From assembly GCF_011455495.1 (NCBI RefSeq), contig NZ_CP015029.1, positions 712,740-744,739 of the forward strand: a stretch of DNA of 32,000 nucleotides. The letters run 5' to 3'. Shown one piece after another: positions 1-32,000 of this stretch. The stretch is from Frederiksenia canicola. Lineage in GTDB: Bacteria; Pseudomonadota; Gammaproteobacteria; Enterobacterales; Pasteurellaceae. The first letter of the stretch is position 1. Every line of letters starts with the position of its first letter. The notes beneath the pieces were generated by a model that saw only the letters and a program-made list of their open reading frames with translations, did not search any database and had not been told where the DNA came from. A program made the translations under genes and the position numbers.

Positions 1-1498
1 AACGGTAGAATTTCTCCTTCGCTTGTTTATCCACTGGCAGCATATCGAAAATCGCTCCACCATTGTTGTTGATGATAAACAGGATAGTCGGTTGGTTGAT
101 CTGCTTTAACAATGCCAGGGAGTTGAGATCGTGTAAGGCAGAAATGTCTCCGATCACCCCTACCGTTGGTGCACCGGAACCCTTCGCCACGCCTGCCATC
201 GTGGCAATTAAGCCGTCAATGCCGCTTGCCCCACGGTTGGTATAAATAGGATAGCCTTCCGGCAATTTGCATAGAGCATCAACCAAGCGAACAAACAAGC
301 TGTTGCCTAAAAACAGATTGCCGTTGGCGGGAAGCACCCGCTCAATATGATGTGCTAAGCCCGCTTCATTTAAATTACCGCCAATTTGCTGCTCGATAAA
401 TCCCGCACAGAATTGTGACAAGGCAAGTGGTTCAAGTAACCACGGTTTTTGCCGAAGGGGCGGGTGCACGCGTGTGAAGTGGTGAGCTTTGGCGATAAAA
501 CGTGTTTGTGGGTGAGCGAATGGATTGAGATAATCTTTCGATTGCTCCACCAGCCAATATTCTCCTTGGAAAGCGGATAGGAACTGGTTTACTCGTTTGC
601 TGACGATTTGCGAACCGAATTGGATCACAATATCTGCTTGCAATAAACGCTGCTCAACGGTTTTGTTCGACAGCCACACGTCCGCAAAAGGCAGGCTGGC
701 TTCAATGCCCGATTGGACATCGCTAATCAAGCACCAACCAAGCGTTTCTGCCCACAGTTTCAAGCCCATTCCTTGCTCAAGCGGCAGTTTCCCAACAATG
801 GCCACCCCCCGTTTGGTTCGCCAGTAGTCCCAATTTTCGTGCATTAACACATCTTTTTGAGTGGCTTGTTGGTCGATCCACTTCGTTTTCGGTTGATTTA
901 GCCAGCGTTGGATCGGTGTGAGCCAAGGATCTTGCCCAATCGCGGTTTCATCGGCATCGTATAACGGTTCAGCAAAGGGTAAATTGAAATGCAATACACC
1001 GCCTTGCTCTGCCTGCTTGGTGCAGGCGTGTTCTACAGTCGCAATGAGCCAATTTGGGCTGAAATTTGCATTCGGTTTCGGTAGGTTGAGATTAACAAGC
1101 GGGTAGTTTCCAAACAAATTTTGCTGATCGATAGCTTGGTTTGCCCCACAGCCAATCAATTCAGGCGGACGATCCGCAGAAAGTATAATGAGTTTCTCGT
1201 GATTAATACTCGCCTCGATGACAGCGGGTAATAGATTAGCAACGGCGGTACCGGATGTGACAATAATTGCGACAGGATCCTTTGTTGTTTTAGCAATACC
1301 TAATGCAAAGAAACCCAATCCACGTTCGTCGAAATGACTATGACATTCAGCAATACCTTGTTGTTGGATCAGTAATGCCTCTAAAGTTAAAGGCGTGGAG
1401 CGAGAACCTGGTGCAATACAAAAATGTTTCACGCCATAATGAGTAAGGGCATTGATGATCACTCTTGCCCAACAACGATTAAAGGTGCTGATATTCAT
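1..1498 (-). CDS. menD: 2-succinyl-5-enolpyruvyl-6-hydroxy-3-cyclohexene-1-carboxylate synthase (MenD); C-terminal end lies outside the window
   Basis: My own minus-strand translation from the ATG at 1498-1496 reads MNISTFNRCWARVIINALTHYGVKHFCIAPGSRSTPLTLEALL... A ThDP-binding motif (GDISALHDLNS...NNNGGAIFDML) is encoded near 60-160. The frame stays open for 499 codons down to base 2. The ORF is missing from the track because it has no stop inside the window. Confidence 0.9.
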   Translation of the reverse strand, partial: MNISTFNRCWARVIINALTHYGVKHFCIAPGSRSTPLTLEALLIQQQGIAECHSHFDERGLGFFALGIAKTTKDPVAIIVTSGTAVANLLPAVIEASINHEKLIILSADRPPELIGCGANQAIDQQNLFGNYPLVNLNLPKPNANFSPNWLIATVEHACTKQAEQGGVLHFNLPFAEPLYDADETAIGQDPWLTPIQRWLNQPKTKWIDQQATQKDVLMHENWDYWRTKRGVAIVGKLPLEQGMGLKLWAETLGWCLISDVQSGIEASLPFADVWLSNKTVEQRLLQADIVIQFGSQIVSKRVNQFLSAFQGEYWLVEQSKDYLNPFAHPQTRFIAKAHHFTRVHPPLRQKPWLLEPLALSQFCAGFIEQQIGGNLNEAGLAHHIERVLPANGNLFLGNSLFVRLVDALCKLPEGYPIYTNRGASGIDGLIATMAGVAKGSGAPTVGVIGDISALHDLNSLALLKQINQPTILFIINNNGGAIFDMLPVDKQAKEKFYR

Positions 1499-1519
1499 AT
1501 ATTTCTCTTAATTAAAATT

Positions 1520-1529
1520 ACAAGCGGTC
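1520..1529 (+). repeat. Apl-type uptake signal sequence core ACAAGCGGTC, followed after 14 nt by ATTTGCAAA (1544-1552)
   Basis: Exact 10-mer, located in the intergenic region between the menD start and the MFS gene stop. Confidence 0.85.
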
Positions 1530-1574
1530 GGATTGTAACAAAAATTTGCAAAAATAGAGAGTCTATTTCCGTCT

Positions 1575-1614
1575 CAGAAAAAATAGAGCAAGTGGATATT
1601 CCCCCTTGCTCTAT
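1575..1614 (-). terminator. Rho-independent terminator downstream of the MFS transporter gene
   Basis: Perfect 10-bp stem ATAGAGCAAG (1583-1592) / CTTGCTCTAT (1605-1614) with a 12-nt loop. The A6 run at 1577-1582 is a U-run on the minus-strand transcript. Confidence 0.7.
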
Positions 1615-1627
1615 GCTATGTGTATGA

Positions 1628-3211
1628 TTAATGCACTTTCTGCGCACCGACAAAATGCTTCACTTTCGGTTTATCGCCTTGGTGGAAAGCATTGACTTCT
1701 GCTTGTAAATCAGCATCTGCTTGAGAAACTCGGTGGTGCTGGCGTAAATGCTCAGCCCAACTTTCCACAAAGAACCATTCGATAAAATGATTTGGTTTTT
1801 CCACATCTTCCAATACACCCCACGCATAAGCACCGTCTTTACGGCGTTGTTCGGCAAGTTGGTGTAACTTACTTAAGAAAGCTGATTGGTTTTCTGAGTT
1901 GATTTGGTATTCCACCTGAATCATGACTGGTGAGCGGTCAAGTGCCACATCGGAATGGGTATGCGGTTGTTCCCAATGGTTCGACGGATTGAGATCATCT
2001 TCGCCCTGTGGCAATTTTTTGCGGTATGCCAACGCATTAGCAATGACTAAGGCAACACCCGCTACCACTAAGGTGCTTGGTAAGCCGATGTATTGTGCCA
2101 CCGCTCCCCAGCTTAAACTACCCAACGTCATTGCACCATTGAAGACGGTTAAATAAATCGCTAAAGAGCGACCACGCACCCAGTTAGGTAAAATGGATTG
2201 TGCAACACTGTTTAAAGTAGTGAGGGCAGTAATCCAAGCGAAACCAAGTAAGCAAAGAGCAGGAATTGCTGTCCATTTTGATGGTGAGAGTGCTAAAAAG
2301 CCCATCACAATGGCACTGAGAATAGCTGCACTGAGTAAAAGTTGGTCGGAATTTAGGCGTCTTCTTAAACGTGGCAATAACACAGCCCCGATAATCGCTC
2401 CCACACCAACAACCGCTAATAAAATACCGTAGAACCCTGCAGTGCCTTCTAATAATTGGCGAGCGACTAAAGGCAATAACGCCCATACGGCACTAGCAAA
2501 TAGGAAAAAGAAAATCGCTCTAAATAAGATGATATGTAAGGCTTTACTTGAGCGTGCGTAACGTAAGCCTGCACGAAATGCCCCTGTGAAATCCTCTGCC
2601 AGTTCGTCCGTTTCTTTTTTCGCCCGTTTCCACCAGATCAAGGCAGCAATCACGAAAGCGTAGCTGATCACATCAATACCATAGGCAAACGAAGCACCAA
2701 GTTGGGCTAAGACGACACCGCCAATGGCAGGTCCGATGGCACGAGAAATGTTGATGCCTAATGAATTGAGTGCAACGGCATTTTTTAAATCAGCGCGAGA
2801 AACCAATTCAGGCACAATGGCTTGCCAAGTAGGTGCCATTAAGGCTGCACCAACGCCACCGATAAAGGTGAATAACACTAAGGTAGTGACAGATTGCAAA
2901 CCTGTAGCAGAAAGGAACATTAAGCTTGCGCTACTAAATGCGAGGATAAATTGAATGCCGATAAGGAATTTGCGTCTATCTAAAATATCCGCCATCACGC
3001 CCGCAGGAATGGCGAGTAGGAAAATCGGCAAGGTGGTCGCTGCTTGAATAAGGGAAACTGCAGCAGGTGATGCAGAAAGATCGGTAATTAACCAGCCACT
3101 TGCTACATCTCGAATAAAGCTCCCCACGTTACCCAAGACGGTGGCAATCCATAACACTAAGAAGAGCTTTTGTTTTAGCGGTGCAAAACCGCTTTGTTCT
3201 GATACGCTCAT
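1628..3211 (-). CDS. MFS transporter (MFS_3 / enterobactin-exporter-like family) with a soluble C-terminal domain of about 100 aa
   Basis: 527-aa ORF with about 12 hydrophobic segments and N-terminal MFS-like motifs (LWIATVLGNVGSFIRDVASGWL, MADILDRRK). A GGAG sequence lies just upstream of the ATG at 3211. Confidence 0.85.
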   Translation of the reverse strand: MSVSEQSGFAPLKQKLFLVLWIATVLGNVGSFIRDVASGWLITDLSASPAAVSLIQAATTLPIFLLAIPAGVMADILDRRKFLIGIQFILAFSSASLMFLSATGLQSVTTLVLFTFIGGVGAALMAPTWQAIVPELVSRADLKNAVALNSLGINISRAIGPAIGGVVLAQLGASFAYGIDVISYAFVIAALIWWKRAKKETDELAEDFTGAFRAGLRYARSSKALHIILFRAIFFFLFASAVWALLPLVARQLLEGTAGFYGILLAVVGVGAIIGAVLLPRLRRRLNSDQLLLSAAILSAIVMGFLALSPSKWTAIPALCLLGFAWITALTTLNSVAQSILPNWVRGRSLAIYLTVFNGAMTLGSLSWGAVAQYIGLPSTLVVAGVALVIANALAYRKKLPQGEDDLNPSNHWEQPHTHSDVALDRSPVMIQVEYQINSENQSAFLSKLHQLAEQRRKDGAYAWGVLEDVEKPNHFIEWFFVESWAEHLRQHHRVSQADADLQAEVNAFHQGDKPKVKHFVGAQKVH

Positions 3212-3223
3212 TTTATCTCCAAA

Positions 3224-3233
3224 ACAAGCGGTC
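3224..3233 (+). repeat. Apl-type USS core ACAAGCGGTC
   Basis: Exact 10-mer. It forms the left arm of the intercistronic hairpin at 3228-3287. Confidence 0.85.
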
Positions 3234-3287
3234 GGAATTGGGGGAGAATTTGCACGTTGTATTTAAAATTCCCCCAAAACCGACCGC
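3228..3287 (-). terminator. Intercistronic USS hairpin (terminator or attenuator-like) between the amidohydrolase stop and the MFS start
   Basis: GCGGTCGG (3228-3235) pairs with CCGACCGC (3280-3287), and GGGGGA (3240-3245) pairs with TCCCCC (3270-3275). On the minus-strand transcript the stem is followed by UUGUUUUGG and then the GGAG and ATG of the MFS gene. Confidence 0.5.
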
Positions 3288-3291
3288 ACTT
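3283..3291 (-). repeat. Hin-type USS core AAGTGCGGT (read on the minus strand)
   Basis: The plus strand reads ACCGCACTT, which is the right arm of the same hairpin. Confidence 0.7.
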
Positions 3292-3294
3292 AAC

Positions 3295-5190
3295 TTATAC
3301 CATCCAGCAAGAACAGCCTAATGCACCGAAGAAACTTTTTAGGTCTGAACTTGGAATAGATGATCCCCAAGCTTTTGCGTGATCATGTCCATGTAATCCG
3401 CAAGAGCTTGCACAACCACAGCTAGCAATGGCTTGTTGGCGAATTGGTGAAAGTGAGTTTTTGCCTGCACCTTCAGGATCGCCCCAAGCGGCAAAGCCTT
3501 TAAATTTGCGAGTTGGTGACCAATCTGGCATCGCTGGCGGAAGTGGATTTTCATCTAAGGAAGCAAAGTCTCCATCACCAAACACAATACGTCCACCCAC
3601 AACGGTTAAATGTGAGGTTAAGAAAGAAATCTCATCTTCTGGAACAGTAAAGTAATCTTTACTTGGCACGATGAAATCCGCAAATTGCCCTACTTCAATA
3701 CGTCCACGTTTGCCTTCTTCATTAGAGAACCAAGCCACATTTTCCGTCCACATACGCAGAGCGGTTTCACGATCAAGTAAATTGCGTTGTGGATATAAAT
3801 GCGTACCGCCAACGGTGTTACCTGTAGTGAGCCAAGAGAGCGATACCCAAGGATTATAGGAAGCAACACGGGTTGCATCTGTTCCTGCCGATGTTTTCAC
3901 GCCGCTTTCCAAAATACGTTTAACAGGTGGTGTCGCTTCTGCGGCAACCGCACCATAACGCTCGACAAAATATTCCCCTTGATATGCCATACGATGTTGT
4001 ACAGCAACGCCACCGCCTAATTCGGCAATACGGTCAATGGATTTTTCGGAAATGGTTTCTGCATGGTCAAAGAACCAGTTAATGCCTTTTAGTGGAATAT
4101 CCTTATTTACTTTCTCAAACACATCTAAGGCACGAGAAATCGTTTCATCGTAAGTGGCGTGTAAACGCCAAGGCCATTTGTTTTCGGCAAGAATACGCAC
4201 CACTTCTTCCAAATCACCTTCCATTTCAGGCGGCATATCTGGACGTGGTTGGCGGAAGTCTTCAAAGTCTGCCGCTGAGAACACCAACATTTCCCCCGCA
4301 CCATTGTGACGGAAATAGTCTGTACCTTGCTTATATTTCACCGAAGATGTCCAACGTAAGAAGTCTTCTTTCTCTTCTTTTGGCTTTTGCGTAAATAAGT
4401 TATAGGCAATACGCACAGTGAGCTGATTTTCGTCCGATAATTTTTGAATGACTTCATAATTATCAGGATAATTTTGGAAACCACCGCCTGCATCAATCAC
4501 GCCCGTTACGCCTAAGCGGTTCAGTTCACGCATAAAATGGCGAGTAGAGTTGAGCTGATACTCAAAGGGTAATTTTGGTCCTTTAGCAAGGGTTGAATAT
4601 AAAATCATCGCATTCGGTTTAGCCAATAATAAGCCCGTTGGATTGCCCTTGCTATCACGCAGAATTTCACCGCCCACAGGATTTGGCGTATCTTTGGTAT
4701 AACCCACCGCTCTTAATGCTGCACCATTTAATAGTGCACGATCATAAAGGTGCAAAATAAAGACTGGCGTATCTGGTGCAATAGCGTTGATTTCTTGAAT
4801 AGTTGGCAGGCGTTTTTCTACGAATTGATGTTCCGTAAAACCACCGACCACACGCACCCATTGCGGAGCAGGCGTAATATCCACTTGTGCTTTGAGCATT
4901 GCCATTGCATCAGCAAGGCTACGAACGCCGTCCCAACGTAATTCTAAGTTGTAATTCAAACCGCCACGAATAATGTGGGTATGGTTATCAAATAAGCCTG
5001 GCAGAACACCCTTGCCTTTCAGGTCGATACAACGTGTTTTTTCAGTGGCAAGTGGCATCACTTCCGCATCGCTACCCACTGCTAAAAATTTGCCGTCTTT
5101 GATCGCAACCGCTTGAGCAACAGGTTGTGCACGATTAAGCGTAGTGATTTTTCCGTTATAGAAAATGAGATCAGGAATTTGTACTGTCAT
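3295..5190 (-). CDS. Amidohydrolase-3 family metal-dependent hydrolase (YtcJ-like) with a Cys/His-rich C-terminal tail
   Basis: 631-aa ORF. The N-terminus (LIFYNGKITTL...AVAIKDGKFLAVGSD...GLFDNHTHIIRGG) shows the typical amidohydrolase beta-sandwich plus HxH metal motif. The tail reads CGCASSCGLHGHDHAKAW...GALGCSCWMV. Confidence 0.85.
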   Translation of the reverse strand: MTVQIPDLIFYNGKITTLNRAQPVAQAVAIKDGKFLAVGSDAEVMPLATEKTRCIDLKGKGVLPGLFDNHTHIIRGGLNYNLELRWDGVRSLADAMAMLKAQVDITPAPQWVRVVGGFTEHQFVEKRLPTIQEINAIAPDTPVFILHLYDRALLNGAALRAVGYTKDTPNPVGGEILRDSKGNPTGLLLAKPNAMILYSTLAKGPKLPFEYQLNSTRHFMRELNRLGVTGVIDAGGGFQNYPDNYEVIQKLSDENQLTVRIAYNLFTQKPKEEKEDFLRWTSSVKYKQGTDYFRHNGAGEMLVFSAADFEDFRQPRPDMPPEMEGDLEEVVRILAENKWPWRLHATYDETISRALDVFEKVNKDIPLKGINWFFDHAETISEKSIDRIAELGGGVAVQHRMAYQGEYFVERYGAVAAEATPPVKRILESGVKTSAGTDATRVASYNPWVSLSWLTTGNTVGGTHLYPQRNLLDRETALRMWTENVAWFSNEEGKRGRIEVGQFADFIVPSKDYFTVPEDEISFLTSHLTVVGGRIVFGDGDFASLDENPLPPAMPDWSPTRKFKGFAAWGDPEGAGKNSLSPIRQQAIASCGCASSCGLHGHDHAKAWGSSIPSSDLKSFFGALGCSCWMV

Positions 5191-5452
5191 TCTTTTCTCC
5201 TTTTATGTGTAATGAATGTTTACCCGGTAATTGACCCAGAACATGCTCCGTTGTTTGAGTGGCGTGGCAGGCATTCACAAAATCATTGCCTTTAAAAAGC
5301 TGTTTTGCGACGGGGATCATTTGCTCGCCGAGTAAAATTCCGAGCAGCCCGACTAATGCCACGATAGGTGGTGCAGGAGAGCGAACATCTAAAGCATAAT
5401 AGATGACGCCAACTAAGACACCCACACCAAATGTGAGAAGATAAAGTTTCAT
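5171..5452 (-). CDS. Small membrane protein, XapX/DUF1427-like
   Basis: I trimmed the track ORF 5171..5512 to the ATG at 5452-5450, which is preceded by AGGTGA. The product starts MKLYLLTFGVGVLVGVIYYALDVRSPAPPIVALVGLLGILLGEQ, matching the XapX-domain pattern as I remember it. It overlaps the downstream amidohydrolase start by 20 nt. Confidence 0.55.
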   Translation of the reverse strand: MKLYLLTFGVGVLVGVIYYALDVRSPAPPIVALVGLLGILLGEQMIPVAKQLFKGNDFVNACHATQTTEHVLGQLPGKHSLHIKGEKNDSTNS

Positions 5453-5467
5453 TCGATCACCTATAAA

Positions 5468-5477
5468 ACAAGCGGTG
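5468..5477 (+). repeat. Apl-type USS variant ACAAGCGGTG, followed after 14 nt by TTTTGCAAA
   Basis: The first 9 bases (ACAAGCGGT) are exact. It forms the left arm of the hairpin at 5472-5510. Confidence 0.75.
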
Positions 5478-5510
5478 TGATTTTGACAAATTTTTGCAAA
5501 ATCACACCGC
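5472..5510 (-). terminator. Intercistronic USS hairpin downstream of the ycaC-like gene
   Basis: Perfect 14-bp stem GCGGTGTGATTTTG (5472-5485) / CAAAATCACACCGC (5497-5510) with an 11-nt loop. On the minus-strand transcript it is followed by UUGUUUUAU and then the SD and ATG of the XapX-like gene. Confidence 0.6.
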
Positions 5511-5514
5511 ACTT
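5506..5514 (-). repeat. Hin-type USS core AAGTGCGGT (read on the minus strand)
   Basis: The plus strand reads ACCGCACTT, the right arm of the hairpin. Confidence 0.7.
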
Positions 5515-5540
5515 TATTAAGCGTTAAATTTTAAGCGATA

Positions 5541-6227
5541 TTATTTCGCAGGGTTTGGACCGATACGCTCACCATGTTCAACACGCTCAGGTGCTTTGTG
5601 AACCATTGTATAAGCATAGTCAACACCCATACCGTAAGCACCTGAATGCTCTTTCACGATATCAAGCACTGCATCATAGGTATCTTTCTTAGCCCAGTCA
5701 CGTTGCCACTCAAGTAACACTTGTTGCCAAGTTACAGGAATAATGCCTGCTTGAGTCATGCGATCCATCGCATATTTGTGTGCTTCTACTGAAGTACCAC
5801 CTGATGCATCTGCAACCATATAGATTTCATAGTCGCCTTCTAAAGCTGCACATAAAGCGAAACTTAAGTTACACACTTCTGTCCATAAACCCGCAACGAT
5901 TACTTTTTTACGGCCATTTGCGGCTAACGCATCACGCACGTTTTGATCATCCCAAGAGTTCATTGAAGTACGCTCAAGGATTTTGTGATCAGGGAATACC
6001 GCTAATAATTCTGGGTAAGTGTGACCAGAGAAGCCATCAGTTTCAACGGTTGTGATTGTCGTTGGAATATTGAATACTTTTGCTGATTTTGCTAATGCAA
6101 CCACGTTATTTTTTAAGGTCTGGCGATCGATTGATTGAACACCAAACGCCATTTGTGGTTGGTGATCAATAAAAATAAGTTGGCTGTTTTCTGGGGTTAA
6201 AACTTCAAGAAATTTACGATTTGACAT
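5541..6227 (-). CDS. ycaC: Isochorismatase-family cysteine hydrolase, YcaC-like
   Basis: I trimmed the track ORF to MSNRKF (ATG at 6227-6225, with GGAGA 6 nt upstream). It is collinear with E. coli YcaC as recalled (IDHQ, FNIPTTITT, WTEVC with the catalytic Cys, MVADASGG, DRMTQAG, WQRDW). Confidence 0.85.
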   Translation of the reverse strand: MSNRKFLEVLTPENSQLIFIDHQPQMAFGVQSIDRQTLKNNVVALAKSAKVFNIPTTITTVETDGFSGHTYPELLAVFPDHKILERTSMNSWDDQNVRDALAANGRKKVIVAGLWTEVCNLSFALCAALEGDYEIYMVADASGGTSVEAHKYAMDRMTQAGIIPVTWQQVLLEWQRDWAKKDTYDAVLDIVKEHSGAYGMGVDYAYTMVHKAPERVEHGERIGPNPAK

Positions 6228-6353
6228 AGTCATTCTCCATTGAAAATAAAAAAACACTGTAGTAACAAATCGGCCGATTCATTGGTAGCGAGTGTAATTG
6301 TTTTTTTATGATGGATAAATGACTGTTTTATTGATTGTTTATTTCTTTTTTTG

Positions 6354-6392
6354 AAATAAATGAGCTATTTAGACGACATAGCTCATTTATTT
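6354..6392 (-). terminator. Hairpin downstream of hemL
   Basis: Perfect 15-bp inverted repeat AAATAAATGAGCTAT (6354-6368) / ATAGCTCATTTATTT (6378-6392) with a 9-nt loop. The stem is AT-rich and its ends are U-rich in both orientations. Confidence 0.5.
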
Positions 6393-6410
6393 TTAGAGAA
6401 TAATTGAGGA

Positions 6411-7694
6411 TTATTTCATCTCTGCAAAAGCCAAATCCGCCATTGCCAAGGTATAAGCAATATCTTCATCGCTATGTGCAAGGGACATAAAGCCCGCTTC
6501 AAAAGCACTTGGTGCAAGGTAAACGCCTTTTTCAAGCATTTTGTGGAAGAAGGTGTTGAAGGCTTGCACATCACATTTCATCACATCTGCATAGCTTTCC
6601 ACTTTGGTTTGCTCGGTAAAGAATAAGCCAAACATACCGCCGACATATTGTACTGTAAACGGAATATTGTGCTTATCCGCAAGGGTTTTGAAGCCTTCCG
6701 CCAAGGTTTTGGTTTTCATGGCAAGCAGTTGCTCATTGCCTTCTTTAGCAAGCTCCGTTAAACAAGCTAAGCCAGCAGACATCGCAATCGGGTTACCCGA
6801 TAAAGTCCCAGCTTGGTAAACTGGACCAGTTGGTGCAATATATTCCATTATTTCTTTTTTACCACCAAAAGCACCGACAGGCATTCCGCCGCCAATGATT
6901 TTGCCGAGTGTGGTGAGATCTGGGGTGACGCCGTAGTAAGCCTGTGCACCGCCTAATGCGACTCGGAAGCCGGTCATCACTTCGTCAATAATAAAGACTG
7001 CACCATATTGTGTACAAAGCTCACGCAAGCCTTGTAAGAAATGCGCTTTTGGCGGAATACAGTTCATATTGCCTGCAACAGGTTCAATAATTAAGCAAGC
7101 AATTTCATTTGGATATTGTTCAAAGGCTTGTTTCACCGAATCTAAATTGTTGTATTCGCAGGTGAGTGTGTGCTTGGCAAAATCTTCTGGCACACCTGGC
7201 GAGCTTGGCTGACCAAGGGTTAAAGCTCCAGAGCCTGCTTTGACTAATAGTGAATCGGAATGCCCGTGGTAACAGCCTTCAAACTTGATGATTTTATCTC
7301 TGCCCGTATAGCCACGAGCCAAACGAATAGCTGACATTGTCGCTTCCGTACCCGAGCTCACCATACGCACCATTTCAATCGACGGCACAAGTTTGCAGAC
7401 TAATTCTGCCAACTCAATTTCAATCGCCGTAGGGGCACCAAAACTCAAGCCATTTGGCACTGCGTGTAACACGGCATCAATAATCGCAGGGTGATTGTGC
7501 CCAAGCACCATTGGCCCCCAAGAGCCAACGTAATCAATATAACGCTTGCCTTCGCTGTCGGTGATATAGGCCCCTTTGGCACTTTCAATAAACACTGGCG
7601 TGCCACCCACGCCTTTAAATGCACGCACCGGCGAGTTCACGCCACCAGGGATCACTTTTTGGGCTTTTTCGAAGAGAGATTGAGATGAAGTCAT
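6411..7694 (-). CDS. hemL: Glutamate-1-semialdehyde 2,1-aminomutase
   Basis: 427-aa ORF: [36 protein letters not shown]...GTLSGNP... This is the unmistakable HemL class-III aminotransferase pattern. Confidence 0.95.
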
Positions 7695-7843
7695 AGCAAA
7701 TCCTTAATTTAATAAAATGACTGACATTGTACTGTAAAAACATTGAAAATCCTTGCCACCAAGCGGAAAAAAATTGAGAGTTTCTGCGGTTATGTTATGC
7801 TTCATGGCAATTTTATCGGTGATTTTTAGGACAAGCGAAAACG

Positions 7844-8917
7844 ATGTGGCTTACTTTTCTCTCCGTCATTATTGTCTCATTCACAACATTGATTGTCATG
7901 CGTCCCGTGGCACAGTGGATTGGTTTAGTCGATAAACCGAATTTCCGTAAACGCCATCAGGGCGTCATTCCCTTGATTGGTGGGATTGCCCTTTTTCTCG
8001 GTAATCTCACTTTTTACCTGATGCAGTGGGAACAGATGAAGTTCCCCGAACTCTATCTTTCTGCGGTGACAATTTTATTAGTGATCGGTGTGTTAGACGA
8101 CCGTTTCGACATCAGCCCATTTTTGCGGGCGGGCATTCAAGCTGCATTGGCGGGAGCAATGATTTACAGTGGATTGTCTATCGCCAGCTTGGGTCAGCTT
8201 ATCGCCCCTTTCAGCTTGGAACTTGGAGCGGTTGGTGTGGTGCTGACGGTGTTTATCACTATCGGAATCATCAACGCCTTCAATATGATTGACGGTATTG
8301 ACGGTTTGTTGGCAGGTCTGTCGAGCGTTAGTTTTGCGGGCATCGGGATTTTGATGTGGCTCGATGATCAATATACGCTAGCGTACTGGTGTTTCGGTAT
8401 TATCTGCGTGCTGCTGCCGTATGCGATGTTCAACCTGAGTGTTTTCGGGGCGAAGTGGAAAGTGTTTATGGGCGACTCGGGCAGCACGCTCATCGGCTTT
8501 ACGATTATTTGGATTTTGCTACTTAGTACACAAGGACAAGGGCACGCCATTAGCCCAATCACGGGGTTATGGCTGATTGCCGTGCCGCTGATTGATATGG
8601 TGGCGATTATTTTCCGTCGCCTGAAAAAGGGGAAAAGTCCGTTCCGCCCAGACCGCTTGCACATTCACCATTTAATGATGCGTGCGGGGCTCACTTCTCG
8701 CCAAGCCCTTGCGGTGATTACCTTCGGCTCGGCACTCTGTGCGGGCTTCGGGATTTTAGGCGAAGTCTATTACTGGAACCAATGGGTGATGTTCGTTTGC
8801 TTTATCTCCCTGTTTTTTCTCTATTCCTATTCGATTATGCACGCCTGGCGTATCACCCGTTTTGTCCGCCGCCACAAACGCCGTTTGCGTAAAAAACAAG
8901 GGAACGTGAAGTCATGA
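7844..8917 (+). CDS. wecA: UDP-GlcNAc:undecaprenyl-phosphate GlcNAc-1-phosphate transferase
   Basis: 357 aa. It contains GLVDKPNFRKRHQG, DDRFDI, NAFNMIDGIDGL, VFMGDSGSTLIGF and SPFRPDRLHIHH, collinear with E. coli WecA. 7844 is the first ATG after an in-frame stop at 7820. Confidence 0.95.
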   Translation: MWLTFLSVIIVSFTTLIVMRPVAQWIGLVDKPNFRKRHQGVIPLIGGIALFLGNLTFYLMQWEQMKFPELYLSAVTILLVIGVLDDRFDISPFLRAGIQAALAGAMIYSGLSIASLGQLIAPFSLELGAVGVVLTVFITIGIINAFNMIDGIDGLLAGLSSVSFAGIGILMWLDDQYTLAYWCFGIICVLLPYAMFNLSVFGAKWKVFMGDSGSTLIGFTIIWILLLSTQGQGHAISPITGLWLIAVPLIDMVAIIFRRLKKGKSPFRPDRLHIHHLMMRAGLTSRQALAVITFGSALCAGFGILGEVYYWNQWVMFVCFISLFFLYSYSIMHAWRITRFVRRHKRRLRKKQGNVKS

Positions 8918-9660
8918 TGGGATTTGCAAAAAATACAGCGAAACTGACCGCTTGTATCGCTCTTGGTGCTGCGGTTGGTTTTGGTTTGGCTGAAATCCAA
9001 ACGCCACAATGGCGAACCACCGCTCAATTCGACCAACCTACCGTCCAAGAGCTCGGCAACTACTATGCATTAGCCAGCACTTACCATTTGGTAAGCGGTG
9101 AGAAAATCGATCAATTTGACCAATGGCTAAGTGAAAAAAGCTACGGCGAGTTTAAACGAAATTTGACTTCGCCTGATGTGATCAAACAGTTTCTAACCGA
9201 AAAAATGCAACCTGAGCAACTTATCAATGCATTTCAGTTTGATGCAAAAACGCAACAACTGCATTTGACCTTAAGCCACCGTGAAACTGCCAAACCGTTG
9301 CTGGACGAATTTATTCAATACGCCAATTTACGTAGCCGAGCGGCGCTTAATGGTGAGCTGATTAGTCAATGGAAGGTGCTATTCCAACAAGTGAAAACGG
9401 CTGCGGAAACCAATTTGGGCGCCATCCAAAATGGCTCACACATCGCTGCACAAGACTGGAACGGCAAATTGACTCTCATGAAATCGGTGCAGCCACTAGA
9501 CAACCAACTCATCGCCTATCGCTTAGTGCAAAGACCGAGCGTGCCTGTTCAACCCCATTCGCCTATACGAAATTTATGGATGATGATTGGGGCGGCAAGT
9601 GGTCTGCTGCTTGGCTTATTTTCTCTTTCACTTGCGAGCTTCCGCCGTAATGCAGCGTAA
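8914..9660 (+). CDS. wzzE: ECA chain-length modulator (WzzE-like PCP-1), short form
   Basis: 248 aa with an N-terminal and a C-terminal TM segment. The anchors [19 protein letters not shown] and [25 protein letters not shown] match the E. coli WzzE ends. The ATG overlaps the wecA stop (ATGA). Confidence 0.75.
8946..8955 (-). repeat. Apl-type USS core (GACCGCTTGT on the plus strand), with TTTGCAAAA 14 nt upstream (8923-8931)
   Basis: Exact 10-mer inside wzzE codons 4-14, translated as [11 protein letters not shown]. Confidence 0.85.
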
Positions 9661-10795
9661 AATCAAGGTGTTAAGCGTCTTTGGCACTCGCCCCGAAGCG
9701 ATAAAAATGTCGCCGATTGTGGCGGCGTTAGCCCAAGATCCCACTTTTGATGCCAACGTGTGTGTGACGGGGCAGCATCGTCAAATGCTAGATCAAGTGC
9801 TTGATTTATTTGCGATCTCGCCTGATTTCGATCTGAACATTATGAAATCAGGGCAGAGCTTGGCGGACATTACCGCTCAAATCTTGCTCGAGCTGCCTGC
9901 GGTTTTAACCGCATGTTCTCCTGATATTGTACTTGTACACGGCGATACTACCACAACGTTTGCCGCTACTTTGGCGTGCTTTTACCAAAAAATCCCTGTC
10001 GCTCACATCGAAGCAGGGCTACGCACCTACGATCTGCATTCTCCTTTTCCTGAAGAAGCCAACCGCCATTTGACGAGCGTGTTGGCGGCGTATCATTTCG
10101 CCCCAACGGAAAATGCCAAGCAGAATTTACTGGCGGAAAATATCCCAGCGGATCGGATTTTTGTGGTCGGTAACAGCGTGATTGATGCCTTGCTCAACGC
10201 TTTGCAAAAAATCCGCCGAAACCCACCGCTTGCTGAACAGCTTGCTTGCCGTTATTCGTTTTTAGATGACCACAAAAAATTGATTTTGGTCACGGGACAT
10301 CGGCGGGAAAATATCGGCAAAGGCTTTGAACGTATCTGTTTGGCGTTAGCAGAAATCGCCCGCCAGCAGCCAGAGGTGCAAATTGTGTTCCCTGTGCATC
10401 TCAACCCACAGGTCGGCGAGCCAGTCAATCGCTTGTTGAGCGGCATTGAGAACCTGTTTTTACTCGAACCGCAGGATTACCTGCCGTTTATCTACTTAAT
10501 GGATAGGGCTTATTTGGTACTGACGGACTCGGGCGGCATTCAGGAAGAGGCTTCCGCCCTAGGCACGCCTGTGTTGGTGATGCGAGAGACTAGCGAACGT
10601 ACGGAAGCTATCGCTACAGGCTCGGTAAAATTAGTTGGCACCCAAACTGCCAACATCGTCCAAGCGGTCAATCAACTGCTTCATAACAAGACGAGTTACC
10701 GCCAAATGATCCAAGCTCACAGCCCTTACGGCGACGGTAAAACAAGCGAAAGCGTGGTACGGATTTTGAAAAATGTAGGAAACCATTTAGTGTAG
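9650..10795 (+). CDS. wecB: UDP-N-acetylglucosamine 2-epimerase
   Basis: I trimmed the track ORF (TTG at 9587) to the ATG at 9650. The product [24 protein letters not shown]...[13 protein letters not shown]...HGDTTT...DSGGIQEEA is a canonical WecB. Confidence 0.95.
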
Positions 10796-10898
10796 GGACG
10801 GAGCTGCGTATTCTCCCGAAAACAAGTGGTCAAATTTATTCAAGAATTTGCAAAGCATGTTCTGGGCGGAGACATAGACCGCTCCTACAACATATAGA

Positions 10899-12143
10899 AT
10901 GTCTATGAAAATGAAAAAAAACCAACGTATTTCCATCATTGGCTTAGGTTATATCGGTTTGCCTACGGCAGCGGTGTTTGCCCAAAGTGGTTGCCGCGTG
11001 ATTGGCGTGGACAGCAATCCACAGGTGGTGGAAACCCTAAACCAAGGCAAAATTCACATTCACGAGCCACAGTTGGCAGAGGCGGTGCAACAAGCGGTCA
11101 GTTCTGGGCGATTTTTTGCAACGCTCACCCCCCAACCTGCGGACGCCTTTATCATCGCCGTGCCTACGCCGTTCCAAGCGGATCATCAGCCCGATTTGAG
11201 TTATATCCAAGCGGCGATTGAAAGCCTTGCTCCAGTGTTGAATAACGGTAATTTGATTGTGTTGGAATCAACCTCTCCTGTTGGCACGACGGAAAAACTT
11301 GCCGAATGGCTAACGGCATTACGCCCCGATCTCACCGATCAACTCTTTTTTGCTTACTGCCCAGAACGTGTGCTACCCGGCAACATTATGCAAGAAATCT
11401 ACCACAACGACCGCATTATCGGCGGGCTAACTCCCGAGAGCAGCGAACAAGCGGTCAGTTTGTATCAGCTTTTTACCAAAGGCGAATGTTTGACCACCGA
11501 CAGCCGCACCGCTGAAATGTGTAAACTCACTGAAAATGCCTTCCGTGATGTGAATATCGCCTTTGCTAACGAATTGTCGATGATTTGCGACCGCCACCAA
11601 ATCAATGTGTGGGAGCTGATCGCCCTTGCTAACCGCCACCCGCGTGTCAATATTTTGCAAGCGGGAGCTGGCGTGGGCGGGCATTGCATAGCCGTTGATC
11701 CGTGGTTTATCGTTTCGCTCGATCCAGAACAGAGCCGCTTAATCCAAACCGCTCGCCATATCAATGACCACAAACCGCAATGGCTGCGAGATAAAATCAA
11801 ACTCGCCGTTGCCGATTGTGCCGCCGCCACCGACCGAAAACCGAGCGACATCACCATCGCCTGTTTTGGCTTAGCTTTCAAAGCGGATGTGGACGATCTT
11901 CGTCACAGTCCCGCCTTGCAAATCACCGAACAACTCGCCGATTGGCACCACGGCACCTTACTGGCTGTTGAACCCTACATTACCACCTTGCCTGAGAGCC
12001 TAAACGGCAAAGCCACGCTCACCGACTTCCACACCGCGTTAGCCCAAGCAGATATTGCCGTACTGCTGGTTGATCATCATCTGTTTAAAACCGCCCAACC
12101 CACACAGCGTTGGATTGTCGATGCAAAAGGAATCTGGCAATGA
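10899..12143 (+). CDS. wecC: UDP-N-acetyl-D-mannosamine dehydrogenase
   Basis: 414 aa. It contains IGLGYIGLPTAAVFA (Rossmann fold), AVPTPF, TAEMCKLTENAFRDVNIAFANE and GGHCI. The choice among three clustered ATGs (10899, 10905, 10911) is uncertain. Confidence 0.95.
   Translation: MSMKMKKNQRISIIGLGYIGLPTAAVFAQSGCRVIGVDSNPQVVETLNQGKIHIHEPQLAEAVQQAVSSGRFFATLTPQPADAFIIAVPTPFQADHQPDLSYIQAAIESLAPVLNNGNLIVLESTSPVGTTEKLAEWLTALRPDLTDQLFFAYCPERVLPGNIMQEIYHNDRIIGGLTPESSEQAVSLYQLFTKGECLTTDSRTAEMCKLTENAFRDVNIAFANELSMICDRHQINVWELIALANRHPRVNILQAGAGVGGHCIAVDPWFIVSLDPEQSRLIQTARHINDHKPQWLRDKIKLAVADCAAATDRKPSDITIACFGLAFKADVDDLRHSPALQITEQLADWHHGTLLAVEPYITTLPESLNGKATLTDFHTALAQADIAVLLVDHHLFKTAQPTQRWIVDAKGIWQ
11090..11099 (+). 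repeat. Apl-type USS core ACAAGCGGTC, with TTTTGCAAC after 14 nt (11114-11122)
   Basis: Exact 10-mer inside wecC. Confidence 0.85.
11447..11456 (+). repeat. Apl-type USS core ACAAGCGGTC
   Basis: Exact 10-mer inside wecC. Confidence 0.85.
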
Positions 12144-12967
12144 AAATCGAACGAAATCAATGGGAAAGTGAATTTTTTGGGAGAGAGATTGGTTCGTTGA
12201 TTTTTGAGCTAGAGGATCACATTCTGCCCCCGCTTGCGGGGGAAGTACCCTGCGAAGCAGGGAGTAGGGGGGAACAAGCGGTCAGTTTTTGCCAAAATTT
12301 TACAAATTTCCCCCCTTCGGTTTCGCTTTGTTCAACCACTTCCCCGGCAAGCGGGGGCAGAATAGAAGGTATCTCGTTGCTCCAAGCCAAAACCCCCACC
12401 ACCGATCTCAACACAATCCACTGGTTGCAACAACACGGTTTTCAACTGGTGGAAACGGAAATCACCTTTGTACTTGAATTTGCAAAATTTCCCGAGAAAC
12501 TGACCGCTTGCGAATGCCGAATTGCCGAAAAAACGGATGTCGCCGCCCTAAAAAAACTCGTTGGCTCCGCTTTTCCTCACACTCGCTTCCGTCCACCCTA
12601 TTTCAGCCAAGCAGAAAACCAACGTTTCTATGCAAAATGGATCGAAAATGCGGTGAAAGGTGAGTTTGATGATCTTTGCTTGATCGCCGAACAAGACGGC
12701 AAACTGCAAGGCACAATCAGTCTAAGATTCAACGGCAAAACCGCCAAAATTGGCTTACTTGCCGTTGCTTCCGAATTTCAACGCCAAGGCATCGCGAAGC
12801 GATTACTTTCCGCCGCCATATCACACGCCAAACACCATAATGCCGAAAATTTGCACATCACCACTCAACTGAGTAACATAGCCGCCATCTCGCTCTATCA
12901 ATCTATTGGAGCGACAATTTCTGAGACGAATTATTGGTTTTATCAATTTTTTTGTAAATATTTGTAA
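12140..12967 (+). CDS. wecD: dTDP-fucosamine acetyltransferase (WecD/RffC) carrying an in-frame insertion of about 47 aa
   Basis: I placed the start at the ATG at 12140, which overlaps the wecC stop (ATGA). The track ORF start at 12110 would overlap wecC. The N-terminal NQWESEFFG and the C-terminal FRPPYF...FYAKWIENAVKGEFD...IGLLAV...QRQGIA...YW are collinear with E. coli WecD. Confidence 0.85.
   Translation: MKIERNQWESEFFGREIGSLIFELEDHILPPLAGEVPCEAGSRGEQAVSFCQNFTNFPPSVSLCSTTSPASGGRIEGISLLQAKTPTTDLNTIHWLQQHGFQLVETEITFVLEFAKFPEKLTACECRIAEKTDVAALKKLVGSAFPHTRFRPPYFSQAENQRFYAKWIENAVKGEFDDLCLIAEQDGKLQGTISLRFNGKTAKIGLLAVASEFQRQGIAKRLLSAAISHAKHHNAENLHITTQLSNIAAISLYQSIGATISETNYWFYQFFCKYL
12221..12363 (+). 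mobile_element. MITE-like nested palindromic element carrying a USS, in-frame within wecD
   Basis: The 26-bp terminal inverted repeats (12221-12246 vs 12338-12363) are 25/26 complementary. An inner G6 (12267-12272) / C6 (12310-12315) stem encloses ACAAGCGGTC (12274-12283). A local hairpin lies at 12248-12262. Confidence 0.6.
12274..12283 (+). repeat. Apl-type USS core ACAAGCGGTC
   Basis: Exact 10-mer at the centre of the palindromic element. Confidence 0.85.
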
Positions 12968-13076
12968 GCGACATACCCTGTCAAGCAGCTTAAAAACACT
13001 TTTGTTATACTTTTCTCAATGTTAGACATCAGTATAGCTAACAGAGAATGTACTACTTATTTTCAAGGAGCTAATT

Positions 13077-13754
13077 ATGATTGCTGGAGATCATATCTAT
13101 TCCCCGAGAACGGGTTACACTCACCACGGTATTTATATCGGTAATCAACAAGTGATTCACTATTCTGGTTTTGCAAATGGAATGAATAGTGGTGAAATTT
13201 GCATTGCAGCAGTAGATGAATTTAGTAATGGAAATCCAGTGCATGTTTTGGAAAGGCCTTTCCGAGTTTTTAGCCATACTGAAACCGTAGAGCGAGCTTA
13301 TCAGCGATTAGGTGAAGACTGGTATAACGTATTACTGAATAATTGTGAACATTTTGTAAACTGGTGTATTAATGGTAAACATGAAAGTTCACAAGTGAAT
13401 GATTTAGTGGATTCTTTGCAGAAAGTAAATGATGCGGTTTCTTATTCTAAATCTCTCAGTTCACCTTCGCTCGACAGCGGGAGAATAGCAACAACAGTAC
13501 CAACTTCATCACTTCCTTTATCGTTAGGTGGGGGAGTAACCGCAATCTCTGGTTTAGCGGGAATTGCATCGACTGTGGTTGCTACGAAAATGGTTGAAGA
13601 AGTGCTTTCGGATGATAGTGAAGTTAAGCAAACGTTTGTGGATGCAGTGGATTCAACGACTGAATTTATCGGTGAAACCGTTGAGGAAGTCGGAGAAGTG
13701 ATTGATTCTGTTGTAACTGGAGCAATTGACTTTATCGGCAGTATTTTTGATTAG
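13077..13754 (+). CDS. LRAT/PLAAT-family (permuted NlpC/P60) Cys-His acyltransferase/phospholipase-like protein with a hydrophobic segment and an acidic C-terminal tail
   Basis: Strong SD AAGGAG (13065-13070), 6 nt before the ATG. The motifs GDHIY..YTHHGIYIG..VIHY and NNCEHFVNWC (His16, His28, Cys90) match the LRAT/H-RAS-like-suppressor signature. Confidence 0.8.
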   Translation: MIAGDHIYSPRTGYTHHGIYIGNQQVIHYSGFANGMNSGEICIAAVDEFSNGNPVHVLERPFRVFSHTETVERAYQRLGEDWYNVLLNNCEHFVNWCINGKHESSQVNDLVDSLQKVNDAVSYSKSLSSPSLDSGRIATTVPTSSLPLSLGGGVTAISGLAGIASTVVATKMVEEVLSDDSEVKQTFVDAVDSTTEFIGETVEEVGEVIDSVVTGAIDFIGSIFD

Positions 13755-13838
13755 TTATTCAATACGGCATGATGTAGTTATCACCTTTAATCGCTATATC
13801 ACGCCTATTTTGTTATCGTTATAACCAAAAATCATTCT

Positions 13839-14990
13839 TTGAACAGTAAGGATCTATCTATTATCCCCTTCAACCAACCCGCTTTGGTCGGGTCAGAATT
13901 AGGCTATATGCAACAAGCGATGGCAAGTGGCAGGCTGTCGGGCGATGGCGATTTTACCCGCCGCTGCGAAAGTTGGTTTGAGCAGCAATTCGGCACAGCT
14001 CGGGCGTTGTTGACGCCGTCTTGCACCGCATCGCTCGAAATGGCAGCGATTTTGCTCGATATTCAGGCAGGCGATGAAGTAATTATGCCCAGCTACACCT
14101 TTGTGTCCACCGCCAATGCCTTTGCCTTGCGGGGAGCGAAAATCGTGTTTGTAGATGTTCGCCCTGACACGATGAACATGGATGAAGGCTTAATTGAAGC
14201 GGCAATCACCCCTCGCACCAAAGCGATTGTGCCAGTGCATTACGCCGGCGTCGCGTGTGAAATGGATGCGATGATGGCGTTGGCGGAAAAATACGGCTTG
14301 TGGGTGGTGGAAGATGCCGCACAGGGCGTGATGGCGGGCTATAAAGGCAGGGCATTAGGTACTATCGGGCATTTGGGCTGTTTCAGCTTTCACGAAACCA
14401 AAAACTACACCGCAGGCGGTGAAGGTGGAGCAATCTTGATCAACGATCCTGCTTTGATCGAGCGGGCGGAGATTGTGCGAGAAAAAGGCACAGATCGCAG
14501 CCAGTTTTTCCGTGGGCAGATCGACAAATACACATGGCGGGATCTCGGTTCGAGCTTTCTCCCTTCTGAACTGCAAGCCGCATACCTTTTCGCTCAGCTA
14601 GAAAGTGCCGAGCAAATTAATCGCAAGCGACTGATTTTATGGCAAAATTACCAACAGGCCTTTGCGGCACTGGCTGCTACTGGGAGAATTGAGTTGCCAA
14701 CTATTCCGCCCGATTGCCAGCAAAACGGGCATCTTTTTTATCTTAAACTTCGCAATCTTGCCGATCGTTCAGCATTTATTGCTCACTTAAAAAAGCATAA
14801 TATTTTGGCGGTGTTTCATTATATCCCCCTACACACCAGCCCCGCAGGACAACGCTTCGGGCGTTTTGTGGGCGAAGATCGTTTCACCACTCAAGAAAGT
14901 GAACGGCTTGTGCGATTGCCGTTGTTCTATAATTTGAGCGAAGGCGATCAACAAAGGGTGATTGATGTGGCGTTGGAGTATTTTAAATGA
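13839..14990 (+). CDS. wecE: dTDP-4-amino-4,6-dideoxygalactose transaminase
   Basis: Almost collinear with E. coli WecE from IPFN onward (LLTPSCTASLEMAA, IMPSYTFVSTANAF, FSFHETKNYTAGGEGGA, YIPLH). The start is uncertain. TTG at 13839 (the track start) has no SD. ATT at 13860 has AAGGA 7 nt upstream. Confidence 0.9.
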   Translation: MNSKDLSIIPFNQPALVGSELGYMQQAMASGRLSGDGDFTRRCESWFEQQFGTARALLTPSCTASLEMAAILLDIQAGDEVIMPSYTFVSTANAFALRGAKIVFVDVRPDTMNMDEGLIEAAITPRTKAIVPVHYAGVACEMDAMMALAEKYGLWVVEDAAQGVMAGYKGRALGTIGHLGCFSFHETKNYTAGGEGGAILINDPALIERAEIVREKGTDRSQFFRGQIDKYTWRDLGSSFLPSELQAAYLFAQLESAEQINRKRLILWQNYQQAFAALAATGRIELPTIPPDCQQNGHLFYLKLRNLADRSAFIAHLKKHNILAVFHYIPLHTSPAGQRFGRFVGEDRFTTQESERLVRLPLFYNLSEGDQQRVIDVALEYFK

Positions 14991-25773: not shown

Positions 25774-28700
25774 ATGTCTTCATACCAAATTTTCCCAAAA
25801 TCTACAGGCGTTCGTCCGTCTTTAAGTGAGCATTACCGTGCTGATGAACAAATCCTCGTGCAGCAACTGTTAGAACAAGCCAAAACGGATGAATATGCGG
25901 CACAAATCAAAGCCTTGACCACACAATTAGTTGGCAAAGTTCGCACTGCTCGTAAAAAAGCCAGTGGGGTTGATGCATTAATGCACGAATTTTCGCTCTC
26001 GAGCCAAGAAGGTGTAGCGTTGATGTGCTTGGCTGAAGCTCTGCTACGTATTCCTGACACAGCAACCGCAGACAAACTCATTCGGGATAAAATTGCTAAA
26101 GGCGACTGGCGTTCCCATACGGGCAACAGCCCATCGCTGTTTGTGAACGCAGCGGCGTGGGGGTTGGTGATTACTGGCAAATTGGTGTCTACCCACAGTG
26201 AAAGCAGTTTATCATCCGCCCTTTCCCGCTTGATTGCAAAAGGTGGTGAGCCGTTAATTCGTCGTGGTGTTGATGTGGCAATGCGGTTGCTCGGCAAACA
26301 ATTTGTAACAGGGGAAACCATTCAAGCGGCGATTAAAAATGGCGAAAAACGGTTCGCAATGGGCTATCGTTATAGCTACGATATGTTGGGCGAGGCCGCA
26401 TTCACCCAAGCCGATGCAAAGCGTTACTATGATGATTATGTTGCTTCAATTCATGCCGTGGGAGCCACCTCTCGTGGTTTAGGGGTGTATAAATCATCGG
26501 GGGTGTCGGTCAAACTTTCTGCGATTCACCCTCGTTACAGCTTGGCACAGCACGATCGCGTAATGAACGAACTCTATCCGCGTTTGAAAGAACTCTTTTT
26601 GCTTGCCAAAAAATATGATATTGGTTTAAACATTGATGCCGAAGAAGCCGATCGCCTTGAGTTATCCCTTGATTTAATGGACAAATTACTGACAGACCCT
26701 GATTTAGCTGGATTCAATGGTATCGGCTTTGTGGTGCAGGCATACCAAAAACGCTGCCCGTATGTGATTGATTATTTGATTGAAAAAGCTCGTGCCAACA
26801 ACCGTCAGTTGATGATCCGCTTGGTAAAAGGGGCATATTGGGACACTGAAATCAAACGTGCTCAAACGGATTGTGCTGAAGCTTACCCTGTCTTCTCTCG
26901 CAAAGTGCATACGGATTTGAACTACATCGTTTGTGCTAAGAAATTGCTTGCCGCACAAGATGTGATCTACCCACAATTTGCGACCCATAATGCTCAAACC
27001 CTTTCGACGATTTACCATCTTGCTAAAGGCAAACGCTTTGAGTTCCAATGCTTACACGGCATGGGCGAAACCCTTTATGATCAAGTCGTTGGTGAAAATA
27101 ATCTCAACGTCCAATGCCGTATTTATGCCCCCGTAGGCTCTTATCAAACCCTGTTGGCGTACTTGGTTCGTCGGTTGTTAGAAAACGGAGCAAACAGCTC
27201 TTTTGTGAACCAAATTGTCGATGAAAATTTAAGCATTGACGATCTCGCCCAAGATCCTGTGGCGAAAGCCGCACAAACAGATGGCACAATGCATCCGAAA
27301 ATTCCGTTGCCTGTTAAACTATTCGGTGAGCAACGTCAAAACGCCAAAGGCTACGATTTAACCGATGCGATTCACTTGCGTGATCTGGAAACGCAGCTCA
27401 ATGAGTTGGCAAAACAGACCTACCATGCGGAGCCGCAGCTTGCAGACGGCACAACAAGCGGTCAGTTCTGCCGAAAAATTTGCAATCCTGCCAATGTGCA
27501 AGAGATTGTTGGTAAAGTGACCGATGCCACGGCAGATGATGTTGCTAAAGCCTTTGATGCAGCAGAAAAATACCAAGCGGAATGGCAAGCGACTTTGCCA
27601 GTTGCTCGTGCGGAAATACTCGAAAAAATGGCGGATCTCATGGAAGAAAATATGCCGCAATTATTCGATTTAGCGGTGCGTGAAGCAGGAAAAACGCTCA
27701 ATAATGCGATTGCAGAAGTGCGGGAAGCGGTTGATTTCTGCCGCTATTATGCAAGAGAAGTGAGACTTAACCCTGAGGGCTATCGTAACCCGCGTGGCAT
27801 TGTTGTTGCCATCAGTCCGTGGAACTTCCCGTTGGCGATTTTCGTGGGCGAGGTTTCATCGGCGTTAGTCGCAGGCAATGTGGTGTTGGCAAAACCAGCG
27901 GAGCAGACGTCATTGATGGCATATTATGCGGTGAGTTTGTTCTATCAGGCTGGCGTACCAAAAGCGGCGTTACAGTGCTTATGTGGCAGTGGCAAAGTCG
28001 TTGGAGCAGCTTTGGTTGCTGATCCCCGTGTAAACGGCGTCATTTTCACGGGGTCAACTGACACGGCGAAGCATATCAATCGCAACTTGCAGCGAAACGA
28101 AAAAATTATTCCGCTTGTTGCCGAAACAGGGGGGCAGAATGCGATGATTGTGGATAGTTCCGCCTTGGGCGAGCAAGTGGTTGCCGATGTGCTGAACTCC
28201 GCATTTGACTCCGCAGGACAACGCTGTTCGGCATTACGAGTGCTATATGTGCAGCGTGATGTTGCTGATCATATTTTAACGATGCTCAAAGGGGCGATGG
28301 CGGAATTGACAGTGGGTCGCCCGCAGAAACTCACTACCGATGTAGGCCCTGTGATTGACGGTGTGGCACAAAAACGCTTGCTCGATCACATTGAAAATAT
28401 CAAAAAATCGGCGAAAGATTTCTACCAAGTGGCGATTGATCCTGAAGTTGCCCGAAATGGGATTTTTGTGCCCCCAACCTTACTTGAAATCGACCACATC
28501 AGCCAGCTCACGCACGAGGTGTTTGGGCCAGTGCTACACGTTATCCGCTTTGATGCGGAGCAACTGCCTCAAGTGATGGCGGATATCAACTCAACAGGCT
28601 TTGGCTTGACCAGTGGCTTGCATAGCCGTATTGATGAAACCGTTGATTTATGGCTTGACACCATTCATGCAGGTAACTTGTATGTGAACCGCAACACAGT

Positions 28701-29379
28701 AGGGGCAGTAGTTGGTGTGCAGCCTTTCGGTGGTATGGGCTTGTCAGGCACCGGCCCGAAAGCAGGTGGTCCACTTTATTTGCAACGTCTGGTCAATCGC
28801 AGCGAATGGACGCTAGATGGTTTATCAGGCGAGGCAAAAGCCGTAGATACTCACACGCTCAAAGCGGGTATTCAAGCGGTGCTTTCTGGCACAGAATTGC
28901 AAAATGCGTTGGATCTTATTACCAGCCTTGCTCGCCAATCACCACTTGGTAAAGTGCTCAAAATGCAAGGCATTACGGGTGAGGACAACGTCATGAAGTT
29001 GGAGGCTCGTCCTGTTATTGCCATCGGAAATGGCTCACGCTATCAGCAAATCCAAGCCTTGATCGCCGTGGTATTATGTGGCAGTAAAGCGGTGGTACAG
29101 CGTGAAAGTGATCTCACCAAACACGCAGCCCAATTTGACGGCTTAGTTAGCGTGACGGACGACTTCAATAAGGTCGATAAACTCAGCATCATGATTGTGC
29201 TTGATCCGCTTTCGGCAGATCAGAAAGCCCACTACGCCGAACGAGCAGGGGCAATTTTGACTTATGTCGAAAGTTTGGATTTAGCCTTATCGCTACTGCC
29301 ACTTGTCCACGAAAAAGCCATCAGCATCAACACCGCAGCAGCAGGTGGTAACGCAAGTTTGATGGCCGATATGGATTAG
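25774..29379 (+). CDS. putA: Bifunctional proline dehydrogenase / L-glutamate-gamma-semialdehyde dehydrogenase, without the N-terminal ribbon-helix-helix domain
   Basis: 1201 aa. FSLSSQEGVALMCLAEALLRIPD, YSYDMLGEAA, ISPWNFPLAIF, ETGGQNAMIVDSSA, QRCSALRVL and a C-terminal NTAAAGGNASLM are collinear with E. coli PutA from about residue 90 onward. Confidence 0.95.
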   Translation: MSSYQIFPKSTGVRPSLSEHYRADEQILVQQLLEQAKTDEYAAQIKALTTQLVGKVRTARKKASGVDALMHEFSLSSQEGVALMCLAEALLRIPDTATADKLIRDKIAKGDWRSHTGNSPSLFVNAAAWGLVITGKLVSTHSESSLSSALSRLIAKGGEPLIRRGVDVAMRLLGKQFVTGETIQAAIKNGEKRFAMGYRYSYDMLGEAAFTQADAKRYYDDYVASIHAVGATSRGLGVYKSSGVSVKLSAIHPRYSLAQHDRVMNELYPRLKELFLLAKKYDIGLNIDAEEADRLELSLDLMDKLLTDPDLAGFNGIGFVVQAYQKRCPYVIDYLIEKARANNRQLMIRLVKGAYWDTEIKRAQTDCAEAYPVFSRKVHTDLNYIVCAKKLLAAQDVIYPQFATHNAQTLSTIYHLAKGKRFEFQCLHGMGETLYDQVVGENNLNVQCRIYAPVGSYQTLLAYLVRRLLENGANSSFVNQIVDENLSIDDLAQDPVAKAAQTDGTMHPKIPLPVKLFGEQRQNAKGYDLTDAIHLRDLETQLNELAKQTYHAEPQLADGTTSGQFCRKICNPANVQEIVGKVTDATADDVAKAFDAAEKYQAEWQATLPVARAEILEKMADLMEENMPQLFDLAVREAGKTLNNAIAEVREAVDFCRYYAREVRLNPEGYRNPRGIVVAISPWNFPLAIFVGEVSSALVAGNVVLAKPAEQTSLMAYYAVSLFYQAGVPKAALQCLCGSGKVVGAALVADPRVNGVIFTGSTDTAKHINRNLQRNEKIIPLVAETGGQNAMIVDSSALGEQVVADVLNSAFDSAGQRCSALRVLYVQRDVADHILTMLKGAMAELTVGRPQKLTTDVGPVIDGVAQKRLLDHIENIKKSAKDFYQVAIDPEVARNGIFVPPTLLEIDHISQLTHEVFGPVLHVIRFDAEQLPQVMADINSTGFGLTSGLHSRIDETVDLWLDTIHAGNLYVNRNTVGAVVGVQPFGGMGLSGTGPKAGGPLYLQRLVNRSEWTLDGLSGEAKAVDTHTLKAGIQAVLSGTELQNALDLITSLARQSPLGKVLKMQGITGEDNVMKLEARPVIAIGNGSRYQQIQALIAVVLCGSKAVVQRESDLTKHAAQFDGLVSVTDDFNKVDKLSIMIVLDPLSADQKAHYAERAGAILTYVESLDLALSLLPLVHEKAISINTAAAGGNASLMADMD
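27454..27463 (+). repeat. Apl-type USS core ACAAGCGGTC, with ATTTGCAAT after 14 nt
   Basis: Exact 10-mer inside putA, in the inter-domain linker region. Confidence 0.85.
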
Positions 29380-29423
29380 TAAAAAAATCGCTCTACGGTG
29401 TAGTAGAGTGATTTATGGGAAAG

Positions 29424-29470
29424 AAAAGCGGTCTGATAATGTAAAACTTTTACGAAATCAGACCGCTTGT
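29424..29470. terminator. Bidirectional terminator formed by an inverted USS pair between the convergent putA and uhpC-like genes
   Basis: AAGCGGTCTGAT (29426-29437) / ATCAGACCGCTT (29457-29468). The right core GACCGCTTGT (29461-29470) is exact. It is followed by TTTATTT on the plus strand and preceded by AAGAAAA. Confidence 0.75.
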
Positions 29471-29479
29471 TTATTTAGA

Positions 29480-30817
29480 TTATTGAGCTAATTGTGCTCT
29501 TGCTTTGTTACGGCTACGTTGAAGCATATACACTAATACAAGGAGTAATGCACAAAATAGAGAGATTAAGAACAATGTACCGAAGAAACCATTCCATTTA
29601 AAGTGTTCAATGATTAATGATAATGGTAAACCAGCCACTGCCGCACCAATATAGGCGAATAAACTTACGAAGCCTGTTGATGCACCAGATGCGTATTTGT
29701 GTGAATTCTCAGCAGCTGCCATTGCAATTAAGAACTGTGGTCCGAAAATGAAGAAACCCATTAAGAAGAATAAACTAGACATTAAGAAACGGTTATCGCT
29801 TGGTAAGAACCAGAGTGTTAATGATACCGCAATGATACCCACCACATAGATAATGTTCATTTGGGTACGGTTACCTTTGAAGAATTTGTCTGAGCCCCAA
29901 CCTGCAAATAATGCACCTAAGAAACCACCTACTTCAAAGAAACTCACGCTCGCATTCGCTTGCAATAAGTTGTAACCATGAGTTTCGGTAAGGTATAAGT
30001 TACCCCAGTCGTTGATACCTGTTCTCACGATATAAACTAGCCCGTAAGAGATTGCTAATGCCCAAATGATGCTGTTTTTGAACACGTATTGTTTGAGAAT
30101 TTCCCAAGTTGATAGGCCAACTCCTTCACTTTCGTGTTGTTTTTCAGCAATGTCATTACGCCATTCACCTACAGTTGGTAAGCCCATTGAGCTTGGGCGG
30201 TCACGTAATAAAATACAAAGCCCTAAACCTACAACAACTGCGATGATACCAGGAATAATCATGCCGTAGCGCCAACCCCATGCGAGAGTAACTGCACCTG
30301 CAATCAATGGGATAATCGCACCACCTAGGTTGTGTGAAGTATTCCAAATTGCCCACCATAGACCACGTTCATTACGTGAGTACCACGTGTTGAGAATTTT
30401 TGAACATGGTGGCCAACCCCAACCTTGGAAGAATGCGTTGATCATCCATAATGTTACAAACATAAAGATTGATGAACTCATTCCGAAGAAGATGTTCACG
30501 ATACCTGTCGCCATTAAGCCGATACCCATAAAGTAACGCGGGTTAGAACGGTCACCAATAACGCCAGATAAGAATTTTGAAACACCGTAAGTTAAATAGA
30601 ATGCCGTACCCATAATACCGATATCCGCTTTTTGTAAGCCGAGATCGGTGAGCATTGCAGGCATTACAAAGTTAAAACCTTTACGAGTAAAATAGAAAAC
30701 CGCATAGCCGATATAGCTTACGATCATTAAATGAAGTCGCCAGTAGCGATATGTTTTGTCAATTTCTTCCTGACTTTTTGTAACTGGAAGGTCAGGAGCT
30801 TCTTTAAAAATACTCAT
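29480..30817 (-). CDS. uhpC: UhpC-type organophosphate:phosphate antiporter family MFS protein (sugar-phosphate transporter or sensor)
   Basis: 445 aa. YRYWRLH, YFTRKGFN, GVSKFLSGVIGDRSNPRYFMGIGL, NAFFQGWGWPPC, WYSRNERG and INDWGNLYL are much closer to E. coli UhpC than to GlpT, as I recall those sequences. Confidence 0.8.
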   Translation of the reverse strand: MSIFKEAPDLPVTKSQEEIDKTYRYWRLHLMIVSYIGYAVFYFTRKGFNFVMPAMLTDLGLQKADIGIMGTAFYLTYGVSKFLSGVIGDRSNPRYFMGIGLMATGIVNIFFGMSSSIFMFVTLWMINAFFQGWGWPPCSKILNTWYSRNERGLWWAIWNTSHNLGGAIIPLIAGAVTLAWGWRYGMIIPGIIAVVVGLGLCILLRDRPSSMGLPTVGEWRNDIAEKQHESEGVGLSTWEILKQYVFKNSIIWALAISYGLVYIVRTGINDWGNLYLTETHGYNLLQANASVSFFEVGGFLGALFAGWGSDKFFKGNRTQMNIIYVVGIIAVSLTLWFLPSDNRFLMSSLFFLMGFFIFGPQFLIAMAAAENSHKYASGASTGFVSLFAYIGAAVAGLPLSLIIEHFKWNGFFGTLFLISLFCALLLVLVYMLQRSRNKARAQLAQ

Positions 30818-30978
30818 AGGAGATCTCCGATAAAGTTTACTTCAAATTAAGTATAGAAGATCTTGTTTGAAAAAAAGCTATTTAGATCAAATTTTGGCAT
30901 TTGCTGGATGAATAATAATCAATTTAGATGATGGGACTTCACTTTGTGTAAAAGAATTCATGGGCTGACCACTTGTAA

Positions 30979-30994
30979 CCACAACATCTTGTGT
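30979..30994 (+). promoter_or_regulatory. NrdR-box-like operator 1
   Basis: CCACAACATCTTGTGT. Its reverse complement is ACACAAGATGTTGTGG, compared with the recalled NrdR consensus ACACaAnATnTtGTGT. Confidence 0.45.
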
Positions 30995-31010
30995 TTTGTT
31001 TGAAAGGTAA

Positions 31011-31026
31011 ACACAAGATGTTGCGT
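31011..31026 (+). promoter_or_regulatory. NrdR-box-like operator 2
   Basis: ACACAAGATGTTGCGT. Its centre is 32 bp from box 1, about three helical turns, which is the usual tandem NrdR-box geometry. Confidence 0.45.
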
Positions 31027-31173
31027 TTCTTTCTTCACAAAAAAATAATTCCCTTTAAAATCAAAAATATTCTACGAGCCAATCAGCACTGCCATTTTGT
31101 CAAGACTTGTTCTGTAAAAAAATATGGCTAGAATACGAGGGTATTCTGATAAATTTCTCGTGTAAGGTCCATT

Positions 31174-32000
31174 ATGTCCCGCAATATTTTCGAAAAACGC
31201 ATTCAAATCAAGCCTTATGAGTATCCTGAATTGCTCGAATTTAAAGATGCAATTCGCCATTCTTACTGGTTACATACGGAGTTCAACTTCACGGGCGATA
31301 TTCAAGATTATCGTACTAATATCAATGATCACGAACGCCATGTTTTAACCCGCACGATGTTAGCCATTTCGCAAGTTGAAGTGAATGTGAAGCGTTTCTG
31401 GGGCGATTTGTATAAATATTTTCCAAAACCTGAAATTGATGATGTGGGTGGTACATTCGCAGAATCAGAGGTTCGCCATAAAGATGCATATTCGTTCTTA
31501 CTTGAAAAATTAGGTTTGAATGAAATGTTCACGCAAATTACCGATATCAAGCCGTTGATGAAACGCATTGAATATATGGAAGATTTCATGCGTGATAAAG
31601 ATGAAGGCAATAAACAATTTGTGCTTTCATTAGTGCTTTTTTCTCTTTTCGTTGAACATATTTCATTATTCGGACAATTCCTTGTCATGATGTCGTTCAA
31701 TAAATACCGTAACTTATTCAAAGGTATTTCGAATGCGGTAGAAGCAACGTCTAAAGAAGAAGAAATTCATGGCCGTTTTGGTATTGCGTTATACGAAATT
31801 TTACGTGATGAGCATTCAGAACTCTTTACTCCGACCTTTTATGAAGAGTTAAAAGTTTTAGCAGATCAAGCACTAGAAGCTGAACGTGGCATTTTGGATT
31901 GGATTTTCGAAGAAGGCGATTTAAGTTTTATCAGTCGTAAAACCGTAGAAAACTATATTATGAGTCGTTATAACAACTCTCTGATGGCATTAGGATTAGA
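31174..32000 (+). CDS. nrdB: Ribonucleotide reductase beta subunit (short, non-class-Ia type R2); 3' end lies outside the window
   Basis: My own translation from the ATG at 31174 (AAGG 6 nt upstream) reads MSRNIFEKRIQIKPYEYPELLEFKDAIRHSYWLHTEFNF... The di-metal ligand pattern is ..QVE.., ESEVRHKDAY, FVEH and EEEIHGRF. The frame is open to the window end. It is missing from the track because it has no stop in the window. Confidence 0.8.
   Translation, partial: MSRNIFEKRIQIKPYEYPELLEFKDAIRHSYWLHTEFNFTGDIQDYRTNINDHERHVLTRTMLAISQVEVNVKRFWGDLYKYFPKPEIDDVGGTFAESEVRHKDAYSFLLEKLGLNEMFTQITDIKPLMKRIEYMEDFMRDKDEGNKQFVLSLVLFSLFVEHISLFGQFLVMMSFNKYRNLFKGISNAVEATSKEEEIHGRFGIALYEILRDEHSELFTPTFYEELKVLADQALEAERGILDWIFEEGDLSFISRKTVENYIMSRYNNSLMALGL

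What the first reader, a model, noticed from the sequence alone, without database searches (positions are those of the whole stretch)
12221..12363. Nested-palindrome, uptake-signal-carrying miniature element inserted in-frame inside the wecD acetyltransferase gene
Seen directly:
- The 26-bp terminal inverted repeats (12221-12246 vs 12338-12363) are 25/26 complementary.
- An inner G6/C6 stem (12267-12272 / 12310-12315) presents a perfect uptake-signal core ACAAGCGGTC (12274-12283) in its loop.
- A local hairpin CCCTGC-GAA-GCAGGG lies at 12248-12262.
- The block begins exactly on a wecD codon. It reads through without a stop as ILPPLAGEVPCEAGSRGEQAVSFCQNFTNFPPSVSLCSTTSPASGGRIE.
- Because of the symmetry, the opposite strand is open too. 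Track ORF 12217..12414 encodes the mirror peptides ILPPLAGEV and TSPASGGR.

The protein sequence on both sides matches E. coli WecD as I recall it (W-x-N/S-x-FFG before, LQQ-x-GF-x-LVE after). The interval between those anchors is about 40 aa longer here. So this is an insertion within coding sequence, not an N-terminal extension.

The behaviour recalls Rickettsia palindromic elements, which insert in-frame in genes, and Correia/ERIC-type MITEs. The difference is the DNA-uptake signal as cargo, which could promote the element's own spread by natural transformation.

Caveat: 143 is not a multiple of 3. The true inserted length or target duplication must therefore differ from the inverted-repeat limits by 1-2 nt, or a compensating indel exists.
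Basis: partly seen in the sequence, partly recalled or inferred. Interest (0 to 1): 0.75.

Follow-up and report, generated by a model that had tools for sequence, protein, structure and literature searches.

The report
Hairpin-repeat element inserted inside wecD
A 143-bp palindromic repeat sits in frame inside the wecD sugar-acetyltransferase gene of Frederiksenia canicola and adds a floppy loop of about 47 residues; it belongs to a hairpin-repeat family that in many other bacterial phyla brackets a small nuclease gene (DUF559).

Summary

The window is Frederiksenia canicola. The block interrupts wecD after codon 27 and is absent from most WecD orthologues. Two related genomes carry it at the same codon position. 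One copy has a 1-nt deletion that breaks the frame. The other is inverted and still in frame. So the insertion is probably old and shared, not recent.

Each arm is a ~50-nt unit: a C5/G5 hairpin, a second variable hairpin, then a G-run. Full elements recur in related Pasteurellaceae, nearly all between genes. The same unit is multi-copy in at least ten distant lineages.

In a metagenome sample, 63 of 78 DUF559 (Vsr-like nuclease) genes have this unit just upstream and 60 of 77 have an inverted one just downstream. A model built only from those units finds exactly the two arms in the window.

The closest named family by architecture is E. coli BoxC. I read the block as a gene-less miniature relative of a DUF559-bracketing repeat element. 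Mobilisation by DUF559 is inferred, not shown.

The parts
12140..12967 (+). wecD (dTDP-4-amino-4,6-dideoxy-D-galactose acyltransferase), 275 aa, including the 47-residue insert. The start ATG overlaps the wecC stop (ATGA).
   Evidence: ORF. 100% identical to the F. canicola protein P0001. NF008212 at 242 bits, cutoff 219. PDB 2FS5/2FT0 match at E = 4e-31.
12221..12363 (.). The whole palindromic element: two inverted ~50-nt units around a 37-nt A+T-rich centre.
   Evidence: Inverted repeat I1, 26 nt, 96%. Fold of -81.6 kcal/mol, z = -7.7. Copies 70-88% identical at other loci in Pasteurellaceae MAG S17M_Sa_43 and Ursidibacter arcticus.
12222..12271 (+). Unit A: first hairpin, AAGT linker, second hairpin, then GTAGGGGG.
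   Evidence: Full-length hit (model positions 1-53) of model R1, which was built only from units flanking DUF559 genes; E = 4e-4. Also found by the pattern detector.
12224..12245 (+). First hairpin of unit A, CTGCCCCCGC-TT-GCGGGGGAAG (outer arm of the element).
   Evidence: Inverted repeat I4. The 20-mer TGCCCCCGCTTGCGGGGGAA is multi-copy in many lineages.
12248..12262 (+). Second hairpin of unit A, CCCTGC-GAA-GCAGGG (GNA triloop).
   Evidence: Sequence. At this position 96 distinct sequences occur across taxa, and 82% fold better than 95% of shuffles.
12266..12274 (+). G-run of unit A. It pairs with the C-run at 12308-12316 (inner stem) and reads as the reverse of the first hairpin's 3' arm.
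   Evidence: Inverted repeat I5, 9 nt, 100%. A G5 run follows 147 of 157 units within 80 nt.
12274..12283 (+). Uptake-signal core ACAAGCGGTC, followed by T/A tracts up to 12309.
   Evidence: The same position and orientation recur in 10 of 48 Pasteurellaceae-type units.
12310..12362 (-). Unit B, inverted: first hairpin, AAGT, second hairpin GGTTGAACAAAGCGAAACC, then GAAGGGGGG.
   Evidence: Full-length hit of model R1, E = 1.4e-4. 90.6% identical over 53 nt to the unit bracketing the Maricaulis DUF559 gene.
12319..12337 (-). Second hairpin of unit B (GGTT..AACC stem with an internal GA/AG mismatch motif).
   Evidence: The same GAGC-GNA-GCGA motif occurs in DUF559-flanking units.
12339..12360 (-). 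First hairpin of unit B. It has one mismatch to the left arm (CCGGGG instead of CGGGGG).
12217..12414 (-). Mirror ORF of 65 aa on the opposite strand. It is a by-product of the palindrome, not a gene.
   Evidence: Its peptide equals what the inverted copy in L122 contributes to WecD there.
10899..12143 (+). wecC (UDP-N-acetyl-D-mannosamine dehydrogenase family), directly upstream and overlapping the wecD start.
   Evidence: ORF. Pfam UDPG_MGDP_dh families on the orthologous genes.

Best explanation
**What it is.** The block is a gene-less miniature copy of a hairpin-repeat element. Its building block is a ~50-nt unit: a pyrimidine/purine hairpin, a second variable hairpin that usually has a GNA triloop, and a purine run that resembles the first hairpin's 3' arm read backwards. 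Two units facing inward, 5' ends outward, form the element.

**Its relatives.** In many other bacteria the same inward-facing pair brackets a DUF559 gene, which encodes a Vsr-like PD-(D/E)xK nuclease. Together they make a cassette of about 466 bp. The Frederiksenia block has the same ends, with a 37-nt uptake-signal-bearing centre in place of the gene.

**History in wecD.** One copy entered wecD in an ancestor of the Frederiksenia clade. It landed in a length-variable linker of the N-terminal domain. It survived because the net gain is 141 nt and the sequence is stop-free in that frame. It is now translated as a disordered loop of about 47 residues. Later, one lineage flipped it in place, most simply by recombination or template switching between its own arms. 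Another lineage lost one C from the C5 run, which breaks the frame.

**Shown:**
- the anatomy of the block;
- membership in the repeat family;
- the shared insertion site;
- the inverted copy;
- the association of the units with DUF559 genes.

**Inferred:**
- that the miniature derives from, or is moved by, the DUF559 cassette;
- the mechanism of the inversion;
- that WecD stays active.
For: **Family membership**
- Full-length relatives lie at other loci in Pasteurellaceae MAG S17M_Sa_43 (8 pairs plus single units) and Ursidibacter arcticus. H. paracuniculus holds units in the opposite pairing.
- L036 and L008 carry identical elements with different flanks.
- Apart from the wecD copies and the single unit at the end of wecE in L122, only L058 and L119 lie in a long open frame; both sit at its 5' end and were taken as upstream sequence, not checked further. 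The rest are intergenic.

**Insertion in wecD**
- It is absent from Ursidibacter, H. paracuniculus, Mannheimia and enterobacterial-type WecD.
- It is present at the same codon position in L121 (frameshifted) and L122 (inverted, in frame).
- Element identity between the window and L122 (reverse complement) is 91.7%. The flanking wecD is 73-75% identical and wecC 71.5%.
- The middle of the insert peptide is unrelated in the two orientations, so the site tolerates arbitrary sequence.
- The AlphaFold2 model gives pLDDT above 90 for the core, and 37-66 with no secondary structure for residues ~24-78, between strands 17-21 and 80-86.

**Unit architecture across phyla**
- 147 of 157 units have the downstream G5 run. 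The second hairpin has 96 distinct sequences, and 82% of them beat 95% of shuffles.

**DUF559 link**
- The DUF559 gene is bracketed by units with the identical first hairpin in Maricaulis (L039, L020). In a Dehalococcoidia genome (L106) it is flanked by units.
- In 84 DUF559 loci, 63 of 78 have a co-oriented unit within 200 nt upstream, 60 of 77 have an inverted unit within 200 nt downstream, and 50 of 72 have both.
- In the first 100 nt on each side there are 67 co-oriented units upstream and 68 inverted units downstream. Beyond 300 nt each 100-nt bin holds 0-5.
- The shuffled control gives 30 units, against 337 observed.
- The median terminal-repeat identity is 19/22.
- Model R1, built only from those units, hits exactly 12222-12271(+) and 12310-12362(-). 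It hits nothing else in 52 kb at E <= 1.
- E. coli ycjD (DUF559) has a BoxC repeat downstream.
Against: - No DUF559 homologue lies in 219 kb of Pasteurellaceae and Moraxella sequence around the units. Whether F. canicola has one anywhere is untested.
- Only 3 of 120 loci picked by the unit 20-mer carry DUF559. Most units are orphans.
- The DUF559 loci are relatives of the seed proteins, so the association is shown for one subfamily plus E. coli ycjD.
- No target duplication is evident at cassette ends, and no filled/empty pair was found. Mobility of the cassette is therefore not shown.
- P0120 occurs in one genomic context only.
- No empty wecD site close enough to fix the insertion boundaries was found.
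Copy numbers are lower bounds, and F. canicola outside this window was not searched.
- The frameshift in L121 could be a homopolymer sequencing error.
Confidence: 0.65

Rival explanations
1. The three wecD copies are independent, fairly recent insertions of the same subfamily into a preferred target. This would replace the model of one ancestral insertion followed by an inversion.
For: - The element is far more conserved (91.7%) than its flanks (73-75%).
- The two orientations are what independent insertions would give.
- The family has been active in this operon: L122 has an extra single unit at the wecE/wecF junction that the window, L121 and L123 lack.
Against: - The position is identical to the codon in all three genomes.
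- The A+T-rich centres of the window and L122 copies resemble each other more than either resembles the MAG copies.
- Hitting the same dinucleotide twice or three times, each time in a stop-free frame, is unparsimonious.
- High conservation can also come from hairpin constraint or from gene conversion by other copies.
Confidence: 0.2
2. The units are REP/REPIN-like repeats moved by some other enzyme, such as a RAYT-type Y1 transposase, or are spread by recombination. On this view DUF559 genes sit between units only because the gene itself targets or homes into pre-existing unit pairs.
For: - Orphan units vastly outnumber DUF559-linked ones.
- Units pair in both arrangements (5'-to-5' in H. paracuniculus, 3'-to-3' in Frederiksenia), as in mosaic REP clusters.
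- No target duplication was seen.
- Unit A carries a GTAG before the G-run.
- Vsr-like folds include a homing endonuclease (PMC3424549).
Against: - No recurrent neighbouring gene other than DUF559 emerged from all-against-all clustering of ORFs within 1.2 kb of 150 units.
- The second G-run sits where a ribosome-binding site would, 5-8 nt before the DUF559 start in many loci. That suggests co-evolved parts rather than chance adjacency.
Confidence: 0.25
3. The block has been co-opted as a functional structure in the enterobacterial-common-antigen operon. It could act as a long mRNA hairpin that serves as a processing or attenuation site. It could also act as an on/off switch for wecD through the C-run or through inversion.
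For: - The predicted hairpin is very stable.
- The nucleotide sequence is conserved above the coding flanks.
- One relative has a 1-nt change in the C5 run that splits the gene.
- An inverted version exists.
Against: - No terminator- or promoter-like site lies in the block, and there is no Rfam match.
- Both orientations keep the frame, so inversion does not switch the gene.
- A run of five C is short for slipped-strand switching.
- Intergenic copies elsewhere are equally conserved.
Confidence: 0.08
4. The segment is a native part of WecD, or functional WecD starts downstream of it.
For: The annotation of Orientalotternb1 starts the 195-aa protein right after the block.
Against: - 34 of the 37 aligned orthologues lack the segment.
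- It is conserved as a palindrome, not as a peptide.
- The 27 residues upstream carry invariant WecD positions and the conserved overlapping start.
- They model as strand-helix-strand at pLDDT 92-94.
Confidence: 0.02

Closest known systems
BoxC repeats of Escherichia coli (56 bp, about 32 copies; listed in PMC2267715, Table 3 and supplementary file 69)
   Same: - Same core architecture: a pyrimidine/purine hairpin followed, after a short linker, by a purine run that resembles the hairpin's 3' arm read backwards. Example: CCCCTCGCCCC-TCT-GGGGAGAGGG-TTA-GGGTGAGGGG.
- Intermediate forms link the two. Units with the window's exact hairpin but no second hairpin use the same GGTTAGG linker.
- A BoxC copy lies downstream of the E. 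coli DUF559 gene ycjD.
- Both are multi-copy, mostly intergenic and of unknown function.
   Different: - No detectable sequence similarity: blastn of the block against 5,426 E. coli genomes finds nothing.
- Model R1 does not hit the ycjD BoxC.
- The window units have an extra second hairpin.
- They are arranged as an inward-facing pair that behaves as one 143-bp element.
- They carry an uptake signal.
- This copy is inside a gene.
REP / REPIN sequences with their RAYT (Y1 transposase) genes
   Same: - Short G+C-rich hairpin units occur singly and in inverted pairs.
- Many orphan copies exist per genome, and a few copies bracket a single nuclease-type gene in inverted orientation.
- No obvious target duplication.
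   Different: - The bracketed gene is a PD-(D/E)xK Vsr-like DUF559 protein, not an HUH Y1 transposase.
- The unit has two hairpins plus a reversed purine tract.
- The same unit, down to an identical 20-mer, is found across phyla. From my own knowledge, REP sequences are usually species-specific.
Rickettsia palindromic elements (RPE) and other in-frame palindromic insertions (Claverie and Ogata 2003, cited in PMC2267715)
   Same: A palindromic repeat of about 100-150 bp is inserted in frame in a housekeeping enzyme. It is open in both orientations and predicted to form a surface loop.
   Different: - The family is unrelated.
- In this family in-frame insertion is the exception. Only the wecD site and one wecE C-terminal unit are inside genes among about 28 sites examined.
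Correia (NEMIS) and ERIC/IRU miniature inverted-repeat elements
   Same: Size class of 100-160 bp, terminal inverted repeats, long hairpin potential, multi-copy.
   Different: - The terminal sequences differ.
- A TA duplication (Correia) is not seen; the flanking AT is ambiguous.
- No blastn similarity to E. coli genomes, which hold ERIC copies.
- The ends here are themselves self-folding hairpins.

Membership tests
DUF559-flanking hairpin units (defined here) | Matches a covariance model built only from units that flank DUF559 genes | tested here: met
   R1 hits 12222-12271(+) at E = 4e-4 and 12310-12362(-) at E = 1.4e-4, both full length. There is no other hit in window + L213 at E <= 1.
DUF559-flanking hairpin units (defined here) | Two units in inward-facing inverted orientation with the first hairpins outermost | tested here: met
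   The window has unit(+) at 12222 and unit(-) ending at 12362. The same arrangement holds around DUF559 in 50 of 72 loci.
DUF559-flanking hairpin units (defined here) | A DUF559 gene between the units, or a DUF559 gene elsewhere in the same genome | tested here: not met
   No gene lies between the units; the centre is 37 nt. No DUF559 homologue lies in 219 kb of Pasteurellaceae/Moraxella loci. The rest of the F. canicola genome could not be searched.
BoxC (E. coli) | Pyrimidine/purine hairpin followed by a reversed purine tract | tested here: met
   Window units compared with BoxC sequences.
BoxC (E. coli) | Sequence similarity to the E. coli BoxC consensus | tested here: not met
   blastn against E. 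coli genomes finds no match. R1 does not detect the ycjD BoxC.
REP/REPIN-RAYT | Cognate RAYT (Y1 transposase) gene flanked by the repeats | tested here: inconclusive
   Clustering of ORFs within 1.2 kb of 150 units found no recurrent gene family apart from DUF559. No explicit Y1 transposase profile was run, and whole genomes were not available.
REP/REPIN-RAYT | GTAG head next to the palindrome | tested here: inconclusive
   GTAG precedes the G-run in unit A. Unit B and most other lineages have GAAG, GATG or AAAG.
MITE with terminal inverted repeats and target-site duplication (Correia/ERIC type) | Terminal inverted repeats | tested here: met
   26 nt, 25/26.
MITE with terminal inverted repeats and target-site duplication (Correia/ERIC type) | Direct target-site duplication | tested here: inconclusive
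   AT flanks both ends in Frederiksenia-type copies, but AT is self-complementary. Other lineages have TT/AA and GA/TC, which are complementary and not direct. That favours an extension of the inverted repeat. No empty site was found.
Rickettsia palindromic elements | In-frame insertion in a protein-coding gene with the product retained | tested here: met
   Retention of an active product is inferred only.
Rickettsia palindromic elements | Sequence membership in an RPE family | not tested
   No RPE sequences were compared. Rfam gave no match of any kind.
Pasteurellaceae uptake signal sequence (ACAAGCGGT type) | 9-mer core over-represented genome-wide, with flanking A/T tracts | tested here: met
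   16 copies in 32 kb against 0.29 expected. The copy at 12274 is followed by TTTTT and AAAATTTT tracts. Uptake itself cannot be tested here.

The most novel reading that the evidence does not exclude
BoxC-like hairpin units together with DUF559 (Vsr-like) nuclease genes form a widespread, cross-phylum repeat system analogous to REP/RAYT. On this reading the DUF559 gene bracketed by inverted units is the autonomous or maintaining form. The many orphan units and unit pairs are its non-autonomous offspring. That would include E. coli BoxC and this uptake-signal-bearing Pasteurellaceae miniature. It would give BoxC and the large DUF559 family a joint explanation, and it would make the wecD block the footprint of that system in a protein. 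I found no paper linking DUF559 to flanking repeats among those that mention DUF559 or ycjD.
Probability: 0.35. Interest if true: 0.85.

Novelty: new variant of a known kind. Interest (0 to 1): 0.62.

Why it matters
For the gene itself the result is a clear example outside Rickettsia of a palindromic repeat fixed inside an enzyme. It was kept across speciation, flipped in place without breaking the frame, and read as two unrelated peptides in sister lineages. That shows how freely this WecD linker accepts sequence.

The wider point is the family. The unit in this block links three things that have been treated separately, or not at all:
- E. coli BoxC repeats, whose function is unknown;
- very similar hairpin units scattered through at least ten distant bacterial lineages;
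- the large DUF559 family of small Vsr-like nucleases.

If the nuclease and the units are functionally coupled, this would be a second kind of nuclease-plus-hairpin-repeat system beside REP/RAYT. It could be tested directly with a purified DUF559 protein and synthetic unit DNA.

The recurrent uptake signal at a fixed position next to the unit in Pasteurellaceae also gives a simple test of whether a repeat can hitch-hike on natural transformation.

Tried and rejected
- **Rfam.** The window at gathering thresholds, the region at E <= 10 and 18 related loci gave no family for the element. The only hit was a chance mir-1188 match at E = 2.9.
- **Sequence similarity.** blastn of the block against plasmids, phages and E. 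coli genomes found no match.
- **Protein search with the element-encoded peptides in both orientations.** It returned only two short ORFs, P0041 and P0042, so in-frame copies are rare. The search also missed P0001 and P0003, so its sensitivity was poor.
- **Recurrent neighbouring genes.** Cross-phylum clusters of ORFs near units turned out to be ABC ATPases and thiolases, which are chance groupings.
- **MAFFT alignment of 66 units (A5).** It was not structurally coherent in the second hairpin. I used per-sequence folding against shuffles instead of column-wise pair counts.
- **Is the downstream purine tract a reversed copy or a direct copy of the hairpin arm?** The test was inconclusive, because G-rich 8-mers match both ways within one mismatch. 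The triple-helix idea this suggested stays speculation. So does the alternative that the C-rich arm and G-run act as an anti-ribosome-binding-site/ribosome-binding-site pair.
- **Target duplications at 50 DUF559 cassette ends.** None was consistent.
- **Same DUF559 protein in different genomic contexts (P0120).** Only one context was found.
- **Pasteurella multocida Pam-1.** This known 155-bp uptake-signal-containing repeat is unrelated: paired uptake signals, no such hairpins.
- **DUF559 in Pasteurellaceae.** The top 120 homologues of the Maricaulis protein include none from Pasteurellaceae, and the loci held contain none.
Full report
**1.

The arms 12221-12246 and 12338-12363 are 26 nt long and 96% complementary. 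With up to three mismatches allowed, the arm occurs only at these two sites in the window, and no shuffle gave any match. The hairpin CCCTGC-GAA-GCAGGG (12248-12262), the G6/C6 stem (12267-12272 / 12310-12315) and ACAAGCGGTC (12274-12283) are all in place. As a single strand the stretch folds at -81.6 kcal/mol, with z = -7.7.

The + frame runs through the block without a stop. The mirror ORF 12217..12414 on the other strand also exists. The uptake-signal 9-mer occurs 16 times in the window against 0.29 expected. It is a genome-wide signal.

**2. Host and gene**

The 275-aa product is 100% identical to a Frederiksenia canicola protein. It passes the NCBIfam equivalog for dTDP-4-amino-4,6-dideoxy-D-galactose acyltransferase. 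Its best solved relative is E. coli WecD, 2FS5/2FT0.

The ATG at 12140 overlaps the wecC stop. The same overlap is kept in three related genomes. The 27 residues before the block contain invariant WecD positions W8, F12 and F13. So the block lies inside the gene.

An AlphaFold2 model gives pLDDT above 90 for the enzyme core. For residues about 24-78 it gives 37-66 and no secondary structure, between strand 17-21 and strand 80-86. The insert is predicted to be a disordered loop in a linker whose length varies among orthologues.

**3. The insertion is shared, and one copy is flipped**

Most WecD orthologues lack the segment. Two relatives have it at the same codon position.

- Pasteurellaceae bacterium Orientalotternb1 has it in the same orientation, but with CCCC instead of CCCCC in the left arm. 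The gene is therefore annotated as 74 aa plus 195 aa. This may be a real frameshift or a homopolymer sequencing error.
- A metagenome scaffold (L122) whose WecD is 65% identical has the whole element inverted and still in frame. Its insert peptide equals the translation of the window's minus-strand ORF.

The element is 91.7% identical between the window and L122 after reverse complementing. The flanking wecD is only 73-75% identical, and wecC 71.5%.

The simplest history is one old insertion followed by an inversion between the element's own arms. Independent insertions at a hot spot remain possible.

The middle of the insert peptide is unrelated in the two orientations. The protein therefore tolerates arbitrary sequence there.

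**4. The frame puzzle**

The repeat limits span 143 nt. If the ancestral sequence was ...GAT CAC ATA GAA GGT..., the net gain is 141 nt, or 47 codons. Two routes give that figure:

- a 139-nt core plus a duplicated AT;
- a 141-nt element (12222-12362) inserted between the A and the T.

In other lineages the two bases outside TCTGCC...GGCAGA are TT/AA or GA/TC. These are complementary rather than direct, which argues against a true target duplication. No empty site close enough to decide was found.

In the window copy, two of three forward frames and one of three reverse frames are open.

**5. It is a member of a repeat family**

- Full-length relatives (110-150 bp, 70-88% identical) lie at eight loci of Pasteurellaceae MAG S17M_Sa_43 and one locus of Ursidibacter arcticus.
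- Two MAG copies are identical but have different flanks, so the pair has duplicated as one piece.
- H. paracuniculus and Moraxella cuniculi hold the same units paired the other way round, with 5' ends facing. The ~50-nt unit is therefore the basic module.
- Apart from the wecD copies and one single unit in L122, the copies were taken as intergenic. L058 and L119 lie at the 5' end of a long open frame and were not checked further.
- The single unit in L122 lengthens wecE and is absent from the window, L121 and L123.

**6. The unit is found across phyla**

The same 20-mer is multi-copy in:

- Dialister;
- Reyranella;
- Rhodobiaceae;
- Maricaulis;
- several alphaproteobacterial MAGs;
- a gammaproteobacterial MAG;
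- Fimbriimonadaceae;
- Dehalococcoidia;
- Gemmatimonadota;
- Mesoaciditoga;
- some viral contigs.

The search forced the 20-mer, but not what follows it. In 147 of 157 units a G5 run follows within 80 nt. Between the two lies a second hairpin in 96 distinct versions, and 82% of these fold better than 95% of shuffles. The loops are mostly GNA triloops. Many different stems in the same place indicate a constraint on structure.

The trailing purine run resembles the first hairpin's 3' arm read backwards (GGGGGAAG ... GAAGGGGG). My quantitative test of reversed copy against direct copy was inconclusive.

**7. Link to DUF559**

In two Maricaulis species a 490-bp stretch bounded by inward-facing units with the identical first hairpin contains a DUF559 gene. 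One of those units is 90.6% identical over 53 nt to unit B of the window. In a Dehalococcoidia genome a DUF559 gene is flanked by two such units.

I then fetched 84 loci encoding relatives of these proteins. I scanned them with a pattern detector that finds only the two true arms in the 32-kb window. The results:

| Measure | Result |
|---|---|
| Co-oriented unit within 200 nt upstream | 63 of 78 loci |
| Inverted unit within 200 nt downstream | 60 of 77 loci |
| Both | 50 of 72 loci |
| Units in first 100 nt (co-oriented upstream / inverted downstream) | 67 / 68 |
| Units per 100-nt bin beyond 300 nt | 0-5 |
| Shuffled control vs observed | 30 vs 337 |
| Median cassette length | 466 bp |
| Median end-to-end identity | 19/22 |
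| Consistent target duplication | none |

In many loci the second G-run sits 5-8 nt before the start codon, where a ribosome-binding site would be.

A covariance model built only from 34 of these DUF559-flanking units hits exactly 12222-12271(+) and 12310-12362(-). Both hits are full length, at E = 4e-4 and 1.4e-4. Nothing else in 52 kb scores at E <= 1. The window block therefore has the ends of a DUF559 cassette without the gene.

**8. Closest named family**

E. coli ycjD (DUF559) has the repeat CCTCGCCCCTCTGGGGAGAGGGTTAGGGTGAGG downstream. This is the BoxC family: 56 bp, about 32 copies, function unknown (PMC2267715).

BoxC has the same hairpin-plus-purine-tract architecture but no second hairpin. 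Forms with the window's hairpin and the BoxC-type GGTTAGG linker bridge the two. There is no sequence-level similarity to E. coli.

I found no paper linking DUF559 or ycjD to flanking repeats. A Caulobacter DUF559 protein, VsrA, is a Vsr-like protein that is required for the DNA-damage response seen when a cytosine methylase is deleted (PMC12907096).

**9. The uptake signal**

An exact ACAAGCGGT, always in the same orientation, lies within 22 nt after the G-run in 10 of 48 Pasteurellaceae-type units. Seven or eight of these are independent. The background is 0.35 per kb. Degenerate versions sit at the same position in other copies.

It is therefore an inherited feature of a Pasteurellaceae subfamily. 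It is absent from other lineages. Whether it helps the element spread is untested.

**10. Limits**

- No DUF559 homologue lies in the 219 kb of Pasteurellaceae and Moraxella sequence held.
- The rest of the F. canicola genome could not be searched.
- Mobility of the DUF559 cassette is not shown.
- The DUF559 sample is one subfamily plus ycjD.
- That DUF559 moves or maintains the units is an inference by analogy with REP/RAYT.

**Verdict**

- **The feature.** It is real: a fixed, translated copy of a BoxC-like, DUF559-associated hairpin-repeat element in wecD.

Noticed in passing
window 13077-13754: A 225-aa ORF with an LRAT (NlpC/P60-like) domain lies between wecD and wecE. In Orientalotternb1 the two genes abut. 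L122 and L123 have other small ORFs there, so this spot in the operon takes up foreign genes.
   Followed up: partly
L122 11405-11455: A single unit sits at the wecE/wecF junction of the metagenome relative. It extends wecE from about 380 to 418 aa. The window, L121 and L123 lack it, which is a presence/absence difference for the family within the same operon.
   Followed up: yes
L104 7690-7830 (Moraxella cuniculi): A unit pair of the H. paracuniculus type is flanked by a perfect Pasteurellaceae-type uptake signal, in a Moraxella. The names paracuniculus and cuniculi suggest both hosts are rabbit-associated (my inference; not in any tool result), which would fit horizontal transfer.
   Followed up: no
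L213 11301-11360 (E. coli K-12, downstream of ycjD): A ~50-nt duplicate of the 3' end of ycjD lies between ycjD and the BoxC repeat. It looks like the remnant of a second DUF559 cassette.
   Followed up: no
L027, L043, L051, L086, L090, L035 (Dialister): In Dialister the unit is followed by a third hairpin and a closing ..GCAGAAT that pairs with the 5' ATTCTGC. A conserved ~50-nt extension (CATATGAYACTGAAAGTAAATCCCGTAACG) then follows. This is a longer composite repeat of unknown nature.
   Followed up: partly
units in all lineages, e.g. window 12250-12260 and 12322-12334: The second hairpins very often end in GNA triloops closed by G-C and C-G (GCGAAGC, GCGTAGC, GCAAAGC). From my own knowledge this is the motif of exceptionally stable DNA mini-hairpins. 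That hints the units act as single-stranded DNA.
   Followed up: partly
L214-L217: One DUF559 cassette sits between an acyl-CoA dehydrogenase gene and a thiolase gene, with its annotated ORF ending one base before the thiolase start. Cassettes, like the wecD block, can lodge inside operons.
   Followed up: no
window 18198-23824: Three tRNA genes lie upstream of a complete rRNA operon (16S, a tRNA, 23S, 5S). This is ordinary, but useful for placing the organism.
   Followed up: no
L124-L128 (IMG/VR contigs): The unit 20-mer also occurs on five contigs classed as viral, with the same downstream architecture. Whether these are prophages or misclassified bacterial DNA was not checked.
   Followed up: no
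P0041 (ENA contig of 862 nt): A 75-aa ORF is 96% identical to the element-encoded peptide. It is probably another sample of the wecD insertion or a further copy.
   Followed up: no

Follow-up and report, generated by a model that had tools for sequence, protein, structure and literature searches.

The closest described relatives of the gene studied here are the mammalian PLAAT1-5 (HRASLS) and LRAT proteins of Pfam family PF04970, which have a permuted NlpC/P60 fold, a His/His/Cys triad and an NCEHF motif. PLAATs perform both O- and N-acyl transfer, and in them an N-terminal catalytic domain is followed by a C-terminal hydrophobic region. Bacterial relatives are listed at NCBI under the name 'lecithin retinol acyltransferase family protein'; they have an LRAT domain and an Ala/Gly/Ser/Thr-rich C-terminus, and the majority of the bacterial homologs seem, like PLAATs, to be tail-anchored. 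The literature search found no bacterial LRAT-clade protein with data on activity, localisation or expression. The same fold is also present in the picornavirus/calicivirus H-box/NC 2A and NS1-2 proteins and in giant-virus LRATs, and several of the H-box/NC-type proteins of eukaryotic viruses lack catalytic activity. In Staphylococcus aureus, LnsA of the LnsAB lipoprotein N-acylation system is a permuted NlpC/P60 enzyme of envelope acyl transfer that has been linked to PLAAT structures by HHpred (PMC7387801). The T6SS effectors Tox-Act1 and TseH share the superfamily and the permutation; Tox-Act1 was shown to have Cys/His-dependent phospholipase activity on PE and PG, and the published tree places both effectors in clades separate from LRAT, the latter being described as lipid metabolism (PMC12994826).

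The window analysed here is a stretch of 32,000 nucleotides from Frederiksenia canicola, a bacterium of the dog mouth (NZ_CP015029.1:712740-744739), for which the original prediction proposed an LRAT/PLAAT-type Cys-His enzyme encoded by a 225-aa ORF with a strong Shine-Dalgarno sequence. The ORF lies on the forward strand at 13077-13754, stop codon included, and AAGGAG (13065-13070, forward strand, read from the sequence) precedes its ATG by 6 nt. It is a true bacterial member of the LRAT/PLAAT family of circularly permuted NlpC/P60 enzymes, and thus belongs to an already known family that is uncharacterised in bacteria; the identical protein is present in UniRef and carries the NCBI name 'lecithin retinol acyltransferase family protein [Frederiksenia canicola]'. 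Of the checks proposed with the original prediction, the profile search and the structure prediction bore it out. The PF04970 profile matched with 78.1 bits (E 8.8e-22; curated cut-off 24.3 bits), residues 3-102 of the ORF covering profile positions 5-119 of 120, and no domain other than LRAT/NlpC-P60-type matches was found in the Pfam scan of the protein. Residues 3-102 (13083-13382, forward strand) were taken as the catalytic domain on the basis of the Pfam match, the PLAAT2/3 alignment, pLDDT, Foldseek and invariant residues. On alignment and in PDB sequence matches to PLAAT2/3/4, the catalytic His23, His35 and Cys113 of human PLAAT2/3 correspond to His16 (13122-13124), His28 (13158-13160) and Cys90 (13344-13346, in NNCEHF; all on the forward strand), so that the permuted order, with the H-box His pair before the Cys of the NCEHF motif, is kept. 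H16, H17, H28 and C90 are invariant across 106 homologs. The AlphaFold (AF2) model has a pLDDT of 88-98 over residues 1-130, except for a surface-loop block at 31-40 (pLDDT 72), and Foldseek aligned it to PLAAT2/3/4 crystal structures with TM 0.76-0.80 and rmsd 2.6-3.2 Å; the best matches as a whole were 4dpz, 4fa0, 7zom, 4dot and 7zot (TM 0.71-0.80, rmsd 2.6-4.8 Å). Unlike the mammalian PLAATs, the protein is bacterial, and its identity to the PLAAT structures is only 21-28%. In a viral structure library the best matches to the model were the H-box/NC 2A proteins, NS1-2 and giant-virus LRATs, which differ in coming from eukaryotic viruses and in being parts of polyproteins. No signal peptide was found in the 225-aa protein, and therefore its catalytic domain should be cytoplasmic. 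LnsA, in contrast, has both a signal peptide and the membrane partner LnsB, and it resembles the LRAT family only very weakly.

Behind the N-terminal catalytic domain, the ORF encodes a low-complexity linker, then a hydrophobic segment rich in Gly and Ala, and finally an acidic tail that is conserved. The predicted hydrophobic segment LPLSLGGGVTAISGLAGIASTVVATKMV (13512-13595, forward strand; Kyte-Doolittle), rich in Gly, Ala, Ser and Thr, is present and is a possible membrane anchor, its best 19-residue mean of 1.56 being borderline for a membrane span. It lies 57 residues from the C-terminus with a pLDDT below 50, as opposed to most homologs, in which a clearer hydrophobic stretch (1.8-2.7) lies 4-20 residues from the C-terminus. 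Because of this hydropathy, the distance from the C-terminus and the low confidence of the C-terminal half in both structure predictions, membrane anchoring in the Frederiksenia subclade is something that we infer. The acidic tail (13596-13751, forward strand) has the conserved motif VDST.EFIGETVEEVGEVIDSVVTGAIDFIGSIFD and was delimited by conservation in a small subclade (P0002-4, P0034, P0038 and P0161); the repeated tail motif that had been predicted is there as EFIGE and DFIGS. A search of 1.84 billion representatives with the tail alone gave matches confined to LRAT proteins of the Frederiksenia subclade. In this subclade a weaker hydrophobic segment is combined with a conserved 52-aa acidic tail (VDST..EFIGE..IDFIGSIFD) that PLAATs lack, whereas most of the NCBI-named bacterial LRAT proteins end in a hydrophobic stretch plus K-K-x-F-D-W-x-x-D.

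The gene lies in an insertion of 918 bp (12945-13862, forward strand) at a point where the closest insert-free relative (L092) has 10 bp (GATGAAACAA) with the stop of wecD and the ATG of wecE instead; pairwise alignment to L092 shows that homology stops at 12944 and restarts at 13863, in almost exact agreement with the 12947-13862 predicted originally. In this sister genome, that of Pasteurellaceae bacterium Orientalotternb1, the closest relative, wecD and wecE overlap by ATGA with no insert, and the flanks are 88-95% identical to the window. On these grounds the putative horizontal acquisition of the LRAT gene, which was part of the original prediction, is supported. The same prediction had noted scars at the junction, and these were found on both sides. 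The last 23 nt of wecD (dTDP-Fuc4N acetyltransferase; 12140-12967, forward strand; NCBIfam PRK10975, E 6e-72), i.e. 12945-12967, are insert DNA, and in comparison with L092 and Enterobacterales, where WecD ends in YR*, the window reads ...YWFYQFFCKYL*. On the other side, the conserved IPFNQP start of WecE (dTDP-4-keto-6-deoxyglucose aminotransferase; 13860-14990, forward strand; TIGR02379, E 4e-205) has no ATG or GTG before it. The insert holds one ORF only, with no second plausible or immunity-like ORF, as had been predicted. No transposase or integrase is present, and a repeat scan at 12945/13862 gave no terminal repeats or target-site duplication beyond an ATC microhomology; having one ORF and no such repeats or duplication argues against a classical mobile element such as an IS, a transposon or an integron cassette. 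The insert is composed as a mosaic: the leader on the left is also present at an LRAT homolog of another organism (L232), the 70 bp on the right at the wecD/wecE junction of L093.

Comparison of this junction across species and strains agreed with the predicted recent insertion, the LRAT gene being absent in Orientalotternb1, Mannheimia and Enterobacterales. The junction is uninterrupted in Orientalotternb1, Mannheimia granulomatis and six Enterobacterales. In Ursidibacter and at L093 and L094 it holds an HTH gene (HTH_3) and a YbjN-like three-gene set (63-aa, YbjN-like and 172-aa genes), and in Haemophilus paracuniculus (L103) a gene that is AT-rich and has a (CAAG)n repeat. Since unrelated cargo is present in Ursidibacter and H. 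paracuniculus and the site is empty in Mannheimia and Enterobacterales, the wecD/wecE junction in Pasteurellaceae is, on sequence comparison, a recurrent insertion hot spot, and unrelated inserts at the same place in related species mark the LRAT insert as mobile cargo outside the sugar pathway. Among the loci examined, only F. canicola has an LRAT gene inside the ECA operon.

These observations bear on an ECA-linked role, that of an acyltransferase taken into the operon to act on ECA or its lipid. It could do so by moving acyl chains on the phosphatidylglycerol-derived ECA-PG anchor or by O-acylation of the glycan, both raised in the original prediction, or by N-acylation of the WecE-made Fuc4N amine in place of the WecD acetylation. 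The LRAT gene is indeed co-oriented with its neighbours wecD and wecE, no strong terminator is present, and the O- and N-acyl transfer of PLAATs would suit such a role. Also, (CAAG)n repeats commonly mark contingency genes in Haemophilus, and part of the junction cargo, as in H. paracuniculus, may hence be surface-glycan related. Yet the sister species lacks the gene, as do all the Mannheimia and Enterobacterales junctions examined, and the late ECA steps are periplasmic while the catalytic domain appears cytoplasmic. The homologs also speak against it. We found 377 of them at E <= 1e-3, with 200-290 aa, an LRAT domain and an Ala/Gly/Ser/Thr-rich C-terminus; those named come from Methylococcales, Massilia, Cupriavidus, Acinetobacter, Moraxella and Aeromonas, all outside the Enterobacterales and Pasteurellales, and the other Pasteurellaceae homolog (RH1A) sits between trkH and the S10 ribosomal operon. 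No wec gene is present at the inspected homolog loci. On clustering the neighbours of 140 homolog loci, reduced to 95 non-redundant groups, no conserved partner gene was found and no neighbour family occurred in more than 6 groups; nor did this clustering or a Pfam scan of 109 immediate neighbours give recurrent glycan genes, and polysaccharide neighbours common across loci are lacking. The ECA-linked role, including ECA-PG lipid anchoring and glycan O-acylation, is thus not supported, and we regard it as highly improbable.

The reading that we favour, with moderate confidence, is a stand-alone, membrane-associated thiol phospholipase/acyltransferase, which would be a single-gene mobile accessory cassette at the wecD/wecE hot spot. 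A cassette of leader and ORF would have landed in the wecD/wecE junction of the F. canicola ECA cluster. By analogy with PLAAT/LRAT biochemistry, Cys90 would approach the inner membrane from its cytoplasmic side and attack an acyl ester in a glycerophospholipid (PE or PG), a thioester acyl-enzyme would form at Cys90, and the acyl group would then be handed on, to water (phospholipase A1/2) or else to an acceptor (O-/N-acyltransferase). It counts against this explanation that a cell should suffer from a cytoplasmic phospholipase that is always active. The scattered distribution of homologs on plasmids, in prophages and beside defence genes suggests an accessory or conflict-type role rather than a housekeeping one. 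A homolog is present on 38 plasmid records and on 48 IMG/VR contigs, in the latter adjoining terminase, portal and lysozyme genes, and the neighbours include pVip, DarT, McrBC, type I restriction-modification, MkoA and PDC candidates, and resolvases.

Such neighbours raise the question of a stand-alone anti-phage or abortive-infection effector that stays inactive until infection, perhaps by means of the conserved C-terminal tail, and then degrades or remodels inner-membrane phospholipid, killing or arresting the cell, in analogy to the patatin effector CapV in CBASS. On plasmids of Acinetobacter and Moraxella, the viperin gene (pVip) is immediately preceded by a module of a small ORF and an LRAT gene; on a third plasmid this module adjoins AAA/PIN genes and DarT. 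The Pseudomonas luteola plasmid copy is flanked by McrBC and a resolvase, the Cupriavidus copy by a prophage end and a RelA/SpoT-like gene, and the distribution is sporadic and tied to mobile elements. PADLOC models match at least 10 of the 109 immediate neighbours (about 10%, a value that has no background control), but a single element in common may account for the pVip cases, and many homologs lie among housekeeping genes. Moreover, the LRAT protein itself gave no PADLOC match at E <= 1, the other Pasteurellaceae hot-spot cargos match no defence model, and no paper tying LRAT to phage defence was found in the literature search. A defence role is hence unlikely, though some weight is left to it.

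A toxin, a possibility already named in the original prediction, either a phospholipase effector against competitors in the manner of Tox-Act1 and TseH or a selfish addiction-type gene, would fit an AT-rich and mobile cassette, the T6SS phospholipase toxins among related permuted NlpC/P60 enzymes (PMC12994826), and a Pectobacterium plasmid on which one homolog has a colicin-like pore-former and the matching immunity gene in its vicinity. The periplasmic action, T6SS secretion and immunity proteins of Tox-Act1 and TseH have, however, no counterpart at the F. canicola locus, and the separate position of the lipid-metabolism LRAT clade in the published tree (PMC12994826) points away from a toxin. 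With neither a signal peptide nor an extra Pfam domain, nothing marks the protein as a secreted effector. As the insert has no immunity-like ORF, no partner is conserved across the 95 loci, and every F. canicola assembly seen encodes the identical protein and lacks a partner gene, we consider a toxin very unlikely.

The cassette could also be a recent hitch-hiker that is functionless in F. canicola and tolerated since it leaves operon read-through unblocked. Absence from the sister species would agree with this, as would a 1,016-bp SNP-free run spanning the gene between two strains that differ by 1.7% over the 11.4-kb region. Also the composition is not ameliorated. The gene was predicted to be AT-rich and it is, with GC 0.398 and GC3 0.279 against GC 0.46-0.52 and GC3 0.45-0.59 in the ECA genes, a contrast that is partly due to the ECA cluster being GC-richer than the other window genes (GC 0.36-0.48, GC3 0.31-0.47); the GC3 z-score against all 17 other genes is -2.3. 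The insert is free of the uptake-signal core ACAAGCGGT, again as predicted, as opposed to 9 cores in the 10.2-kb ECA cluster, but this absence is not significant by itself because only about 0.8 is expected in 0.9 kb. Against an inert passenger, the ORF is intact with all family-invariant residues, a strong Shine-Dalgarno, a conserved leader and a promoter-like element. Four other assemblies of F. canicola have the insert with full or 99.8% identity, the protein is the same in at least 5 assemblies or runs, and relative to the L232 homolog (protein 58-64% identical) the dN of the catalytic domain is 0.14, far under a saturated dS. We hold this to be the least probable of the readings.

The favoured mobile cassette appears to carry expression signals of its own. 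A leader motif travelling with the gene (12954-12985, forward strand) is about 85% identical to the region upstream of the L232 homolog. An extended -10-like element TGnTATACT (13003-13011, forward strand), which precedes the ATG by about 65 nt and is shared with L232 (invariant columns, alignment A6), is a candidate cassette promoter, although a strict two-hexamer scan did not call it. As for the claim that no terminator lies on either side, a scan for consensus G+C-rich terminators called none, but RNA folding gives an AU-rich hairpin with UAUUUUGUU behind it, past the stop codon of the LRAT gene (13766-13815, forward strand; -19 kcal/mol, z -2.36), a weak terminator- or attenuator-like element with a U-tract. 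Cotranscription with the ECA genes, as originally proposed, is plausible, although the cassette has the conserved -10-like element and this weak hairpin of its own.

Selection may have kept the ECA operon working, the cassette being co-oriented with no strong terminator and wecE having gained a new Shine-Dalgarno and an ATT start. The probable present start of wecE is ATT 13860, preceded by AAGGA at 13848-13852, as the alternative start TTG 13839 has no Shine-Dalgarno and position 1 of the TIGR02379 model falls at residue 8 of the TTG ORF. The wecE leader (13793-13862, forward strand; blastn and alignment) is common to another junction cargo, being 90% identical to L093 while the flanking wecD and wecE are only 72-73% identical. 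The Shine-Dalgarno and the ATT ATC CCC that follows are conserved in L093 and L094, and the gene call of the NCBI assembly at L094 puts the wecE start at the equivalent position.

The product of the 225-aa ORF at 13077-13754 (+ strand), whose ATG is preceded at 6 nt by the Shine-Dalgarno sequence AAGGAG, is 100% identical to an NCBI F. canicola 'lecithin retinol acyltransferase family protein'. The original prediction of an LRAT-type enzyme is borne out by the Pfam match, the PDB hits, the fold and the conservation of His16, His28 and Cys90. In Pfam, PF04970 matched residues 3-102 with 78.1 bits (E 8.8e-22), well over the cut-off of 24.3 bits. A PDB sequence search returned only PLAAT2, PLAAT3, PLAAT4 and a PLAAT3/LRAT chimera, the catalytic His23/His35/Cys113 aligning with His16/His28/Cys90 of our protein. 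The AlphaFold model, calculated from an alignment of 106 homologs, is confident for residues 1-130, and its superposition on PLAAT crystal structures gave TM values of 0.76-0.80 with an rmsd of 2.6-3.2 Å; in a viral structure library its best matches were the picornavirus H-box/NC regions and giant-virus LRATs. Residues H16, H17, H28 and C90 are among those invariant across the 106 homologs, and against a homolog about 64% identical over aligned residues the domain shows a dN of 0.14 with dS saturated. The LRAT assignment is thus sound. No specific model for the protein was found in PADLOC, PHROGs or NCBIfam, and no paper characterising a bacterial LRAT-clade protein was found in the literature. 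The F. canicola protein adds one more member to a known family whose bacterial proteins are uncharacterised, and any function assigned to a bacterial LRAT would be new, since no experimental work on a bacterial member was found.

The gene lies within the ECA cluster (enterobacterial common antigen-type surface sugar pathway), which reads wecA, a wzzE-like gene, wecB, wecC, wecD, the LRAT ORF, wecE, wecF, wzyE and wecG, with tRNAs and an rRNA operon on its 3′ side. We reached relatives via WecD homologs, the closest being Pasteurellaceae bacterium Orientalotternb1 (WecD 88% identical), in which wecD and wecE overlap by ATGA. In the alignment, homology to this genome stops at 12944 and restarts at 13863 with flanks of 88-95% identity, and the intervening 918 bp (12945-13862) stand in place of the 10 bp GATGAAACAA. 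WecD now ends in ...YQFFCKYL* where it formerly ended in ...YR*, and the ATG of wecE is gone, so that the scars noticed at this junction, namely an extended WecD and a wecE without an ATG or GTG start, are both accounted for by the replacement. Four further assemblies or sequencing runs of F. canicola contain the same insert (99.8-100% identical), whereas the junction is uninterrupted in six Enterobacterales and in Mannheimia granulomatis. The insertion is genuine and its borders are precise, and the junction of Orientalotternb1, which lacks it, supports the horizontal acquisition that had been proposed. A scan for repeats gave nothing convincing; the insert showed neither a transposase gene nor terminal repeats nor a target duplication, and an Rfam search of it gave no match.

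The loss of its ATG leaves the start of wecE to be placed. The string AAGGA, 7 nt, ATT ATC CCC TTC AAC is kept 5′ of the WecE residues IPFNQP in the window (Shine-Dalgarno and ATT at 13848-13862) and in two other insert-bearing species, a metagenomic relative (L093) and Ursidibacter sp. (L094); for the latter the NCBI assembly calls wecE from the position equivalent to 13860. A TTG at 13839, the other candidate, lacks a Shine-Dalgarno sequence. On the strength of this conserved context and of the Ursidibacter gene call, ATT at 13860 is the best reading of the wecE start. F. canicola gene calls instead begin at ATG 13908 with the loss of 16 conserved residues, and four of them give a wecE truncated to 360 aa. 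A non-canonical ATT start, overlooked by gene callers, probably allows wecE to survive the insertion. Just 3′ of the LRAT stop codon, at 13766-13815, an AU-rich hairpin is followed by UAUUUUGUU (z -2.36 against shuffles), which may act as a weak terminator or attenuator ahead of wecE.

In Pasteurellaceae, the wecD-wecE junction is a hot spot for cargo. It carries the LRAT gene in F. canicola, a divergent pair of an HTH_3 regulator on one side and 63-aa, YbjN-like and 172-aa genes on the other in Ursidibacter sp. and the metagenomic relative, and an AT-rich gene broken by about 17 CAAG repeats in Haemophilus paracuniculus (L103), and it is empty in Orientalotternb1, Mannheimia and Enterobacterales. 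The alternative cargo spans L094 5758-7434 and L093 5844-7196, where the regulator is DicA-like and the YbjN-like gene has 145 aa; no defence model was matched in it, and PADLOC and NCBIfam gave no known system. The tandem CAAG at L103 4920-4985 split the AT-rich gene into ORFs of 86 aa and 210 aa, which looks like a phase-variable contingency gene in the same hot spot and is without a match in Pfam, NCBIfam or PADLOC. The insert of F. canicola is a mosaic in its own right. On the left, 12954-12985 and an extended -10-like TGnTATACT at 13003-13011 are also found upstream of an LRAT homolog in another organism (L232); on the right, the final 70 bp match the L093 junction at 90% identity, as against just 72-73% for the adjoining wecD/wecE. 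These alignments would be explained most economically by cargo exchange through homologous recombination between conserved wecD/wecE arms in naturally transformable bacteria. For genome annotation, it may be noted that operon position offered no indication of gene function here.

The LRAT gene has a GC of 0.398 and a GC3 of 0.279 as against a GC3 of 0.45-0.59 for the ECA genes; other genes of the window (GC3 0.31-0.47) also fall below the GC-richer ECA cluster, and versus all 17 other genes the GC3 z-score of the LRAT gene is -2.3. The absence of USS was ruled out as a sign of foreign origin, being uninformative because only about 0.8 would be expected in the insert. On comparing the window with a second F. 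canicola strain (L001), an 11.4-kb region differs at 1.7%, with 14 differences in 805 bp of wecD and 32 in 1,128 bp of wecE, and a run of 1,016 bp without any SNP (12767-13781) covers the LRAT gene. We rejected this deficit as proof of a recent sweep. As the 500-bp bin 16077-16576 of the same comparison is likewise SNP-free, the run can be taken only as a hint of recent spread.

The PLAAT/LRAT family has a sizeable branch in bacteria. We found 377 homologs at E <= 1e-3, mostly of 200-290 aa, in Methylococcales, Massilia, Cupriavidus, Chitinibacter, Aeromonas, Acinetobacter, Moraxella, Pantoea, Pectobacterium and others. In all of them the LRAT domain is N-terminal and an Ala/Gly/Ser/Thr-rich region comes after it; most also have a strongly hydrophobic stretch, at 4-20 residues from the C-terminus, and then K-K-x-F-D-W-x-x-D, an arrangement predicted from sequence to be a tail-anchor layout like that of PLAAT. 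The bacterial branch is thus alike to animal PLAAT/LRAT in its two parts, a catalytic domain and a C-terminal hydrophobic region. In the Frederiksenia subclade the hydrophobic segment is weaker (hydropathy 1.56) and a conserved acidic tail follows, for which both structure predictions are of low confidence, with a pLDDT below 55 from the deep alignment and below 40 from a subclade-only alignment. A search of the tail alone against 1.84 billion representatives returned only the LRAT proteins of this subclade, to which the tail is limited, and two spurious repeat proteins; hence the tail is not a module common to other enzymes.

For the genomic contexts, 140 homolog loci were collapsed to 95 non-redundant groups. 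The LRAT gene is partner-less, since none of the neighbouring protein families was found in more than 6 of the 95. Homologs lie in housekeeping contexts (trkH next to the S10 operon, alr, thioesterase genes), on 38 plasmid records, at prophage ends adjoining terminase, portal and lysozyme genes, and in integrative-element regions with Gp3-like recombination directionality factors, DUF2787 and RadC; these bacterial PLAAT/LRAT genes behave as mobile accessory genes. A phage database gave two matches, which were set aside, both records being evidently Acinetobacter chromosome (putA, trmA, tktA, metK). Three Acinetobacter and Moraxella plasmids (L095 4609-6946, L096 4604-7356 and L100 4650-9758) carry a conserved module of a small ORF (102-119 aa) and the LRAT gene. 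On two of them it stands directly upstream of a viperin-family gene, and on the third it precedes genes for a 1274-aa AAA protein and a PIN protein, with a DarT gene nearby; all three have recombinase genes near the module. McrBC adjoins a homolog on a Pseudomonas plasmid, and at least 10 of 109 immediate neighbours matched PADLOC models, a count without background control, so that the defence association is only suggestive.

The ECA-linked functions put forward in the original prediction found no support, because the gene is missing from the other ECA clusters inspected, the junction hosts unrelated cargo, homologs in other orders have no wec genes at the inspected loci and the catalytic domain is predicted to be cytoplasmic. 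As the comparative evidence argues against this link, the case does not make the question of the ECA-PG transferase testable. From the family chemistry, the most likely mechanism would be a thioester-mediated reaction at the inner membrane, either deacylation of phospholipids or acyl transfer. Related permuted NlpC/P60 proteins that are lipid-directed include the T6SS phospholipases Tox-Act1 and TseH (PMC12994826), LnsA of the staphylococcal lipoprotein N-acylation system (PMC7387801), and YiiX and BcPPNE (PMC3142127). A role in conflict or defence remains the most interesting reading left. Among animal PLAATs, PLAAT4/RARRES3 acts in pathogen restriction. It is conceivable, and in our estimate rather improbable, that bacterial LRAT/PLAAT proteins are stand-alone membrane-attacking immune effectors on mobile elements, sharing an operon with prokaryotic viperin on some plasmids, with the Frederiksenia tail as a putative switch silencing the phospholipase until infection; if so, they would be the prokaryotic counterpart of animal PLAATs.

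In the ECA cluster (7844-18061) a wzxE flippase gene is missing between wecE and wecF, and rffG and rffH are absent, whereas H. paracuniculus has a Polysacc_synt gene after wecE (L103 6791-8047). The cluster is GC-richer than the other genes of the window, its WecE protein shares 74% identity with the one of Buttiauxella, and as a whole it may be of Enterobacterales-like origin. Inside wecD, at 12221-12363, lies a palindromic MITE-like element of 143 bp, which carries a USS and has 26-nt terminal inverted repeats (96% complementary). It is translated in frame, so that WecD has 275 aa where relatives have about 220-235 aa, and it resembles the in-frame palindromic elements of Rickettsia. Orientalotternb1 has the element at the same site with one C missing, which splits wecD into 74 + 195 aa, and in L093 it occupies the same wecD codon inverted and is in frame nonetheless. 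Its terminal repeat is found elsewhere too, at L093 8410 and L103 2279.
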